Assembly: GCA_963720565.1 (NCBI GenBank)
Contig: CAVRFW010000009.1
Coordinates: forward strand, 64,001-128,000
Origin: Candidatus Bathyarchaeota archaeon
GTDB lineage: Archaea > Thermoproteota > Bathyarchaeia > Bathyarchaeales > Bathycorpusculaceae
Reading direction: 5' to 3'
Length of the DNA: 64,000 nt
Shown here: piece after piece, positions 1-64,000 of the stretch
How the letters are laid out: the number at the start of each line of letters is the position of its first letter
How positions within the stretch are numbered: the stretch's first letter is position 1
Notes under the pieces: model-generated
Told to the model about the DNA's origin: nothing
Databases searched by the model: none
Seen by the model: only the letters and a program-made list of their open reading frames with translations
Program-made: the position numbers and the translations under genes

Positions 1-2
1 TT

Positions 3-945
3 TTGGAAGGAGAACCCTGGGTTGAGTATAGAACTCGTGTAGATTTGCTGAAGCAGTCGGAGAGCGAACCCGAAGTAGTGAGTGCAAGGAAAGAAATGAT
101 TAGCCGCCCGAAAATTCAGTTACTGTTGGAAGAACTGACCAACTGGCCAGGAACAGTCTTAAGCAGCCACAAAAGTGCAAGTCAGCCCTTCCACAAACTG
201 TCCTTTATTGCAGATTTGGGACTTAAAAAAGGCGATACCCACGTTAATGAGATTGTTGAGAAGATATTCGAACACAAATCTGATGAAGGACCTTTTCAGC
301 TTCCAACGATTATTCCTAAACATTTCGGAGGCTCAGGCAATACCGAATGGGCATGGGCTTTGTGCGATGCTCCAATAATTATTTACTCCTTAGCAAAGCT
401 TGGGTTCACAAAGGATGAAAAAATCCAGAAAGCAGTCAAAATACTTGGTCAGTGCAGTTCGCGAGAACGGCTGGCCTTGCGCTGTCTCAAAGGAACTAGG
501 CAAGTTCAGGGGACCAGGAAGAAGGGATGATCCGTGCCCTTACGCAACCCTCATAATGCTAAAAATGCTACTTCAATTTGAGGAATGGAAAGGGAGTAAG
601 GAAGCTCGTGCGGGAACAGAGTGCCTTCTAGATTTGTGGACCGAAAGTAGAAAACTGCATCCTTATTTGTTCTATATGGGAACAGATTTTAGAAAACTGA
701 AGGCGCCATTCATCTGGTACGACATACTGCATGTTTTGGATACCCTGTCCCAGTTTGACTGGTTGAAAAAAGATTCGAGAACACAAGAGATGGCGGAGAT
801 AGTAATGCAGAAGGCTGGACCTGAAGGGAGATACACACCTGAATCAGAATGGAAAGCGTGGAGAGGCTGGGATTTCGGACAAAAAAAGGAACCTTCCAGA
901 TGGCTAACATTCCTGGTTCTAAGAATTATTGAGAGAATTAGGTAG
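3..945 (+). CDS. Conserved hypothetical alpha/alpha-toroid (prenyltransferase/squalene oxidase repeat-like) protein; 5' end at window edge; one frameshift near 437-441
   Basis: ORF 3..530 (KIQKAVK) joins ORF 400..945 (YLVSAVRENGWPC...PCPYATL...PFIWYDILHVLD...PSRWLT) if one A is removed from gtcaaaatac. Confidence 0.6.
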
Positions 946-964
946 GACCAAATTGGACAGGTTG

Positions 965-1006
965 CTCAACTTAACGCGCATTAATTGAGTAGAAAAATTT
1001 TTAAAG
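965..1006 (+). promoter_or_regulatory. Imperfect inverted repeat (CTCAACTTAA-cgcgca-TTAATTGAG) followed by BRE/TATA-like GAAAAATTTTTAAAG
   Basis: Seen directly, about 50-90 bp upstream of ATG 1056; GGAG at 1041. Confidence 0.4.
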
Positions 1007-1055
1007 TAACTTGAATAAACAAGCAAACGTCAAATCAAAAGGAGAAAGGTTTGAA

Positions 1056-1832
1056 ATGAAAACTACTTACTTAGTCGCTTTTTGCATGCTCATGCTTTGC
1101 AGTCCAATCATAGTAGGAATCGCCAAAGCGGGCAACGCAGCTTATCCGCTGACGGAATATCAATGGGCAGCTGGAGCTACCATTGATGGAAAATGGACCA
1201 CTGCCGACGAATGGACAGATGGCCCAGAAATGACAATGTCTAACAATGCGAAATTCACGTATAATATGGACTTTACTACATTTACTATACAGTGGCTTGT
1301 CGAATTTTTCGCTGACAGCACAACGGATACAGGAGATTACTGGCAAATTTGCCTTGACCCAGACAACGGCGGGGGTACCGCTCCTCAGACAGACGATTTT
1401 AAGATAGAAATTCAAGGACACACTACTCTAAAACTCTACAAAGGAACTGGCACAGGCTGGACCGAAATTTCCCCCGAAGCAGGCGAACTAACATGGGCTA
1501 ACACGATAGATGTATCTCCTTGGAATAGCACTGCCCACTGGATTCTCGAATTCTCTGACCCCGACAAAACTACCGGTACCGTACAAACCCCTCAACCGCC
1601 AAACGGTATGAGGGTTGCAGCTTACGATGCAGCCACCGGCACACTTGCATCTTGGGCACCAAACAGTAACGCTGACGTTCCAAACGAGTATGGAGTAATC
1701 GCAGGCTATTCACAAACACCAATACCTGAAGGCTTTGGCATAGGAGTTGTAGCGCTGCTTTCCTCTGTTGCGGTTGTAGCTAGCTTCTTCTTGCTGCGAA
1801 AGCGTCCCAACCCACAGTTACAGCTCAGCTAA
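1056..1832 (+). CDS. Secreted/surface protein with signal peptide and C-terminal PEF-CTERM-like sorting signal (IPEGFG-TM-RKR)
   Basis: Hydrophobic N-terminal signal peptide; acidic Thr/Asp/Gly-rich body (IDGKWTTADEW, DOMON/CBM9-like); tail PIPEGFGIGVVALLSSVAVVASFFLLRKRP. Confidence 0.8.
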   Translation: MKTTYLVAFCMLMLCSPIIVGIAKAGNAAYPLTEYQWAAGATIDGKWTTADEWTDGPEMTMSNNAKFTYNMDFTTFTIQWLVEFFADSTTDTGDYWQICLDPDNGGGTAPQTDDFKIEIQGHTTLKLYKGTGTGWTEISPEAGELTWANTIDVSPWNSTAHWILEFSDPDKTTGTVQTPQPPNGMRVAAYDAATGTLASWAPNSNADVPNEYGVIAGYSQTPIPEGFGIGVVALLSSVAVVASFFLLRKRPNPQLQLS

Positions 1833-2101
1833 GATGAGAGAAACAAAATTCGCACCCGACGCGCGGGGAACATAAACTCCAAATCCCCCTTCTTTTCCTC
1901 TATCACTTCTCTAGACTAAGAACCAGAAAAGCACGGAGACAAAGGTGGACAGAACGATTCTATAAGAAGCCTAAAGAAGACGTTTCATCGGCTTGAGGCG
2001 TCCATGGTATGTTTTATATATCTGGTCATTCGAACTTGAAACCCAAACCGCGAGGTTTGCTCCGGAACTGCGTAGCCAAGAAAGAAAGGTCAGGATGTAA
2101 C

Positions 2102-3148
2102 ATGAAAGACACGCATTGGGAAGATAAACGCGTAGTAGTTACAGGTGGCGCGAGCTTCATAGGCAGCCATCTGGTCGATAAACTCGTTGAAATGGGCGCA
2201 AACGTCACCGTTATTGATGATTTCAGCAGCGGTACACTCGAAAACCTTTCTAAATCGCGGCATAGAACAAAAATAATAACATTAGATTTGGAGTGGTGCG
2301 GTCTAGGCGCAGTCGTTGATGCCTTCAAAGACCACGAGATTGTTTTCCATCTCGCCGCAACCCATGGGGGCAGAGGCTACATAAATACGCATCCTGCAGA
2401 CGTGAGTTCCAACTTCGCCATAGATCATCACGTGTTCGAAGCCAGCTTGAAGACTAACGTTGAAAAAGTAGTTAGCGCAAGCAGTGCATGCGTTTATCCT
2501 CCCAAACTACAAGATATGACCGATTCAACCTATCTCCTCAGGGAAGAAGATAGCAACCCGTTCAAACTGAACGAACCGTTAAGCGCTGACTTGGAATACG
2601 GCTGGGCAAAATTAATCGGAGAAATCGAATTAATAGCCTTCATCAAACAATATGGACTAAAAGGTTGTAGCCTTAGATTCGTTACTGCGTACGGGCCGAG
2701 AGAAAACGAAACCCACGCTATAATAGCATTAATATACAAGGCGTTTGAAAAGATGGATCCCTACCAAATTTGGGGTTCTGGAGAACAAGATAGGGATTTC
2801 ACATACGTGTCTGACATTGTTGAAGGCACAGTGAGGGCAGCAGAGAAAGTCACCGATGGAACTCCGATAAACTTGGGAACAGGCGTCAGATACAAAGTTA
2901 AAGACGTGGCTGCGAGAATTTTTGATGCTATGGGCTGGAAACCTGACAGAATAGTTTTTGACACTTCCAAACCAGTGGGTGTCGCTACGAGAGCCCTGGA
3001 CATAAGTAGAGCTAAAAAACTTCTAGATTGGGAGCCTATAATAAGCTTGGAGGAAGGTTTGCGGAAAACAATTAACTGGTATGTGACCACGCATGCGCGG
3101 AAAGGGTTTGTTGACGAGAAAGTGCTCATGGAGCGCTCAGCCGGATGA
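2102..3148 (+). CDS. NAD-dependent nucleotide-sugar epimerase/dehydratase (extended SDR, GDP-mannose epimerase-like)
   Basis: VVVTGGASFIGSHLVD, SSACVYP, YGWAK (YxxxK), RDFTYVSD. Confidence 0.9.
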   Translation: MKDTHWEDKRVVVTGGASFIGSHLVDKLVEMGANVTVIDDFSSGTLENLSKSRHRTKIITLDLEWCGLGAVVDAFKDHEIVFHLAATHGGRGYINTHPADVSSNFAIDHHVFEASLKTNVEKVVSASSACVYPPKLQDMTDSTYLLREEDSNPFKLNEPLSADLEYGWAKLIGEIELIAFIKQYGLKGCSLRFVTAYGPRENETHAIIALIYKAFEKMDPYQIWGSGEQDRDFTYVSDIVEGTVRAAEKVTDGTPINLGTGVRYKVKDVAARIFDAMGWKPDRIVFDTSKPVGVATRALDISRAKKLLDWEPIISLEEGLRKTINWYVTTHARKGFVDEKVLMERSAG

Positions 3149-3894
3149 CAGAGAAACTAGTGGACACTTTTACTTCAGAGGTTGGGCAAGCTGAAATTGC
3201 TGTACTCATGCCCATACATAATGAAGCTGAAACAATAGAAGAGTCTGTCACTGAGTTCTACGATGTCATAAGCCCCAAAATGCCGCTGGAACTTGTCTTA
3301 AGCGAAGACGGAAGCACGGACAATACAGAAAGAGTAATTGAAGAATTGAGCGGAAAGATACCGTTGAAAGCTGTCCTTTCAACTTCACGTAAGGGCTACG
3401 CAGGCGGGATAAAGGATGGTTTGAAACTTGTCAGAGCCGATTATGTGTTGATAACAGATTCTGACGGGCAGCATGACCCGAAAGATTTCTGGAAGCTCTG
3501 GAACTTACGCGAGAAATATGACGTTGTGAGCGGTTGGCGAATAGAGAGGGCTGACGCCTTTCACCGGAAGGTAATGTCTAAACTCTTCCAACTTGGGATA
3601 AAGAACACCTTTAACCTCCCGAATTTGATGGACACTACCGCTCCATTTAAGCTCATGAAAACAGAGATGGCTTCGGAAATAGCTGGAAAATGTAAGTATA
3701 TGAGCGAAAGCTTCTGGAACGAATTCTCAGTAAGGACACACTTCAGTGGTTACACTATAGGAGAGACACCGGTTACCCACCGTTATAGAGCAGATAAGAG
3801 TGCAACTCGAGTCTATAAACCATCTAAGATTCCAAAAATCGTTCTTGACCAACTGAGAGCCATGAACAAACTTAAACTAGAACTCAACGTCTAA
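3145..3894 (+). CDS. GT2 glycosyltransferase (Dol-P-sugar synthase-like)
   Basis: MPIHNE, EDGSTD, GYAGGIKDG, DSDGQHDP; ATGA overlap with upstream gene. Confidence 0.9.
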   Translation: MTEKLVDTFTSEVGQAEIAVLMPIHNEAETIEESVTEFYDVISPKMPLELVLSEDGSTDNTERVIEELSGKIPLKAVLSTSRKGYAGGIKDGLKLVRADYVLITDSDGQHDPKDFWKLWNLREKYDVVSGWRIERADAFHRKVMSKLFQLGIKNTFNLPNLMDTTAPFKLMKTEMASEIAGKCKYMSESFWNEFSVRTHFSGYTIGETPVTHRYRADKSATRVYKPSKIPKIVLDQLRAMNKLKLELNV

Positions 3895-3911
3895 AGGAGC
3901 AATTGGGCTAT

Positions 3912-4970
3912 ATGACTGGGTTTGGACGCGCCAAGATCGTTATCCAACTTGTCATAGGCATCGCAATCCTATTGTGGCTGCTTCAACTTGCGAATTCAAG
4001 CGAAGTGCTAACGACAGTCCTACAGGTCAACCCTCTGAACCTGATAGGCGCAGTTGCATTCTTCGTTACAGCTTCAACCTTCGTGGCTCTCGCACTTTGC
4101 ACCACTCTTAGGAACTCTAATCCAACTGTGCCCCTTAGGAAAATCCTGATGGCCAGTTTTGCTGGGCAATTATTAAGCGATGTGACTCCGGTTAGATCAG
4201 GGTACTTCATGACGCCTGTTTTCCTTAAACAGTTAGCCAGCATACCAGTTGAACAAGGCATGACAGGAGTTCTTGCCACAGGAGGCGTCAACTCTCTTGT
4301 TAAAGTAGCGATGTGCCTTGTGGGTTTAGTGTATTTTTCAAGTTATTTATCCCTTCCAGCTGAAATCACAAACGCGTTAGTCGTCGGAGTTACGGTTCTG
4401 TTTGTTGCAGGTTTATTCTTGCTGCTGCTTATGTTGAATAGACGCCTGTCAAAGCTAGTTGTAAAGCTTGAAAAGACACCGCTGATCGGAAAGAGACTAA
4501 GCAAATTCATTGAAATGTTTAGCAATGTTCAACAGGAAGGACGAAAAATTCGGAAATCTTTGATATTCGTTGCCATTCTGGTATTATTATCTTTAGTTGC
4601 AAATGCCACAGCGTTATACTTGGTCTTTAACAGTGTTTGGTATCCTTCTCTAAAACTGCTTGACTTCTTTTTCCTAGCTTCTTTTGCATCTGTCTTAACC
4701 TACATTCCAATTACTATCGCGGGCTTAGGTGTGCAAGAGGCGGGCTATGTTCTTCTTCTTAATTTGTTGCTTGGGTTCCCTCTCTCTACTATTAACCCGA
4801 GGTTTGTTGCTTTTGCGTTGATAACAAGAGCGTTGTTCACGGGAACAGACATAATAGGCGTTGGCCCACTGCTATCGGCAGGATTCAAACCCAAAGGTAA
4901 AGACCCGTTCAAAGAGGCAAACTACACTCAAATTGCTACTTCAACTTTTTCTGGGTCCCAGCAGTTATAG
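3912..4970 (+). CDS. Flippase-like membrane protein (lysylphosphatidylglycerol synthase TM / UPF0104 family)
   Basis: Multi-TM; SDVTPVRSG and YIPITIAGLGVQEAG motifs. Confidence 0.8.
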   Translation: MTGFGRAKIVIQLVIGIAILLWLLQLANSSEVLTTVLQVNPLNLIGAVAFFVTASTFVALALCTTLRNSNPTVPLRKILMASFAGQLLSDVTPVRSGYFMTPVFLKQLASIPVEQGMTGVLATGGVNSLVKVAMCLVGLVYFSSYLSLPAEITNALVVGVTVLFVAGLFLLLLMLNRRLSKLVVKLEKTPLIGKRLSKFIEMFSNVQQEGRKIRKSLIFVAILVLLSLVANATALYLVFNSVWYPSLKLLDFFFLASFASVLTYIPITIAGLGVQEAGYVLLLNLLLGFPLSTINPRFVAFALITRALFTGTDIIGVGPLLSAGFKPKGKDPFKEANYTQIATSTFSGSQQL

Positions 4971-7366
4971 AATCTTATGTCTATAGCTACATTGAAGCTT
5001 TCTTTGAACGTTTCTGTTCTATCAAAAATCAGGAATGTGAAATATCCTGCTCTGTTTATTTGCCATACAAATGATGGATCTTCAACATCTGAGATGTTCT
5101 CTGATGGAACAGACCATTGCATTACAAGTTTGGATTTGTCCATTAGACTTGTGTTTCCTGTTTCTGTAATTATTCCATTCCACAATTCCACGTCGAACAA
5201 ATGCTCAGAACTCCTGAATGTAGCTGTCATTAATCCTTCTCTGTAATCAGCTGGAACGGGGATGTGGAATTGGGCGCTTGGCGACCCAGTTACGTTTGTT
5301 ATCGTTAAATTAATTGTCACATGTTTTATCGGCGGTGCAAAGTCTTTCTCTGCGAAGGATGCATAAATTGTTTCTTCTTCGATGGGTCCAACATGGTAGA
5401 CTGCTGTCCCGTTTTGTCCAACATAAACAGGAGGAAGATATTCTGGATCGCCTAAATATCTCGTGAGAACGCTCCATTCATAGGCTAGGGGCATTCTTAT
5501 TTCTGAGGGAGTTGCCCAGGGGATGCTCAGAAAATATGACACGTTCCTTTCCCTAAGGAAGCTTATCCCTTCTTCAATGGTGTCCAATTTGTAGAGAGGA
5601 GCCGACTCGTTTCCATCAAGTTGCAAGACCTCGCGTTCAAGATAGTATTCTTTTATATCGTATGTGGCGATTCGGGCATCTTTCGGCGTGTTTTCATTAA
5701 TCCACTTCCATGCATCCCCCTCTTCAAACACTTGTATAAGGTAGCTCGACTTGTCGTTACCAAGAGTGGGTGTGGGTTTATACGAGTTTATACTTGGAAG
5801 AACTGGCACAGTCAAAATGAGAATTAGCCCTATCAGGATCATGGGAGTTACACTCTTAACTACATTACGAGTTGCGAGAAGCATTCTAGTGCATTCAGAT
5901 AGAATAATTGCCAGCGCTGGCATGGCAATAACTAGATAACGAATAAATGGGATATGCGTTGCCATGATGACAAGCCCGACGAGCAGCAAATAAGAAGGTA
6001 AAATTAGAAGGAACAGTTTTCGCTTGGTGAACATGAGATAAACGATTGCTGATAGCAGGATTACTGATCCTATCTTAGAAACTACGCTAAATAACCCAAA
6101 TAAAGGAACTTTTGTCCAATTCTGAAAATGTTGCATTGTGGAGTTCAGCAACATCGAGTCCAAGTATTTACCGATGCCGAAAAAGGGGTAAAGAGGATTT
6201 CCCAACAATACCAAGTTTCGCATAAACCATGGAAAAACTATGAGAACTGCCAAAATGGCTAGCCAAGTGAAACGCTTAACAGATATGTTTCTCTTCACTG
6301 CATAGAGAAGCAGAAGTCCGAAAGAGAATACGCCTATAAAACTTGTTAGCGCTGAAAAACAGCAGAACAATGTTCCCACAAGTTCGTATTTTTTTGCTTC
6401 AGCATCATTCGAATGATATGCTTTGAAGAAGAAGAACGCTGACAAAGTTAGCATTAGGGTTAAGCACATGAGGTAAGTTTCCTGAACAAAGACTTCCCAA
6501 AAGGTGGGCATGACGCTTAATATTAGCATGGCAAAAACGGAAGCTGTCCTGTTCTTGGTCATAATCATCGCAAATTTGTACGTAGCAATCATCGTTACCA
6601 AACCGAGCATTGGCTGGAGTATTCTGAAGTAGAAGTCATTGGAACTTCCGGCGAAGGTGTACAAGTAAACCGCAAGTAGTTGAACGCCTGGGGGATAACT
6701 TGCGCTCATTTCCAAACCAATTGATGGACCAGCAATAAGCGGTATGGTGCCCTTTTCGAATATGATTCTTGCATAATTCACTCCGTATGCTAGTGAATCC
6801 CACTCTATAGGGGGATATGCTACTGTCTGGTAAAGTGCAATGCAGATATACACTCCGATAACAATCAAAACTGTTACTTCTAAGATGTTGGATTTTGTTA
6901 TGTGCATCCTTTTCTTTTCTATGCTCAGCTTATAGCAGATACTCGGTTTCAATCCTCTGTAGAACGTGCCCAGCAATAAGGTAAGAAGAAGACTTACTTG
7001 GGTCAAGAGTACCGTCGGAAATGATATTTCCCATACAATTCCAATCAGAATCATCATCACATATGTCGTTCCAAACCCTAAGCCGACAGAAAGCAGCGCC
7101 CTCTCTGTAGCGTCCAATCCGTATCTAACCAGAGTTAATGACAGCAAGAAACCGTTGACTAATATGAAAATGAAACCTGTCCATCCAAAATCAAAGGGGA
7201 TTGTCTCAATAGGAGCTTGAAAAATATTTGGCATTGTGAAATCCGAAGTTGGATAGTTAAGAATACCGAGAATGCCTGATAATACTAAAACTATCATTAT
7301 CCAGATGATAAGCATAGCATCACGGTCACGCGTGTTGCTCGACCTCCATTCCATAGCTTTTTGCAT
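4928..7366 (-). CDS. GT-C fold membrane glycosyltransferase (GT39/ArnT/PMT_2-like) with C-terminal extracellular domain
   Basis: Many TM helices; PPIEWDSLAY...SASYPPG, PWFMRNLVLLGNPLYP, AWKWINENTPKDARI. Confidence 0.75.
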   Translation of the reverse strand: MQKAMEWRSSNTRDRDAMLIIWIMIVLVLSGILGILNYPTSDFTMPNIFQAPIETIPFDFGWTGFIFILVNGFLLSLTLVRYGLDATERALLSVGLGFGTTYVMMILIGIVWEISFPTVLLTQVSLLLTLLLGTFYRGLKPSICYKLSIEKKRMHITKSNILEVTVLIVIGVYICIALYQTVAYPPIEWDSLAYGVNYARIIFEKGTIPLIAGPSIGLEMSASYPPGVQLLAVYLYTFAGSSNDFYFRILQPMLGLVTMIATYKFAMIMTKNRTASVFAMLILSVMPTFWEVFVQETYLMCLTLMLTLSAFFFFKAYHSNDAEAKKYELVGTLFCCFSALTSFIGVFSFGLLLLYAVKRNISVKRFTWLAILAVLIVFPWFMRNLVLLGNPLYPFFGIGKYLDSMLLNSTMQHFQNWTKVPLFGLFSVVSKIGSVILLSAIVYLMFTKRKLFLLILPSYLLLVGLVIMATHIPFIRYLVIAMPALAIILSECTRMLLATRNVVKSVTPMILIGLILILTVPVLPSINSYKPTPTLGNDKSSYLIQVFEEGDAWKWINENTPKDARIATYDIKEYYLEREVLQLDGNESAPLYKLDTIEEGISFLRERNVSYFLSIPWATPSEIRMPLAYEWSVLTRYLGDPEYLPPVYVGQNGTAVYHVGPIEEETIYASFAEKDFAPPIKHVTINLTITNVTGSPSAQFHIPVPADYREGLMTATFRSSEHLFDVELWNGIITETGNTSLMDKSKLVMQWSVPSENISDVEDPSFVWQINRAGYFTFLIFDRTETFKESFNVAIDIRFYNCWDPEKVEVAI

Positions 7367-7374
7367 AGTTCACC

Positions 7375-10333
7375 TTATCCGGTTCCTCCAATGGAGATTT
7401 GTAGTTCCACTTTTGTATCTTCGGCGAAATCCTCCCTCAACACTACAACAATTGTGTATAAACCTGTTTTCTCGACATTCCAAACCAGTAAAGGATTAAT
7501 CTCCCCAGCGACTATCGAGTTCGGGGACCTCGCAGCTAGTTCACGATGTTTCCACCATTCTGTAGTTTCTGAAGGTTCAATGACGCCTTCAAAGACCTCG
7601 ACACATATTTCTTTTCTATACGAGTTGGTTTGAACCAACACTCTATCATATTTGTCCAGAATCGGGAGGTATACCATAATTGTTGGAGGGGAAGTTTTCT
7701 CTGTCATTTCGCTTTTCAAAGAATAGAGTGAGACTTTTCCTTCGGCTTGAAGAGGTCACAGCCTCTATCTTGCTTATGGCAAAATCTTCGTTGTATGCGT
7801 GAAGTGCAAATTCCGTGAATTCTTTCTTGCTGACTGGAACCAAAAACTCGCGAACCTTCCATTCTCTCGTATCAGTTTTCTTGATGAATGTGTATTCAAA
7901 CCATTCTTTTGAGTATTCGTTGTATAGGTATATGCTCAGTTTATCTGTTCCTGAATCATAGTAGGTTAGCTTTACGCTAGTCAAGTTCGTTGTAACAACG
8001 CTGAATCTCGGAGAATCGCTTCCGGCGACAACAGACTGTACAGTGTTTCCGTTAACTGAATGAGGCTCACTCCATCCATCTTGACTAATTGCAATGGGCA
8101 TCGTAGAGTTTGCAGTTATATCTGAAACTTCAGCTGACCAAACACTATAGATTCTAGGGTAGCCATCGTAACTGATTTTGGGAAAAAATGGAGTTCCCAG
8201 AAACTGTGCCATTGGAAGTATGTCAAAGTGACCGTGTTCACGAGCCCAATCAACATCTAGAACGTATTTCACGTTCTCGCTGTTGAGATATTCAAGTATG
8301 CCGGATAAGCGGGAGATGTTATAGAGGTGCCGAGCTTCCCATCCGTCAAGGTAGAAGAAATAATCGTTGCTACAGTTTTTGACATAATATATTCTATTTT
8401 CGATTGTGGCAACTTTTTCGCCTTCATTCAAGTTTTCGTTAATCCATTCCCATGCTTCTGCCTCTGGGAACACGTTCTTAAGTGCAAGCCAGGTTTCAGC
8501 GTTTGGATTTTCTAGAAACCACAAATAGTTGTCACGTGGTTCATCTTGGATGTTATCCATTCCCACTTTGCCGCCCATGATATATGTTAGGCTGGGAAAC
8601 ATGAAAGCTACAATTAGTACTACGGTTATGCCCATCCTCAGCAAATCGGTTTTGCGGGGGAAAGGTATCTTGATTTTTGTTCGATTAAGTTTAGTTTTTG
8701 ATTGATTAGTAGTGGGATTGTCCTGTTTTGCGCATTTCTCTAGTGCTTTTAAGATAGGTAAGGCGCTAAGAAGTGCAAAGCCTGGCAGTGTGAAGACTAT
8801 GTGCCGTGGAAACCCCCATGTTATTCCGCTGAGAACGATTATGCTCAGCGTTGATGGCCACGCCAACAACAACCAGAACTTCTTGCTTTGAGTCGGAACA
8901 AATGTTATTCCTAGTATAGTGAGCAAGGAGATGGAAGGAAAATGCGTTTTGTACGTGAAAAAAATAATGGTTTTCAGCAGTAGGGGCATTTCGCCTCCGA
9001 AGAAAGCCGCCGTGGCAGATCGTCTTAAGCCTCTGAGGGTCGTCTCCATTATTAACGGGTCTATGTTTATTCCGCCAAGCACAGTATAACCAGTGGGGTA
9101 GATGGGATTTCCGAGCAAGACTAGATTTCGAAGATACCAGATTCCGCCAATTACTAGAGTCGATGAGATTAGCAGCAGGACAGTTTTTGTGTTTGTCCTG
9201 AACCCGTTCTTTTCTTTGACGAAATAATAGATTAAGGCGATAATGAAGAATGGTGCAAGATACAAGGCCAAGTATGAAGTTAACAGGGCAAACCCGTAGA
9301 ATACTCCGCTGGAAATCCAGTATCGGGATTTTGCTCTGATTATTGCAAGAAATAGAAACAGAACTGAAACAGTCCCAAAGAAGGTGAGGGTAGAGTAGCT
9401 GGTAGCAAAAATTGAATATCGAAAGAATAGAGGCGTCATTATAAGCAACAATGCCGACAATATCCCGTACCTTTTTCCAGCGAGAACTTCTCCGATTTTG
9501 TAGGTTGCAAGAACTGTTAGAATGCCCATAACAGGGGGGATGGCTCTCAGGTAGAAGTCTTCGATTAAGCCTATTTGCGTGTAGTAGTAAGCCCCGAGTG
9601 CAGAAAATAGAGGAGGAAAATTAGCACTCATTTCGATACCGATGGAGGGTCCGGCTATTACTGGAATGCCATGATTGTTGAACATGATTACAGACATTAC
9701 CGCATGGTAGACTGTGGCATCCCAATGTGTGATGACCGTTAACAATGCATGATAAAAGATGAAAAAGAATATTGTTACGATAGCGAGGCAGGCTAACAAC
9801 CACAGTCCAAGGTTGCTTGGTCTTCTAACTTTCCCCATGGTGAAATGGGCCTTGAGGAACTCGCGTGTTGAAGCTCTAAATTTCCCTTTGTGTCTGCGGA
9901 AACCTATCAAGAGAAGACCAGCCCCGACAAGTATGATGACTACGTTTAGCTGCAGTTGAAACAGGTTCCAGCAAATCCCCAAGACGATGGTTATTAAGGC
10001 TGTTAATCCTGTTCCCAACCCGAGCGCACTTATGAAATTGATGACCGGGTCTTTTTCATCAGCCAATAATGTGTTGGATGAGATACCTCCGAGAATTAGA
10101 ATTTCAACTGTTGCCAGAAAGGCTAAAGGGGCACCATCAATTTGAACCGGCATATAATTGATAGTTGGGTTGGCTATCCAAGATGCAACTCGTTGAAATG
10201 CTGCTAACCATGTTTGGTTTGTGTAGACATACACAAGCCAGGCAGAAACCAGAGAAATCAAGATTGACAGCGGCAGTATTAGGGTGGGTGTTGTTTCTTT
10301 CTTGTCTGGTTCTGGCATGGCTTGGTTTTCCAT
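7375..10333 (-). CDS. GT-C fold membrane glycosyltransferase, paralog of 4928..7366; frameshift near 7720-7760
   Basis: HWDATVYH...IAGPSIGIEMSANFPP, WYLRNLVLLGNPIYP, AWEWINENL; ORF 7375..7719 resembles the neighbour's C-terminal domain and so is the shifted C-terminus. Confidence 0.7.
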
Positions 10334-10683
10334 GTTAAGGTCTCACTATTTTTCGATTATTGATTGACTTGAACGTGCGACAGCCGATTTGGAGAGCCAT
10401 ACTGTAGCTTGCAGGCATCAGCATTAGAACCCCATTGCCCAGTTGCCCTCAGTTCCGTAGTTGAATGGAAGTTTATTTAAAACCTCTGTTTGTAGTCACG
10501 TCACCTTTCCAACATTGCGCTTGTAGAATGTCAACACCAATGATTTTAAACTTCCAGGAAGCGCGAATCACAATCTCTATACCCAGCTGTTTTGTCCTCC
10601 AACCATTCAGGGAAATTCCGTAGGTAATCGACAAACTCGGGATTTGAGTTCTCAAAGCAATCAGAAGGCATCGCCCTCGTGAT

Positions 10684-12684
10684 CTAATAGATCACCTTGA
10701 TGACCCAAGCATTGTTTTCATTGAATGCAAGCTCATAATGAGGACTGCTTAGGAATAGATACGCATCATAGTTGTTTCTCCATTCTTGAACTTGAGCACT
10801 GACGCTATCGCTGAGATATATGTATGAGATATTGTATTTCTTCAAGATAGATAATGCCTCTGACGAGTTAGGATGTTTTGCGACGATAATGCTCTCATCT
10901 TGTCTTGCAAACATAATATTTGACCATCCAACTTCGGATATGCTCAATAACGGCATAACAATACGTCTGTGGCTGATTGTAGGTATCCAAGTACTTGGAG
11001 TTCCAATCCAGTGATCGTTGAAGATTACGGCGTTTTCATTTGTATTGTGCAAAATCCAAATTATTGCATTATAGTCGGCGGTAGCCATTCGGTTTGTTTG
11101 AAGACCGCTCACAAAGTCGTTGGTGGTTTCAGGTTTCCAGAATACGATCGTTGCTCCGAGAATAACTGTGGAAAAAAGAAGAGTTGCTACGAGAACAATG
11201 TGCCAATTAGTCTTTATCAGTTTGTATGAAGAGTTTGGAACTCTTTTCTTAAGGAAGTCATAAGCTTTGACAAAACCAATTCCGGTCAACACCGTAAAAG
11301 GCAATGATAGTGTGGGATTGAGGAATGTCCCTGATTGGAGATAGTACCAACCTGGGAAGTGAATCTTGAATATTTCATTCAATATTAGAAGAAATATGCT
11401 GAGAAACCATGCTAGGAGAAAGCTGCCAATTCTCCTTCTGACCCTGATAAGGAGTAAACCTAAAATCCCGAAAAGGAACAACCAGTAGCCATAATACATA
11501 AAGATGTTTGCAGAACCGATTTCACTTCGTAGCGAATACTTTTCAAACCACAACAAAAGCGTCTCATATTCCCTTGTGGGAACTTCAATTGTCAACCTAT
11601 TAAGAATGTTAAGAACCCACGGGGAAGACAGCGTAATTCCACTGGTAATGATTGCTGTTACCCCCAAAAGGCTTTCTTTCCTTTGTTTAAAAAAGATCAA
11701 TCCAAATGAAAAGAACAGAATAACAAAAAGTGTAGCGGTTATGAATGAAAGGGTGTAGGTTAAGAACAGACTTGCCAGTGTGATGCCTGCCAGTATTAAC
11801 AGTTTGCATTTCCCGGTAATTGAATAGAGATATGAAAAGAGTAGCAGACTCAAAGTTAATGATAACCCGACCAGTGCTGGAAATCGACCCGTAACTATCA
11901 TTTGATAGAAACTAACTGAGAGCAGAGCGGAGAAAATTGCTGAACAAAGTGCAACTCTGTAGTCATTTAATACTCTGCGTGTTAGGACAAATATTTCGCC
12001 ATGAATTATAGCAAAAAATGCCGAAAAAAAAGAAACAAGAGCTGGCATGGATACTGCTGGGTCCAGGAGGTAGAGAAAAGCTATTACTGACGGGTATCCT
12101 GGCGGATACGTGAATTGGGATTGCTCAGGAAAGTATGGTGCCCAAGATTGCGGTATTTCACCCTGCTGAACAATCATGGTCGCAGCCAATGTAGATGTAG
12201 CTGGATCATCACCCATGGGGATTAAAATTCCATTTTTTGGAAATGGAACAGATATTAGAACAATTGAAGCAATAATAGAAAGTATCAGGATAGAATATTT
12301 AGAAGAAAAGGTAAATGACCTGCAACTTGCTTTTCGCAGTTTCCCTTGTTTCCAAGAATATGCTAGCAAAGGAACCGATAATAAGAGTGTAGCTGTGATG
12401 ATCGCATATTCATTTATTGGCACATTTAGTAGTGTTAAATAGAGTGCCATCAATGACGTAAACGCTATTCCAATTACGGGGGAAAGAATTACTCTTTCTA
12501 AGAGGTCGAATTCGTCTGAGACTATCGCCTGTAGAATTGAAAAACCCGGAAGAAACAAAATGAATAAGACCCTGACCGTGACCGAGAGGGCAGCCGTACC
12601 TCCGACTAAGAACACAACAAGAACTAGAAAAAAACTAAGAACTATAGGTGCAAAATTTGGTCTTTGCTCATATCGGAGGCGCAT
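10684..12684 (-). CDS. GT-C-like polytopic membrane protein (DUF1616/DUF6541-like)
   Basis: LFLPGF...LERVILS N-terminal module, GDDPA...YPPGYP loop, DYNAIIWILHNT and LKKYNISYIYL C-terminal motifs. Confidence 0.65.
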   Translation of the reverse strand: MRLRYEQRPNFAPIVLSFFLVLVVFLVGGTAALSVTVRVLFILFLPGFSILQAIVSDEFDLLERVILSPVIGIAFTSLMALYLTLLNVPINEYAIITATLLLSVPLLAYSWKQGKLRKASCRSFTFSSKYSILILSIIASIVLISVPFPKNGILIPMGDDPATSTLAATMIVQQGEIPQSWAPYFPEQSQFTYPPGYPSVIAFLYLLDPAVSMPALVSFFSAFFAIIHGEIFVLTRRVLNDYRVALCSAIFSALLSVSFYQMIVTGRFPALVGLSLTLSLLLFSYLYSITGKCKLLILAGITLASLFLTYTLSFITATLFVILFFSFGLIFFKQRKESLLGVTAIITSGITLSSPWVLNILNRLTIEVPTREYETLLLWFEKYSLRSEIGSANIFMYYGYWLFLFGILGLLLIRVRRRIGSFLLAWFLSIFLLILNEIFKIHFPGWYYLQSGTFLNPTLSLPFTVLTGIGFVKAYDFLKKRVPNSSYKLIKTNWHIVLVATLLFSTVILGATIVFWKPETTNDFVSGLQTNRMATADYNAIIWILHNTNENAVIFNDHWIGTPSTWIPTISHRRIVMPLLSISEVGWSNIMFARQDESIIVAKHPNSSEALSILKKYNISYIYLSDSVSAQVQEWRNNYDAYLFLSSPHYELAFNENNAWVIKVIY

Positions 12685-12851
12685 TGAAAGTACCTTTTCA
12701 GCTTCCTACTGAAACATTTACCTTCTGTAGGGGCTACTAATAGTTAAATCCTTACTAATTCAAGTTTTTCCAGTAGCGTATATTTGCCGCCTAGACTTAA
12801 CACGGGTTTTAGTCAAACAGCAAGTTTTATTGCTGAAGCTTAAAGTTAAGT

Positions 12852-14039
12852 GTGATAGGCATTAAGCATGTGGTAAGAGGTTCGGTGACGTTGAGGAAAC
12901 ACTGGTTTCACATATCCTTGATTCTATGTATTGCTCTGCCGATAATGACGTTAGTTTTTCTAGATTACTATGACTTGGAGGGTTATAACTACCGTTATAA
13001 CGGTGAAACAGGGAGCTTTGAAAGCTGGCCTAACATGTATTTTAATGAAAGCTTTCTTTTCGAGTTGACTTGGAAAGGCCGCATGTTCCTGCTGGTGTTT
13101 CTTTGGATTCTTTTGGTTGAGTCAGCAATTGATTGGAAAAAACTTATGGATGAAAAACCAGAGAGTCGCAGCGTTATGCTTGCTTCCATAGTCTGCGCGT
13201 TTATTCCGACGGTGTATGTGTTGGCGACCAGTTTTTTTGGGTTTGATTTGACAGTTTTGAGAATAGGGCAGGAGGTTTTTGGTATTCGAAGTGTCACCAG
13301 TGCGAATGAACCTTGGGACTTTCTGCATTTGCAATGGCCTATATCATGCGAGTACATAGTTTTTGCAGTGTTTTTTATTGGCGCGGTAATGTTGGCTTAT
13401 AGAACTAAGGGATTGAAAAGCCTCTCCATTTCTTTAGCTCTTCTCGGAGGAATAGGCGTTGCATACATGTTTGACACTATTTACCCCTTTGGCATTTTTC
13501 GACCTCTTCAAGCGTTTGCTCTTCCCACGTCTGCGGTAGCCGCTGCCCTCTTTGACCTTTTGGGATACACGGTGCGGTTAGTTTTTCCAGTATACAGTGT
13601 TGAGTCTTATCTTCCAGCTTTAACGGTTACTGCGGGTGAAAGAACCGCTTCTGTTACAATTGCCTGGGCTTGTGCGGGGGTTCAAAGTTTGCTGCTTTAT
13701 CTTGTGATAATTCTTGTTTTCTTCAAGAAAGCGGATATTTCAGCTTTCCGGAAACTGGCGTATTTTATTATAGGCCTCTTCGGCACTTTCTTTGTGAACG
13801 TTCTCAGGGTGTTCTCGATTCTTATTGTTATGCTCGATTATGGCAAAGAGGCTGGAGAGATTTTCCATAATACATATGGCGAAATATACTCTGTCATCTG
13901 GATTTTGCTGTTTATCCTGCTGATTGGTTTTATTGAAAGATTCATGTTGGTCGAGAGGACAAAGCATGCTTTTCACATGGTCAGCGATTATCTTGGAGCT
14001 GCAAAAAACAAGATTTTTGCGCTGCGGCGTCAACTTTGA
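12852..14039 (+). CDS. Archaeosortase/exosortase family transpeptidase (thaumarchaeosortase-like); alternative start TTG 12891
   Basis: Multi-TM protein with the family's catalytic residues: IAWACAGVQSL (Cys codon at 13671), VNVLRV (Arg), IFHNTYGE (His). Confidence 0.85.
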   Translation: MIGIKHVVRGSVTLRKHWFHISLILCIALPIMTLVFLDYYDLEGYNYRYNGETGSFESWPNMYFNESFLFELTWKGRMFLLVFLWILLVESAIDWKKLMDEKPESRSVMLASIVCAFIPTVYVLATSFFGFDLTVLRIGQEVFGIRSVTSANEPWDFLHLQWPISCEYIVFAVFFIGAVMLAYRTKGLKSLSISLALLGGIGVAYMFDTIYPFGIFRPLQAFALPTSAVAAALFDLLGYTVRLVFPVYSVESYLPALTVTAGERTASVTIAWACAGVQSLLLYLVIILVFFKKADISAFRKLAYFIIGLFGTFFVNVLRVFSILIVMLDYGKEAGEIFHNTYGEIYSVIWILLFILLIGFIERFMLVERTKHAFHMVSDYLGAAKNKIFALRRQL

Positions 14040-14097
14040 CTCTGTTTTTGTTTTGTGAATATTTCAGTTTCGTTTTCTTTTGATACTAATTAGAATG

Positions 14098-15264
14098 CTA
14101 AGTCTTTCCGTACTTTCTAAACAGTAGTATTCCTACAAGCAATGTAGCAATGCTTACAACCGATACCACTATGATGTCCAGCATTATCGTGGGACTGTTT
14201 ACTGGTGCTCCCCTCAAAAACAGAGAAGTCAAGGCGTCGGTTACATAGTAGCTTGGAACGAACTTGCCTGCGGACTGGGCAACTGCGGACAATGCGGAGC
14301 CAACGAAAGTCCCCAAAAACATTTGTGGCATTATAAAAATAAAAGCTAATCCTGTTGCTGCTCCTGATGATTTTGCCAGGGTCGCGGTTATCAAGCCAAA
14401 CCCCACGTTGCAGAGAGAGAAGATCAAGACTATGACGAAAGCCACCACAAATGTGACAGCGTCACCCTTTGGACGATAACCAACAATGTATGCCATTAGA
14501 AAAACAATAACCGCCTGGACAAGAGCACTGACCATGTTTGAAATGACTTGACTAGACATTACTTCTGATGCAGTTGTGGGTGTGACCATGATTCTTCTCA
14601 GCAGTCCAGACTCTCTGTCATCGGCAAAAGACTGTGCAACTATCATAATTAGAAAAATTGACGCAAAAGCGAACAGTCCAGGTGCAAAAAACTCGAATGT
14701 TGTCGTGATGGTTGCTTTAACCATAGAGGGATTGCTTATTTGAACGGGTATAGCTGCTGACTTGGTTTGTTTTCCAAATATGGTTTCAGTTAATGTCTGC
14801 TGGATTATCGGTTGAATTGCCTGTGTGGCAAACATTGACCCGCTGTCCACATAGACTTGAAGGGTTGTGTTGACCCACTGGTTCGGCTTGTCTGGTGCGA
14901 GCCAGTACGAGCTGCAACTTTGTTCGAAATCTTCTGGAACCTGAATTATGGCTGAGATTTTTCCCTGTACAAGATCGGTCTGTGCAGTCTCGTTATCTGG
15001 ATAGAATTGAATCTCCAGAATTTCTAGCTCTGTGAGATTTCCAATTAGAGATTGTGTCCATATCTGACTTTGCTCAGCGGGGGCATCGTCTACTACGCCA
15101 AGAATGTAAGTAGCTGACTGGCTTCCACCAATTCCGCCGAAAGCTAATCCAAAAGTAAGGGTCATTACTGCTGGAAAAAGAATAATCATGAACAGTACTG
15201 CTGGCTCTCTGATTAGTTTTTTCAAATCCTTTCTGGCGAGAGCAAAGACTCGTTGGAAATTCAT
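14098..15264 (-). CDS. ABC-2 type exporter permease
   Basis: ARKDLKKLIREP, DDRESGLLRRIMVTP; about 6 TM plus a large extracellular loop. Confidence 0.9.
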   Translation of the reverse strand: MNFQRVFALARKDLKKLIREPAVLFMIILFPAVMTLTFGLAFGGIGGSQSATYILGVVDDAPAEQSQIWTQSLIGNLTELEILEIQFYPDNETAQTDLVQGKISAIIQVPEDFEQSCSSYWLAPDKPNQWVNTTLQVYVDSGSMFATQAIQPIIQQTLTETIFGKQTKSAAIPVQISNPSMVKATITTTFEFFAPGLFAFASIFLIMIVAQSFADDRESGLLRRIMVTPTTASEVMSSQVISNMVSALVQAVIVFLMAYIVGYRPKGDAVTFVVAFVIVLIFSLCNVGFGLITATLAKSSGAATGLAFIFIMPQMFLGTFVGSALSAVAQSAGKFVPSYYVTDALTSLFLRGAPVNSPTIMLDIIVVSVVSIATLLVGILLFRKYGKT

Positions 15265-15265
15265 G

Positions 15266-16012
15266 CTACACTTCTTCCCTTATCTTTCGGCCTGTCAGCC
15301 TTATGAAGACCTCTTCCAGATCATTTGCTTTGAACTCGTCCTTAAGTTGCCTCGGAGAACCTAAGGCAATCAGTCTACCGTGATCTATTATTCCGATACG
15401 ATCACAAAGCTCCTCTGCCTCTTCCATGTAGTGCGTGGTTAGAATAATCGTTTTTCCTTTCTTCCTTAACTCTCTGGTGAAATCCCAAACTGCGTGACGA
15501 GACTGAGGATCCATTGCAACAGTAGGCTCGTCGAGAAAAGCTATCTGGGGATCATGAACCAATGCCATGATGAGATTAATCCGCCGCTTCATTCCCCCAC
15601 TGTATTTTCCCAAGCGTCTGTCCGCATCTTCCCAAAGCCCCAGCTTTTCAAGAAGCTCATTGGTGTTCTTCTTCAGTTTCTCCTTGGGCATTGTGTGGAG
15701 ATTTCCAAACAACTCAACATTTTCTCTTCCAGACAAGAAGGGATAAGCTACTGCCTCCTGCGGGCAAACTCCAATAATCCTCTTGACCTTCGCAGCTTCT
15801 TTTAGGACGTTCAGGCCTCCAACATAAACCGAACCGCTGGTTGGCTTCAGCAAACCGCAGAGCGTGTTTATAACAGTTGATTTTCCCGCGCCATTCGGCC
15901 CCAACAAGCCGAAGAGTTCACCTTTCTCAATTTTGAGGCTGATTCCGTCTACCGCAATGACGTCCTCGAAATTCTTAGTCAGATTTTCTATCGCTATTTC
16001 TGACTCTTTCAA
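15266..16012 (-). CDS. ABC exporter ATP-binding subunit (DrrA-like)
   Basis: GPNGAGKS, YSGGMKRR, FLDEPT, TTHYMEEAE. Confidence 0.95.
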   Translation of the reverse strand: MKESEIAIENLTKNFEDVIAVDGISLKIEKGELFGLLGPNGAGKSTVINTLCGLLKPTSGSVYVGGLNVLKEAAKVKRIIGVCPQEAVAYPFLSGRENVELFGNLHTMPKEKLKKNTNELLEKLGLWEDADRRLGKYSGGMKRRINLIMALVHDPQIAFLDEPTVAMDPQSRHAVWDFTRELRKKGKTIILTTHYMEEAEELCDRIGIIDHGRLIALGSPRQLKDEFKANDLEEVFIRLTGRKIREEV

Positions 16013-16223
16013 TTCTTTCTCCTTAACTCAGAAACTACCGATAGACTATTTATCACTTTTCACCTCACCCGAACCTTCAAGTGGTCCCATCAGCCTTATA
16101 GGCGGAATCTGATGTTAACTTGGAAGAAAGAATAGCTGGTCCACAAGAAAAAGAGGTTGACTCTCCCTTGCTTCATCTTGATAGTGAATCGTGGGGAAGG
16201 CGGACTTGAAAGCTTGAATTCTG

Positions 16224-17073
16224 CTAGGATGTGTTTCTTTGTATGAATGCTTTTACAGCTACGGCGAGATTTTCACAGGCAATTCGCCGATCGTTCTTGG
16301 AACTGTCAATATCTAAACCTTCAATCTGCTTTTCAAGATTCTGCTTCTCTTCAATCATGACTTGTTTCTCGTTTTCGTATTCATCCCCAAGTTTTCTCTG
16401 ACTCTCATGAAAATTCCTATCAACCAATTCCAGTTCTTTCCTAGCGGAATCGAGTCTTGAAACCACATCTGTCATTTTCTTGGCCTTGGCTCTTCTTGAA
16501 GCGAGGCTAAAAATGTTTGCTTTGATTTGTTTGGTCTGGTCAAATTCTTGTTCAAGTTCACTTACAACTCGGGTTAAACGCTGATTTTCACTGTTCCTTC
16601 TTGAGGCCAGGTTTCCGGACGCAGTAGCGTATTCCATGTCTCTCTGTGTTTGAAGCTGATTCTTTTCTGCAAGTTTTCTTACGGCTTCTCCAAGAACAGT
16701 CTCTTCGCGTCGTCTATTGGCAAATTCTTGCTCAATAATTGAGATTATTCGTGAGCGCTCGTTCTATGAACCAATCGTCAAGTTTGACCGCTGGATTTGA
16801 CTCAAATTCAGATATGACGCTTTCAAGGCTGATTATCCAATCATTAAAATATTGGCTGAATGGAGAAAAAGCAAAGATCTGATTTCCCAAACTTTGCAGT
16901 CTATTAAGCGTTTTTTCAACAATTTTTTCGGCTGTGGGACTCTGGTCCTCTTCTATAACATATCTCTCGGCGGATCGGTGTTGATGTCCTTTAGTTTTCG
17001 ACTTTTCGTGGTGCGTTTTCGATGTTGCTCGTCCGGTTCCATGCCGTGCGCTCCTTTGGGGTCGATAGCTCAT
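16224..17073 (-). CDS. Hypothetical coiled-coil protein with basic N-terminus; frameshift near 16760
   Basis: ORF 16732..17073 continues after a 1-nt shift as ERSRIISIIEQEFANRRREE...QRDMEY into ORF 16224..16637. Confidence 0.6.
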
Positions 17074-17158
17074 TTCGCGAACCTTCCTATTTCGTGATGA
17101 TTAATGTGATTTTAATTGTTAAGAGTTTCTGCTACCCTCAAATCCTTGTTACCTAAGG

Positions 17159-17800
17159 CTAAAGCGGATATCTGCATGGAACAAGCTTGCAGAGCATCCC
17201 GTGAGCGCTCTTCTTTCCCAGTTCAAATGCCTTCAAATTCTGTTCAACCGTTTTCTTCGGTACCGCGTCTGAAATGCTCTCTCTAATGAAGTTCTCCTCA
17301 ACTGGAAACGCTTCAAGTGCCGATAAACACCCGAGGAAAACCGTGTTTTCAGTGTTTATGTTTCCGCTTTCTCTAGCCAGAGCCAAGGCATCAACCACTG
17401 CTATCTTGTTTGTCCATTTCCTCAGGTTTGAAACGACATCTTCGAGTGTAATGTACTTCGTTCCTTTCGAAGCAACAATTCTTGCGGTTTCTACCGGCGG
17501 ATGCATAACCCTGCTATTCATAAGAACTATTCCATCCTTCTTCAAGTACTCCAAGTAACGCAGAGCTTCGATAGCTTCAAGTGCCAGAAGTACATCTGCC
17601 CCTCCATAGGGAATAAGAGGAGAAAACACGTCTTCGCCAATTCTCAAATGCACGGAAACAGCTCCGCTTCTCTGGCTCAGCCCGTACATTTCCCCAGTGA
17701 CTACCTTCCTGCCCTTCTTGACACATGCGTCACCTATCACGCTCGTTAAAAGCACAAGTCCCTGTCCGCCGACACCGCAAATAAAGATGTTAAGACTCAT
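17159..17800 (-). CDS. iorB: Indolepyruvate:ferredoxin oxidoreductase beta subunit
   Basis: MSLNIFICGVGGQG, GEMYGLSQRSGAV; ATGA overlap with iorA stop. Confidence 0.9.
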   Translation of the reverse strand: MSLNIFICGVGGQGLVLLTSVIGDACVKKGRKVVTGEMYGLSQRSGAVSVHLRIGEDVFSPLIPYGGADVLLALEAIEALRYLEYLKKDGIVLMNSRVMHPPVETARIVASKGTKYITLEDVVSNLRKWTNKIAVVDALALARESGNINTENTVFLGCLSALEAFPVEENFIRESISDAVPKKTVEQNLKAFELGKKSAHGMLCKLVPCRYPL

Positions 17801-19698
17801 TTTTCCGCCTCCACACGTTTTATTGACTGAATCGGGCAGAGTTTTGAGCAGACAGAGCATCCATCGCATATATCCGCAGAAATTCGCGGTTGTTGTTCAT
17901 CATCAATTTCATACGCCGGACAATAGAATGTTCTTAAGCAAACATACGGTCTCTTGCAAATTTGCTTATCAACATAAAAAGGAACAATCTTTTCGCCCCT
18001 TCTCCTTTTATTCCGGTCGCCGTATAGAGCGCACTCTCTTCTGGATATAACAACAGCAAGTCCATCGTACTCCAATGCCTTTCTGAACACTTCTACATTG
18101 TTCTTAACGTCGTAAGAGTCTACTATCTCGAGGAATTCGACCCCTATTGCCTTGCAGATGTTCTCTATGGAAACCTTTTTCCCCTGTCGCCCACCAGCCG
18201 TGAACTCGGTTGATGGATTAGACTGCTGTCCAGTCATAGCCGTCACAGAATTATCCAAAATCACTAATGTGAACTTGTTTCCGTTGTGAACTGCGTCGAT
18301 GAGCGCAGGAATAGCCGCGTGATAGAACGTAGAGTCTCCAACCGCCGCCACAACTCTCTCTTCAATCACATGTGACAAACCATTAGCTACTCCTACTGAA
18401 GCGCCCATGCAAAGAGAGCTATCCGTCATCGATATTGGCGGGAACACCCACATAGAGTAACAGCCTATGTCATTCGAAAAGTAATGCTCTTGCCCCTTAG
18501 ACGCTTGAATTCTAAGCGCTTGACTAAGCGCGACGAATGTAGCCCTGTGTGGGCAACCTGCACAGAACGTTGGATACCTATCCGGGATTGTTGACTTGAA
18601 CTGTTTCGCCTCTTGGACAATCTGCTCGTATCCAGGGTATGCAATATCTAGTGCCGCTGCAATTCCCTTGGCAACGATGCTGGGGTTGTATTCCCAAGCC
18701 TCTGAAAAAGTCCCTGAACTCTTTCCGAAAATCTTAAGTGACGAGTTGATGTCCTTCGCCAAAACGAATATCTCCTTTTCCAAGTAAGGTGAAAGCTCCT
18801 CGACGACAATTACTTCATTCAAGGTTCTAATGAAATTGGCTATTGTTTCTTTGGGAAGCGGGTAAGTGGTACCTAGTTTCAATATTCTGACTTTGTCGTT
18901 GAGGTATAGCATCTTCAATGCTTCAAGCACGTAAAGGTACGAGACAGAAGACGTTACAATTCCAACCTTAGACTCCGAATTATGTGTTAGATTGAACTCA
19001 GACTTCTCAAACTCTTGCAATAATCTTGCCGAACGCTCCAACATCCTAAGCTTCTTCTGTCGAGCAACTTCTCCGAGTGTTGTGTACTCTTCTTTCAACT
19101 CTTTCCACTTGACTTTCTTGAATTCGCTCCTTTCTATGTTGTCTAACTTGACGATTCCGCTTTGATGGTTTACCCGTGTAACCGTGCGGATTATCACGGG
19201 AACCCTGTGTCTTTCCGAGATTTCGAATGCTTTTTTTACCATGTCCTTAGCTTCTTGAGGCGTAGAAGGTTCAAGCATAGGCAAGTAAGTGTTCGGTGCG
19301 AAAAATCTGCCGTCCTCCTCTGACTGAGAAGAGTGCGCATGGGGGTCATCCGCCATGACTATGACAAGTCCTCCCCTCACGCCAGTGTAGCCGAGGACGA
19401 AGAGCATGTCAGAAGCAACGTTTGCTCCGACACTCTTCATGGCTGTAAGGCTTCTTACACCGGCAAAAGCTGCGCCTGCGCATATTTCAAGGGCAACCTT
19501 CTCGTTAGTGGCGATTTCCATCTGATAGTCAAAGCTCCCCAGCGCGTCGGAAAAAGTGTCCAGAATTTCTGAAGCGGGTGCACCTGGATAGAAAGCGACG
19601 ACTTTTACGTCTGCTTCCAATGCGCCCCTCGCAATCGCTTCATTGCAGAGCATGAAAGCGTTTTTGTTTTCTTTAGATAGCACGTCTTTTAGAACCAT
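17797..19698 (-). CDS. iorA: Indolepyruvate:ferredoxin oxidoreductase alpha subunit
   Basis: NEAIARGA, YPGAPASEI, NEKVALE, FCAGCPHR, DIGCY, GDSTFYH, DNSVTAMTGQQ, C-terminal ferredoxin. Confidence 0.95.
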   Translation of the reverse strand: MVLKDVLSKENKNAFMLCNEAIARGALEADVKVVAFYPGAPASEILDTFSDALGSFDYQMEIATNEKVALEICAGAAFAGVRSLTAMKSVGANVASDMLFVLGYTGVRGGLVIVMADDPHAHSSQSEEDGRFFAPNTYLPMLEPSTPQEAKDMVKKAFEISERHRVPVIIRTVTRVNHQSGIVKLDNIERSEFKKVKWKELKEEYTTLGEVARQKKLRMLERSARLLQEFEKSEFNLTHNSESKVGIVTSSVSYLYVLEALKMLYLNDKVRILKLGTTYPLPKETIANFIRTLNEVIVVEELSPYLEKEIFVLAKDINSSLKIFGKSSGTFSEAWEYNPSIVAKGIAAALDIAYPGYEQIVQEAKQFKSTIPDRYPTFCAGCPHRATFVALSQALRIQASKGQEHYFSNDIGCYSMWVFPPISMTDSSLCMGASVGVANGLSHVIEERVVAAVGDSTFYHAAIPALIDAVHNGNKFTLVILDNSVTAMTGQQSNPSTEFTAGGRQGKKVSIENICKAIGVEFLEIVDSYDVKNNVEVFRKALEYDGLAVVISRRECALYGDRNKRRRGEKIVPFYVDKQICKRPYVCLRTFYCPAYEIDDEQQPRISADICDGCSVCSKLCPIQSIKRVEAEK

Positions 19699-19805
19699 AA
19701 ATACAGTTTGTCTTGACTGGTAATAAGTTTAGTGCAAGCAGCGCGTTAGAGAGAAAAGGTGTTGAACAACGATATATTTAAACGCCTTACATCAAGATAT
19801 TAATT

Positions 19806-21332
19806 ATGAGCAGTAACGAGGAACCCAAAGTCGATCGCTTTATTGCTTACAATGTTCTGAAGAAGAAGATAATTGACTCTGACTTTTGCACGCTCTGCGG
19901 AGCCTGCGAAGCAGTCTGCCCCGTTAACGCTGTCCAGATTGAAGGGGACCAAGTTAAGCGAGTGCACAACTGCGCCGACGACTTAGACTTGTGTCCAATA
20001 TGCTACGAAATCTGCCCACACTCAGAAGCGCTTCTCCTAAGAATCCTAAAGAGAGTGTCAAAAGCTCCACTAAAGAACGAAGCTTTCGGTTACTATCGAA
20101 AAATCGTTATCGCACAAGCAGCGGACGAGAACCTGAGAGTTCAGAGCAGTGGCGGTGGCGTTGTTACCGCCCTCTTGAAATTTGGCGTGGAAACCAAGGA
20201 GTTTGACAGCGCAATAGTATCTTCTGCAGAGCAAGAGAGTCCATCTACGCCTAAGGCATCGGTTGCTTTGGTTCCTGATGATGTAATTTCAGCAATTGGC
20301 AGCAAGTTTTTTCCTTCTTCAGTTGCAAAGGCTTACGGAAGCGCAGTATTGGGGTACGGAAAAACAAAGATTGCCTACGTCGGGGTTCCCTGCCACACCC
20401 GTGCCCTTCGCAAAATAGAAGCTTGGCAACATAAGATAGGGCAGAGTCTGAAGATAAGCATCGGTCTATTCTGCTTCGGAACCTTTTCACACGCTCCTCT
20501 GTTGGAGCATTTGGAAAGAAAGTACAAGATTAATGCTGCAGACATTAAGCAGATACGTTTATCAAAAGATTTTGTGATTCACACAGCCAAAGGCATCGTA
20601 AGAATTCCACTTCAGGAGATAGAAGAGCATATTATGCCTAGTTGTGGTGTGTGTACCGATTTCACCGATGAACTCGCCGACATTTCCGTTGGAGGCGCAT
20701 ATCCACTGGAAGGATGGTCTACAGTGATTATCAGAACTAAGATTGGAGAAGACTTCTTCAACACAGCTGTGGAAAAAGGGGTTCTGAAAGTTCAACCGAT
20801 AGAAGACCAGCCGAGTGTTTATGAACGAGTCATTCGAGCAGCAATGCAGAAAAGAACTGCTGGACTCAAGAAAGCCGGAGAACTCGAGAAAACCTATGGA
20901 TACACTTTTGTATCTACGATTCCGCTTAGAGAAACCGAATCTCTCGCTCGTGTAAAAGTTGAGGATGTTATGACTCGAGATGTCGTAACAGTAAATGAAA
21001 AACTAACAATCGACAAGCTACTGGACTTGATGGTGAGGGAACACCACTTCGGATACCCAGTTCTTGATGAGAAAGGTGATTTGGTTGGAGTGGTAACGTT
21101 GGAAGAGGCTTCGCAGATTGAAAAGCAGAAGAGGCGCGAAATAAGAGTTGAACAAGTAATGCGCAGAAAAATTGTCACAGTAATACCGGGCGAAACCGGA
21201 CTTGACGTCTTCAAGAAGATGAGCGAGCAAGAGATGGGCCGCGCGGTTGTGGTTGACCCGAACAACAGCTCCCAACTGCTTGGAATAGTTACCAAATCCG
21301 ATCTAATAGAAGTACTATTGAACCAGTCATAA
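19806..21332 (+). CDS. Coenzyme F420 hydrogenase beta subunit (FrhB/FdhB) family protein fused to a C-terminal CBS pair
   Basis: CTLCGACEAVCP ferredoxin, SSGGGVVTALL, VGVPCH, IGLFCFG, CGVCTDFTDELADISVG, GWSTVIIRT; then VEDVMTRDVVTV...GIVTKSDL. Confidence 0.85.
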   Translation: MSSNEEPKVDRFIAYNVLKKKIIDSDFCTLCGACEAVCPVNAVQIEGDQVKRVHNCADDLDLCPICYEICPHSEALLLRILKRVSKAPLKNEAFGYYRKIVIAQAADENLRVQSSGGGVVTALLKFGVETKEFDSAIVSSAEQESPSTPKASVALVPDDVISAIGSKFFPSSVAKAYGSAVLGYGKTKIAYVGVPCHTRALRKIEAWQHKIGQSLKISIGLFCFGTFSHAPLLEHLERKYKINAADIKQIRLSKDFVIHTAKGIVRIPLQEIEEHIMPSCGVCTDFTDELADISVGGAYPLEGWSTVIIRTKIGEDFFNTAVEKGVLKVQPIEDQPSVYERVIRAAMQKRTAGLKKAGELEKTYGYTFVSTIPLRETESLARVKVEDVMTRDVVTVNEKLTIDKLLDLMVREHHFGYPVLDEKGDLVGVVTLEEASQIEKQKRREIRVEQVMRRKIVTVIPGETGLDVFKKMSEQEMGRAVVVDPNNSSQLLGIVTKSDLIEVLLNQS

Positions 21333-21406
21333 CAAACACCAAAACAGGACCAATTGGCAACCCAAATGTTAAGCGTTTCCTGATCGAACTTGAAAGGGGG
21401 TTAGGC

Positions 21407-22186
21407 ATGCCTTTCAGAGCAAGAATCAAAGAAATTGCAAAGAAAAACGAGTCCAACATTGTCTTAGCGCTGGATTTCCCATTTCACAATCCAGAAAAAC
21501 GCGGAGAGCTTTTCGGCAAAGCACAGAGTGTTCTGGAGTCTGTTCATCCATACATATGCGCTGTGAAAATAAACCATCATCTGGTTCTTCCTCTCGGCAC
21601 TTTTGAAGGGGTCCAGCAACTCGTAGAGAAGATTCATGAGGAAGGACTGCTAGCAATCATGGACTGCAAAGTAAACGATATAGGCTCAACGAACCAGGTC
21701 ATAGCTGAATATTATTACTCTGCAGGTTTCGATGCGCTCATTGCAAATCCGTTCGTAGGCTGGGAGGAAGGATTGCAACCTATCTTCAGCGTCGCGCGAA
21801 AACTTCAACGTGGTGTGATACTTCTAACGTATATGAGTCATCGCGGAGCAAATGAAGGCTATGGTCAGACAATATACGACTTGGAAACAAATGCAAAGGG
21901 CGCACAATACATTTCTTTCGCAAGAAAAGCCCTAAGATGGGGTGCTGATGGCGTGGTTGTAGGAGCAACATACCCCGATAAGATAAGGGAAATACACGAG
22001 ATACTGAAGGAAAAGGTGCCTATTTACTCGCCTGGCATTGGTGCTCAAGGTGGGGCAGTGGAGAAAGCCATGGATGCTGGTGCAAATTACCTTATTGTAG
22101 GGCGTGAGATAACTCTTGCAGACAACCCTTCAGATAAAGCAAAGAGATTCAAAGAGTCAATTAAACATAAAGTCATATTCGGATGA
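21407..22186 (+). CDS. pyrF: Orotidine 5'-phosphate decarboxylase
   Basis: LALD, DCKVNDIGST, SPGIGAQGG, IVGREI. Confidence 0.95.
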   Translation: MPFRARIKEIAKKNESNIVLALDFPFHNPEKRGELFGKAQSVLESVHPYICAVKINHHLVLPLGTFEGVQQLVEKIHEEGLLAIMDCKVNDIGSTNQVIAEYYYSAGFDALIANPFVGWEEGLQPIFSVARKLQRGVILLTYMSHRGANEGYGQTIYDLETNAKGAQYISFARKALRWGADGVVVGATYPDKIREIHEILKEKVPIYSPGIGAQGGAVEKAMDAGANYLIVGREITLADNPSDKAKRFKESIKHKVIFG

Positions 22187-22211
22187 AGGCTGTCAGAGAT
22201 TTGCTTGGAGC

Positions 22212-22367
22212 TTATCGGCCACTGCGTTTCTCCCAGAGCTCTTTTTTCAGCAGATCCCTAACCGATGATCTTATTACTGAACTTCTGCTTGGATACATGT
22301 TAGCTCGCACAAGCTCGTCCAAACCTTCGAGATAAGCCTCTGGTAGAAGAACCGTTACAAGTTTCAA
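22212..22367 (-). CDS. Ribbon-helix-helix (CopG/Arc/MetJ) DNA-binding protein, 51 aa (not in ORF track)
   Basis: Manual translation MKLVTVLLPEAYLEGLDELVRANMYPSRSSVIRSSVRDLLKKELWEKRSGR; TTG start with AGGAGG upstream. Confidence 0.85.
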   Translation of the reverse strand: MKLVTVLLPEAYLEGLDELVRANMYPSRSSVIRSSVRDLLKKELWEKRSGR

Positions 22368-22385
22368 CCATTTCCCTCCTCAATT

Positions 22386-22468
22386 ATGTTACGCATATAA
22401 CATGTGACAAATATAAAACTTGACATGGAACGGTGACCTCTACTTTCTTAACCTCCAACATGTTGGAG
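22386..22468. promoter_or_regulatory. Two palindromes upstream of the RHH gene: ATGTTA-N6-TAACAT (22386-22403) and perfect CTCCAACATGTTGGAG (22453-22468)
   Basis: Seen directly; they flank a minus-strand TTTTATA box near 22412-22418. Confidence 0.5.
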
Positions 22469-22522
22469 TTATTGCTAAAAACACAGTATAAGATGGCGCA
22501 GGTTGTTATAAATTATTCATTT

Positions 22523-22981
22523 TTAAGGGTTGTATTTTTCGCAGTACACTTCTGCAGTTGGATAAATTTCGCTCACGCGTTGAAACCGTTTCCTAGCGTT
22601 GATTTTGTCCTCGGTCTTAACAACATCACTCATCTTGCTAAAGCGCTCAGTCTTGCCGTCTTCTCGTTTTCTTTCAATCTTTATGCAGTCCTTAACCATG
22701 CAGCTTAACACGCAGGCACTGCAGTACACACATAGCTCGTCAATAACCCCCACCTCGCCTGTCTTCCAGTAAAGTGCGCTTGTAGGACATGCCTTAATGC
22801 AGAGCTTGCATTCTAATCCCCAGCATGTTCGTTTGTCGATACTGATTTTTCCTTCTGGAAAATATTCTTTCACACCAGCTGTGGCTAACATCTGTTCTCG
22901 CTGTTTCTTCTTCGTCCCCTTTTCTTCCTTTTCCAAGAGCAAACCAAAAATGTCAATGGACGGGGCGCTCTTCTCAGGCAT
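22523..22981 (-). CDS. 4Fe-4S dicluster ferredoxin-domain protein
   Basis: CWGLECKLCIKACP and CVYCSACVLSC. Confidence 0.8.
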   Translation of the reverse strand: MPEKSAPSIDIFGLLLEKEEKGTKKKQREQMLATAGVKEYFPEGKISIDKRTCWGLECKLCIKACPTSALYWKTGEVGVIDELCVYCSACVLSCMVKDCIKIERKREDGKTERFSKMSDVVKTEDKINARKRFQRVSEIYPTAEVYCEKYNP

Positions 22982-23197
22982 CTGAAATCCTCATTAAACC
23001 ATCGCAGCTTACAGCGTATAATACTCATGAATTATAATTACTTATCTCAGCTCAACTTTGGAAAAGATCATTTGAAGAGTCAGGGCAAAGAGTAAACATC
23101 TTGACGACATTCATCCAATAGACAAGGTGTTTGTAAAGCAAAAAAATAAGTGACAAAAAAATTCTGTTTTCTATGGAAACCGGATTAAGCTATGAGC

Positions 23198-23335
23198 TTA
23201 ATATCTTCGCGGCGGCCTTCTTTTGGCGTAGCACTCTCGGCAATAAACTGGTCTGCTTCCGTCTGGCTTGAAGGGAACGTCACATTCCTTTCCACAGTCG
23301 GCGCAGGTTGCCTTGTGCATTTCTTTCTTATACAT
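23198..23335 (-). CDS. CxxC-x17-CxxC domain small protein, 45 aa (not in ORF track)
   Basis: Manual translation MYKKEMHKATCADCGKECDVPFKPDGSRPVYCRECYAKRRPPRRY. Confidence 0.9.
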   Translation of the reverse strand: MYKKEMHKATCADCGKECDVPFKPDGSRPVYCRECYAKRRPPRRY

Positions 23336-23564
23336 TATGTTGTTTCAACTCCTCTGTCCTGTTATGTGCAAAATACTTTTGCACAATTGAGATATGAAGC
23401 ACTATGTTTTAAACTTATCCACGTTCTAATGCTCAATTTCTATGATGTCAGATCTGGAAAGAATAGTGTTGAAGAAATTAGGGCTATTCCGGAGTCTTTG
23501 CTGCGCAAGGTTTTTGAGAAATCAGCAATTTTCATTAAACAGAAATACATTAGATTAATCAGAT

Positions 23565-24209
23565 GTGCAGTTGAGAAGAATTAACTTTGTAATATTCGGG
23601 TGCATTGTTGTTTCTCTTGTTTTCTGGTTTACCAACCCAGACCTCATACTGGAACATCTCGCCTTCAGCGGAGATAACCTGATTCGAGGAAGAGTCTGGA
23701 CGATGATTACCTCCCTTTTCATCCACGCCGACCCCCTTCACCTCATTGGCAACATGCTTTTTCTCTATGTATTTGGCAATACAATAGAAGAGGAACTAGG
23801 ATCTAACAAGACAATAGGCGCATTTTTCTTTGGAGGAATCTTATCTTTTCTTCTCAGTCTACTGTTTTACAATCCATCGGTTCCCTTGATCGGAGCGTCA
23901 GCGGCTATATTTACACTTGCTTCAATAGTCATGCTTACTAAACCTCTTAAATTCTCGATTATACTCTTTATGCCTCAGGGTCTCGTGGCCATTCTCTATT
24001 TCGTCTACAACGCGATCGCCGTGTATTCTGGAGCTGAAGGTAATGTAGCATACATCTCCCACATGATAGGTTTCGCAATAGGTATTCCCTTTGGGCTGTC
24101 ATGGAGCAAAGACTGGATTAGAAATCTTCTAATAACCTTAGCACTGTTGGCGGCATACATCCTTATAGTAATCATTCTGGTTCCCTATGTTCTCAGCTTG
24201 ATCACATAA
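23565..24209 (+). CDS. Rhomboid family intramembrane serine protease
   Basis: WTMITSLFIHADPLHLIGNM, GASAA, AYISHMIG. Confidence 0.9.
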   Translation: MQLRRINFVIFGCIVVSLVFWFTNPDLILEHLAFSGDNLIRGRVWTMITSLFIHADPLHLIGNMLFLYVFGNTIEEELGSNKTIGAFFFGGILSFLLSLLFYNPSVPLIGASAAIFTLASIVMLTKPLKFSIILFMPQGLVAILYFVYNAIAVYSGAEGNVAYISHMIGFAIGIPFGLSWSKDWIRNLLITLALLAAYILIVIILVPYVLSLIT

Positions 24210-24322
24210 ACACAGTTCTGGCCTCTGCAAAACAGCTAGGCATAGTAACGACAATTGTGCGCGTCCTCAAACATATTCCTTATAACCAAGATAGTGCACC
24301 CTTCAAAAGGGCGAAAGTAAGA

Positions 24323-24508
24323 ATGTGTGAATTTAACGTCATCCTCAACGGAAAGACACTCTTCAAAGATGTAGTATACGCCAAAGTCGAAGGCAACAAC
24401 GTTACTGTTAGGAACGTGTTAGGAGAAGCCAAACTATTCCAAAACTGCCTGATAATCGAAGTCGACGTAAACTCAGCCCGGCTAGTTCTGGAAGCCTTGA
24501 AATCATAG
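24323..24508 (+). CDS. CooT-family small nickel-binding protein
   Basis: MCEFNV...KDVV...RNVLGE pattern, 61 aa. Confidence 0.7.
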   Translation: MCEFNVILNGKTLFKDVVYAKVEGNNVTVRNVLGEAKLFQNCLIIEVDVNSARLVLEALKS

Positions 24509-24590
24509 AAGCCCAGATGAGCAACCTCTTTCACATGGAGCTCAACCATTGACTGTATGCGCTCTTGACTGCCAGAGGCGGTGAAAGCGG

Positions 24591-24857
24591 TTGGCGTTCT
24601 ACGTATACATACTTCTGTGCATTGATGGAAGCTTCTACACCGGTTACACAAAGAATATTCAAGTAAGAACACGACTCCACGTCAACGGCAAAGGCGCTAG
24701 GTACACGAAAGCTCACAAGCCACAAAAAGTCGTCTATGTTGAGCTCTTTGATTCTACTGCAAAAGCTATGAAGCGTGAGAAAGAGATAAAGAAGATGTCA
24801 CATAAGCAAAAGCTCCAACTTGTCAACTTCCAAAAAGATGATGAACAACCTAAGTAG
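24591..24857 (+). CDS. GIY-YIG family nuclease (UPF0213/YhbQ-like)
   Basis: YVYILLCIDGSFYTGYT...RLHVNGKGARYTK...AMKREKEIK. Confidence 0.9.
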   Translation: MAFYVYILLCIDGSFYTGYTKNIQVRTRLHVNGKGARYTKAHKPQKVVYVELFDSTAKAMKREKEIKKMSHKQKLQLVNFQKDDEQPK

Positions 24858-24913
24858 TGCTTTGTTGGAGAAAGTTTGATAAAAACGTTGAAGAATTATT
24901 ATTTGGTGATCTT

Positions 24914-25387
24914 ATGCCAACAAAGAAGCGGTCTTGGAACGAGAAGCTAAATGAAAGCACGGGGCTTCCCCGAGTAGAGAAAATCACAGACAAAATGAGC
25001 AAAAAGTGGGGAGAAGGTACGGTTGCAATTCCAGCCCCCATAGAGGTGGATGAGATAATGCGGGGAATTCCATCAGGAAAATTAACAACCATAAATGACA
25101 TACGTTTTGCCCTCGCAAAAAAACACAAAGCCACCATCGGTTGCCCTATGACTACAGGTATATTCGCATGGATCGCTGCCTATGCAGCAGACGAGAGAAA
25201 ACGATGCGGTGAGAAGAACATAACGCCTTACTGGCGAACGTTAAAATCAGGAGGCTTATTGAACGAAAAATATCCAGGCGGAATCGAAGCGCACAGACAA
25301 CTCCTGGAGAAGGAAGGGCACACTATAGTTGCCAAAGGAAAGAAATTCATGGTTCTCAATTACGAAGAATCCTTAATCCACATGTGA
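24914..25387 (+). CDS. MGMT/alkyltransferase-like DNA-binding protein
   Basis: IPSGKLTTINDIR, CPMTTGIF, TPYWRTL. Confidence 0.75.
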   Translation: MPTKKRSWNEKLNESTGLPRVEKITDKMSKKWGEGTVAIPAPIEVDEIMRGIPSGKLTTINDIRFALAKKHKATIGCPMTTGIFAWIAAYAADERKRCGEKNITPYWRTLKSGGLLNEKYPGGIEAHRQLLEKEGHTIVAKGKKFMVLNYEESLIHM

Positions 25388-25405
25388 AAAGACGGCGCAA
25401 TTTTG

Positions 25406-26650
25406 TTATGCTATAAACCATAATGCCAAACCAGTGAATACTGGTATTAGGATGTTATCGTTTACTGGCAAAGGCAACCATTCGACGGTCATTGCAACCG
25501 CAGCGCCAATTAGAGCCCAAAATGGAGATATGTAGACTGACCCCGCCAAAAAGGCAAAAAAGAAACCAGCTAGCGACCCCTCCAGAGTTTTGCCTTTGTT
25601 AAACGGTAGAGGTGTTCTAGAAATGAGTCCTCCGAAAATTGATGCTGTGCTATCGCCTAGAGCAAATATGGCAATGGCTGCGCTACTTGCGGGAGCGGGA
25701 AACAACAATAATGCTGCAAGTATGCCTATTGCAAAGTATATTGGTGCAGCTGCAAAATCGTACATTTCTGATTGAGAAGCTGCACGACGTGTTATAGCTG
25801 AAATAACCGGCAGATTCTTCCCGTCTAACCTTGACAATTCGGAAACAGCATAAAGCGTTATCACTCCGAAAATCAGCAAAGCAACAATTGGCAGACCGAT
25901 AAGGCTGGAGATTAATGGCACAAAGAATCCTGAAGCGTGAATTGCCTCCCTAACGAAATCATTTCTAGAAAGAACTGGTTTCTTCTTCGGTTCTCCTGTA
26001 ATGACCGGCAGGATTTTGGAGAGGTGCCCTGTAACTACATCGTCGGCTTTGATACGCAAAAGGAAGTCTGGGTTGTATCCTATCTTGAGGGTTTCGGGAA
26101 GAAAAATTGAAGCGTTGTTGCGATCATCAGCCACAACTGCGCAGTCAGATGGACTCAGCCCTTCAGCACTTATAGCTTGAGAAAAAACCCGGAGTTTTCC
26201 GTTCGTTTCTATGACATCACCCCAGATTTCACCAGTCAATGTCCCGCTGTTTGCACCCACTTCAAACCCAAACCCGCTGTCTGCCCCGACTGTGTTGGCT
26301 AGTCTTTTGACAAGGGCATCCGGTAATCCTGAGCTTATTAGCGCAGTTTTGCAGCCTACTGCTCTAAGCTGGTTAAAAACTTCTCTGACATGTGGCATTA
26401 GGGGAATTCTATCAGCAATCTGCTCAAGGAATTCGATTTTCGAATCTCGTAAACACATGAAACTGCGTTTTAATGCCACTTTCAGTGTGATGGCGCCTAC
26501 CTGATAAAGAAACCCCGCAAAAACTATCTTCATCAGTCTTGAAATACCCAAGCTTTTGCCCGCTTCAAAGAAGAATCGATTTTTCGAAATCAGCACTCCC
26601 TCAACATCGAAGACTACAAACAACGGTTTTCTGGTTTTTGCCATCTGCAC
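25406..26650 (-). CDS. Fusion of SerB-like HAD phosphatase and dolichol/phytol kinase (CTP_transf_1) domain
   Basis: VFDVEGVL, LISSG, K, ADDRNN in the N-half; REAIH, GDSTASIFG, KGKTLEGSLAG, DNILIP in the TM C-half. Confidence 0.8.
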   Translation of the reverse strand: MQMAKTRKPLFVVFDVEGVLISKNRFFFEAGKSLGISRLMKIVFAGFLYQVGAITLKVALKRSFMCLRDSKIEFLEQIADRIPLMPHVREVFNQLRAVGCKTALISSGLPDALVKRLANTVGADSGFGFEVGANSGTLTGEIWGDVIETNGKLRVFSQAISAEGLSPSDCAVVADDRNNASIFLPETLKIGYNPDFLLRIKADDVVTGHLSKILPVITGEPKKKPVLSRNDFVREAIHASGFFVPLISSLIGLPIVALLIFGVITLYAVSELSRLDGKNLPVISAITRRAASQSEMYDFAAAPIYFAIGILAALLLFPAPASSAAIAIFALGDSTASIFGGLISRTPLPFNKGKTLEGSLAGFFFAFLAGSVYISPFWALIGAAVAMTVEWLPLPVNDNILIPVFTGLALWFIA

Positions 26651-26794
26651 GTGTTTTTCACATCTGCTGAACTGTACAGCTTAATTGCAAGGGGCTTAAA
26701 TTTGTTTTACAGTTAGAATGGATTGCGATCCATTGGGCAACCCGTGCTGCTAAGATGTTTGACTGCAAATAGTGCTTCCTTTTATCTGTTCAAT

Positions 26795-28126
26795 TTAGAG
26801 GGTTTCAGTTGTTTGTTTTAGGGGGCATCCTGCTCCGCATGTGTTTAGGGTTGGGCATTCGTGGCATTTTTCTGGCGCGTATTTTCTTTGGCGAATTTTT
26901 TGGCAGGTTGGGTGTTGCCAGATGGTTTGCCAGTCATCCGTTAGTATGTTTCCCAGCGGGGCTATATTGTAGCTTTGACAGGGGATAACTGTGCCGTCGG
27001 GTTCGGTTGCCATGTTAATTCTGCAGGCGCTACAGGTTTTTAGTCCCAATTCGAGTTCCAGAGGATTAAGTTCGCAGTATTGGGTTGGCGTGTACCAGGT
27101 GAACTCCATGCCCAAATGTCGCGCTTTGGTGGTTATGCGTGTTAGGATGGGTTCTAATGTGGACTTCGTTTAGTGCGAAGGTTTTAGCTACTTCGGGTGC
27201 CTTTCCTGAATAGATTAGGCTGTTGCAGGCGAATTGTTTGAGTCCTAGACCATGAAGGAAATCTATTGTTTGTTCAATGTCTTCCACGTTGTATTGGTTT
27301 AGAGTGGTGTTGCTGATTGTGTAGATTGGCGTTTCGATTGCGTTTTTAAGCCTTGTATGGTTTCTTGCCAAGCTGCCCGGAGCGTCGGTTATTTTGTCGT
27401 GGATCTGAGGATTGTGGGATTCGACGGTTATTTGAATGTGGTCTAAGCCTGCGTCTATCAGGGATTGGAGGTAGGTTTTGTCTTTGAGCTTTCGTCCGTT
27501 GGTGACTAATCCGCTGACAAGTTCCCTTTTCTGGGCATGTTCAATTAGCACAGGTAGGTCCTCTCGTAAGGTGGGTTCTCCGCCTGTGAAAACCATGTGC
27601 GGGATGCCTATGTCGTGGAGTTTGTCAATGTAGCTATCCATTGTTGGGTATTAAGTTCGGCAGTTTGCTTGGGACCTCCGGCATAGCAGTGGATGCATCT
27701 GTTGTTGCATTTGTAGGTTAAGGCGAGGTCCATTCGGTAGGGTGCGCTTAGCTCTTTTTGGAAGGGTTCGATTTTTTGTACGTTTAGGTATGAGACGGGG
27801 CAAACGTCAGGGGTTTTTGCGAAGGTGTTTATGGTGTATAGGGTGTCTTGGTAGTCTTTGTTGGCAGTCTTCTGCGTCGACTTTGTAGTGTTTGAGGATG
27901 TTTCGGACAGTTTGTTGCTGGGTTTCGCCTCTGGTGAAGCCGTGGACGATTTCTGTTGCAGTCTTGTTTAGGAAGAGGACTCTCGACGCGTTAATTACTA
28001 GAACACTTGAACCGTCTCTTTCAAGTCGCAAGTGAAGGCGAAGTCCAGCGTATGTCACCTTCTTGGACCTTTAGATGATGAAGCACTTCTCTGAGGTTTG
28101 GGATGGAGTTTTTCTAGGATTTTCAT
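26795..28126 (-). CDS. Radical SAM/SPASM enzyme with N-terminal PqqD/RRE-like domain; several frameshifts
   Basis: Rebuilt across frames: ATG 28126; LHLRLERDGSSVLVINASRVLFLNKTATEI (PqqD-like); APYRMDLALTYKCNNRCIHCY (CxxxCxxC at 27686-27709); FTGGEPTLR; SPASM CSAC...PCQ...CHECPTLNTCGAGCP. Confidence 0.85.
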
Positions 28127-28210
28127 TCAGTGAGCACCTCCGCCAGCACATGCACAAGCGCAACTCACGCAGGCGCATGCGCAGGCGCATGAGTGGCAGG
28201 CGCAGACGCA
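28127..28210 (-). repeat. Low-complexity (TGC GCN)n repeat encoding the Cys-Ala tail
   Basis: Plus strand shows gcaggcgcatgcgcaggcgcatg-type repeats; third-position variation (TGC/TGT, GCC/GCA/GCT) fits protein-level selection. Confidence 0.8.
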
Positions 28211-29794
28211 CGATTGTTTGTTTATTGATTGGTTGCTTGGGGGAGATTGGAAGGGAATGAGTTGGTTTGCGAAGTCTTGGATGTTTTTGACCATGTTGTT
28301 AGCAGCTGATTGTATGTTCTAGGACTACGGTGTTTGCGAAATCCTGTCCTGGTAAAGTCGTTGGTTTGGTGGGAATCGGGGGTGTTGTTGTTGAGGGCGT
28401 GGTAGTTGAGGGAATCGCTGGCCCTGAGGGGCTGCGTGGAATGTTCCAGTACCACCACCAATCGGGTTTGGGAGTGATGACCGTTCCAGGTGGAAAGATT
28501 GTCTTTAAATTGGTCGTCGAATTTTTGGTCAGATAGGAGCCAATCTATGTTTTGATTTAAAGCGTCGCCTTTTAGCTCAGGGGTTTGCGCGTTGGTGACT
28601 TGTTTCCAAGCTGCATCGACTATGGATTTGTAGTATTTTGTTGTGTCTTCTCTTGAGTAACCGCGTAACCTTTGGTTTACAGTGGTCACCAATCCTTGGT
28701 ATGTGAGGGCTAAGTGCTTTTTCATTTAGAGTTCCGTCGGGTTTTACAGCTGATAGGTAGTCAATTTCGTAGTATCGAGGTTGGGTAGGTGTTTCTGCAG
28801 TAAGTTTTTGTGTTTTCTCCAGTTTCAGCAGGGGTTCAGTTTGTGTTACCGTGACTAGGCGTTTTAGGATTAGGCCGTAAAGGATCATGGTTAGGACGCG
28901 TATGGGTTTTTGGCCCAGAACTAAGCCGGCTTCCACCGCAGTTAGGGTGCGGTTGGCTCCTAGGGCTTCAACGGATATTTGGGGTTTGGTGTAGGTTGCT
29001 TTGGATAATGCGATGAATACTGCTACAATTACAGCTGCGACTACCACAAAGGCGCCTATCCCAAACAATAGTTCGATTAAGTCGAGTATACCTCCGCCAT
29101 TTTGAGGCGGAGTTGGGCTAGGTGCGGGTGAGACATAGGTTTCTGGAAATGAGACACCTGCGGCAAAGGTTTGTTCAGCTTGCCAAGTGGGTCTTTCCCA
29201 GTAAACAGCCGTTCTATTATCCTCAGTTAAGAATACGTTGTCAAAGGGCAAGTTTGAGGGATATAATACTTCGGTTGTTTGGACTCCAAAGGGCAGAATT
29301 ATTTGCAGACGCAGGTCTTCAGTTCCTATTGAGCTTGCGAATGTGCTTGGGAAGAACTGCATACCCACATTTCCAGGGTTTGTTTCATCCGAGAAAACCA
29401 TGTTTGGTACCGTTGCGTATGCAAGGAAACTGATTGGTTGGTTGAGAATTATGGGTTTTTTTAGTGTAATGTCGATGCCAATTGGGTATAGAAGAGCGTT
29501 CTCGTATTCCAGAGAGTCTCCAGCCGCAGTCTTCTACAGCTTGGATTTGGTAGCCTGCTTTGGGCATGCCTAGTGTGAAAATGCCTTGGGGTGATCCTGA
29601 AAGGTATTGAAAAGTGATGTTATAGAAGATGTTTAGGCTGACCAGTCGTGGTTGATTTCGACTCTTACCCACTCTTGGGTTACGCTGTAGGTGACGCCTT
29701 GAGCCGAAGCGAAAAAGGAAAACGAGAAACTTGCTAAGAGACACAAAAGAGCCACTAACAGGATGGTGTACGTGTGTCTCTTAGGCTTTACCAT
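28127..29794 (-). CDS. Type I membrane protein (DUF2207-like extracellular domain) with cytoplasmic 10-Cys C-terminal tail; about 5 frameshifts
   Basis: Rebuilt: signal peptide MVKPKRHTYTILLVALLCLLASFSFSFFASAQ, YSVTQEWVRVEINHD, SPAPSPTPP linker, TM, LTAVEAGLVLG, WWWYW, P/T-rich stretch, tail SCVCACHSCACACACVSCACACAGGGAH-stop at 28127. Confidence 0.75.
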
Positions 29795-30136
29795 GTGGGC
29801 TCCTCGGTTAACTCGAATTTGTTTCCGCAGTAGTCACAGGTCACGAATGGTTTTCCATCAACTATGACAGTCTTTGTTGGGTCAACGATAGCACTACAGT
29901 TTGGGACAGTGAATTTTATTTATTTTAAGCGGACCAGTGACAGTCAGGGTCTGTTTGATTTCTATGGGTTTCTTTTCGCGGGTCAAAAAAATCATTCCAC
30001 CAGCAACTGCCAAGAAGGCTAAACCTATTAGGAAATATGTGAATCCGAGGTTTGCTGAAATCATAAAGACTAACCCTAAGAAAACCAGAACTACTGCAAC
30101 TATGTAAACAAGAATTTTGCCTGCGCCTTTTACCAT
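29788..30136 (-). CDS. Small 2-TM protein with C-terminal zinc ribbon; frameshift near 29900
   Basis: ORF 29894..30136 continues after a shift as CPNCSAIVD...VTCDYCGNKFELTEEPTW-stop; the stop overlaps ATG 29794 (ATGGTAA). Confidence 0.75.
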
Positions 30137-30407
30137 ACCATTTCACACTTCAGAATAGCTATTTAGCTGATTGTTAGCTATAACACTTTTCCAAAAACGA
30201 AATGTCAGAAGCTTACTTCAATTTGCTTATTGCATAGCGGTCCGTTGGGGCTGGGTGCTTCTTGCAGGATAGCATATTTCGATTTAGAAGAAAGAATCGC
30301 GGGTTTTGCGGCAGATGGTTAAGAAGAAACTGCTCGAAATCCACTTCCTTACAAAAACCTCTTTCTAAAGCATATACAGAACAAGAGTTGGTACGCGCAG
30401 ACTGTAG

Positions 30408-31779
30408 TCAAGAATGTGGAGTCCTGCTAAACTCCTCCTTCTCCAAGTGAATCGCTGCCACCGTAGCGTTTACGTTTTTGTCTTCAACTACGATTATTAT
30501 TTGGGAAGTATGAGGTGCAAAGATTCCTCGCTTTATGTTTATTCCTCGGATGGCGCTGATGGCTGTTGAAGCTACTCCTGGTGAGTCTTTCATTTTGTCG
30601 CCAATGAGCGTGACAACTCCTAAGCCATATTCTATTTTTAGTTTTTCGTCAAACCCCTTCAGTTTTTCCTCATTCTTCTTTAGAAAGTCAGAGTCCAAAA
30701 ACAAAAAATCTCGTAGTCTCTCTCCTGTTTCGAGCGTCTCAGCGCCCAAGTCCATGAAGTCGTTGCGTTTCTCCCAGATTCTCAACGAGTCTTCAAGGGA
30801 ATGACTTTTCTCGTCATTCATAGATAATATAGCGCATCCAGCCTTTCCGGTTAAACACTTTACAACCTCTCTGCCGCTTGTCTCTGACTGAATAGTTGAG
30901 TACTTCTCAGGTTCATCTATCGGAACAATCTGCAACTTCTGCATGAATCGCCTTGCCATTGCGATTGCTGGACTCTGAACAATTTTCATGCCCATCATCG
31001 AGGCTTTGTGTGCTTCGTTGTAGGTTAGAGCAGCTACATGGTCAGTTTTCTGCCCTTTTACAACCTTCGGATCAGCACTTTGCACTGGCACATCCTTAAA
31101 CAGAAGTGTGTCAGTCTGATATCTACTCTCCAAAAGACCTGCAACGAAAACCGCAGAAAGATCTGAGCCTCCTCTACCCAAAACTGTCTCTAGTCCGTCA
31201 GGGGTTACGCCTAAGAAACCAGCGAAGGAAATGATTTTGCCGCCTTCCAAAGGCTCGACCAAAGTATCCAATCTCTTTTTGCTTAGCTCGTAGTTCGGTG
31301 TTGCGTCCTCAAAATTATCATCCGTGACAATTGGCCACTTTTCCACAGGTATGCAATAAGAGTTTAGGTTGTTGCTCTTCATAATGTAGTCTGCTAGTGT
31401 CGCCATCGAAAGCTCACCCCCTAGGGTAAGAACTTTTGCTTTGACACTTCCACTGAAGCGCTTGTTGACCGATTCAAGTGCTTCCTCCGTCTGCCTCCTG
31501 CAGTCTGCCACACAAGACAACGCTTGCCTTATGTACTCACTTCTAACATGCTGCTTGGCAATATGCTCATAAATCTTAAAAACCGCATCAACTCCGATGG
31601 GCGTTGACTGGGCGTAAGATTCCCCAATTCTGATCAGTGCATCGGTGCAACCAGTTGGCGCAGAGAACACCACAACTGGACCAAAATCGTCCTTTGTTGC
31701 AAGTTCCTTTATGCGCTTTGAGAATTTTCGTAATTCCTCTGCCTTCGGCATCTATTAGACTGCCGCCAAATTTTGCCAC
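30408..31779 (-). CDS. lysC: Aspartate kinase; frameshift near 31717; start position approximate
   Basis: VAKFGGS (in the 31588..31857 frame), VVVFSA, TDALI, LGRGGSDLSA, SADPKVV, C-terminal ACT domain. Confidence 0.85.
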
Positions 31780-31917
31780 TGAAGTCCTATTCTTTAAAGT
31801 CTTATCCTCCTGACCCAATTTAGCAGTCTTACACCTAGCTTTATTAGTTTTCTTCACTGAAAAGCTGTTACGGTTGTCAAACGATTCTAATAATTGCGAG
31901 GCAGGTCTGTAAACTAG

Positions 31918-33822
31918 ATGCCCTATATGCTGAATAGGTTTGGGAAAGAATCTTTTCTTAGGGCTTTGGGTAGATACTGGTTTTTAGTAGCTTTGTCGTC
32001 CCTGGTCTTGGCATCGTTTGTTTCAACTCCTCTCGCTCTTCTATCGGCGTTTGCCTTCACATTTCTTGTTCCAGGCTTAGTTTTCCATCGTTTTTTCAAA
32101 ATGGAAACCTGCCAGTTGTTAGCCTTCATTCCGACTTTCAGCGTATTGGTGTCAACTCAGCTGGTTTACTACACTTCTCTTCTTTTTGGATATTCGTCGG
32201 CAACAATAGCGGGTACATTTGTTGTATGGCTCCTGTTCTATGGTGTAGTCGAATGGCGAAAGCCGGCGACTATTTCATTGAGAAGTTTTATTAGAACTGC
32301 CAAGCGCAACAGAGCAATTCTGGTAATTCTTGTTTTGACGTTTGCTCTGTCTTTTGCGGTTCTTTACAGAAGCGTCTGGTTTGAAAGCGATAACGGTATT
32401 GTCTTGACAGGTTCAAACTGGCAAGATACACCCCTTCACTACGAGATTATTGAAAGCATAAACAGTGGCAATTTCCCGCCGCAAATGCCTTACTACTCTG
32501 GGGAAAAGATGACATATCATTATTTCGTGGACTTTCACACGGCAATTCTTGAGAAGGTTTATGGATACCTGCCGCAGTTGTTGCCATTCCTGAACGCAGT
32601 TTTCATTGCGGTTTTTGCCTTAGCCATCTATTCTCTTGCAAGACCAAATGGTAAACGAGCAGCTGCGTTTTCAACCATTATAGCCACATTCGGATGGGGT
32701 TTCAGCTATTTCGGTTTCTTCTCGGCACTTGCTAATGGCACATTTAATCCTGCACAGAATTATGCCTACCAATACAATGGCTTGTTTGGTTTGCCGCCAA
32801 TATTTGACAATCTGCTGCAGCAGAGGCCACTTCTGATAGGTTTGCCTGCTTTTGTATTGGTTCTCGCTCTACTGCGAAATATGGATAACAAACAAGGAGT
32901 AATCTTGGCGGGTATTATGACTGGTTTTGTTTTTCCATTCCACGCTGTGTCGTTCATTTGCTGCTACCTTGCTTATTTTGCCTTTTTGTTGCTAAACATT
33001 AGGAGTTTCAAAACTCATTACTTTTGCTTTCTAATATCTGCTGTCGTGGCGTTGCCTTTCCTTTTTTCTGGTAGTGTTTCTGTACCTCTAGTTATAGCAC
33101 CTCTATGGTACATACTCTTCATGAAGGAAAATCCGATCTTGTTTTACTTTCTTAACCTTGGTGTTCCCTTCATTGTTTCTCTGGTTTTCATAAAGAAAGT
33201 TGACGGGGTCTTTCTGAAGCTTGTCTGCCTTTTTCTATTTCTGATTCCGAACCTGGTTTCTATCACGCCTAATCCATGGGACATGTACAAATTCTTTATT
33301 TTCGCTTGGATTCCACTTGCGGTTCTGAGCGGTGCTGCCCTATCCAAAATCAAGAAAAGTGTGGCGTTTGTGCTGCTTTTGCTTTCCATTCTAACTTCGG
33401 CGAATGTCATACTCTACAATCTCGGAACTAACTATACGGCAGCCAACTGGAATGAATACGAGTTAGGAATGTGGGTTAGAGAAAACACTCCAGAACGTTC
33501 TGTATTCTTAACTTATTACTCAATTCACTGTCCTCCAGTCATGATTGGAGGGCGCTTAACGGTTGCCTCATACGTTAACTGGGCGTACGGTCACGGCGTG
33601 CCCTGGGATGATATAAAAGCACGATGCGATGATATCGATTCTGCATACACTGGAAATTCAGACAATTTGATGCAGATTGTCAATGCATACAACGTAACTT
33701 ACATCTATGTTGGCGCGGATGAACTTCGCAATTTTCCTGGATGTGCAGAGCGATTTAACGTGGTAGAGTGGCTGCGACCAGTTTACAACGGAAGCTTGCG
33801 CATATACGAAGTAGTTCTCTAA
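31918..33822 (+). CDS. GT-C-like polytopic membrane protein
   Basis: WQDTPLHY...NFPPQMPYYSG...YHYFVDF, WVRENTPERSVFL, YNVTYIYVG. Confidence 0.65.
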   Translation: MPYMLNRFGKESFLRALGRYWFLVALSSLVLASFVSTPLALLSAFAFTFLVPGLVFHRFFKMETCQLLAFIPTFSVLVSTQLVYYTSLLFGYSSATIAGTFVVWLLFYGVVEWRKPATISLRSFIRTAKRNRAILVILVLTFALSFAVLYRSVWFESDNGIVLTGSNWQDTPLHYEIIESINSGNFPPQMPYYSGEKMTYHYFVDFHTAILEKVYGYLPQLLPFLNAVFIAVFALAIYSLARPNGKRAAAFSTIIATFGWGFSYFGFFSALANGTFNPAQNYAYQYNGLFGLPPIFDNLLQQRPLLIGLPAFVLVLALLRNMDNKQGVILAGIMTGFVFPFHAVSFICCYLAYFAFLLLNIRSFKTHYFCFLISAVVALPFLFSGSVSVPLVIAPLWYILFMKENPILFYFLNLGVPFIVSLVFIKKVDGVFLKLVCLFLFLIPNLVSITPNPWDMYKFFIFAWIPLAVLSGAALSKIKKSVAFVLLLLSILTSANVILYNLGTNYTAANWNEYELGMWVRENTPERSVFLTYYSIHCPPVMIGGRLTVASYVNWAYGHGVPWDDIKARCDDIDSAYTGNSDNLMQIVNAYNVTYIYVGADELRNFPGCAERFNVVEWLRPVYNGSLRIYEVVL

Positions 33823-33903
33823 CAAATGTTGCAAGTTCAACCTTAGGCTGGGTTTGAAGGGAATGCATGTAAGAAAACTTTTATTCACACGGTTCCTGAA
33901 CTA

Positions 33904-35196
33904 TTGATTCAACGGGAGGAGCAGAAAATTAACTTCTCGGTTGAGAAGCGCGAAGTCATCGGTGTAGTTGCAGTGCTGTCGATTTCGTTTTTGGTTAGGC
34001 TTCTCTTGTTTCCGTTGCCAGGATACAAACTGGATTCGACTACTTATCAGGCATGGTTCCAGACTGCAGCTAACGTTGGATTAAGAACTTTCTATAACCC
34101 CCCGAACTGGTGTGATTATCCGCCTCTGAATATCTATTTTTTCTGGGGTTTCGGGTCATTAGCGAAAACGCTTTCACTTTTCGGAACACCCGCAATGGGC
34201 TATCTTGTCAAGCTGGTTCCTAACCTGTTTGACGCTGCAACTGCGCTGATGATTTTTGTTTTTTCTAGAAAGCGTTTAGACTTCAAAATGGCGCTTTTGG
34301 CTACCGCCGCCTACTCGTTTAACCCTGCAGTTATCTTGAATGCAGCAGTGTGGGGTCAATACGACGCGATTTACACTTTCTTCCTTGTTCTATCTGTCAT
34401 GCTGGGATTGGCTTCAAAGCCTGAGCTTTGCGCTATTTCTTTCACGCTTAGCATTCTTACTAAACCGCAAGGCATAGCCTTAGCTCCTCTAATCGCCTTT
34501 CTGATTCTCAGAAAATATCGGCTACAATGGCGTCGTCTTCTGTCTTCACTATTCAGCGCGGTAGTTACCGTTTTCCTGGTAATAGTTCCTTTTGAGTGGA
34601 GCAACCCACTTACTTTCCTGACCAACATATACTTCGGAGCATATAGCGGCTACGCTGTTACATCCGTGAACGCGTTCAACATATGGGGACTAGTTGGGTT
34701 CTGGTTGCCTGACACAAACTACTATGTGATAGGATGGGTTCTTTTCGCAATCGTGGCTATCTTTACTTTGTATGTTCTGCATAGGCGGTTTGAGGTTTCA
34801 GGTGAAGTGCTCGTTCTTTTTTCAGCTTTCCTTCTTCTTTTCAGTTTCTTCATGCTTCCAACAAGAATTCATGAAAGGTATCTGTTTCCAACGATGAGCT
34901 TTCTGGCTTTGTTGTTTCCACTCCTAAAAAAGGCGCGCCCCATTTACTTGGTCTTAACTGGGACCTGTTTTGTCAATCAAGCATATGTTCTCTATTGGCT
35001 TAATGTTTACACAGACGCTGGTTACAACTACAGCCCCAATCTCACAGGCGACCCCGTAGCTATCGCAGTAAGCTTGATTAATTTAGTAGTGTTCCTTTAC
35101 GCTTTGACACTGATTCAGGCTGAGCTTAAAGGTGGATTAGGTATCCGAACTCGACCTGTTACGGCAGTACAGAACAAAACGAAGGAGGCTGGCTAA
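33904..35196 (+). CDS. GT-C mannosyltransferase-like protein (GT87/PIG-M/DUF2029-like)
   Basis: DYPPL, FNPAVILNAAVWGQYD, KPQG, NAFNIW, PTRIHERYLFP. Confidence 0.75.
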   Translation: MIQREEQKINFSVEKREVIGVVAVLSISFLVRLLLFPLPGYKLDSTTYQAWFQTAANVGLRTFYNPPNWCDYPPLNIYFFWGFGSLAKTLSLFGTPAMGYLVKLVPNLFDAATALMIFVFSRKRLDFKMALLATAAYSFNPAVILNAAVWGQYDAIYTFFLVLSVMLGLASKPELCAISFTLSILTKPQGIALAPLIAFLILRKYRLQWRRLLSSLFSAVVTVFLVIVPFEWSNPLTFLTNIYFGAYSGYAVTSVNAFNIWGLVGFWLPDTNYYVIGWVLFAIVAIFTLYVLHRRFEVSGEVLVLFSAFLLLFSFFMLPTRIHERYLFPTMSFLALLFPLLKKARPIYLVLTGTCFVNQAYVLYWLNVYTDAGYNYSPNLTGDPVAIAVSLINLVVFLYALTLIQAELKGGLGIRTRPVTAVQNKTKEAG

Positions 35197-35202
35197 ACCA
35201 GA

Positions 35203-36936
35203 ATGGACATCGATAAGCGAGACTTGCTCACGATAACTGTCATATCCATAGTCTTCTTCTCAATGGCGGCTTGGAACCTTGGACTTACACAGGCACCCAT
35301 CACCACATGGCAAACTAGCCAAGACCAATCATTCTACATAGACATAGGCAAAACCGAAAGCATTGACACTGTTTATCTCTTAGTCAAGAATGGTTCCGCC
35401 ACAGCCCAAGCTTACACTGGGTTTCCAGGAAACTGGAACTCTCAAGGAATACTCCCACTTAGCATCACCTATCCATACGACTACTATAGTTGGAGCAAAA
35501 TTACCATTGAAAGCAGCACACAGTATGTACGTTTTCATTTCGAGAATGCATCCGTTGAAGTCGCTGAAATAGCGGTTCTCGACCAAGACAATCAGAAAGT
35601 TCCAATTGTCGCAATCGCAGGTGAAAACGAATCTAGCCAAGACTTAGCTAGGCTGATTGATGAACAGGGCTTGGTTGAGTGTCCTCCAACGTATATGTCG
35701 GAGACTTTCTTTGACGAGATCTACTACGTGAAAACCGCGGAGAACTACCTGAGACTTGAGTACCCTTACGAGTGGACTCATCCCCCGCTGGGAAAATTGA
35801 TAATTGCTTTCGGAATTTTCGCTTTAGGTTACAGTCCTTTCGTGTGGCGAATAATGGGCGTGGCTTTCGCAACATTAATGCTGCCTATAATCTACCTGTT
35901 GGGCAAGAGGTTGTTTGGAACCTGGATTGGCGCCTTCACCTCTGCTTTCCTGTTGGCTTTTGATTTTATGCATTTCACAATGGCGCGAATGGCAACCGTG
36001 GATACCTATGTTGTCTTTTTTTCGTTAGCTTCGCAGCTTTTCTTCTTAATCTACATTAAAGATTTGTTTAAGAACGGTTGGAAAGCCTCAATTATTCCAC
36101 TGTTCTTGGGATTTCTGTTTTTCGCGCTCGGTTTCTCAACAAAATGGTTTATTCTTTACGGTTTCATAGGGTTAATTGCCTTCATATTAATTCTAAGACT
36201 AAGAGACGTTATCAAACTAGAGGAAACTTGGGCCGCGAGGCTTAATGCTCTCCTGGATCCGCCATTCTACTTGTTGCCTCTATTCCTGCTGGTAGCAATC
36301 TTGATTTATTTTCTAACTTTCATACCAGACATGATAGTTGGGCGCTCCATAGTTGATGTTCTTGGGCTTCAAGGATCAATGTACATTTACCACTCCACTC
36401 TTTCGGCTACACATCCTTTTTCTTCCGCGTGGTGGAGCTGGCCTCTAATGTTGCGTCCTGTTTGGCTGTACGTCTCTTACCTGCCGCTTGACCTGAAGTC
36501 TACAATCACCTTGTTAGGCAACCCTGCAGTCTGGTGGCCTGGCTTCATCTCCATAATCGTAGTTGCGGCAAGAGCTATCCCAGGTCATTTCTGGAAAAAG
36601 CTGCCTAAACTACAAGTCCTTGCCAGAAATCAACCCGGTGTAGATTGGATTGCCTTATTCATCGTGGTTGTTTTCTTTTTCCAATGGGTTCCGTACGTTT
36701 TCATTTCTCGAATTACCTTTGTCTATCATTACTACCTCAATGTGCCGCTTCTCTGTTTAGCTTCAGCATACTTGGTAAGCAAGTGCTGGTCCAGCAAGTG
36801 GGGCAAGATAGCTACCATTATTCTTCTTGCAGCTGTCGTGATTCTATTCGCTCTGTTTTATCCCGTAATCTCCGGAAACCCCTCTTCTACAACATTTATT
36901 GACAGCCTGAAATGGTTTGAAAGTTGGGTGTTCTAA
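35203..36936 (+). CDS. Dolichyl-phosphate-mannose:protein O-mannosyltransferase (PMT, GT39)
   Basis: FFDEIYYV, EWTHPPLGK, WRIMG, ARMATVD, KW, HPFSSAWWSWPLMLRP, LGNPAVWW, FVYHY. Confidence 0.85.
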   Translation: MDIDKRDLLTITVISIVFFSMAAWNLGLTQAPITTWQTSQDQSFYIDIGKTESIDTVYLLVKNGSATAQAYTGFPGNWNSQGILPLSITYPYDYYSWSKITIESSTQYVRFHFENASVEVAEIAVLDQDNQKVPIVAIAGENESSQDLARLIDEQGLVECPPTYMSETFFDEIYYVKTAENYLRLEYPYEWTHPPLGKLIIAFGIFALGYSPFVWRIMGVAFATLMLPIIYLLGKRLFGTWIGAFTSAFLLAFDFMHFTMARMATVDTYVVFFSLASQLFFLIYIKDLFKNGWKASIIPLFLGFLFFALGFSTKWFILYGFIGLIAFILILRLRDVIKLEETWAARLNALLDPPFYLLPLFLLVAILIYFLTFIPDMIVGRSIVDVLGLQGSMYIYHSTLSATHPFSSAWWSWPLMLRPVWLYVSYLPLDLKSTITLLGNPAVWWPGFISIIVVAARAIPGHFWKKLPKLQVLARNQPGVDWIALFIVVVFFFQWVPYVFISRITFVYHYYLNVPLLCLASAYLVSKCWSSKWGKIATIILLAAVVILFALFYPVISGNPSSTTFIDSLKWFESWVF

Positions 36937-36938
36937 AC

Positions 36939-37706
36939 GTGCAAGAAACGGCATTTCAGTCGGAGAAAGTTTCGGTTGTTCTGCCAACCTACAATGAAGC
37001 GGACAGCATAGAGACAGCAGTGGAACAAGTGATTGCTGCACTAAAAGAATATGGAAAGCCCTACGAGATAATAATCGCTGAAGATGGTAGCACGGATGGC
37101 ACCGACAAGAAAGCGAGCATACTATCCAAAAAATATGTGGGCATAGTAAAACACATTCACAAAGAGAAACGCATGGGAAGAGGAAAAGCCCTCGAGAACG
37201 CCTTCAATCACTCGAGCGGCAAAATTCTTGTTTATATGGATGTAGATTTAGCTACCGACGTGCGGCATCTAGCTGAACTCGTAAGAAGCGTTCAAGTCGA
37301 AGGATATGAAATAGCCACGGGCTCAAGAATGCTGAACGAGAGCAGGGTCAGGAGAAGTGGCACCAGGAGCATCGCATCAAGAGTTTACAACCTCATGGTC
37401 CGTTGGCTTCTAGGCTCAAAGATTAAGGATCATCAGTGCGGCTTCAAAGCGTTCCGACGAGAACCTTTAATGCAGTTGCTCACTGAGGTAGAAGCTAAAC
37501 ACTGGTTTTGGGATACGGAAATCCTAGTGCGGGCTGCGCAGAGAGGTTACAGGATAAAAGAGATACCAGTGAATTGGAAGGGTGGTTCAGAAACGAAGGT
37601 ACTATTACTCAAAGACTCATCTGACATGTTTAGGCAGATACTATTACTCTGGTGGCACTTGAAGGTGTCTCGCCCACACGGGTTATCTTTGGGCTCTTCT
37701 AGCTAA
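36939..37706 (+). CDS. GT2 dolichol-phosphate glycosyltransferase (DPM1/ALG5-like)
   Basis: VLPTYNE, EDGSTDGT, GRGKAL, MDVDL, GSR, DHQCGFK, WFWDTEIL. Confidence 0.9.
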   Translation: MQETAFQSEKVSVVLPTYNEADSIETAVEQVIAALKEYGKPYEIIIAEDGSTDGTDKKASILSKKYVGIVKHIHKEKRMGRGKALENAFNHSSGKILVYMDVDLATDVRHLAELVRSVQVEGYEIATGSRMLNESRVRRSGTRSIASRVYNLMVRWLLGSKIKDHQCGFKAFRREPLMQLLTEVEAKHWFWDTEILVRAAQRGYRIKEIPVNWKGGSETKVLLLKDSSDMFRQILLLWWHLKVSRPHGLSLGSSS

Positions 37707-38246
37707 GAGAACCAGCGCTCTTGCTATCAACGACAAACCTGTGATTATTAGCATCCAGGTCCAGAAAATGAACCACGCGCTTACGTTTGTAGTTTGGTTA
37801 AGATAGGTGTTTACTAGGTAGGCTGCTCCAAACCAAAATACTAGGTTTCCAACGGTTTCAGCTGTGTTGCTTATTGATGATCCCAATGCAAACCTCAGCG
37901 TCAAGATTATGGTTTGCAGGATTCCCAACCCCAGACAAAGATGGAACAACGCGCCATAGAAGACTGCGTGGGCACCTGGGTTTGCGGGCATAGGCAAGTA
38001 TATCTCGGTGCCGGGAACTACAGTAGTTTCCAAGTTTTCGAAAAATGCTACTACGCTGTCCCAAAGACCAGAGGTGGTTATGTATATTATCCCAATTAGG
38101 ATAAAGACGAATCCTACAGCGATGGCACTCAAAAGGCCTTCTTGTGCCTTATGCGATCCTTTCAAAACACTTGGCTTTTTGTTCAATCTTCTTCCCCTTT
38201 CGCTTATTTGTTGCTTCTGCAAATATGCTTTTCCTTTTTTGTTCAA
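37683..38246 (-). CDS. Hypothetical 4-TM membrane protein
   Basis: Four hydrophobic segments, no recognised motif. Confidence 0.6.
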   Translation of the reverse strand: MNKKGKAYLQKQQISERGRRLNKKPSVLKGSHKAQEGLLSAIAVGFVFILIGIIYITTSGLWDSVVAFFENLETTVVPGTEIYLPMPANPGAHAVFYGALFHLCLGLGILQTIILTLRFALGSSISNTAETVGNLVFWFGAAYLVNTYLNQTTNVSAWFIFWTWMLIITGLSLIARALVLLARRAQR

Positions 38247-38307
38247 CCCTGAGTGTATGTTTTAAATACTAATTCTAAGATAACCATTCTATGCTAAGGT
38301 GAAGGTT

Positions 38308-38727
38308 ATGTCGTACTGTCCAAAATGTGGTAATAAGGTTGAGGAGAACATGACGTTCTGCCCGCGGTGTGGTGCTCCTCTGAAGGCTGAAGCTCAAACG
38401 CAGACGACAGCAGTTACCGCTTCGAAGAGGAACGAAAAAGCTGAGAAAGGCGAGAAGCAGGAGAAAAACGAGAAGGACGAACCGGAAAAGGGTGAGAAAC
38501 AAGAGAAAGGCGAGTACGGCTTTGTTGGCTGGTTAATCGGCGGAATAATTCTGATAGTTATTGGCTTCTTCGCGTTGCTTCGTATATCCGGTTATATCGC
38601 TACGGGAATGGACACTGCTCTGATATTCTTGATAGTTGGTGTATTAATCATTATTGTGGCCGTATACTTTGCAAGTGTGGCGCGGAAACGGTATCCTCCG
38701 CCGCCTCCACCAGCCCCATCTTCCTAA
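38308..38727 (+). CDS. Zinc-ribbon protein with EKx repeat linker, 2 TM and poly-Pro tail
   Basis: YCPKCG...FCPRCG; EKAEKGEKQEKNEKDEPEKGEKQEKGE; PPPPPPAP. Confidence 0.8.
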   Translation: MSYCPKCGNKVEENMTFCPRCGAPLKAEAQTQTTAVTASKRNEKAEKGEKQEKNEKDEPEKGEKQEKGEYGFVGWLIGGIILIVIGFFALLRISGYIATGMDTALIFLIVGVLIIIVAVYFASVARKRYPPPPPPAPSS

Positions 38728-39864
38728 AGCAGCCATCCTAGGAAAAATCGGTACAACCTGTGTTCCAAAAGCGTTAAGGTATTTCTTCGTCCAAATATTC
38801 GGAAATAGTTTTTCCCAGCTGATTCTATCATGTCGCCGATATCATAGCGTGGAAACATGCAAGAGGAGATAATGAGATTTCCCCATTCCCCCCTTTGCAG
38901 ATCATGTAGCATTTTCACTTCCTTGCCCGTGTCAACCTCAAAGAAGTAGGCATCATAATTCGGCGTAACATAGGGTAAGTCATCATATTGCTGGGCAAAA
39001 ACCCCTTCAGTAGCAGAATACATCTCCACGATTGGCGCAGGACCAAAATATTTGCGGAGAACTGGACCATACTTAAACTGTATCTTGCGCACGCTAGTGC
39101 AGAACAAGGCTTTAAAATCCCAAAGATCAGTAGGCTTCTTTCCATGTTTACGCTGCACATATTTGGCAAAAGCCAATATTACAGGTGTTACTCCCATCGT
39201 GGCCGTAACATTTTTCCCATTTGCCTGCTGATAAGCCAGTTCAAACCTCTTCTCCCAATCGCTTCTGGTGATTCCTGAACCAAGAATGTCTATGTCTTCT
39301 TGACGGGGCAGCAAGCTGACTCTGTCAAACATCGGATTAAGCCGAGCGTAAGTCCCCCCACTATAACCATAGGTTAGTTCTCTACCATCCTCGACTATTG
39401 TGTGAACACTGCTCGGGAAATTCAGGTTCAAAATATTGCCCATAAAGACCTGAAAGTTCTTTTTTCTTAGTGCATGATGAACAAGTGCTCTTGCACCACA
39501 CGAGAAAATTTGTTTAAGATGTGTTTGAGTTGCTGGAAGAACTTTTGATTTTCCCGTTGAGCCTCTTGTCATGACCCAACATTCAGGCGTTTCCGGCAAA
39601 ATTGCCTTATGGTTTCCTTCTTTTACTTGTGCAAGGTAGGGCAGCAATCCTTTGTAATCTATTATGGGAATCTTTGCTTGATAGTCGGGTATTCCCATCG
39701 CGTGCGACGCGCCTCTTTGAGCTTCCGTAATCTGTGGTTTCGTATTTCTTGAGCAAATCCTTCAAGGTTTGTTCCTGCGCCTTCTGTGGATTCTCAAGCG
39801 ATTCGTACCATGGGTTAATTATAGGCTTTAAGATGCTGTTTACGCTATCATTATCGGGCAACAT
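38724..39864 (-). CDS. GH3 (auxin-responsive-like) acyl-adenylating family protein; frameshift near 39700
   Basis: NPQKAQEQTLKDLLKKYETTDYG, IPIIDY, TRGSTGKSK, YSATEG, RYDIGD. Confidence 0.8.
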
Positions 39865-39962
39865 TCACATGCACATTTTCCAAGGAGACTTGTTTCAATC
39901 GCCTTATATGTTTCTCCATTCATATTCGTTAACACAAGCTTTAGCCTCGAGTTGTGAAACCC

Positions 39963-40884
39963 ATGGCGGAAAAGTTGCGGGATACTGCAGATAGAATTAG
40001 AAAACTGGAAGTGCAGGGCGCAAGAAATGTTGCAATTGCTGCCGTGAAGGCGATAGAAACTATGGCTCACGGGACAAAAGCTAAGACTCGGGAAAGTTTT
40101 GTGAAGGAACTCTTCGAAGCAAAAACCACGCTTTTTGCAACTAGGACGACGGAACCTCTTATGAGGAATGCCATCAAATGGATTATCAACCGCGTTGAAG
40201 ATTCTGACGAGAGAAACGTTGAAACCTTGGCTGCTTTGGTTACTTCGAGTGCTAACAGTTTTCAAAAGAAGCTTGAAGCATCAAAGGAGCGCATCGCTGA
40301 GATAGGTGCCAAAAGAATACGTGAAGGCATGGTGATTTTCACTCATTGCCACTCATCAACTACAACCTATCTGTTAAGTAGAGCAAAGAAAGAGGGCAAA
40401 AACTTCGAGGTGATATGCACTGAAACGCGCCCAGCCTTGCAGGGTAGAATCACTGCCAAAGAAATGGTTGAGCTTGGTGTCAAGACGACGATGATAGTCG
40501 ATTCAGCCGCGCGATCCTTCATGAATGATGCTGACATAGTAATCGTGGGCGCAGATGCATTAACCTCGGAAGGGAACGTTATAAACAAAATCGGAACAGG
40601 TGCCATTGCTCTACTAGCTTACGAGGCGCGAAAACCCTTCTACGTCGTTGCTGAGCTTCTAAAGTTTGACCCTGACACGCTGTGTGGAGATTACGAGAAA
40701 ATCGAGGAGCGCAGTCCGCTCGAAATCTGGACGGAAGCGCCAGAAAATCTAGTAATTCGAAATCCTGCCTTCGACGTTACGAGGCGCGACTACATTCATG
40801 GCATCATCTGCGAGGAAGGCATAATATCGCCTCATTCAATAGTTGAGGTTATGCATCGAAGACATCGAGTGGATTTTTCACTAG
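39963..40884 (+). CDS. Ribose-1,5-bisphosphate isomerase (eIF-2B family); probable frameshift in the last codons (ORF track runs to 40949)
   Basis: VQGARNVA, TRTTEP, THCHSS, ETRPALQG, VGADAL, NKIGT, NPAFDVT; next to rbcL and AMP phosphorylase. Confidence 0.9.
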
Positions 40885-42125
40885 TCTACATACTTCCAGA
40901 GCTTCAAAGCGGCTTTCAATTCCTTGTGCGATTTCGCGTAATCCTCTAAGGTCTGGTTGTTCAAGACGGCGTTGACAGCCTGGCGAATTGCCTTGGCTCC
41001 GGCGACTGTTCCGTTTTTGTGACCGTGGATTCCTCCACCGGCCTGAATGATGAAGTCTTTGCCAAAAGTTTGCATCAGAGCTGGGACAAGGAGGGGATGT
41101 AAACCGCCTGACGCAACTGGCATAACCTCTTTTATGCCACTTATCTTGGTTTTTAACGCGTCGACGTTCTCAAGTACTTCCTGTTTGGTTTCTGACATTT
41201 TTCCTACAACTGTGCCCACGTGAAGCTGGTCGACTCCGATGATTCTGGAGATCTTGGCTATTACCCTCATGGCTATCCCGTGTTTAGGATTCTTAGTGAA
41301 GGCTGCATGTCCTGCTCTGTGAGCATGGATGACCAGCTTGTAGTTCTGGTTCCGAAGAGTCTGCAAAGCCGAAAAGCCACAAGTCAAGATGTCGATCATA
41401 ACGTATTCTCCACCGTGGTCCAAAACATATTCGGCGCGTTTGAGCATGGTGTTTGTTTCAGCCGTGATGTTGACCATGTATACTTTCCGCTCGCCGGTTT
41501 CGCTTTCTGCTTTATCTCTGCTCTCAAGAGTTTGTATGACGCGTTCTTCAAACGGGTTAAACTGTTGGTTGCTCAAGTTTTCATCGTCTTTCACTATGTC
41601 GCAGCCCCCAGACCAGGCTTCGTATGCTACTTGCGCGTGATCTTTGGTTCTAAGTCCAAGCTTAGGTTTGATTATTGTTCCGACAAGAGGACGTTCTGGA
41701 ATTTTTAGGAGTTTTCTGATTCCTGCTATACCAAAATGTGGTCCTCTGAAACTGCTAACGAGTTTATCTGGCAAATCAATGTCGCAGAGGCGCAAATTCT
41801 TGAGTGCTTTCAGTCCGAAAACATTTCCTGCAACACTGCTAAGAACATTAGGCATGTTTCCCATTTCGAATAGACCGATAGGATAAGCAATTTTAGCCAC
41901 GTTGCCTTCTATGTTGAAGACGCGGGCTGCTAACTGCTCCACATAGGGTCTTGTAGTAGTGAGTTCTGTCCAAGTCCCTACGGAACTTTCGGCAGCGACC
42001 CCGCCCGCAGCCTCTTTGAGGCTTATGCCCTCAGGCTCCACCGCAAAAGTGCATATTAGATCGTTCTCTTTTGGTTTGTACTTAAGGTCGACAAAGTCCA
42101 CGTACTTCAAAACAACCTTCCTCAC
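40881..42125 (-). CDS. rbcL: Form III ribulose-1,5-bisphosphate carboxylase (probable start TTG 42110)
   Basis: AAESSVGTWT, GNVFGLK, GTIIKPKLGL, GGCDIVKDDE, HAHRAGH, GTVVGKM, SGGLH, GGGIHGH. Confidence 0.95.
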   Translation of the reverse strand: MRKVVLKYVDFVDLKYKPKENDLICTFAVEPEGISLKEAAGGVAAESSVGTWTELTTTRPYVEQLAARVFNIEGNVAKIAYPIGLFEMGNMPNVLSSVAGNVFGLKALKNLRLCDIDLPDKLVSSFRGPHFGIAGIRKLLKIPERPLVGTIIKPKLGLRTKDHAQVAYEAWSGGCDIVKDDENLSNQQFNPFEERVIQTLESRDKAESETGERKVYMVNITAETNTMLKRAEYVLDHGGEYVMIDILTCGFSALQTLRNQNYKLVIHAHRAGHAAFTKNPKHGIAMRVIAKISRIIGVDQLHVGTVVGKMSETKQEVLENVDALKTKISGIKEVMPVASGGLHPLLVPALMQTFGKDFIIQAGGGIHGHKNGTVAGAKAIRQAVNAVLNNQTLEDYAKSHKELKAALKLWKYVD

Positions 42126-42385
42126 GTTGTTTTAGAGTTGAGATTTCCTTAAAAACCTTCATTGGTAATCAAGAAAGCCTGAGTGACAAAATCCCTTCTA
42201 GAAAATCAGAGAATTCAATTAGTACTCTAGTATGACCGGTTTAGGTTTGCCAAGGCAAAAGATCTCAAGTTGCACGAGGAGTCTCCTTCTGAGTTCAGCG
42301 GAGTGCCTTCGGGAAACATACTTGCTCAGCTGGCTATAAAATCTTTAACTATTCCTTCCGCTAATCTGAGTTTGGTGTAGGCTTA
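42126..42385. promoter_or_regulatory. Divergent promoter region between rbcL and AMP phosphorylase
   Basis: TATA-like elements near 42149-42157 (minus) and 42335-42348 (plus); short hairpin TTTGCCAAGGCAAA. Confidence 0.4.
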
Positions 42386-43930
42386 ATGGAACTTGTCGCT
42401 GAATTGCTGAAGATTACAGCTAGCGGCAGATACGTTGCCATTATCGACGAGGAAACCGCTGGTTTGCTGGGTGTGCACTCCTCAGATAGGCTACGCGTTG
42501 CATATAGAGGAACAGAAGTTGTTGCCATGGCAAATATTGCCGCCGATTTTCCACTGAACCACGTTGGACTTTACGCTGAGATTTCAGGAATGCTCGGAAT
42601 TAAGGGTGGCGAGTTAGTGGAGGTGCAGCTCGCCAAAATGCCTGAATCCCTCGGTTACGTGCGAGCAAAAATCCGCGGCGAAAGACTAAGAGAGCAAGAC
42701 ATGGTAACAATAGTAAAAGATGTAGTGGAAAGGCACTTGAGCGAAGCGGAGATAGCCGCGTTCTTAACTGCGCTTAAAGTATACGGGCTGAGCATGGGCG
42801 AGACTGAAGCTTTGTCTCGAGCCATGTTTGAAACAGGAAAGACGATTGATTTCGGCGAGACACCACTACTTGACAAGCACAGCATAGGAGGCTTACCGGG
42901 CGACAAAACTTCCATGCTCGTTGTACCGATCGTGGCCGCCGCAGGATTCACAATTCCAAAAACATCCTCGCGGGCAGTCACTTCTCCGGCTGGAACAGCT
43001 GACCGAGTTGAAACACTATGCCCAGTAAACTTGTCTATCGAAGAGATAAGAAAAGTCGTCAGTAAAACAGGCGGCTGTCTTGTTTGGGGAGGAGCCTTGG
43101 ATTTAGCTCCTGCCGATGACTTGTTCATTCAAGTCGAATACCCATTGGGAATTGACCCTTTGCTATTGCCATCGATCATGAGCAAGAAGAAAGCAATGGG
43201 CGCCACGCACGTGACAATTGACATCCCAACTGGAAGCGGCGCCAAAATCAAAACCATGACGGAAGCATACACTTTAGCATCTGATTTCGTGGATCTCGGC
43301 AAGCGACTGGGGATGACCATTCAATGTGCGATTACTTACGGCGAACAACCCTTAGGCTATGCCATCGGACCAGCACTTGAAGCGCGAGAAGCACTGACAA
43401 CACTAATCGGAGGAGGCCCTCAAGACCTCAGGGAAAAGGCAGTCATTCTCGCTGGCATTCTTCTTGAAATGGTCGGTGTTAAGAGCGGGAGGCAACGTGC
43501 CGAAAACGTCCTACAATCTGGCAGAGCAGAGAAGAAACTTCGGGACATAATATCCGCCCAGGGTGGAAACCCAGACGTGAAGCCTGATGACATTCCAGTT
43601 GGCGACCAGAGAGTAGAAATTACCTCGGCACAGGCAGGTCGGGTCTTGTGGATGAGTACTGATAGCATAGTGCAAATAGCCCGGGCTGCGGGTGCCCCAA
43701 AGGAGAAAGGCGCAGGTGTACTGTTAAAAGCCAAATTGGGTGAAGCAGTTAAGAAAGATGGCTTACTGTTCGAGATTTATGCCGAGAGAAACAGCAAGCT
43801 GGAGTCGGCATTAGAGCTAGCTCAAAGGCTCAAACCAGTAGTTCTAAGCAAAAAGGCTGAAGAGCAAATGTTGCTAGACCAGATTCCAGAAAAAGTTACA
43901 GATGAAAAGCCATTTATGATAGAGCGGTAA
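42386..43930 (+). CDS. deoA: AMP phosphorylase (thymidine phosphorylase family)
   Basis: DKHSIGGLPGDKT, KTSSRAVTSPAGTAD, APADD, SIMSKK, IGPALEA. Confidence 0.93.
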   Translation: MELVAELLKITASGRYVAIIDEETAGLLGVHSSDRLRVAYRGTEVVAMANIAADFPLNHVGLYAEISGMLGIKGGELVEVQLAKMPESLGYVRAKIRGERLREQDMVTIVKDVVERHLSEAEIAAFLTALKVYGLSMGETEALSRAMFETGKTIDFGETPLLDKHSIGGLPGDKTSMLVVPIVAAAGFTIPKTSSRAVTSPAGTADRVETLCPVNLSIEEIRKVVSKTGGCLVWGGALDLAPADDLFIQVEYPLGIDPLLLPSIMSKKKAMGATHVTIDIPTGSGAKIKTMTEAYTLASDFVDLGKRLGMTIQCAITYGEQPLGYAIGPALEAREALTTLIGGGPQDLREKAVILAGILLEMVGVKSGRQRAENVLQSGRAEKKLRDIISAQGGNPDVKPDDIPVGDQRVEITSAQAGRVLWMSTDSIVQIARAAGAPKEKGAGVLLKAKLGEAVKKDGLLFEIYAERNSKLESALELAQRLKPVVLSKKAEEQMLLDQIPEKVTDEKPFMIER

Positions 43931-44059
43931 AACCTTCAAATATTCCGGGTCTTCGGAACCGAAACATCCTAGTTTTGCGCATTCCCTGAAATCTAGACCC
44001 AAATTGGTGGATACAATTTTAAACGTTGATACTGAGTGGAAGAACAAAAACTGGAGAGC

Positions 44060-44755
44060 TTAGCGTGCTCTTGAACGCACCCTAGGCTCCAACATTGTCC
44101 AAAGCCAATCTGCAAATTCTCGGAGGTTTTTTGTTTGTATATGCACTTCACCAGGACCAGTTATGTAGGTAACCAAGCCTTCTCCGCTCAGTAGCGTCTC
44201 TTTTAGGCCTCCGAACTTTTGTACTTTGTAGCTGCATGAATCACTGAAGCCAACCAAGTGAAAGTTGTCAACAACCAGTGTTTCTTCCTTGTTCAGAATA
44301 TGTGTGTCTATCGCGCCGAAAGTGTTTATGAACAGTTGTCCGTTTCCAGTCGCGTGAATCATGAATAGTCCTTGACCGAATAAGCCTTTGGTGAAGCCTT
44401 CCCATTTCACGTCCAAGTCAACGCCCTGCGTTGAGGCTATGTACGCGGATTTTTGTATTATGAAACCTTCGCCCGGTTTGACATCCAGTTTTTCGATGTC
44501 GCCAACTGGAGCTGCGACAAAGCTAACATCGGCAGAACCATTTTTGGCCGTGTAGTCGTTAACCCAAAAAGATTGACCGCCTATTATGCTCAAACCCAAG
44601 CTGCCCAGCAGGCTTTTTTCTCTCTTTCGCGTATGAACCTCTATCGTGGGATCCATGTACGTCATTGCACCGGATTCTGCCGTTATGGTCTCACCTTGAT
44701 CTAAGTTGATAACGAGCAGCGAGTAGGAAGGTTTGTACTTAATCTCGTATTTCAT
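44060..44755 (-). CDS. TIGR00266/AIM24 family protein
   Basis: AESGAMTYM, GGQSFW, GQGLF, VDNFHLV, SGEGLV...GPG...QT. Confidence 0.9.
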   Translation of the reverse strand: MKYEIKYKPSYSLLVINLDQGETITAESGAMTYMDPTIEVHTRKREKSLLGSLGLSIIGGQSFWVNDYTAKNGSADVSFVAAPVGDIEKLDVKPGEGFIIQKSAYIASTQGVDLDVKWEGFTKGLFGQGLFMIHATGNGQLFINTFGAIDTHILNKEETLVVDNFHLVGFSDSCSYKVQKFGGLKETLLSGEGLVTYITGPGEVHIQTKNLREFADWLWTMLEPRVRSRAR

Positions 44756-44964
44756 ACAAAATCAACTCTGTTTAACTCGCTTTAAGATTTAGGCATGAAG
44801 TGCCCAATAAGCTTATAGTATCAGATTGAACCCAAAGGTAGGTAGCGTTCCTTAAAAGGGACGACGGAGCAGCAGAAAAATAAGCGCGGGCTTCATCTGT
44901 ATTTTGTCATTATAAAACCTCGGCAAAAATCGCTTTTCAATTACCAAGCAACAACTTGAGTTTA

Positions 44965-45663
44965 TCAGTTTATTGGATCGAGCTGTTCCTTTTCTTTTGT
45001 AAGCGTAGTGCTGGAAAGCTTGCAGTTTATTTCACTTTCCCAGCAGTTTAAAACCAGTATTGAAAACATCAGCCAGAAGGTTCCCAATAGACATCCGCCC
45101 AAAACATCACTGATCCAATGAACATTAAGGTATATTCTGTCAAAACCTACAAGAGCGATTGTTATTAGAAAAAGCATAGCAGAAACTCCCCTCGTTTTTG
45201 ACGAATTCCAAATGTGCCATGCGAAATATGCTAGTAAACCGAAGAAGACAATTCCACTTGTTATGTGGCCGCTTGGAAAAGAATAGCCCATCTCTGTAAT
45301 CAATGCGTTGGCGGGTCTTGGAGAGAGAACAAGCATTTTGCTTATTAACAGAGAAAGAGTGGTTCCAACCATTCCCCCCAGGAACATGAGGCTGCATTTT
45401 CTGTAATTCTTGTAAAAGAATAAAATGGATAGTGCCAACGATAATGCAAGTAAGACGTTCGTGTCAAAGACAATGGAAATGATCACGGCGACATCCATAA
45501 ATGCGCTATTCTGAATTGTGATTGCCCAGTAGTTTCCGCTGCTGTCAATCGAAGCAAGACTGCCCCGCAAGAAGATAGTGAGCAGGAAACCAACCAGAAC
45601 AATCAACGCTACTAATAATCGTAAACATCGGTTATGGAGGTGCTCACTCAGCTTAAGATTCAT
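44965..45663 (-). CDS. PAP2 superfamily membrane phosphatase
   Basis: K...PRP, YSFPSGH, DRIYLNVHWISDVLGG. Confidence 0.9.
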   Translation of the reverse strand: MNLKLSEHLHNRCLRLLVALIVLVGFLLTIFLRGSLASIDSSGNYWAITIQNSAFMDVAVIISIVFDTNVLLALSLALSILFFYKNYRKCSLMFLGGMVGTTLSLLISKMLVLSPRPANALITEMGYSFPSGHITSGIVFFGLLAYFAWHIWNSSKTRGVSAMLFLITIALVGFDRIYLNVHWISDVLGGCLLGTFWLMFSILVLNCWESEINCKLSSTTLTKEKEQLDPIN

Positions 45664-45836
45664 CTTTCCACAATATCGATCGCCAAGGATTAAAACTTTC
45701 CAACCCACCGTTCTGAAAGAAGAAAGCAGCGCGCCCTTGCTTGTCGAAACAATGCAACTATAGTTGTCCAGAAAGGTTCCGAATAATTCATAAACTGCAC
45801 TGCCAAGTTATCTGTCTCGAGGAAGGTTGCTATTCC

Positions 45837-46769
45837 ATGGAACAATGGGATCTCATAATAATAGGCGCTGGACCTGCAGGTTTGTCCGCAGGAATCTACG
45901 CTGCCAGAAGCGGATTGAAAACCATGATTATTGAAGAGAAAATGGCTGGTGGAACAACTTCCGACGCTCCAATCGTCGAGAATTATCCTGGTTTTGCCCA
46001 GATTAGCGGTGGTGAACTGGCGGAAAAGATGGTTCTTCACTGTAAAAAAATGGGCGTAACAATTAGAGAACTCGAAACCGTGTCTAGCCTAAGGCTTCGA
46101 GATGACGAAAAAATTGTGATAACTCACAAAACAGAACACGTTGCTAAGGCTCTTATATTCGCCACCGGCTCACATTACCGCGAAATCGGGGTGCCTGGCG
46201 AGAGGGAATTTCGCGGAAAAGGCATGAGCTATTGTGCCGTATGTGATGGCCCTTTCTTTAAGGGCAAGAAGGTTCTTGTGGTTGGAGGTGGCAACTCCGC
46301 AGCTACAGCTATTCTTTACCTTTCAGGAGTTGTCGGGGAGGTTGTGGTAGTGCATCGAAAACATGCTTTCCGAGCTGAAGAAGCATTGGTGAAAGATATT
46401 TCGGAAAAAAAGAACGTTCGAGTGTTGTGGAATACTGAAGTGCAGGAAATTAAAGGTGAAAAAACCGTTAACAGTGTTATTCTTTTGGACAACAAGACAG
46501 GAGAAACAAGCGAATTGGCAGTTAACGCTGTCTTTGTGCAGGTTGGTGAAGCACCGAACAGTCAAATAGCCAAAGAGGCAGGCGTTGAAGTTGATGAGCA
46601 CGGATACGTAAGAATTGATATGTATCAAAAGACAAACCTGCCAGGCGTTTACGCTGCTGGCGATGTGACAAGCCATCCCGTCAAGCAAGTAGGCACAGCT
46701 GTTGGTCAGGGCATCACCGCGGCACTTCAAGCATACGTTTACATTAGACAACCATACTACCGAAAATAG
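45837..46769 (+). CDS. trxB: Thioredoxin-disulfide reductase
   Basis: IGAGPAG, ENYPG, ATG, SYCAVCDG, GGGNSA, AAGDV. Confidence 0.93.
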   Translation: MEQWDLIIIGAGPAGLSAGIYAARSGLKTMIIEEKMAGGTTSDAPIVENYPGFAQISGGELAEKMVLHCKKMGVTIRELETVSSLRLRDDEKIVITHKTEHVAKALIFATGSHYREIGVPGEREFRGKGMSYCAVCDGPFFKGKKVLVVGGGNSAATAILYLSGVVGEVVVVHRKHAFRAEEALVKDISEKKNVRVLWNTEVQEIKGEKTVNSVILLDNKTGETSELAVNAVFVQVGEAPNSQIAKEAGVEVDEHGYVRIDMYQKTNLPGVYAAGDVTSHPVKQVGTAVGQGITAALQAYVYIRQPYYRK

Positions 46770-46811
46770 AGGGAAAGGATTATATCATCCAAAAACCCTT
46801 TTCAATTTTCC

Positions 46812-46836
46812 GTAAGCATAATTAAGCAATGCTTAC
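46812..46836. promoter_or_regulatory. 8-bp inverted repeat GTAAGCAT-N9-ATGCTTAC upstream of the MvhD-Nfn operon
   Basis: Seen directly, just before CTTTAAGA and about 45 bp before ATG 46880. Confidence 0.45.
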
Positions 46837-46879
46837 CGCTTTAAGAGTCCTGTTGGAATAATAAAAGAGGTTCCATACA

Positions 46880-48091
46880 ATGAGTGAAAAGTGTCTCGCC
46901 GCTGTGGAAATCAATCAAGACTTGTGTAGCAAGTGTTGTGTTTGCCACTCGATTTGTCCTTACGAAGCAATACACCGTGACCCTGAAACAGGAAAAGTAG
47001 AAATTAACATAAAGGAATGCCAGGTCTGCGGAATATGTTATAGCGCCTGTCCTGTTTCTGCTATTAAAATGACTTACTACGATTATGATCATCTCTTGGA
47101 TTACGTAAATTGCGTTAGGAAGGGCGTCAGAAGCGACACCTTGGTCTTGATGTGCCGTGGGAACTCTCCTTCTTCATGCGAAGTTGAGGAGATACTGGAA
47201 GAACAAGGCCTAGGAGTCACGGATTACATCCCGTTGAGGTTGCCCTGTTCAGGCAGAATCCCAACTGATTTCATTTTCAAGACTTTGAACTCGGGGGTCA
47301 AGAATATTGTTTCAGTTCAGTGCGAGGATGACTTCTGTCGCTACAAGGAAGGCACGAAAATTAATACGCGAAGGTTTCAACTGAGTAAGAATGTTTTGCG
47401 TCAATTAGGCTATGACGAGGACGCTCTGAGAGTCGTAAAATACTCGCGAAAAGCGGTTTATGACACAGATAAGTGTGTGGGTTGCGACAAATGCGTTTTC
47501 ATTTGTCCTTATGATGCTATCAAAGCAGAACCGTTTGCCACACCGAAAATAATATTCGAGGACTGTGTAGGTTGCGGCGCTTGCGCTTTGGTCTGTCCAC
47601 ACCAAGCTATTGAAGTTAAGGGTTTTGAGTTTGAGAATGTTCTAAAACGCTACAGCGAAGCAGCAGCCAAGCTAAAGACGAAGAGCAAATCTCCTACGCT
47701 CCTGGCGTTCGTCTGCCAATGGTCTGAATTCTCAGCTTTAGATGACCCCGAAAGTGCTTTCAAGGGCAAGAACGCAATGGTCTTGGAGGTTCCATGCTTC
47801 AAGTCTATGGATCCAGTTCACATAATTAACGCTTTGAATTGCGGTTTTGACGGAGTGATGGGCGTGGTGTGTTCGGCTGAAGACTGCAAACTCGAAAAGG
47901 GCAGGGACGCCGCAGAAAGAAATCTGGTTGTGCTCAAAGTCGCGTTGAAGAAGATGAACATGCTTGACCGTTTCGAGTATTACGAGGCGTCGCCCAGATG
48001 TGAAGATGAATTCAAGCAGGCGCTGGATACTTTCTACGAAAAGCTTGCTGCAAAGAAGCAGGGCATGGTAGCTGTTGCGGAGGCGAAGTGA
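46880..48091 (+). CDS. Tandem (ferredoxin + MvhD/FlpD-like) x2 iron-sulfur protein
   Basis: CSKCCVCHSICP/CQVCGICYSACP, LMC...LPCSGRI...QCEDDFCRY; CVGCDKCVFICP/CVGCGACALVCP, FVCQW...VPC...VCSAEDCKL. Confidence 0.8.
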   Translation: MSEKCLAAVEINQDLCSKCCVCHSICPYEAIHRDPETGKVEINIKECQVCGICYSACPVSAIKMTYYDYDHLLDYVNCVRKGVRSDTLVLMCRGNSPSSCEVEEILEEQGLGVTDYIPLRLPCSGRIPTDFIFKTLNSGVKNIVSVQCEDDFCRYKEGTKINTRRFQLSKNVLRQLGYDEDALRVVKYSRKAVYDTDKCVGCDKCVFICPYDAIKAEPFATPKIIFEDCVGCGACALVCPHQAIEVKGFEFENVLKRYSEAAAKLKTKSKSPTLLAFVCQWSEFSALDDPESAFKGKNAMVLEVPCFKSMDPVHIINALNCGFDGVMGVVCSAEDCKLEKGRDAAERNLVVLKVALKKMNMLDRFEYYEASPRCEDEFKQALDTFYEKLAAKKQGMVAVAEAK

Positions 48092-48095
48092 AAAA

Positions 48096-48938
48096 ATGTA
48101 CAAAATAGTGACTAAGAGAGAGATAGCTCCAAAAGAAAAACTGTTCGAAGTTGAAGCTCCAGACATCGCTGCAAAAGCACAACCCGGACAGTTTGTCATA
48201 CTTATCATCGGTAGCAAAGGTGAGCGCGTTCCGCTTACAATATGCGACTGCGACGCGAAAAAGGGCACAGTTTCATTCGCTTTTCACGAGGTCGGAAAGA
48301 CTACAAAGGAACTTGGTCTCTTGAAGGAAGGCGATTGTTTAGAAAACTTGACAGGTCCTTTGGGAAATCCCTCAGAAATAAAGAATTACGGCAAGGTGCT
48401 ATGCGTCGGCGGCAGCATTATGATTGCTCCTTTGCTGTTGCAGGTCAAGGCAATGAAAGAGGCAGGCAACAAAGTGACAACCTTGTTGGGCGCCAGAATA
48501 AAAGATGGTCTGTCAATGGAGAACGAAGCTGAAGCCATGAGCCAAAAAGTTTACATTGCCACCGATGACGGCTCAAAAGGTTACAAGGGCTTAGATTTCC
48601 TCAAGAAGGTGCTTGAAACGGAAAAATTCGATCGTTGCGTCGTGATGGGTCCAGTTGTTATGATGAAGGCTGTAAGCGAAATCACAAAACCTTTTGGGAT
48701 TCCAACGATTGTGACATTGACGCCGATAATGATTGATGGCATGGGTATGTGTGGTGTCTGCCGTGTCACGGTTGGCGGAAAAATGCTGTTTGCATGTGTG
48801 GACGGTCCGGAATTTGATGGTCATCAAGTTGATTTCGATGAACTAATTTCACGTCAGCGTTTATTTCTTCCAGAAGAACGTCTGAACTCTGAATTGTGGG
48901 AACTTGGAGGTTGTAAATGTGGCCGAAACAAAGCCTAA
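48096..48938 (+). CDS. nfnA: NfnA/SudB: NADH-dependent ferredoxin:NADP+ oxidoreductase small subunit
   Basis: PGQFVIL...GERVPLT, GPLGNP, ATDDGS, MIDGMGMCGVCRV...CVDGPEFDGH. Confidence 0.88.
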   Translation: MYKIVTKREIAPKEKLFEVEAPDIAAKAQPGQFVILIIGSKGERVPLTICDCDAKKGTVSFAFHEVGKTTKELGLLKEGDCLENLTGPLGNPSEIKNYGKVLCVGGSIMIAPLLLQVKAMKEAGNKVTTLLGARIKDGLSMENEAEAMSQKVYIATDDGSKGYKGLDFLKKVLETEKFDRCVVMGPVVMMKAVSEITKPFGIPTIVTLTPIMIDGMGMCGVCRVTVGGKMLFACVDGPEFDGHQVDFDELISRQRLFLPEERLNSELWELGGCKCGRNKA

Positions 48939-50328
48939 ACCGAAGATTAAGAAAGAAGCTATTGAGATGCCCAAGCAGGAGCCTAAAGAACGCGTTAAGA
49001 ACTTCAGCGAGGTTGCTTTGGGCTACAGTGAAGAACAGGCTCTTGAAGAAGCCAGTCGATGCTTACAGTGTGTTAAGCCCCAGTGTGTGAGTGGCTGTCC
49101 CGTAGAAGTGCCTATTCCGGAATTCATCAAATGCATCCGGGAAAAGAAGTACGCAGAGGGCATCACTACGATAAAGACTAAGAACGCTCTGCCGGCCGTG
49201 TGCGGTCGCGTTTGTCCACAGGAAGAACAATGCCAAGTTAAGTGCGTTGTTGGAAAGATTGGTCAACCAGTCAGTATCGGTCGTTTAGAAAGGTATTTGG
49301 CTGATTGGGAGCGTGATAATGGCTTTCAGATGCCGGAGAAAGCCAAACCGACAGGCAAGAAAGTAGCTGTTGTCGGAGCGGGTCCTGCGGGACTTACGGT
49401 TGCCGCAGACTTGGTGAAGCTGGGTTATGATGTTACACAGTTTGAAGCGCTTCACTTGGCTGGTGGGGTTCTGGTTTACGGTATTCCTGAATTCCGTCTC
49501 CCAAAGAGGATCGTTCAGAATGAGGTTGATTACATTCAGAAATTGGGCGTTGACCTGCGATTGGGCAACTTGATTGGCAGAACACATACTATTCCTGAGC
49601 TTATGAAAAACGGGTATGACGCCTTTTTTATCGGTTCTGGTGCTGGTTTGCCTCAGTTTATGGATCTTCCAGGGGAGAACTTGGGTGGTATATACTCCGC
49701 TAACGAATTCTTGATTCGAGTTAATCTGATGAAAGCTTACAATTTTCCCGAATACGATACACCAATACGGATCGGAAAACACGTTGTGGTTATAGGCGGT
49801 GGCAACGTTGCAATGGATTGCGCAAGAAGCTCAATGCGATTGGGAGCCAGTGTGTGCTTGCTTTACAGACGCTCCCGGGATGAGTTGCCAGCAAGAAAAG
49901 AAGAAATCGAAAACGCTGAGGAAGAGGGCTTGGTATGCAAGTTTTTAGCTGCGCCATTGAGGTTCATCGGTGACGAAAGAGGCTGGGTGAAGGCTATGGA
50001 TTGCGAGTGCATGGAACTCGGTCCCCCAGATGCTTCCGGAAGACGTAGACCAGTCCCGATTAGAGGTTCCGAATTCACCATGGAAACCGATACTGTCATA
50101 ATTGCCATTGGACAAACTCCTAACCCGATTATCCAGCGAACGACTGAGGGCTTGGTGGTTAATCCAAAACACGGTACCATAATAGTTGATGAAAACGGCA
50201 AGACAAGCTTGGATGGCGTCTATGCTGGCGGCGATGTCGCTACGGGTGCAGCCACAGTCATTAGCGCGATGGGTATGGGTAAGAAAGCAGCAAAAGCGAT
50301 ACACGCTTACCTCTCAAGCAAGAAGTAG
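48919..50328 (+). CDS. nfnB: NfnB/SudA (GltD-like) large subunit
   Basis: EASRCLQC...CVSGCP, CGRVCPQEEQC, GAGPAGL, YGIPEFRLP, GGGNVAMD, GGDVATGAATV; GGAGG before GTG 48919. Confidence 0.9.
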   Translation: MAETKPKPKIKKEAIEMPKQEPKERVKNFSEVALGYSEEQALEEASRCLQCVKPQCVSGCPVEVPIPEFIKCIREKKYAEGITTIKTKNALPAVCGRVCPQEEQCQVKCVVGKIGQPVSIGRLERYLADWERDNGFQMPEKAKPTGKKVAVVGAGPAGLTVAADLVKLGYDVTQFEALHLAGGVLVYGIPEFRLPKRIVQNEVDYIQKLGVDLRLGNLIGRTHTIPELMKNGYDAFFIGSGAGLPQFMDLPGENLGGIYSANEFLIRVNLMKAYNFPEYDTPIRIGKHVVVIGGGNVAMDCARSSMRLGASVCLLYRRSRDELPARKEEIENAEEEGLVCKFLAAPLRFIGDERGWVKAMDCECMELGPPDASGRRRPVPIRGSEFTMETDTVIIAIGQTPNPIIQRTTEGLVVNPKHGTIIVDENGKTSLDGVYAGGDVATGAATVISAMGMGKKAAKAIHAYLSSKK

Positions 50329-50480
50329 CCAATCAAGAAAGGCAACTCTCAGAAACCTAATCTGCAGTAGGCACAAGCCATCCCCAATCAATAGCTCTTT
50401 TCTTTAAGAGCCTAATTTTTCAACTACATCGGCAATGTTAAGTAACAGACTTTATATCCTCTTACTGCACCCAAAATGGG

Positions 50481-52205
50481 ATGGTGACAATAACGTCTGA
50501 AAAAGTTTTAGTGACGTCGGCATGGCCATACATCAATGTAACGCCTCACTTGGGTAACCTCGTGGGTTCGGTTTTGTCTGCTGACGTTGTAGCCAGATAT
50601 CATAGGCTCAAGGGCGATGACGTGCTAATGGTGAGCGGTTCAGATGAGCATGGTACACCCATCGAAGTCGAGGCTCTGAAAGAAGGAATAACGCCTAAAG
50701 AGCTGACTGACAGGAACCACGCGCGGGTAACCGACCTTTTCAAACGCTGGGATGCATCATTCGACAATTACACACGAACCGAAAGCCCCGTGCACAAGGA
50801 ATTCGTTCAAGAGACACTCATGAGAATCTTCAAGAATGGCTACATTTTCTCCCAAGAAACACAGATGCTGTACTGCGAACATGACCAGCGCTTTCTGCCT
50901 GATAGGTTTGTTGAGGGCAAATGCCCCCATTGCGGCTGTGAACGTGCCCGCGGGGACCAATGCGACAAGTGTGGCCGGCTTCTAGAGACAATATTGCTTG
51001 TTGAACCTCGATGCGTTCTGTGTGGTAATACTCCTGCGACCAAGATCACTCGCCATTGGTACATTGACCTGTCAAGATTCGCTGACCAATTAACTGCGTA
51101 TATCAAAAGCAACAAGCAGGTTCCAGCAAACGTCAGGAACTTCAGCTTAAATTGGATAACCGAAGGCTTGAAACCTCGAGCCGTAACGCGAGATGTAGAT
51201 TGGGGGATTCCGGCGCCCTTTCCAGGCGCAGAAGGCAAGACTATCTATGTCTGGGTTGAAGCCGTTTTGGGTTACGTTTCAGCCACAATAGAATACTCCA
51301 AGCTTATTGGAAAACCTGAAAAATGGCGGGAGTTCTGGTTTAACAAGAACGCGAAGACGATGTACTTCATTGGAAAGGATAACATTCCATTCCACACGAT
51401 AATCCTTCCCGCTTTGCTGATGGCCTCGGGCGAGGATTACAACCTTCCTTGGAATGTTTCAGCCACAGAGTTCCTCCAGTTCAAAGGGGAAAAAGCTTCA
51501 AAAAGCCTTAGGATTGGAATATGGATAGATGAAGCACTTGAACTGTTTCCTGTTGACTATTGGCGCTTCTTCCTCATCGCAACTAGACCAGAAGTCAAAG
51601 ACTCAAATTTCTCATGGGAAATCTTTATCGAAAGAATCAACGCAGACCTGAATGACACCTTCGGCAACTTCATACACAGAACCCTGACCTTCATAAACTC
51701 CCAGTTCAAAGGGGAAATCCCTTATCCACAAAAACTAACCGCGGAAGATGAGGCGATACTTCAGACTGTCAGGGAAAAAGTTGCAATTATTACTCAAGAA
51801 CTCGAAGATGTCAAACTGCAAGCGGCAGCTAACACTCTAATAGGCATAGGTCGCGTCGGGAACCAGTACCTAAACGAGAAAGAGCCTTGGACCCTTATCA
51901 AAACAGACAAAGAGAGAGCGGCCACTGTTCTCTACGTTACTGCGCAGATCGTCAAAGCCATCGTTACCGTCTCGGCTCCATTTATTCCATCAACTGCGGA
52001 GCAGCTTTGGCAAACGCTGAACCTCGGAGGTCGTGTCCTTAAGAGCAGATGGAAAGAAGCCATCGAGCCTTTGGAAGCTGGACACAAAATAGCTAAGTCG
52101 AAACCCCTCTTCCGTAAGATAGATGCTGACGAAAAGGAACTTGATGAGCTGCTGATTAAAATCAGAGAGAAAAAGACTAATGCCCTGAATAATTGTGGAA
52201 GTTAA
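50481..52205 (+). CDS. metG: Methionyl-tRNA synthetase (no C-terminal tRNA-binding OB domain)
   Basis: TSAWPY...HLGN, GSDEHG, zinc knuckles, YVWVEA, GKDN, KASKS. Confidence 0.95.
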   Translation: MVTITSEKVLVTSAWPYINVTPHLGNLVGSVLSADVVARYHRLKGDDVLMVSGSDEHGTPIEVEALKEGITPKELTDRNHARVTDLFKRWDASFDNYTRTESPVHKEFVQETLMRIFKNGYIFSQETQMLYCEHDQRFLPDRFVEGKCPHCGCERARGDQCDKCGRLLETILLVEPRCVLCGNTPATKITRHWYIDLSRFADQLTAYIKSNKQVPANVRNFSLNWITEGLKPRAVTRDVDWGIPAPFPGAEGKTIYVWVEAVLGYVSATIEYSKLIGKPEKWREFWFNKNAKTMYFIGKDNIPFHTIILPALLMASGEDYNLPWNVSATEFLQFKGEKASKSLRIGIWIDEALELFPVDYWRFFLIATRPEVKDSNFSWEIFIERINADLNDTFGNFIHRTLTFINSQFKGEIPYPQKLTAEDEAILQTVREKVAIITQELEDVKLQAAANTLIGIGRVGNQYLNEKEPWTLIKTDKERAATVLYVTAQIVKAIVTVSAPFIPSTAEQLWQTLNLGGRVLKSRWKEAIEPLEAGHKIAKSKPLFRKIDADEKELDELLIKIREKKTNALNNCGS

Positions 52206-52207
52206 TT

Positions 52208-52849
52208 ATGCAAGTGAAAGCGGACCTACACGTTCACACGGTGTACTCAAACGATTCAGTAATAACTCCTAAAGAACTAGTTACTTACGCTAGAAAGCGC
52301 GGGTTGACGGCTGTAGCTGTTACGGACCACAACCAAATCGAAGGAGCCCGAAAAATTGCAAAGGAAACTGACTTCTTGATTATTCCAGGCACAGAGGTTT
52401 CAAGCCTCAATGGGCATATAGTCGGTCTCAACGTTGAAGAACTAATCCCGAGAAGGTTAACCCCGCAAGAAACGGTTGACAGAATTCATCATGCGGGCGG
52501 TATAGCGGTAGCATGCCACCCATTTGTGTTGTTCAAAGGAAGCATTGGAAAACACGTAACCGCTAAATTCGACGCTGTTGAAACAATAAACTCGTCAGCA
52601 TTCCCATTTAGAAGCTCCACAGAAAGAGCTAACGCCCTCGCAGAGAGGCTTAGACTGCCAAAAGTAGCTGGCACAGACGCACATTACGGGCCAATAATAG
52701 GTCAGGCCTACACACTTATTGATGCTGAACCAAACGTGGACTCTGTGCTGAAGGCTATAATCAACGGGAGGTGCCAGCCTCTCGGCGGACCAATTTCTTT
52801 CCCGTTGAGAATCCAGAACCAGTTCAGATTCTTCAAGAAATACCTCTAA
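52208..52849 (+). CDS. PHP-domain metallophosphoesterase
   Basis: DLHVHT, TDHN, GTEV...GH, CHP, GTDAH. Confidence 0.9.
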   Translation: MQVKADLHVHTVYSNDSVITPKELVTYARKRGLTAVAVTDHNQIEGARKIAKETDFLIIPGTEVSSLNGHIVGLNVEELIPRRLTPQETVDRIHHAGGIAVACHPFVLFKGSIGKHVTAKFDAVETINSSAFPFRSSTERANALAERLRLPKVAGTDAHYGPIIGQAYTLIDAEPNVDSVLKAIINGRCQPLGGPISFPLRIQNQFRFFKKYL

Positions 52850-53027
52850 CAGGCAGCCTCTGACTAAGACAAACAGAAACGTTTTCCTTGTTATTTGGCT
52901 TCTTGTCTTCAGCTTTTTACTTAGTGCTCGACGCTGATTCTGGAGATTGGTGCCTCTGTTTTGTTAGGGTAGCAAGACTTATCAAACTGACAGCCACAAA
53001 GACAAGACAAAACAGGGATAAACACAC

Positions 53028-53687
53028 TTGAACGCCGCTGACTTACAAGCACAAGGCGTTATCTTCGACTTGGACGGCACAATCGTCGATTCGAGAAACG
53101 CCTACCTGGAGGCAGCTAGAACCACCTTCAGGGCAATGGGACAAGAACCGCCAGCGCCAGAAATCCTCCTAGAGATTCCACGAAGCTTGGAGTTGAAAAA
53201 GCCCATCAGCAGCATTGTCAGATTCGACTCTCGCAAATTCCTGGATTTGTACCTCAAAACCTACTACGCCCTGACAAAAGAGAGGACTAAACTCATACCC
53301 GACATCCCTAAAACCCTTGAAAAACTATCCGGAAAAGTCAAACTTGCGATGGTAACGATGCGGTACGTCCCAAGACAGGTTATTCTCGATGAGCTTGAGT
53401 CCTTCGGCATAGCTCAGTACTTCCTCCACGTTGTGACCGCTTTAGATACACGTGAACCGAAACCGGCGCCTGAAGCTCTCATAAAAACCAGCCAAGCGAT
53501 AGATGTTCCAATACATGACTGCGTCATCGTGGGCGATTCAGTATGCGACATCCGAGCGGGAAAAGCTGCAGGTGCCAAAACAGTAGCGGTTTTATCTGGT
53601 CTTTTCTCTTTTGAAGAGCTCGCTAGAGAAAATCCTGATTTAATCCTCAAAGACGCCGCTGTAATCCAAAATTATGTGGGAAAATAA
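53028..53687 (+). CDS. HAD-family phosphatase (phosphoglycolate phosphatase-like)
   Basis: FDLDGTIVDS, KPAP, VGDSVCDI. Confidence 0.9.
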   Translation: MNAADLQAQGVIFDLDGTIVDSRNAYLEAARTTFRAMGQEPPAPEILLEIPRSLELKKPISSIVRFDSRKFLDLYLKTYYALTKERTKLIPDIPKTLEKLSGKVKLAMVTMRYVPRQVILDELESFGIAQYFLHVVTALDTREPKPAPEALIKTSQAIDVPIHDCVIVGDSVCDIRAGKAAGAKTVAVLSGLFSFEELARENPDLILKDAAVIQNYVGK

Positions 53688-53808
53688 TATTTCGAAAGCG
53701 GAATATTGCTAAAAACCGCCTAAAGCAGTTATATCCGTTTAAGATAGAAGGTTTAATTAAAACCTCTATCTCTATGAAATATGGAGAGGGCTTCAGAGCG
53801 GATTTCAA

Positions 53809-54420
53809 ATGAATTTCCTAGAAATACTGATAAGTGAAAAGTTGAAAGATGCGGATCAAGCCTTGGATATTACGGGCTCCGACCGCAAGGTTCTCCAAGT
53901 AGCATGCCAAGATTTCACTAATTATCTCAAGTATCACTGGAACCTTATCGGAAAAGAGGCAAGCCAATGCGAACTTGTTGAGAAGCTGGAGAAACTGTTC
54001 AAAGAAGACCCGGATGAACTGGAGCAGTTCCTTACAGTATGGATTGGCATGTGGTTTAAGAAGTGGAAAGAACGTGTCAAACTGTTAATAGGCGAGCAAA
54101 ACGCGAACAAATGGAGTAAGGTCTCAAAAACCCTTAGCGTTGCCGAGCCTCTGTGGAGAAAAATCGAACGGAAACAAGAGATCATAGAGATTGTGGTATC
54201 GACTCTGATCAAGAATGGGGAGATCTGCGGCACTGAAATTTTAGCAGAGAATCTTCTAAAGATGGAGTTAGGAGAAAAACGCGTTCAATACCTAAACGAC
54301 ATGGAACAAGTCTGCACCATTATTAACAACGCACTCAGAAAAGGCCGAGACATGGCTCAAAGCAGAGGGCCATTAATCTTCGTAAAGATTGACAAGGGCT
54401 ACTACGGATCATCCAACTGA
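53809..54420 (+). CDS. Conserved hypothetical helical protein
   Basis: 203-aa ORF with ATG start and protein-like composition; no motif recognised. Confidence 0.7.
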   Translation: MNFLEILISEKLKDADQALDITGSDRKVLQVACQDFTNYLKYHWNLIGKEASQCELVEKLEKLFKEDPDELEQFLTVWIGMWFKKWKERVKLLIGEQNANKWSKVSKTLSVAEPLWRKIERKQEIIEIVVSTLIKNGEICGTEILAENLLKMELGEKRVQYLNDMEQVCTIINNALRKGRDMAQSRGPLIFVKIDKGYYGSSN

Positions 54421-54476
54421 CAATTAACACAGAAGTTATGCATTTAATAACTTTTTTCTAAATTCAGAAGTATGGT

Positions 54477-54665
54477 TTAGAGGACCCTTTGTCTCTGGAG
54501 AGTCTTCGTTTGCCACGCGTAATGCCTTATAGTCTTGGTTTCTCCATAGCCACAAGCACCGCATCGCTTATCGCGCACATGGTAAGAGCGTCTTCCGCAG
54601 CGTCTGCAACGTATGTGCACAACTTTGCCGGCGCCCTTGCCCTTTGCTGGTGTTCCTTTTCCCAC
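54477..54665 (-). CDS. rpl37e: 50S ribosomal protein L37e
   Basis: GKGTP...HIRCRRCGRRSYH...CGACGYG. Confidence 0.95.
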   Translation of the reverse strand: MGKGTPAKGKGAGKVVHIRCRRCGRRSYHVRDKRCGACGYGETKTIRHYAWQTKTLQRQRVL

Positions 54666-54671
54666 TTGATG

Positions 54672-54900
54672 TCACCTAGGCGGAGGTGAAATTAAGACTA
54701 CGTTGTCTCCGCGAACTATTATGAGACCTAGTCTTTCTCACAGATTCTGCGTTTGTTGTGTCTTCTGTCTCTTCCAGAACCAAGTTTAAGTGCTGGTCAA
54801 AACCCTTTAGTCGTCCTCGGAGGCTCTTTCCTCCTTTCAAGCGTACGAGCACTATTTTGCCAAGGTTCTGTTCAAGGATTTCAGTCGTCATTTCGCTCAA
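54672..54900 (-). CDS. Sm-like archaeal protein SmAP1 (Lsm); frameshift near 54732
   Basis: Sm1 motif LRGRLKGFDQHLNLVL; the shifted frame gives Sm2 LGLIIVRGDNVVLISPP-stop; canonical position upstream of rpl37e. Confidence 0.9.
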
Positions 54901-55135
54901 TGTTGAAACCTCATGATATGATTATGTCTTGTATACTTGAACTTTCGACATTTAAACCTATCTAAGGATCTTTAGCTTTGGGAAGGGTCGTTTTCTCCAT
55001 TAAACCTGACGTTACTCGTAACATAGGCCCACAGTGCTAACTCCTCCAGATAGTGCAGTGCCAAGAAGAATAGCAAAACTTCCTCACTTGAATAGGATTA
55101 GAGAACAAAGGCAAGCATCTTGCCATGTCGGGCAA

Positions 55136-55612
55136 TTACTGCTTCTCGTAGAGGTATATTGTGTGTGAAGGGTAGCCTAATTGTGGGTTCTCGCAGAAAT
55201 TGTCAATTTTGAGGGGTTTCCAGCCTGCTATCTCATAGTCATGCGAGATCACTCTCGCGCCTTTCTTTAATTCAGTTTCCAGCTTCGGTTTGATTTTCTC
55301 GTTTGCGCTCGTCGTTAGGTATAGAAAAACCACATCAGCAGAGGATAGATTCAAGTCAAACATGTCGCCGTTCACGATTGTTACTCTGTCCCCGAGTCCA
55401 TTTTCGTGAATTGTGCTTAACGCTTTTTTTGCGAGATCTTCTCTCAATTCGACACCGACAGCTCTCGCGCTGAAAGACTTAGCTGCCATTGTGACGGTTC
55501 GGCCGTCTCCAGCGCCCAGATCGAATAGTACTTCACCTGGCTTCAAATTGGCTAGTTTGAGCATGCGCTGAACAACCAAAACTGGGCTTGGAACAAAAGG
55601 CGCTATAAACAT
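55136..55612 (-). CDS. Class I SAM-dependent methyltransferase (archaeal protein-lysine methyltransferase aKMT/FAM173-like)
   Basis: APFVPSP, FDLGAGDGR, GVE, VVFLYL, VISHD. Confidence 0.8.
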   Translation of the reverse strand: MFIAPFVPSPVLVVQRMLKLANLKPGEVLFDLGAGDGRTVTMAAKSFSARAVGVELREDLAKKALSTIHENGLGDRVTIVNGDMFDLNLSSADVVFLYLTTSANEKIKPKLETELKKGARVISHDYEIAGWKPLKIDNFCENPQLGYPSHTIYLYEKQ

Positions 55613-55647
55613 TTCTTAACCGTTCTCCCAAAGGTTTGCTCATCGTG

Positions 55648-55974
55648 CTATGCTACGTAAGTCTCTCTTTTCGGGGTTGGTCTTTTTGCCTCCCCGCATT
55701 TGACGCAGCTTTGAGCACACAACTCTAAGTATTTTTCTTCGTCCTTTGAGCCTACCGCTTGAGCCGCTTTTTGACAGAGTTCGCTTGGCTCTGAGCAGCC
55801 CCCTTCCTTGCAGAGATGCGATATTTGGACGCAGATGTTTTGTACGTCTTTGGGTTCCAGAACGGCTCGATTGGTGCGGACTAGAAGGCATAATTCTCTA
55901 GCCATAACGCAGGTTTTCACGTATTTGACTCGTTCAAGAACTTCCTCGCGTAGCTTTTTACGGCTAATTTCCAC
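55648..55974 (-). CDS. Cys-rich helical hypothetical protein (9 Cys)
   Basis: 108-aa ORF with GGAG upstream, between lhr and the methyltransferase. Confidence 0.65.
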   Translation of the reverse strand: MEISRKKLREEVLERVKYVKTCVMARELCLLVRTNRAVLEPKDVQNICVQISHLCKEGGCSEPSELCQKAAQAVGSKDEEKYLELCAQSCVKCGEAKRPTPKRETYVA

Positions 55975-56115
55975 CTTCTAAGTCTCCTGTTGGTGTAGTG
56001 GATGTTTAGGCACAAATAGCTTTTCTGGGCTTAAAAAGTTGTTGATGTTTGCTTCCAACCTAAGCTGTCGAGTTTGAAGAGCAACAAACGTTTGTTTAGT
56101 GTGATGAGCATTTAA

Positions 56116-58992
56116 TTAGCTGAAACGTTTGCTGAGTGCCTTTCGTTCTGCTTCAAGAACCAGCTCGTAGAACTTGTCAGTAAGCTTTTTTTCTTCTTGA
56201 AGGATTCGTGCGACCTCTTGGGGCTGAACCTTCCTGGCGCTCAAGGCTACGGCTGCTTCCCTACCGTGCTTTGCTATCAGTTGTCCGGTTTGAACTGCTT
56301 GTCCTTGTAGTTTCTCTTCAGCTTTTGTCAGTTTCTGTCCTTTTTTCTCCACAAGTGGAAGTGCTGTTTCCTCATCTACCTTCAAGAGACCAATGTTCTG
56401 AGAGCCGCATCGCGGACACTTAGGTTTGTCAGGCAAGTCCTTGATACGGATCATCTCAATGTAGTCCCAGCAGTTCGTGCAAACGAAGTTGCCTGTCTCA
56501 TTTAGCAGCCTTGCCTTGGCGGATTCCACGAGCACAGCCCGCATTCTCTCGGGTGGAATAAGATCGGTTTTCATGCTTACTCGTTCGATGCCTACTCGAG
56601 CAACTGGAGTTGCGGTGCCACCGGTTTCCAATACTTGAAGTTTGATTTCTCCGTTTCGAATTCTGCTCAAAACTTGGATAAGCCCTTCAGGGTCAAGGTC
56701 ATTGGTTAAGACTTCTTTCAATGCTTCCTCATAAATGGGCGTTCCTTCAAAACTTGTCACCAGCTTCTGGAGGTTTACGTTGCTAAAATCCGCCCACCTC
56801 TTTAAAGCCCCAAAACGGCGAGCCACGTGGATGATCCTCCGTTTGAAGAGCCCGGTCTTCACAGTCGACTTGGTTAACGTATCTTTCACTGCTTGCCCAG
56901 TCATGTTTTGCATTTCCTCAAACACTTCCAGCACACGGGGTGCATTTGTGGCGCCCATGGTTTGGACGAATATTCTGTAGGGGTCGTGTTGCACCACAAT
57001 CCCACGTCCTAGCTTGTCCGAAAGTATTTGCCCTAAAAGTTGAGCCAAGGCACGGTTTGTCAGGGAACCAAAGTTGGCGTGGACCAGCACGAACTCGTCC
57101 CAGTCCTCAAAGACTACTCGATTCTCAGTCGGCACTGCCAAACCCGCCTTTACCTGCTCAATTGTCTCTGCCAAAGCACGTAGTATAGTGTCTTTGTCAG
57201 CTTGGTACCGCTCAGTTAGCAGCAGGCCGATTTCTTCTGGTGAGAGTCCGCTCTGCATTTTCTCTTCAACAAATCCTCTTATCGAAGCTAGTTCTTGGGC
57301 TATTTCAAAGGGTACTGGAATTTCTTCACCAATCCAACTCGGAATCGAGCCAGTGGGGTCATCAACCGGTTTAACGTAAACTTTGTCTTCAGTTGTGTGG
57401 ATAATCTGCCACGGACTGCCTCTGATGATGAATTTAGTGCCAGCCTTGCCGAACTCTGCCATGAACGCCTCGTCTAAGACGCCTATTGAAGTGTCGCTTG
57501 ACTCGTCAATCACGAGGAACTGCTTTTCTTCAGGAATCATGGAGAGGTTGTCAAAGTAGTATTCAAAAAGTGCCTTGGATCGTTGCGGCTTCAATACAAC
57601 TTGATCCTCGACTGAAACCCAAGCCAAGCGTGGAAATCGCCCATGCATGAATTTGAGCACTTTCTCGATGTCTTCCAACGTTAAGTCTTCAAAAGGATAA
57701 GCGTTTCGCGCCAACTCCAAGATTTCGCTGAATCCCAGTCGTCTGGTCTTCAGGAGTAGTCCGGCCACTTGGTGTGTTAGAACATCGTAAGGCTTGTGTG
57801 GAATTTCAACGGGTTCTAGTTCTTCTTTCAAGGCTCGTCTGGCGATTACCAATGCCTCCAATGTGTCGTCGGAGTCTAATCCGATAATCACGCCCTCGGC
57901 TACTCGACCGATACTGTGTCCAGCCCTTCCCACGCGTTGAATGAGCCTGCTGACTTGTCTAGGGCTCATGTACTGGATGACCAAGTCTATCCGGCCTACG
58001 TCTATGCCAAGTTCTAGACTGCTTGTGGCGATTAGCCCCTTAAGGCTGCCTCTTTTCAATCCTGTCTCAGCAGCTATGCGCGATGGTTTGGCTAGACTGC
58101 CGTGGTGTATTGAGACTGGGAAGTCTATGTCCCACACTTTGAACCTGCTTGCCAGCACCTCTGAGACCGAACGGGTGTTCGTGAATAGAAGCACAGATTT
58201 ATGGTTGCTCATGTAATCGCGAATTATTCTCAGCCTTGCTGCCACCTCCGGATGTGTGTACAGTCTCCCAGCAAGCCTCACGTCTTCATCGGTGGGCTTG
58301 GGAAAAATTACGCGTAAACGCATCAGTTTGGCAATTGGAACACGTGTGATTTCGACGCTTCGATTGTCTCCAACAAGAAACTTTGCGACTTTGTCGGGGG
58401 TGCCAACGGTTGCGGACAAGCCTATCATCTGGAAGTCCCTTCCAATAAGGTTCCTGATCCGTTCCAAAGCCAGAGACAGTTGACTTCCGCGTTTGCTGTC
58501 TGCCAGTTCGTGCACTTCGTCGATTATCACCCACCGCAGACTCTGCAGGTGTTGTCGCAATAACCAGCCCGACAATATAGCTTGCAACGTTTCGGGTGTG
58601 GTTATCAGTATATCAGGAGGACTGCGTGATTGTCGGGTTCTTTCTTTTGTCTCCGTGTCACCATGTCGAACTGCCAGTCTTATGTCAAGGTTGTTGCACC
58701 ACCATTCCAGTCGCTCCAAAAGATCACGGTTTAATGCCCGTAGCGGGGTGACATACAACACTTTTATTCCTGGGGTCTTCGGCTGCTGAAGAAGCATGCT
58801 AAGGACTGGAAGAAAAGCAGCTTCGGTCTTTCCTGTCGCAGTTGGAGATATTAGAAGAACGTTTTTACCGGCGAGAATCTTCGGTATCGTCTGCTCCTGA
58901 GGCTCAGTAGGCTTGGGAAATCCCTTATGCTCAATGAGTCTTCGAACTGGCTTTACAAGCATTTCAAAAACATTTTCTGAAGATTCCTGCAA
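56116..58992 (-). CDS. lhr: Lhr-like ATP-dependent DEAD/H helicase
   Basis: PTATGKT, TPLRAL, TTPE, DEVH, SAT, HHGSL, LELGID, QRVGRAGH, C-terminal Zn finger. Confidence 0.92.
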   Translation of the reverse strand: MQESSENVFEMLVKPVRRLIEHKGFPKPTEPQEQTIPKILAGKNVLLISPTATGKTEAAFLPVLSMLLQQPKTPGIKVLYVTPLRALNRDLLERLEWWCNNLDIRLAVRHGDTETKERTRQSRSPPDILITTPETLQAILSGWLLRQHLQSLRWVIIDEVHELADSKRGSQLSLALERIRNLIGRDFQMIGLSATVGTPDKVAKFLVGDNRSVEITRVPIAKLMRLRVIFPKPTDEDVRLAGRLYTHPEVAARLRIIRDYMSNHKSVLLFTNTRSVSEVLASRFKVWDIDFPVSIHHGSLAKPSRIAAETGLKRGSLKGLIATSSLELGIDVGRIDLVIQYMSPRQVSRLIQRVGRAGHSIGRVAEGVIIGLDSDDTLEALVIARRALKEELEPVEIPHKPYDVLTHQVAGLLLKTRRLGFSEILELARNAYPFEDLTLEDIEKVLKFMHGRFPRLAWVSVEDQVVLKPQRSKALFEYYFDNLSMIPEEKQFLVIDESSDTSIGVLDEAFMAEFGKAGTKFIIRGSPWQIIHTTEDKVYVKPVDDPTGSIPSWIGEEIPVPFEIAQELASIRGFVEEKMQSGLSPEEIGLLLTERYQADKDTILRALAETIEQVKAGLAVPTENRVVFEDWDEFVLVHANFGSLTNRALAQLLGQILSDKLGRGIVVQHDPYRIFVQTMGATNAPRVLEVFEEMQNMTGQAVKDTLTKSTVKTGLFKRRIIHVARRFGALKRWADFSNVNLQKLVTSFEGTPIYEEALKEVLTNDLDPEGLIQVLSRIRNGEIKLQVLETGGTATPVARVGIERVSMKTDLIPPERMRAVLVESAKARLLNETGNFVCTNCWDYIEMIRIKDLPDKPKCPRCGSQNIGLLKVDEETALPLVEKKGQKLTKAEEKLQGQAVQTGQLIAKHGREAAVALSARKVQPQEVARILQEEKKLTDKFYELVLEAERKALSKRFS

Positions 58993-59092
58993 TTTAGTTT
59001 AGCCTTCAGGAGTTGGGAGGACTAAGCAGGAATCAGGCTGTAAAAAATGTTTTGGATTGCCCTTCCTCTTTCAAGAGCTCGATTTTTGTTAT

Positions 59093-59956
59093 TTACTGTA
59101 GAGTTGGATTTGCCATATCCACGTATGTGTATGAATCAACATGAATTTCGATATGACCATTTTGATTTGCTTTAGCTCTTGCGTTTATCAATCGCACGTT
59201 TGCGTTTAGACTTATGGTTTTTTCAACTTCTTCGGCTTTTGCGTTCCAAACTACAACGGGGATTTCTCCAGTGTCGTCTGACAGATTGAAATGCAGTACT
59301 GTTCCAGTCATGGTCTCAGTTTTGAATTTTGTCGAAGGAGAGAGCTTTTTCACAGTACCTTGCAGATGAATGTTGTTCTGTGATCTTGTTACGTCCTTTA
59401 TTTTCGTTGCGAATTTGCAGACGAAACGGCCGTCTTCCTTCTTGCATTGAGGTTCGATTTCGATTTCGCTCTTTTCTCCAATGTGCAACTCTATTTTGCC
59501 GTTTCGGTCCTCGCGTGTATATCCATGAGCAAACCGAGCGACTTGCCCGACTTTCAATTTTCCTGTCTCGATTAACTCGACTCTTTCATTCCACAATACA
59601 ACACGGATTATGCCGTTCTCGTCAAAAGCCATCAGGCTTGCGATTTTTCCACTCTTCTTGCCCTCAAAAGTCTTGGGCGGGTAAATAGTCACAACACGAC
59701 CAGTGACTGTTACGTCATTTAGCCCTGGGATTAAGTTGCCTATGGATAGGTTTCGATCAAAATCTCTATTCCGCAAGTCTTGTATACCGTATCTGGCCGC
59801 GATCAACCGCAAGAGAGTTGCGTTTGAGATTAGTCCAGCTGTTTTGGTCTTCTCAGTCTCTAGGTCTTCAAGGATCTGTTTTAGCTTGACTTCTGGATTC
59901 TTCGATAGGATTTGCTGAATTAACTCTTCTTCAGTAGCCATCTTCTTCAGAGCCAC
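59093..59956 (-). CDS. Replication protein A / single-stranded DNA-binding OB-fold protein
   Basis: Two OB folds (GRVV...DENGIIRVVLWN; DDTGEIPVVVWN). Confidence 0.85.
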   Translation of the reverse strand: MALKKMATEEELIQQILSKNPEVKLKQILEDLETEKTKTAGLISNATLLRLIAARYGIQDLRNRDFDRNLSIGNLIPGLNDVTVTGRVVTIYPPKTFEGKKSGKIASLMAFDENGIIRVVLWNERVELIETGKLKVGQVARFAHGYTREDRNGKIELHIGEKSEIEIEPQCKKEDGRFVCKFATKIKDVTRSQNNIHLQGTVKKLSPSTKFKTETMTGTVLHFNLSDDTGEIPVVVWNAKAEEVEKTISLNANVRLINARAKANQNGHIEIHVDSYTYVDMANPTLQ

Positions 59957-60114
59957 TCCGAATAGAAGACTTGCTTGGTTAAAAATTATTTGTGTATAAG
60001 CAAGAATTTATGAAAAACTGGGTAAGTTCATCATAACGCGCGGGCTGGATTGTTCTTGGCTGTGCTGAGTATGCTGTTTTGGGTTGCAAACAGAAAGGTT
60101 AGAAGATATAGCAG

Positions 60115-60243
60115 CTAGAGTTTTTGCCCAGTTTGCTCTTCTTCTTTTCCGTAGAAAGAGTATAAGAATATTAGAAGAAGGGCAACAAACGTTGATGTCA
60201 TGAGGATGTATTCCAGAGTTATGAAGTAGGCACTTAAGTCCAT
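60115..60243 (-). CDS. Putative 42-aa single-TM microprotein (not in ORF track)
   Basis: MDLSAYFITLEYILMTSTFVALLLIFLYSFYGKEEEQTGQKL; GGGAG upstream. Confidence 0.45.
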   Translation of the reverse strand: MDLSAYFITLEYILMTSTFVALLLIFLYSFYGKEEEQTGQKL

Positions 60244-60289
60244 TCGAATTCTCCCTTTTGTGTTGCTTATTGTTGTGGTGTTTTAATAT

Positions 60290-60700
60290 TTAAGCAGTAG
60301 GTTTTGTCCACTCGCTCATTAATGTATTGTGGAGTTCGTCGGTTTCTTCTATGGTATCAAACCATGATAAGTTGTGGGCGATTTTCTGTGCAATCAGGTG
60401 GTAGCATAGGTGAACTTTCTTGTCCATGACTCGGAAGTAGAAGTCGTCGCAGGTGCAGAATTCGGCCTCAGGTATTATCAGATAATCCCGTTCTCTGCCG
60501 ACAACTATCCAGATTGTTCTGCCACTGGGTTTAAACACGTATTTCTTGACTCGATTCTCTTTTAGGGCGTCAAGCGCTTTTGTGAAGCGTTGATTGAAAA
60601 GCTCGTAAAGCACTGTTAAGCTCTTGCCTGATAGTTTCCCTTCTAGTTTTGCTTGTCGGCAGATGGAGTTTAGAGTGTCGATTTCTGAGTTGATGCTCAT
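60290..60700 (-). CDS. SWIM zinc-finger protein
   Basis: FCTCDDF...CYHLIA. Confidence 0.85.
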   Translation of the reverse strand: MSINSEIDTLNSICRQAKLEGKLSGKSLTVLYELFNQRFTKALDALKENRVKKYVFKPSGRTIWIVVGRERDYLIIPEAEFCTCDDFYFRVMDKKVHLCYHLIAQKIAHNLSWFDTIEETDELHNTLMSEWTKPTA

Positions 60701-60736
60701 TTTTGGACAGCTTTTCAGGAAAATTGTTGAGGCGTT

Positions 60737-61333
60737 CTAGCCTATGTCGATTGGTTCGCCTTTCGACTTAAGCGCCTCTACTTTGGGGATGACAACTTCC
60801 AAGACACCGTTCTTGTAGGTGGATTTTGCGTCTTTCACTCTGACTTTTACTGGCAATGTGACTTCTTTGTAATACTTGTATTGAGCTGTGTCAACTGATA
60901 CTGTCAGAGAGTCTTCAGTTCCATGAAGTTTGATGTCTGTTTTTTCCACGCCTGGGAGTTCTGTGACCACGCGTACTTCACTGTCTGTTTCAACAACGTC
61001 TACTAGTGGTTCGCGTTCCTCTTTAACCTCGGGTCCTTTGAGACTTTTCTTGAGATTTCCAAATTCCTGGATTTCAGGTTTGCCGTCTGGGCCAATTTTC
61101 ATGCTATAGCCGTATACAAATGGCCCCCATTCTTTGACGGTGCTGCCGTCCGGCAGTTTTCGTTCTTTAACGTAGTCTTTTGGGACTTTCTCTGTGAAGT
61201 TCTTGAATTCCTCTTCCATCATTTTTTCCATCTGGCGAAACATTTGGTCTATGTCGCCGAAAAACGGGTCTTTCGTGAATGGGCTGCGTTTTCGCTTGAA
61301 CCATTCTGGGTAGTCTTCATCGTCTGTTGACAT
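60737..61333 (-). CDS. hsp20: Archaeal small heat-shock protein Hsp20
   Basis: GPFVYGYS...GPDGKP...FGN, REPLVDV, ELPGVEK, YKNGVLEV. Confidence 0.93.
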   Translation of the reverse strand: MSTDDEDYPEWFKRKRSPFTKDPFFGDIDQMFRQMEKMMEEEFKNFTEKVPKDYVKERKLPDGSTVKEWGPFVYGYSMKIGPDGKPEIQEFGNLKKSLKGPEVKEEREPLVDVVETDSEVRVVTELPGVEKTDIKLHGTEDSLTVSVDTAQYKYYKEVTLPVKVRVKDAKSTYKNGVLEVVIPKVEALKSKGEPIDIG

Positions 61334-61340
61334 CCATTCT

Positions 61341-61378
61341 TCACATGTTAATTGTGAGTTGTCAGCTTTCTATAAGGT
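61341..61378 (-). promoter_or_regulatory. hsp20 promoter: TATA-like CCTTATA with inverted repeat TCACA-N7-TGTGA between it and the start codon
   Basis: Repeat at 61341-61357; TATA near 61371-61377 on the minus strand. Confidence 0.45.
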
Positions 61379-61438
61379 TTATGCTGGTTTCCTTGGAAAT
61401 CACTATGGTTTTCGGTGACGTATGGAAAAACTGGAACG

Positions 61439-61466
61439 GTCCTTTTAGGATGAACTGTAAAAGGAC
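61439..61466. other. 9-bp inverted repeat GTCCTTTTA-N10-TAAAAGGAC (terminator hairpin or operator)
   Basis: Seen directly between the RsmB-family stop and the hsp20 promoter. Confidence 0.35.
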
Positions 61467-61524
61467 GGTGGAGAACAGAGCTTTGTTTTGGCATATTGAC
61501 CTTTAGGAATAGTGGTGTTTGGTC

Positions 61525-62880
61525 TTATTGTTTCAGTAGCTTTGCCACAAAGAAACCGTTGCTATCATGGGTGTGTGGATAGAGTCTCTGACACTTTTCC
61601 ATTCCTCTGAGCCCAGGCAAACCAAACCTGGGATTTATTTCCGTGAGCGAGAATTCTAGATGCGCTTCCAAGAACCGTTCGATTATCATTTCGTTTTCCT
61701 CAACTGTGATGCTGCATGTCGAATAGGTTAAGACGCCTCCAGGTTTCACTTTTTCAGCGCAGTTGTTAATCATTTTCCATTGAATTTCAGCCATTTTGCC
61801 TATAGATTTAGGCGTCAGCCGCCACTTGGCTGAAGGGAATTTCCCGAAAGCGCCCGTGCTCGTGCACGGTGGGTCTAAAACCACGACGTCTGCTTCGACT
61901 GCCAAAGGAAGCCACGTGTTTGCGTCCGCTATCACTGGCTCGGCGATTTTCAGGCCCATGCGGGACGCTTCCTTACTCCAAACTTGCATTCTTCGAACGG
62001 AATAGTCTATTGAGTACACGTTTCCTTCGTTTTGCATGAGTTGCACTAAGTATGTGGTTTTCGCGCCGGGAGCTGCACACACATCAAGAACGGTTGTGTT
62101 TGGTTTTGGGTCTGCCGCTTCAGCAGCGAAGCAGCTTGCTTGGTCTTGAATATAGAACCATCCTTCCTGAAAACTAGCTGAGCTTGTTAAAGGTTTTTTT
62201 GTGTTTAGGACTCTGTAAGCGTACTTTAGTGGTTCAATTTTTTCCGTTCCGATGTCTTCTAAGGCGAGTTTCTCTAGGATTTCCTCATGAGAAGCCTTGA
62301 GCGTGTTCAACCGAATACATGTTTGTGGGGGGTTCAAGCTTTTTTCCAGAAATGCTATTGCTTCTTCGCGTCCTAAGAGACTGATACAGTATTTGACAAA
62401 CCATATGGGATGAAATGTTTGAAGTGCAATTTTCTCTTCGTCGTCTGCTACTTCGAGAATTGGTTGGATTTGCCGTGTGAGCAGAAATCCAAGTATCGGC
62501 TCTGCTTCTCTGAGTGTTTTCCAGCCTAGAATTGCCCGTCCCAGCTTGGCGATCAATTCAGCCTCTTTGAGGTCGATATCCTTCCAGTTTTTTCTTATTC
62601 GAGTTTGGTAAACGTAAAGACGTAAGAATGCCTGAACGCCAATTGTAAGTTCATCTATTGCTTGGGGTTTGAGTACACTGTTTACGAATTTGTCTATGAG
62701 GTTCTTGCGCCTGATAGTTTCTACGACTATTCCGTAGGCATATCGAATAGCGTCTGGGTTGCCTATACCGAGCTGTTTAACCGTCTTGTTCAGCGCTATA
62801 CGCTCGCTGAGTCTTTGTGTTTCTATCCAACTCAAGGTTTCGATGGCGATAGTCCAGGCGTCTTTTAGCAATATTTTCAC
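61525..62880 (-). CDS. RsmB/NOL1/NOP2 family RNA m5C methyltransferase
   Basis: IQDQAS, DVCAAPGAKT, LDPPCTSTG, YSTCS, ENE, GFF. Confidence 0.92.
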   Translation of the reverse strand: MKILLKDAWTIAIETLSWIETQRLSERIALNKTVKQLGIGNPDAIRYAYGIVVETIRRKNLIDKFVNSVLKPQAIDELTIGVQAFLRLYVYQTRIRKNWKDIDLKEAELIAKLGRAILGWKTLREAEPILGFLLTRQIQPILEVADDEEKIALQTFHPIWFVKYCISLLGREEAIAFLEKSLNPPQTCIRLNTLKASHEEILEKLALEDIGTEKIEPLKYAYRVLNTKKPLTSSASFQEGWFYIQDQASCFAAEAADPKPNTTVLDVCAAPGAKTTYLVQLMQNEGNVYSIDYSVRRMQVWSKEASRMGLKIAEPVIADANTWLPLAVEADVVVLDPPCTSTGAFGKFPSAKWRLTPKSIGKMAEIQWKMINNCAEKVKPGGVLTYSTCSITVEENEMIIERFLEAHLEFSLTEINPRFGLPGLRGMEKCQRLYPHTHDSNGFFVAKLLKQ

Positions 62881-63257
62881 TCAGCGTTAAACAATGAAAT
62901 CCGTTCTAAGTATATAAGGTGTCTAAACCTGAATCCGTTTACCCTTTTGAATGGACACTTGTACTTGGGATGGAGACTTTGGCTTTTCCTCAGCCCATTT
63001 TCTCCATTTCTTCTTCCTTTTTTACTGATTCTGAGTGTTTTTTCTGCAGTTGCAGCACTGAAGAGTAAGTCGTCAATTGTGGCGATGAAAGTGGCAAGTT
63101 TTCCTTTAGACTCTAGAATAGTGAGAACTTTATTCCCAGTGCAAACTGTCTTTATTGATAATTCCTTAGGTGTTTTGAGGTTGTCTGGGGAAACCGCGTT
63201 TGCTACCGCTTCAGCTGTTTTTGCATCATAATATTCAAGCGTTATCGTGGCTTCCAA
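62877..63257 (-). CDS. pcc1: KEOPS complex subunit Pcc1 (C-terminal ~40 aa possibly read-through from an indel)
   Basis: AEAVANAVSPDN...TFIATIDDLL; overlaps the DHH gene stop. Confidence 0.75.
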   Translation of the reverse strand: MEATITLEYYDAKTAEAVANAVSPDNLKTPKELSIKTVCTGNKVLTILESKGKLATFIATIDDLLFSAATAEKTLRISKKGRRNGENGLRKSQSLHPKYKCPFKRVNGFRFRHLIYLERISLFNAE

Positions 63258-64000
63258 TATGTTCGCCCTTCAACTGTTTTCCAACTAAATCGTTTACAGT
63301 CTTGACAAAGTTATCCACTTGGTCTAGTGGGACTTGGGCACCTGCCGCCACGTTATGTCCGCCTCCTTTGCCGCCGAATTCCTTGGCTGCTTGCATTACG
63401 TCTCCAAGGTTGACTCCCTTGCTTAATGCAGAGTCTGTTGTCCTGGCGGAAAACTTGGCGAGGCCCTCATTTTCCACGTTGGCAAATGCTATGAGTGGTT
63501 TCTCAGGGTGGGCAACGCTGTTTATGAGAATGGATGAGATTGTTCCGATTATCTTCTCGTTTATGAAGTTTTCACCATATATGACGTAAACGTTTTCTAG
63601 TTCCTTCATCCGCTCGGGTTTCTCTAGTACCCAACCCAAGTACTTGCTAATGCTTTTCTTGTAGTCCTCCAAAACCCTGTTAGCCTCTTCAAGCGCTGCA
63701 TTTCTATCTCCCATGCAAATTGAGATTCCAAGGCTTGGTCTGTCCAGACGCCCAGTGCTGTTCAGCAACAGGGCGAATTCTCTAGCGTCGCGGAGCGGGG
63801 TCCACGGTTCTTCCCGCTCCAAGACATAAACGTTGCCTATTAGATTCGCCACCTCGAGATGTAATCCTTTTGACAGCAGATATTCGGCTAGGGCAGATGA
63901 CAACCTTTTCTTTTCCTCTTCCGTGAGGTCTCTGAGCGCGCGCCATTTCTCTCCATCTTTCAGTTTAATGTCCAATTTGCTAAGAAAAGCCACACAGGCA
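63235..64000 (-). CDS. RecJ/Cdc45-like DHH phosphoesterase, C-terminal part (truncated by window)
   Basis: DAREFALLLNSTGR, KFSAR, DHHA1 motif GGKGGGHNVAAGA. Confidence 0.88.
   Translation of the reverse strand, partial: ACVAFLSKLDIKLKDGEKWRALRDLTEEEKKRLSSALAEYLLSKGLHLEVANLIGNVYVLEREEPWTPLRDAREFALLLNSTGRLDRPSLGISICMGDRNAALEEANRVLEDYKKSISKYLGWVLEKPERMKELENVYVIYGENFINEKIIGTISSILINSVAHPEKPLIAFANVENEGLAKFSARTTDSALSKGVNLGDVMQAAKEFGGKGGGHNVAAGAQVPLDQVDNFVKTVNDLVGKQLKGEHIGSHDNA

Follow-up and report, generated by a model that had tools for sequence, protein, structure and literature searches.

Does a radical SAM enzyme modify the cytoplasmic end of the membrane protein encoded just ahead of it? The question is raised by three minus-strand genes at positions 26795..30136 of a 64,000-nucleotide stretch of Bathyarchaeota DNA (the window), which a six-frame reading resolves into genes for a zinc-ribbon protein, a membrane protein and an RRE-radical SAM/SPASM enzyme, in this order. 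An earlier note, made from the sequence alone, had described a translationally coupled unit running across frameshifts. Both junctions were recovered when re-read: the end of gene 1 and the start of gene 2 overlap by 7 bases (ATGGTAA, 29794-29788, minus strand), and the stop codon of gene 2 abuts the start of gene 3 without overlap (TGAATG, 28129-28124, minus strand).

29788..30136, minus strand: gene 1, about 115 aa; CxxC...CxxC zinc ribbon; EEPxW end; extra base near 29906
28127..29794, minus strand: gene 2, predicted type I membrane protein of about 555 aa; five frame breaks and one compensating cluster
26795..28126, minus strand: gene 3, RRE-radical SAM/SPASM enzyme of about 442 aa; five frame breaks and a compensating pair

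The hosts of this cassette are anaerobic archaea and bacteria, and relatives carry unbroken copies. All 18 strong relatives retrieved with the middle part of gene 2, tail excluded, have the same tail and the enzyme gene directly behind it, so the pattern is more than chance; the observation of a three-gene locus is confirmed as real.

Frame breaks in the window copy

About 13 small indel events fall within the 3.3 kb of the window operon. Compared with intact relatives, gene 1 changes frame near 29906; gene 2 does so near 29640, 29524, 28711, 28503 and 28319, with a self-compensating cluster at 29485-29499, and gene 3 near 28093, 28053, 27867, 27631 and 27164, with a compensating pair at 27346/27370. 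These indels are probably assembly errors. One could also envision that the window carries a pseudo-operon in decay and not an intact operon that was mis-assembled, given that a frame change was seen by tblastn in only 9 of 112 G002/L040 gene comparisons, three of the nine being in this operon, that gene 3 of the congener G002 is also broken, and that the cassette is absent from two congeners whose genomes are 89% and 96% complete. We consider decay unlikely, however. The 1,099 aligned codons contain no in-frame stop, 101 of 103 conserved enzyme positions are retained, dN/dS relative to G002 is about 0.1, and amino-acid changes are not in excess on the window branch (26 nonsynonymous to 60 synonymous, against 58 to 113 for G002). 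Moreover, the indels are mostly insertions, and at least eight of them are absent from the contigs, drawn from four studies, of relatives about 95% identical. Indels were also counted in control genes from pairwise alignments, but this count was dominated by alignment noise and set aside.

A tail selected as protein

28127..28210, minus strand: (Cys-Ala)n-GGG C-terminal tail with 10 cysteines, read from the sequence; the proposed modified core

The tail of ten cysteines in Cys-Ala register, with which gene 2 had been said to end, was re-read at 28210-28127 and is followed by GGG. Its 18-residue block was chosen by pattern, which makes its invariance partly a matter of construction; even so, 63 distinct DNA versions yield just 7 protein versions (63 of 64 loci), which shows that the tail is selected as protein. 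A DNA microsatellite artefact is ruled out, synonymous codons being fully mixed. Among relatives the number of cysteines ranges from 3 to 10 and the terminal CACAxGG is constant. The main tail has none of the Asp, Glu or Thr acceptors of the ranthipeptide kind. A second tail type consists of CHSA/CHDA repeats and is paired with an enzyme subclade of its own. When metagenome contigs were retrieved by the tail alone, 64 of 65 tails sat on a membrane protein body of the gene 2 type, about 550 aa long. Neither tail pattern had a match in viral contigs, and the plasmid search gave none.

The tail and the enzyme occur together

The earlier note had asked whether Cys-tailed homologues usually occur without the radical SAM gene; the opposite was found, with near-strict linkage. 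In a set of 98 loci that includes a few duplicates, the enzyme gene lies directly downstream of gene 2 in 93 and within the locus in 95, and in the remaining three an enzyme of this clade is encoded at another place in the genome (E 1e-164 to 1e-182). Among 61 relatives, all 18 strong gene 2 holders have the enzyme, and in the one additional genome with the enzyme the tail adjoins a run of N. Gene 2 is present in 22 of 251 Chloroflexota genomes, and the enzyme (E<1e-137) in the same 22. Asgard archaea carry gene 2 in 56 of 151 genomes, all 56 with the enzyme; the 64 Asgard enzyme genomes include eight initially without gene 2, two of which later gave an N-terminal fragment and six of which stayed blank, these absences coming from incomplete MAGs re-checked without a positive control. 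Among 70 metagenome contigs retrieved by the tail alone and offering at least 400 bases of room, the enzyme is the next gene in 58 and lies within 3 kb in 67; three tails have no enzyme on their contig, one of them despite a full 3 kb. A further genome, G055 (67% complete), has a CHSA tail and no enzyme match better than E 3e-42.

Tail type also tracks enzyme subclade. The Asgard gene 2 genomes divide into 31 with enzyme matches at E<1e-150 and 25 at E 1e-89 to 1e-116; the tails that were read are (CA)n-GGGR in 23 of 23 of the first group and CHSA/CHDA in 8 of 8 of the second. The gene 2 and gene 3 trees have 25 of 27 strong splits in common, an agreement that lends weak support since kin share history. 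The cassette is widespread, clustering at 50% identity giving 980 clusters. No carrier was present among the RNA sequencing runs listed.

The membrane protein and its zinc-ribbon partner

29699..29794, minus strand: signal-peptide-like N-terminus of gene 2 (hydropathy; model helix 4-29)
29140..29698 (approximate limits), minus strand: outer beta-sandwich with the ribophorin-I / M1-aminopeptidase N-terminal fold (G002 model)
29000..29071, minus strand: single transmembrane helix (model and hydropathy)
28250..28355, minus strand: conserved helix PGxxFAN... between Pro-rich and Ser/Gly linkers (column conservation)

The type I topology with a cytoplasmic tail proposed earlier is likewise predicted by hydropathy and by a gene 2 model. 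The model was built from 15 sequences and has pLDDT below 50 from residue 398 on; hydropathy is therefore the basis for the cytoplasmic fold and for the lack of additional membrane segments, and fold searches were limited to residues 32-218. The outer domain of the G002 model matches the yeast OST chain 6c26_1 (Z 16.6, rmsd 2.7, 178 residues). Gene 2 thus shares an outer-domain fold and type I topology with ribophorin I (Ost1), yet identity is just 10-13%, gene 2 has a single such domain, and the same fold occurs in M1 aminopeptidases and others (Z 12-14). No glycosylation-gene link recurs across lineages among 45 clustered loci; a link to glycosylation or to a downstream HAD-domain membrane gene was dropped as limited to 4 of the 45, all in Bathyarchaeia.

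From profile matches, gene 2 appears to be a distant relative of the DUF2207/TIGR04222 proteins. Two members match TIGR04222 with E 2.6e-5 and 5.9e-5 (24 and 22.8 bits), below the 43 bits required for membership, and ten others scanned gave no match. DUF2207 (PF09972/PF20990) has no match in Bathyarchaeia copies and stays sub-threshold in L039, L110 and L115; PF09972 is marginally over its cut-off in the sister-type L160. Some NCBI records bear the name DUF2207, as do Atlas neighbours. The body of about 500 residues is conserved and under purifying selection. On the cytoplasmic side, column conservation reaches 0.58-0.62 in the PGxxFAN helix against 0.33 in the preceding linker, making this helix a candidate leader-like recognition segment.

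The gene 1 product has two hydrophobic helices at its N-terminus and a zinc ribbon at its C-terminus, with EEPxW last; Zn_ribbon_3 matches the intact G002 copy (E 2e-6). The earlier note had raised the possibility that such a gene also accompanies homologous tails, and it is present in 75 of the 98 loci. Its terminal Trp is not a by-product of the ATGGTAA overlap, being kept where there is no overlap (L104, L221).

The enzyme

27810..28060 (approximate limits), minus strand: RRE/PqqD-like domain (PF05402, E 2.5e-4; three strands and three helices in the model)
27686..27709, minus strand: CxxxCxxC radical SAM cluster motif, invariant in 64 of 64
26825..27085, minus strand: auxiliary-cluster cysteines (upstream Cys, C-x12-G-x4-C, C-x2-C-x5-C-x3-C); final canonical Cys absent

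The claim of a PqqD-like N-terminus holds up. The window gene 3 scores 21.8 bits against PF05402, slightly below the cut-off of 23.4, which the homologues L104, L183 and L187 exceed; in the enzyme model, residues 28-435 align with SkfB and 18-441 with SuiB, RRE included. Gene 3 also matches Radical_SAM (E 3.5e-16) and SPASM (PF13186, E 2.6e-11, 44 bits), and both the CxxxCxxC previously reported (27709-27686) and a GGEP SAM-binding motif are present. The "full" SPASM motif was an overstatement: of the seven cysteines in the canonical pattern CX9-15GX4C-gap-CX2CX5CX3C-gap-C, six are there, invariant in 64 of 64 enzymes, and the last is absent in the window. It is present in 85 of 167 homologues and missing in 82. 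An extra upstream Cys, found in 160 of 167, provides a conserved fourth candidate ligand for AuxI, which in the CteB/PapB type has three cysteines and an open site; SkfB has a comparable upstream Cys yet an open site (PMC6231123).

Two full-length members were scored against the NCBIfam radical SAM families (PqqE, NirJ, AhbC/D, SkfB, SCIFF, SbtM, ACGX and others): the best score was 146 bits against a cut-off of 500 (TIGR04055), and none of the best 25 families reaches its cut-off. Among PADLOC anti-phage models, the enzyme matches viperin models by its generic radical-SAM core only, and genes 1 and 2 match none. When the enzyme was paired with the C-terminal 89 residues of gene 2 in a complex prediction, the score was 0.01, a result that was weighed neither way.

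Proposed modification of the tail in place

We think it likely that the enzyme modifies the cytoplasmic tail of gene 2 in place. Gene 2 would be the substrate and gene 3 its dedicated maturase. The cytoplasmic end would act as a RiPP-precursor-like module, made of a leader-like helix, a flexible Ser/Gly linker and the (Cys-Ala)n-GGG core; the cytosolic enzyme would bind this end and oxidatively modify its cysteines, and the modified tail would remain attached to the membrane protein. Binding, catalysis and product are all inferred; co-occurrence shows a common pathway, not which component acts on which. CrpC and QhpD act on neighbouring Cys-rich proteins (PMC13692751), and MNIO enzymes are proposed to modify TIGR04222 membrane proteins that end in Cys tails (PMC12452194), tails predicted to be periplasmic, on the opposite side to the one proposed here. 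SuiA binds SuiB outside the RRE; an RRE thus need not hold the leader (PMC6231123).

Alternatively, the tail might be an unmodified thiolate array that binds metal or Fe-S clusters, or a sulfur or cluster donor, with the enzyme working alongside the membrane protein yet acting on another target (a different part of gene 2, the gene 1 product, a lipid or a small molecule). With alternating cysteines, a strand or hairpin would carry every thiol on the same face, the missing final SPASM Cys leaves a possible open iron site in half or so of the homologues, and the related SPASM enzyme Hbs, which has an N-terminal extension, acts on archaeal lipids (10.1101/2023.10.20.563219). We nevertheless give this explanation a low probability: a PqqD/RRE-like domain is a peptide-binding module, tail type shifts with enzyme subclade, and the near-invariant Ala and GGG seem stricter than metal sites usually demand. 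A RiPP precursor whose giant leader is anchored in the membrane is an improbable reading of gene 2; its tail would be modified, cut off and released as a peptide, a cut for which the earlier note had allowed. The linker-core layout is precursor-like and some lineages have extra tailoring genes (a class I methyltransferase in 15 of 45 clustered loci), but no protease or exporter appears among neighbours recurring in at least 3 of the 45 loci (judged from sequences, some against Pfam), and the 500-residue body is under purifying selection and has a membrane partner of its own.

If the tail is modified in place, we tentatively favor, at somewhat less than even odds, oxidation of each Ala-Cys unit through a Cys C-beta radical, in the manner of SbtM and anSME, giving for example a thiooxazole; SbtM converts Gly-Cys to thiooxazole (PMC9204691). 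Thioether links of the sactionine type are ranked slightly lower; CrpC was shown to install thioether links (PMC13692751). A reaction at single residues suits better than fixed rings a tail whose Cys number varies while its last CACAxGG is constant. Other chemistry, such as epimerisation, has a smaller chance. As to purpose, a membrane-tethered metal-binding array with the zinc-ribbon protein as partner is a weakly inferred and rather doubtful suggestion.

Comparison with known systems

The system of Methanococcus voltae CrpA/CrpC (TIGR04463) likewise places an archaeal RRE-radical SAM/SPASM enzyme by a large protein with a Cys-rich C-terminus. Unlike gene 2, CrpA (29 kDa) contains a 17-residue repeat as well as CxxQ/D motifs, and a term search of the paper found no mention of a membrane; CrpC has a three-Cys AuxI (PMC13692751), and TIGR04463 lies outside the best 25 NCBIfam matches of gene 3. 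The TIGR04222-MNIO (DUF692) pairs resemble gene 2 in combining a membrane protein, an unstructured Ser/Gly-rich Cys tail and an oxidative-enzyme neighbour. They are mostly from Actinomycetota, and the partner is an MNIO, not a radical SAM enzyme; their tails are variable and predicted periplasmic, against the near-invariant tail of gene 2, and their linkage is loose (a third of genomes lack the MNIO), in contrast to the near-strict one here (PMC12452194).

SkfB, CteB, PapB and QhpD share the RRE, radical SAM and SPASM/Twitch architecture of gene 3 (PMC6231123, PMC10177961, PMC13692751). By profile as well as by fold, gene 3 matches SkfB best (E 3e-31, Z 25.9); SkfB and SuiB, both peptide maturases, are the closest solved folds. 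Sacti- and ranthipeptide maturases are, however, only 15-23% identical to gene 3, whose cysteine pattern differs from that of CteB and PapB. Enzymes of this kind act on short peptides or on a small subunit carrying an N-terminal leader, QhpC included (same three sources), unlike gene 2, where the Cys core ends a membrane protein of about 550 aa (64 of the 65 tail-retrieved contigs). SbtM and anSME, SPASM enzymes oxidising Cys at C-beta (PMC9204691), offer a per-residue model for units of a small residue and Cys; their similarity to gene 3 is weak and confined to the SPASM domain (TIGR04082, E 1e-5, cut-off 350), and their substrates are a peptide or a sulfatase, not a membrane protein (PMC9204691). 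Hbs, the H-GDGT bridge synthase, is described as AhbD-like with a COG4001 lipid-binding N-terminal domain. The N-terminus of gene 3 is PqqD-like, and the main text of the preprint does not mention Chloroflexota (10.1101/2023.10.20.563219).

No curated family fitting the cassette was found. The system is not described in the literature searched, subscription journals and bioRxiv supplements lying outside its coverage and possibly holding an earlier mention; a search of PMC12710340 for six terms gave no match. Full-size proteins are known as targets of radical SAM modification in few cases, QhpC and CrpA (PMC13692751), and the literature searched has none on a membrane protein tail. The cassette offers a short, near-invariant candidate substrate and, in the second tail-enzyme pair, a natural specificity control, which makes the proposed modification directly testable. 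New cysteine chemistry could come to light in this way, and one branch of the DUF2207/TIGR04222 membrane proteins could gain a function.

It is tempting to speculate more broadly, on a picture that we hold unlikely as a whole, that these would be membrane-anchored RiPP-like modules in which receptor-like proteins with a ribophorin-I-type outer domain have their cytoplasmic tail turned by a dedicated radical SAM enzyme into an array of modified cysteines, ten at most, in thiooxazole or thioether form, with at least two tail-enzyme pairs and, as accessories, a catalytically dead paralogue and a methyltransferase. They might be the anaerobic counterpart of TIGR04222-MNIO, common in Asgard archaea, Bathyarchaeia and Chloroflexota. 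Carriers make up 37% of sampled Asgard archaea, about a third of sampled close relatives and 9% of sampled Chloroflexota.

The cassette and its frame breaks

The cassette encodes a two-helix zinc-ribbon protein (gene 1), a membrane protein of about 550 residues with a Cys-rich tail (gene 2) and an RRE-radical SAM/SPASM enzyme (gene 3):

30136-26795, minus strand: the three genes, in pieces, from a sequence reading of the window

Judged by named relatives, the genome belongs to the Bathyarchaeia.

A check of the junctions bore out the coupling claimed in the earlier note, genes 1 and 2 overlapping by 7 bases (29794-29788) and the stop of gene 2 abutting the start of gene 3 (28129-28124). Compared with the congener G002 and the intact copy L040, the window's cassette shows about 13 indel events, far above the control genes, whose frame changed in 9 of 112 comparisons (three of the nine from this operon). 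Its 1,099 codons contain no in-frame stop, conserved residues are retained, amino-acid change on the window's branch is not in excess, and contigs from four studies, mostly about 95% identical, lack at least 8 of the indels. We regard the indels as probably consensus errors. The enzyme gene of G002 is itself broken, and protein analyses were based on intact relatives throughout.

Between 26000 and 30200, the cassette DNA is 84-90% identical to the G002 copy, against 70-75% in the flanks (84% in one 240-base stretch), and two other congeners have no cassette; given this contrast and these absences, the cassette may possibly have been exchanged between lineages recently. Downstream, in several Bathyarchaeia, lies a HAD-domain protein (25406-26650 in the window) fused to a membrane domain that, we presume, resembles dolichol/phytol kinases. 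Upstream, beyond an aspartokinase-like gene, are two large membrane proteins (31918-35196), one weakly matching ALG6/ALG8 glycosyltransferases (E 2e-4).

The tail and its enzyme

As previously claimed, gene 2 ends in ten Cys, mostly alternating with Ala, followed by GGG. Hydropathy and a structural model predict a signal peptide followed by a beta-sandwich domain on the outer side, a single membrane helix and a cytoplasmic half, over which the model is unreliable. This half closes with a Pro-rich linker of low conservation, then a conserved helix, a Ser/Gly linker and finally the tail. The outer domain is closest in fold to ribophorin I/Ost1 (Z 16.6, rmsd 2.7, 178 residues), a likeness that says nothing on function, and next to M1 aminopeptidase N-terminal domains. 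Weak DUF2207 and TIGR04222 matches, found in some members only, together with Atlas neighbours and NCBI names, would place gene 2 at the edge of that superfamily. A profile search gave 980 clusters at 50% identity, named carriers including Bathyarchaeia, Chloroflexota, Promethearchaeota, Thermococci, Theionarchaea, Korarchaeota, Thermoplasmata, Bacillota and Deltaproteobacteria. Among the matches listed, 110 proteins had at least 500 residues, and the tail, scored with our own sequence pattern, was C-terminal in 104, internal in 3 and absent in 3.

The enzyme does adjoin homologues of the tail, as the earlier note had supposed: it lies immediately 3' of gene 2 in 93 of 98 loci (a few of them duplicates). 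Since 80 of the 98 were retrieved by tail patterns, the tail is there by construction; the neighbouring enzyme is not. In three loci lacking the neighbour, the enzyme is encoded elsewhere in the genome. Two-way tests, each made on a fixed set of genomes, gave concordance of gene 2 and enzyme in 61 relatives, with the genome G055 as sole exception, and in 251 Chloroflexota genomes, where both occur in the identical 22. Among 151 Asgard genomes, all 56 with gene 2 have the enzyme, which is present in 64, six of these still lacking gene 2 after follow-up. Eighty of 122 metagenome stretches matching the bacterial tail were examined; downstream sequence of 400 bases or more was available for 70, and the enzyme lay within 3 kb in 67 of these. 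The pairing holds across three distant groups while flanking genes change freely, although kin are not independent.

A sister form of gene 2 ends in CHSA/CHDA repeats. Among Asgard gene-2 genomes, 31 have the main enzyme and 25 a sister enzyme, usually divergently placed; wherever tails could be read (23 of the 31, 8 of the 25), tail type tracks enzyme group every time, and the genome G079 holds both pairs at separate loci. Of the indirect signs that the enzyme may read the tail, this match is the strongest. The sister system (L160/L183 in G079, L039 in G055, L363-L368, L372, L373) has the same body and its own RRE-radical SAM/SPASM subclade. It adjoins a coiled-coil protein of about 400 residues in G079 and G055 and, often in Asgard, conserved proteins of about 135 and 250 residues.

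Other gene 2 copies vary in layout. The one at L113:4097-5740 has an extra zinc-finger-like insert (DUF7575) in its cytoplasmic half; loci L111 and L116-L119 carry an insertion at the same position, with no gene 1 found in their vicinity. Two tandem copies precede the enzyme in L277/L278 (both tails seen in L277) and L230 (second copy seen only at its beginning).

Enzyme and proposed chemistry

Fragments of gene 3 match PqqD, in agreement with the PqqD-like N-terminus proposed earlier, as well as Radical_SAM and SPASM; no NCBIfam family cut-off was reached. In the enzyme model (pLDDT 86), three strands and three helices precede the radical SAM barrel, and SkfB and SuiB align through the RRE. 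The "full" SPASM motif stands in part: six SPASM Cys are invariant, but the last canonical Cys is missing in the window. It occurs in 85 of 167 enzymes, and an extra upstream Cys in 160. According to PMC6231123, PMC10177961 and PMC13692751, the three-Cys AuxI of CteB, PapB and CrpC leaves a site open, full ligation is seen in anSME and SuiB, and SkfB has the extra Cys with the site still open; the Cys pattern therefore does not decide the chemistry.

Probably, in our view, the enzyme would bind the gene 2 product at its cytoplasmic end and oxidise the tail Cys in place. The balance tips slightly to local oxidation of the SbtM kind (PMC9204691) over thioether links, because Cys number is variable, the unit is small residue-Cys, Asp/Glu/Thr acceptors are lacking, and there is a parallel in the Cys-tailed TIGR04222 proteins that adjoin MNIO enzymes (PMC12452194). 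Closeness to SkfB points instead toward thioether links. Set beside the tracking of tail type by enzyme group, a metal-binding tail left unmodified seems unlikely. Release of the tail as a peptide is very improbable. As to biological role, we would guess at a tethered metal-binding array.

The observation is real. The cassette would work in the manner of CrpC/CrpA or QhpD/QhpC, but it fell in none of the named families tested. The literature searched yielded no description of it, and a term search of three supplement files of PMC13692751 found no Bathyarchaeia or DUF2207 entry.

Accessory genes

An enzyme paralogue (40 distinct sequences) is present in many clusters, mainly those of the Chloroflexota type. 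It usually follows directly after the active gene and retains the RRE and barrel, but has lost the CxxxCxxC and SPASM Cys. It is likely a pseudoenzyme partner; in the genome G268 it was found, and active enzyme and gene 2 were not detected. A class I SAM-dependent methyltransferase lies near the cassette in 15 of 45 loci and, in some Asgard genomes, stays by the enzyme gene, genes 1 and 2 lying elsewhere.

L187:1450-2601, enzyme paralogue
L182:1495-2640, enzyme paralogue
L194:12506-13270, class I methyltransferase
L129:730-1485, class I methyltransferase

On four contigs (L214, L221, L224, L267), related genes of about 180 codons, which may be REP-associated transposases, sit between gene 2 and the enzyme.

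Follow-up and report, generated by a model that had tools for sequence, protein, structure and literature searches.

RiPP chemistry carried out on a whole protein by a radical SAM enzyme is represented by few tested cases, QhpC and CrpA, according to PMC13692751. The same paper describes CrpC, the partner of CrpA in Methanococcus voltae, as an archaeal RRE-radical SAM-SPASM enzyme (TIGR04463), gives its AuxI three cysteines and assigns CrpA ten 17-residue repeats with C-X-X-Q/D acceptors. A second comparison is provided by membrane proteins of the TIGR04222 type encoded beside MNIO (DUF692) enzymes. Their cysteine tails are proposed as MNIO substrates in PMC12452194, where periplasmic tails and several transmembrane segments are predicted for TIGR04222 proteins and a third of the genomes with TIGR04222 genes are without an MNIO. 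MNIOs make 5-thiooxazoles in copper-binding peptides (PMC12668002), and the radical SAM/SPASM enzyme SbtM (TIGR04082) converts Gly-Cys to a thiooxazole (-4 Da, 304 nm) in a peptide, at a GGUG motif (PMC9204691).

We analyzed a 64,000-nucleotide stretch of a Candidatus Bathyarchaeota contig (the window) that contains a three-gene cassette encoding, in order, a 2-TM zinc-ribbon protein, a membrane protein of about 550 aa ending in a Cys-Ala tail, and an RRE-radical SAM-SPASM enzyme. The cassette would work like CrpC/CrpA and the proposed TIGR04222-MNIO pairs, yet it lies outside the families TIGR04463 and TIGR04082 and outside the MNIO clusters. CrpC/CrpA too pairs such an enzyme with a large protein whose C-terminal region is rich in Cys, in a layout of RiPP-like protein modification, but unlike CrpA the tail here is a 25-residue Cys-Ala array without C-X-X-Q/D acceptors, and TIGR04463 is absent from the NCBIfam matches of the enzyme at E ≤ 1e-20. 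The filter described in PMC13692751 (at least 5% Cys above 250 aa) would miss the tailed protein, which has about 2% Cys, and the strings 'membrane' and 'Bathyarch' are absent from the main text of that paper. Comparison with the TIGR04222-MNIO pairs shows a membrane protein in both, with a low-complexity Cys/Gly/Ser C-terminus in TIGR04222 and in-place modification proposed there (PMC12452194); the partner here is instead a radical SAM enzyme, the protein has one TM segment and the tail appears to be cytoplasmic. MNIO (PF05114) was not found in this genome, which is 88.8% complete.

SbtM is also a radical SAM/SPASM enzyme with a small-residue-Cys unit as its target and offers a precedent for the chemistry that we favor. 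It belongs to a separate family, since only the SPASM fragment gives a TIGR04082 match (E 1.1e-5, 24 vs 350 bits) and TIGR04082 is absent from the matches of the full-length enzymes at E ≤ 1e-20. The RRE-radical SAM-SPASM architecture is shared with sacti- and ranthipeptide maturases and QhpD (SkfB, AlbA, CteB, PapB). In contrast to the sacti- and ranthipeptide maturases, the enzyme here has a membrane protein of 550 aa as its candidate substrate, no short precursor turned up, and all family scores are far below cut-off (NCBIfam: SkfB 81 against 300, AlbA 76 against 850). A literature search, with subscription journals and supplements outside its scope, returned no description of the cassette and no radical-SAM RiPP chemistry on an integral membrane protein.

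A conserved Cys-Ala tail

The tail and its stop codon occupy positions 28127..28210 of the minus strand, where the peptide, read from 28210 to 28127, is SCVCACHSCACACACVSCACACAGGGAH-stop. An earlier note on this DNA had described three blocks of Cys (3+4+3, ten in all) ahead of GGG, and this was confirmed. The word CACAC has three occurrences in a six-frame translation of the whole 2.09-Mb genome, and the tail itself contains three such words; a word so rare genome-wide and yet found three times within the tail argues against chance. The 25-codon pattern was fitted by 78 of 80 genome loci, and in those 78 none of the 10 Cys columns varies, Cys is written with both of its codons and Ala with all four, and the mean entropy is 0.19, 0.20 and 1.45 bits by codon position. 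Invariant Cys columns together with freely variable codons indicate selection on the protein and exclude DNA slippage, as had been argued earlier from synonymous codon variation, and the tail is a selected protein feature. The antisense Arg-rich ORF at 28075-28260 is open in only 17 of the 78 loci and is therefore taken as a shadow.

Homologues were collected with a tail-free query, a 230-aa middle piece of the membrane protein, which returned 130 proteins, 120 of them listed. All 120 listed proteins carry the tail in frame at the C-terminus, so that the proposed attachment of the tail to this membrane protein held. The source names of homologues point to Candidatus Bathyarchaeia. Alignment of the homologous tails for their Cys count, a check set beforehand, gave 10 Cys in the last 45 residues of 118 and 9 in the other 2. 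The same query found genes of relatives with the tail in frame in 11 of 11. When 1.84 billion representatives were searched with a membrane-protein profile that included the tail, 948 matched at E ≤ 0.001 and 605 at E ≤ 1e-10, the latter being clusters at 50% identity. Among the newly listed matches of at least 500 aa to this tail-including profile, 111 of 113 have a tail and the other two match the ectodomain only. A second common tail type has 6-8 Cys and then GGGR, after a Gly/Ser linker. The named members among 20 proteins looked up are from Anaerolineae, Ca. Zymogenus saltonus, Theionarchaea and Methanocella sp. CWC-04, the last being the member from a RefSeq genome (WP_230741659.1). The tailed membrane protein family is large and occurs in both archaea and bacteria of anaerobic habit.

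No other region of the protein comes near the tail in mean column conservation (0.82, vs 0.58 for the cytoplasmic domain). Across homologue tails, Ala fills 646 of the 682 positions between two Cys and Asp fills 2, and the number of Cys per tail ranges from 3 to 11 with a variable block layout when distant homologues are included. No Pfam or NCBIfam family matched the tail at E ≤ 0.1, and residues 511-548 of the predicted model are without confident structure (pLDDT <50). In P0143, P0155 and G118 the tail is internal, with about 85 more residues after it, so a free C-terminus is not required. This extension of about 85 aa (P0143, P0155, L176:1816-3936) has no Pfam match.

The membrane protein and its reading frame

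The gene for the single-pass membrane protein, a distant DUF2207/TIGR04222 relative, lies at 28127..29794 on the minus strand and is broken in this assembly by 1-2-nt indels near 29641, 29524, 28711, 28503 and 28319. On the same strand, a predicted signal peptide is followed by an extracellular beta-sandwich (29130..29700, limits approximate) with the ribophorin I/Ost1 fold. The likeness to DUF2207, ribophorin I and Ost1 covers one aligned luminal domain at 9-15% identity with no oligosaccharyltransferase context, and the shared ribophorin I/Ost1 fold shows no function. The single transmembrane helix (29006..29089, minus strand; helix 235-262 in the model) was placed with alignment A1 and is directly followed by Lys/Arg, from which we infer that the C-terminal part, and with it the tail, is located in the cytoplasm. 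A helical domain on the cytoplasmic side (28450..29000, minus strand, limits approximate) resembles GOLPH3/Vps74 as a lead. Weak matches to DUF2207 (PF09972 / PF20990), with the scores shown under cut-off, were obtained for 11 of 69 (best E 1.4e-5) and 4 of 40 members, and the Atlas neighbours include DUF2207 clusters. Weak TIGR04222 matches came from 7 of the 40 bacterial-type members (best E 4.8e-6) and from 0 of 8 archaeal members.

Several members vary in architecture. The ectodomain is duplicated in four proteins of about 770 aa (P0140, P0159, P0163, P0185), and one locus (L103) contains two tailed genes in tandem. In a Theionarchaea cluster (P0188), the membrane protein carries a zinc ribbon inserted within its cytoplasmic domain, a hint that this domain is where the separately encoded zinc-ribbon protein acts.

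Ahead of the spacer lies a conserved Pro/Trp-rich motif in which one Trp is invariant (69/69 rows). A conserved amphipathic helix pair (DFAN...DFAN; 28256..28343, minus strand, spanning the 1-nt insertion near 28319) lies ahead of the tail as a candidate leader. This stretch is conserved, with a mean column value of 0.59 vs 0.29 for the P/T spacer. It may act as a leader, but a profile of the helix pair drops below 1 bit in 13 of the 111 distant full-length homologues with a tail and below 10 bits in 18 of them.

In the window as written, the tail falls in a 62-residue open stretch, three frame changes from the main ORF, and an extra base near 28319 splits the amphipathic stretch that had been read as one frame. 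P0002, the intact homologue nearest to the window copy (81-98% identity across four pieces), has the whole stretch in one frame, and contigs of public runs are without the extra base at 28319 in 4 of 4 cases and at 28711 in 3 of 4. The refuting condition of the earlier note, a tail out of frame with the membrane protein, thus holds to the letter in this assembly but not biologically. The indels in the membrane gene are most likely assembly errors, recent pseudogenisation of the cassette copy in this strain being less likely, and the tail marks a gene hidden by frameshifted long-read assemblies. The aspartate kinase gene next door (30408-31857, minus strand) is also split, by a frameshift near 31730, with its N-terminus in a short ORF at 31588-31857.

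The radical SAM enzyme and its linkage to the tail

The ATG of the enzyme gene (26795..28126, minus strand) is at 28126, directly after the stop codon of the tail with no gap. The gene is frameshifted here and encodes 442 aa in the intact homologue L015. PF04055 (98 bits) and PF13186 (44 bits) are both over cut-off, and 3+7 Cys are invariant. The CxxxCxxC radical SAM motif (27686..27709, minus strand) is invariant in 69/69 rows of alignment A3. An RRE/PqqD-like domain at 27855..27989 (minus strand) matched PF05402 under the Pfam cut-off (E 2.5e-4, 21.8 vs 23.4 bits) and NF033530 at E 1.4e-4; the PF05402 match is just under cut-off, at E 1e-4 to 2.5e-3, in the window enzyme, L015 and a paralogue. 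No NCBIfam family reached its cut-off for the enzyme, the best being NirJ2 (149 of 500) and PqqE (137 of 381), and among solved structures the peptide maturases PqqE and then SkfB (second-best, E 2e-17) come closest. Seven SPASM Cys are invariant in 69/69 rows, which we take, by their spacing in other SPASM enzymes, to be four AuxI and three AuxII ligands, and AuxI thus looks fully Cys-ligated. Of the archaeal enzymes 56 of 66, and of the metagenome ones 9 of 40, have a further C-terminal Cys, the fourth of AuxII, which the window enzyme lacks.

The first cassette gene (29788..30136, minus strand; frameshift near 29906) encodes the small 2-TM protein with weak zinc-ribbon Pfam matches, and its family was found in 136 of 160 loci. 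The enzyme family is present in all 72 of the 80 genome loci that have at least 1.5 kb downstream, adjacent in 69. It is also present in 44 of the 49 metagenome loci (of 80) with room downstream, adjacent in 39 and elsewhere in the locus in 5, one of which (L167) has only a Cys-less paralogue. In the other five of the 49 (L094, L120, L144, L150, L170) no enzyme was found in a search at the locus only. Across 41 related genomes, the membrane gene occurs in 12, an enzyme orthologue (E ≤ 1e-95) in the same 12 and in G017, and neither in 28. In G017 the tail precedes the enzyme and the remainder of the membrane gene is in an N gap, so that tail and enzyme occur together in 13 of 41. The membrane gene was found in 16 of 301 genomes of the phylum and the enzyme in 15 of these and in no other; in the sixteenth (G295) the locus is cut by a contig end. 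Four genomes are common to the two samples, and kin are not independent. Both genes are absent in three of four congeners (89, 96 and 65% complete).

Trees of 69 enzyme-membrane protein pairs gave a patristic Spearman value of 0.92, with 22 of 36 supported splits shared and 29 compatible, although such congruence and co-occurrence would be expected anyway of any linked genes. Compared with an RRE-dependent radical SAM/SPASM RiPP maturase system, the cassette has an adjacent, co-inherited candidate substrate and an enzyme with the CxxxCxxC motif and SPASM Cys; in place of a short precursor with a leader and released core, it has a candidate substrate of about 550 aa. When ORFs of at least 85 aa were clustered, no other short Cys-rich precursor recurred among the commonest neighbour clusters. 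The genome strongly backs the RiPP-like reading of the tail given in the earlier note, by placing an RRE-radical SAM-SPASM gene next to it. Elsewhere in the window, the genes at 31918-36936 (plus strand), for three large polytopic proteins of the membrane and one glycosyltransferase-like product, look by eye like a protein or lipid glycosylation cluster, and they are not conserved beside the cassette in other loci.

Proposed modification of the tail and competing explanations

A near-invariant Cys-Ala repeat in a gene that travels with a dedicated enzyme suggests that the tail is chemically rewritten while attached. Judging from these sequence features, the enzyme probably modifies the cysteines of the tail in place, the tail staying on the membrane protein. 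The RRE would dock somewhere on the cytoplasmic part of that protein, and the 5'-deoxyadenosyl radical would abstract a hydrogen in the tail. The TIGR04222 genomes without an MNIO (PMC12452194) count against this proposal, as related tails can exist without a modifier.

An unmodified tail, acting as the metallothionein-like or Fe-S-binding module that had been offered as an alternative, with the radical SAM gene linked for another reason, is unlikely. It would agree with the lack of confident structure in the model, with Cys positions that are all invariant in the archaeal loci, with the zinc-ribbon partner in the cassette and with the five metagenome loci where the enzyme is not nearby, and CxC arrays bind soft metals. 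Metallothionein spacers, though, vary and are often Lys/Ser, unlike the nearly uniform Ala here. The tail has no Pfam or NCBIfam match and belongs to a protein of about 550 aa, whereas a metallothionein is a small free-standing Cys-rich protein recognized by a family HMM, and the joint retention and loss of an RRE-bearing enzyme with the gene would be unexplained. A somewhat lower probability is given to an enzyme that acts elsewhere, on the Pro/Trp-rich motif, the zinc-ribbon protein or a small molecule, with the tail as a donor of sulfur, a cluster or electrons or as a cluster ligand. Ten of 66 archaeal and 31 of 40 metagenome enzymes lack the fourth AuxII Cys, so the vacant ligand position might be taken by a thiol of the tail; the invariant motif Trp would suit such a target, and PqqE, the nearest solved relative, makes a C-C bond and does not modify Cys. 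A donor would not need as many as 10-11 regularly spaced Cys, however, and the region under by far the strongest conservation is the tail.

Release of the modified tail as a free peptide, with the helix pair as its leader in the manner of a classical RiPP, seems very improbable despite the helix-linker-core layout, the RRE on the enzyme and a methyltransferase gene in 28 of 80 metagenome loci. The 30 commonest neighbour clusters include no protease and no exporter, and this, together with the residues past the tail in P0143, P0155 and G118, makes a released core doubtful. In addition, no conserved cleavage motif was seen in the linker in alignment A1, the helix pair escapes detection in 13 of the 111 homologues, and the body of about 500 aa is conserved in its own right.

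For modification in place, three kinds of chemistry were considered by analogy. Per-residue oxidation of Ala-Cys to an SbtM-like thiooxazole is our tentative choice and slightly leads. In this route the Cys C-beta would be oxidised to a thioaldehyde and on to a 5-thiooxazole, with -4 Da for each Cys, in parallel to the SbtM reaction on Gly-Cys, and the enzyme would be an anaerobic analogue of the MNIOs next to TIGR04222 tails. Crosslinking by thioethers (-2 Da per link), the CrpC reaction, is also conceivable, and other chemistry such as alternating epimerisation is rather doubtful. Local, residue-by-residue chemistry is favored over a fixed crosslink map by the differing Cys numbers and layouts. 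The Ala spacers, almost devoid of the Asp/Glu/Asn/Gln acceptors that CrpC and QhpD use, and an AuxI that looks fully ligated, as compared with the three Cys given for CrpC (PMC13692751), point the same way.

Up to ten 5-thiooxazoles, or a thioether ladder, might sit on an intact receptor-like membrane protein as a membrane-tethered metal-binding or signalling polymer, which is put forward tentatively. As to purpose, a membrane-tethered element for soft-metal binding or redox sensing on the receptor-like protein is one weakly supported possibility. If such a chain of thiooxazoles or thioethers is indeed formed, Bathyarchaeia, methanogens and anaerobic bacteria would have an O2-independent counterpart of MNIO metallophore chemistry, and the modified polymer would sit on a protein composed of a ribophorin-I-like ectodomain and a GOLPH3-like cytoplasmic domain. 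As the 25-residue substrate is obvious and simple to make, the chemistry of the unnamed enzyme lends itself to direct testing.

The enzyme family shows two further features. Conserved Cys outside the canonical ligands occur at L015 enzyme positions 108, 367 and 372 (alignment of 114) and could serve as a hydrogen donor or further ligand; that in the RRE-barrel linker is found in 104 of 114 enzymes and replaced by Asp in 10, and that in the SPASM hairpin sits at either of two positions. Many bacterial-type loci also encode a second enzyme paralogue that keeps the RRE and barrel but has lost CxxxCxxC and, in most, the SPASM Cys (L156:9074-10228, L105:9041-10195, L115:9620-10843, L128:7690-8880, L167:2932-4227). 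This Cys-less paralogue is possibly a non-catalytic partner subunit, and its gene is often followed by that of a class I methyltransferase.
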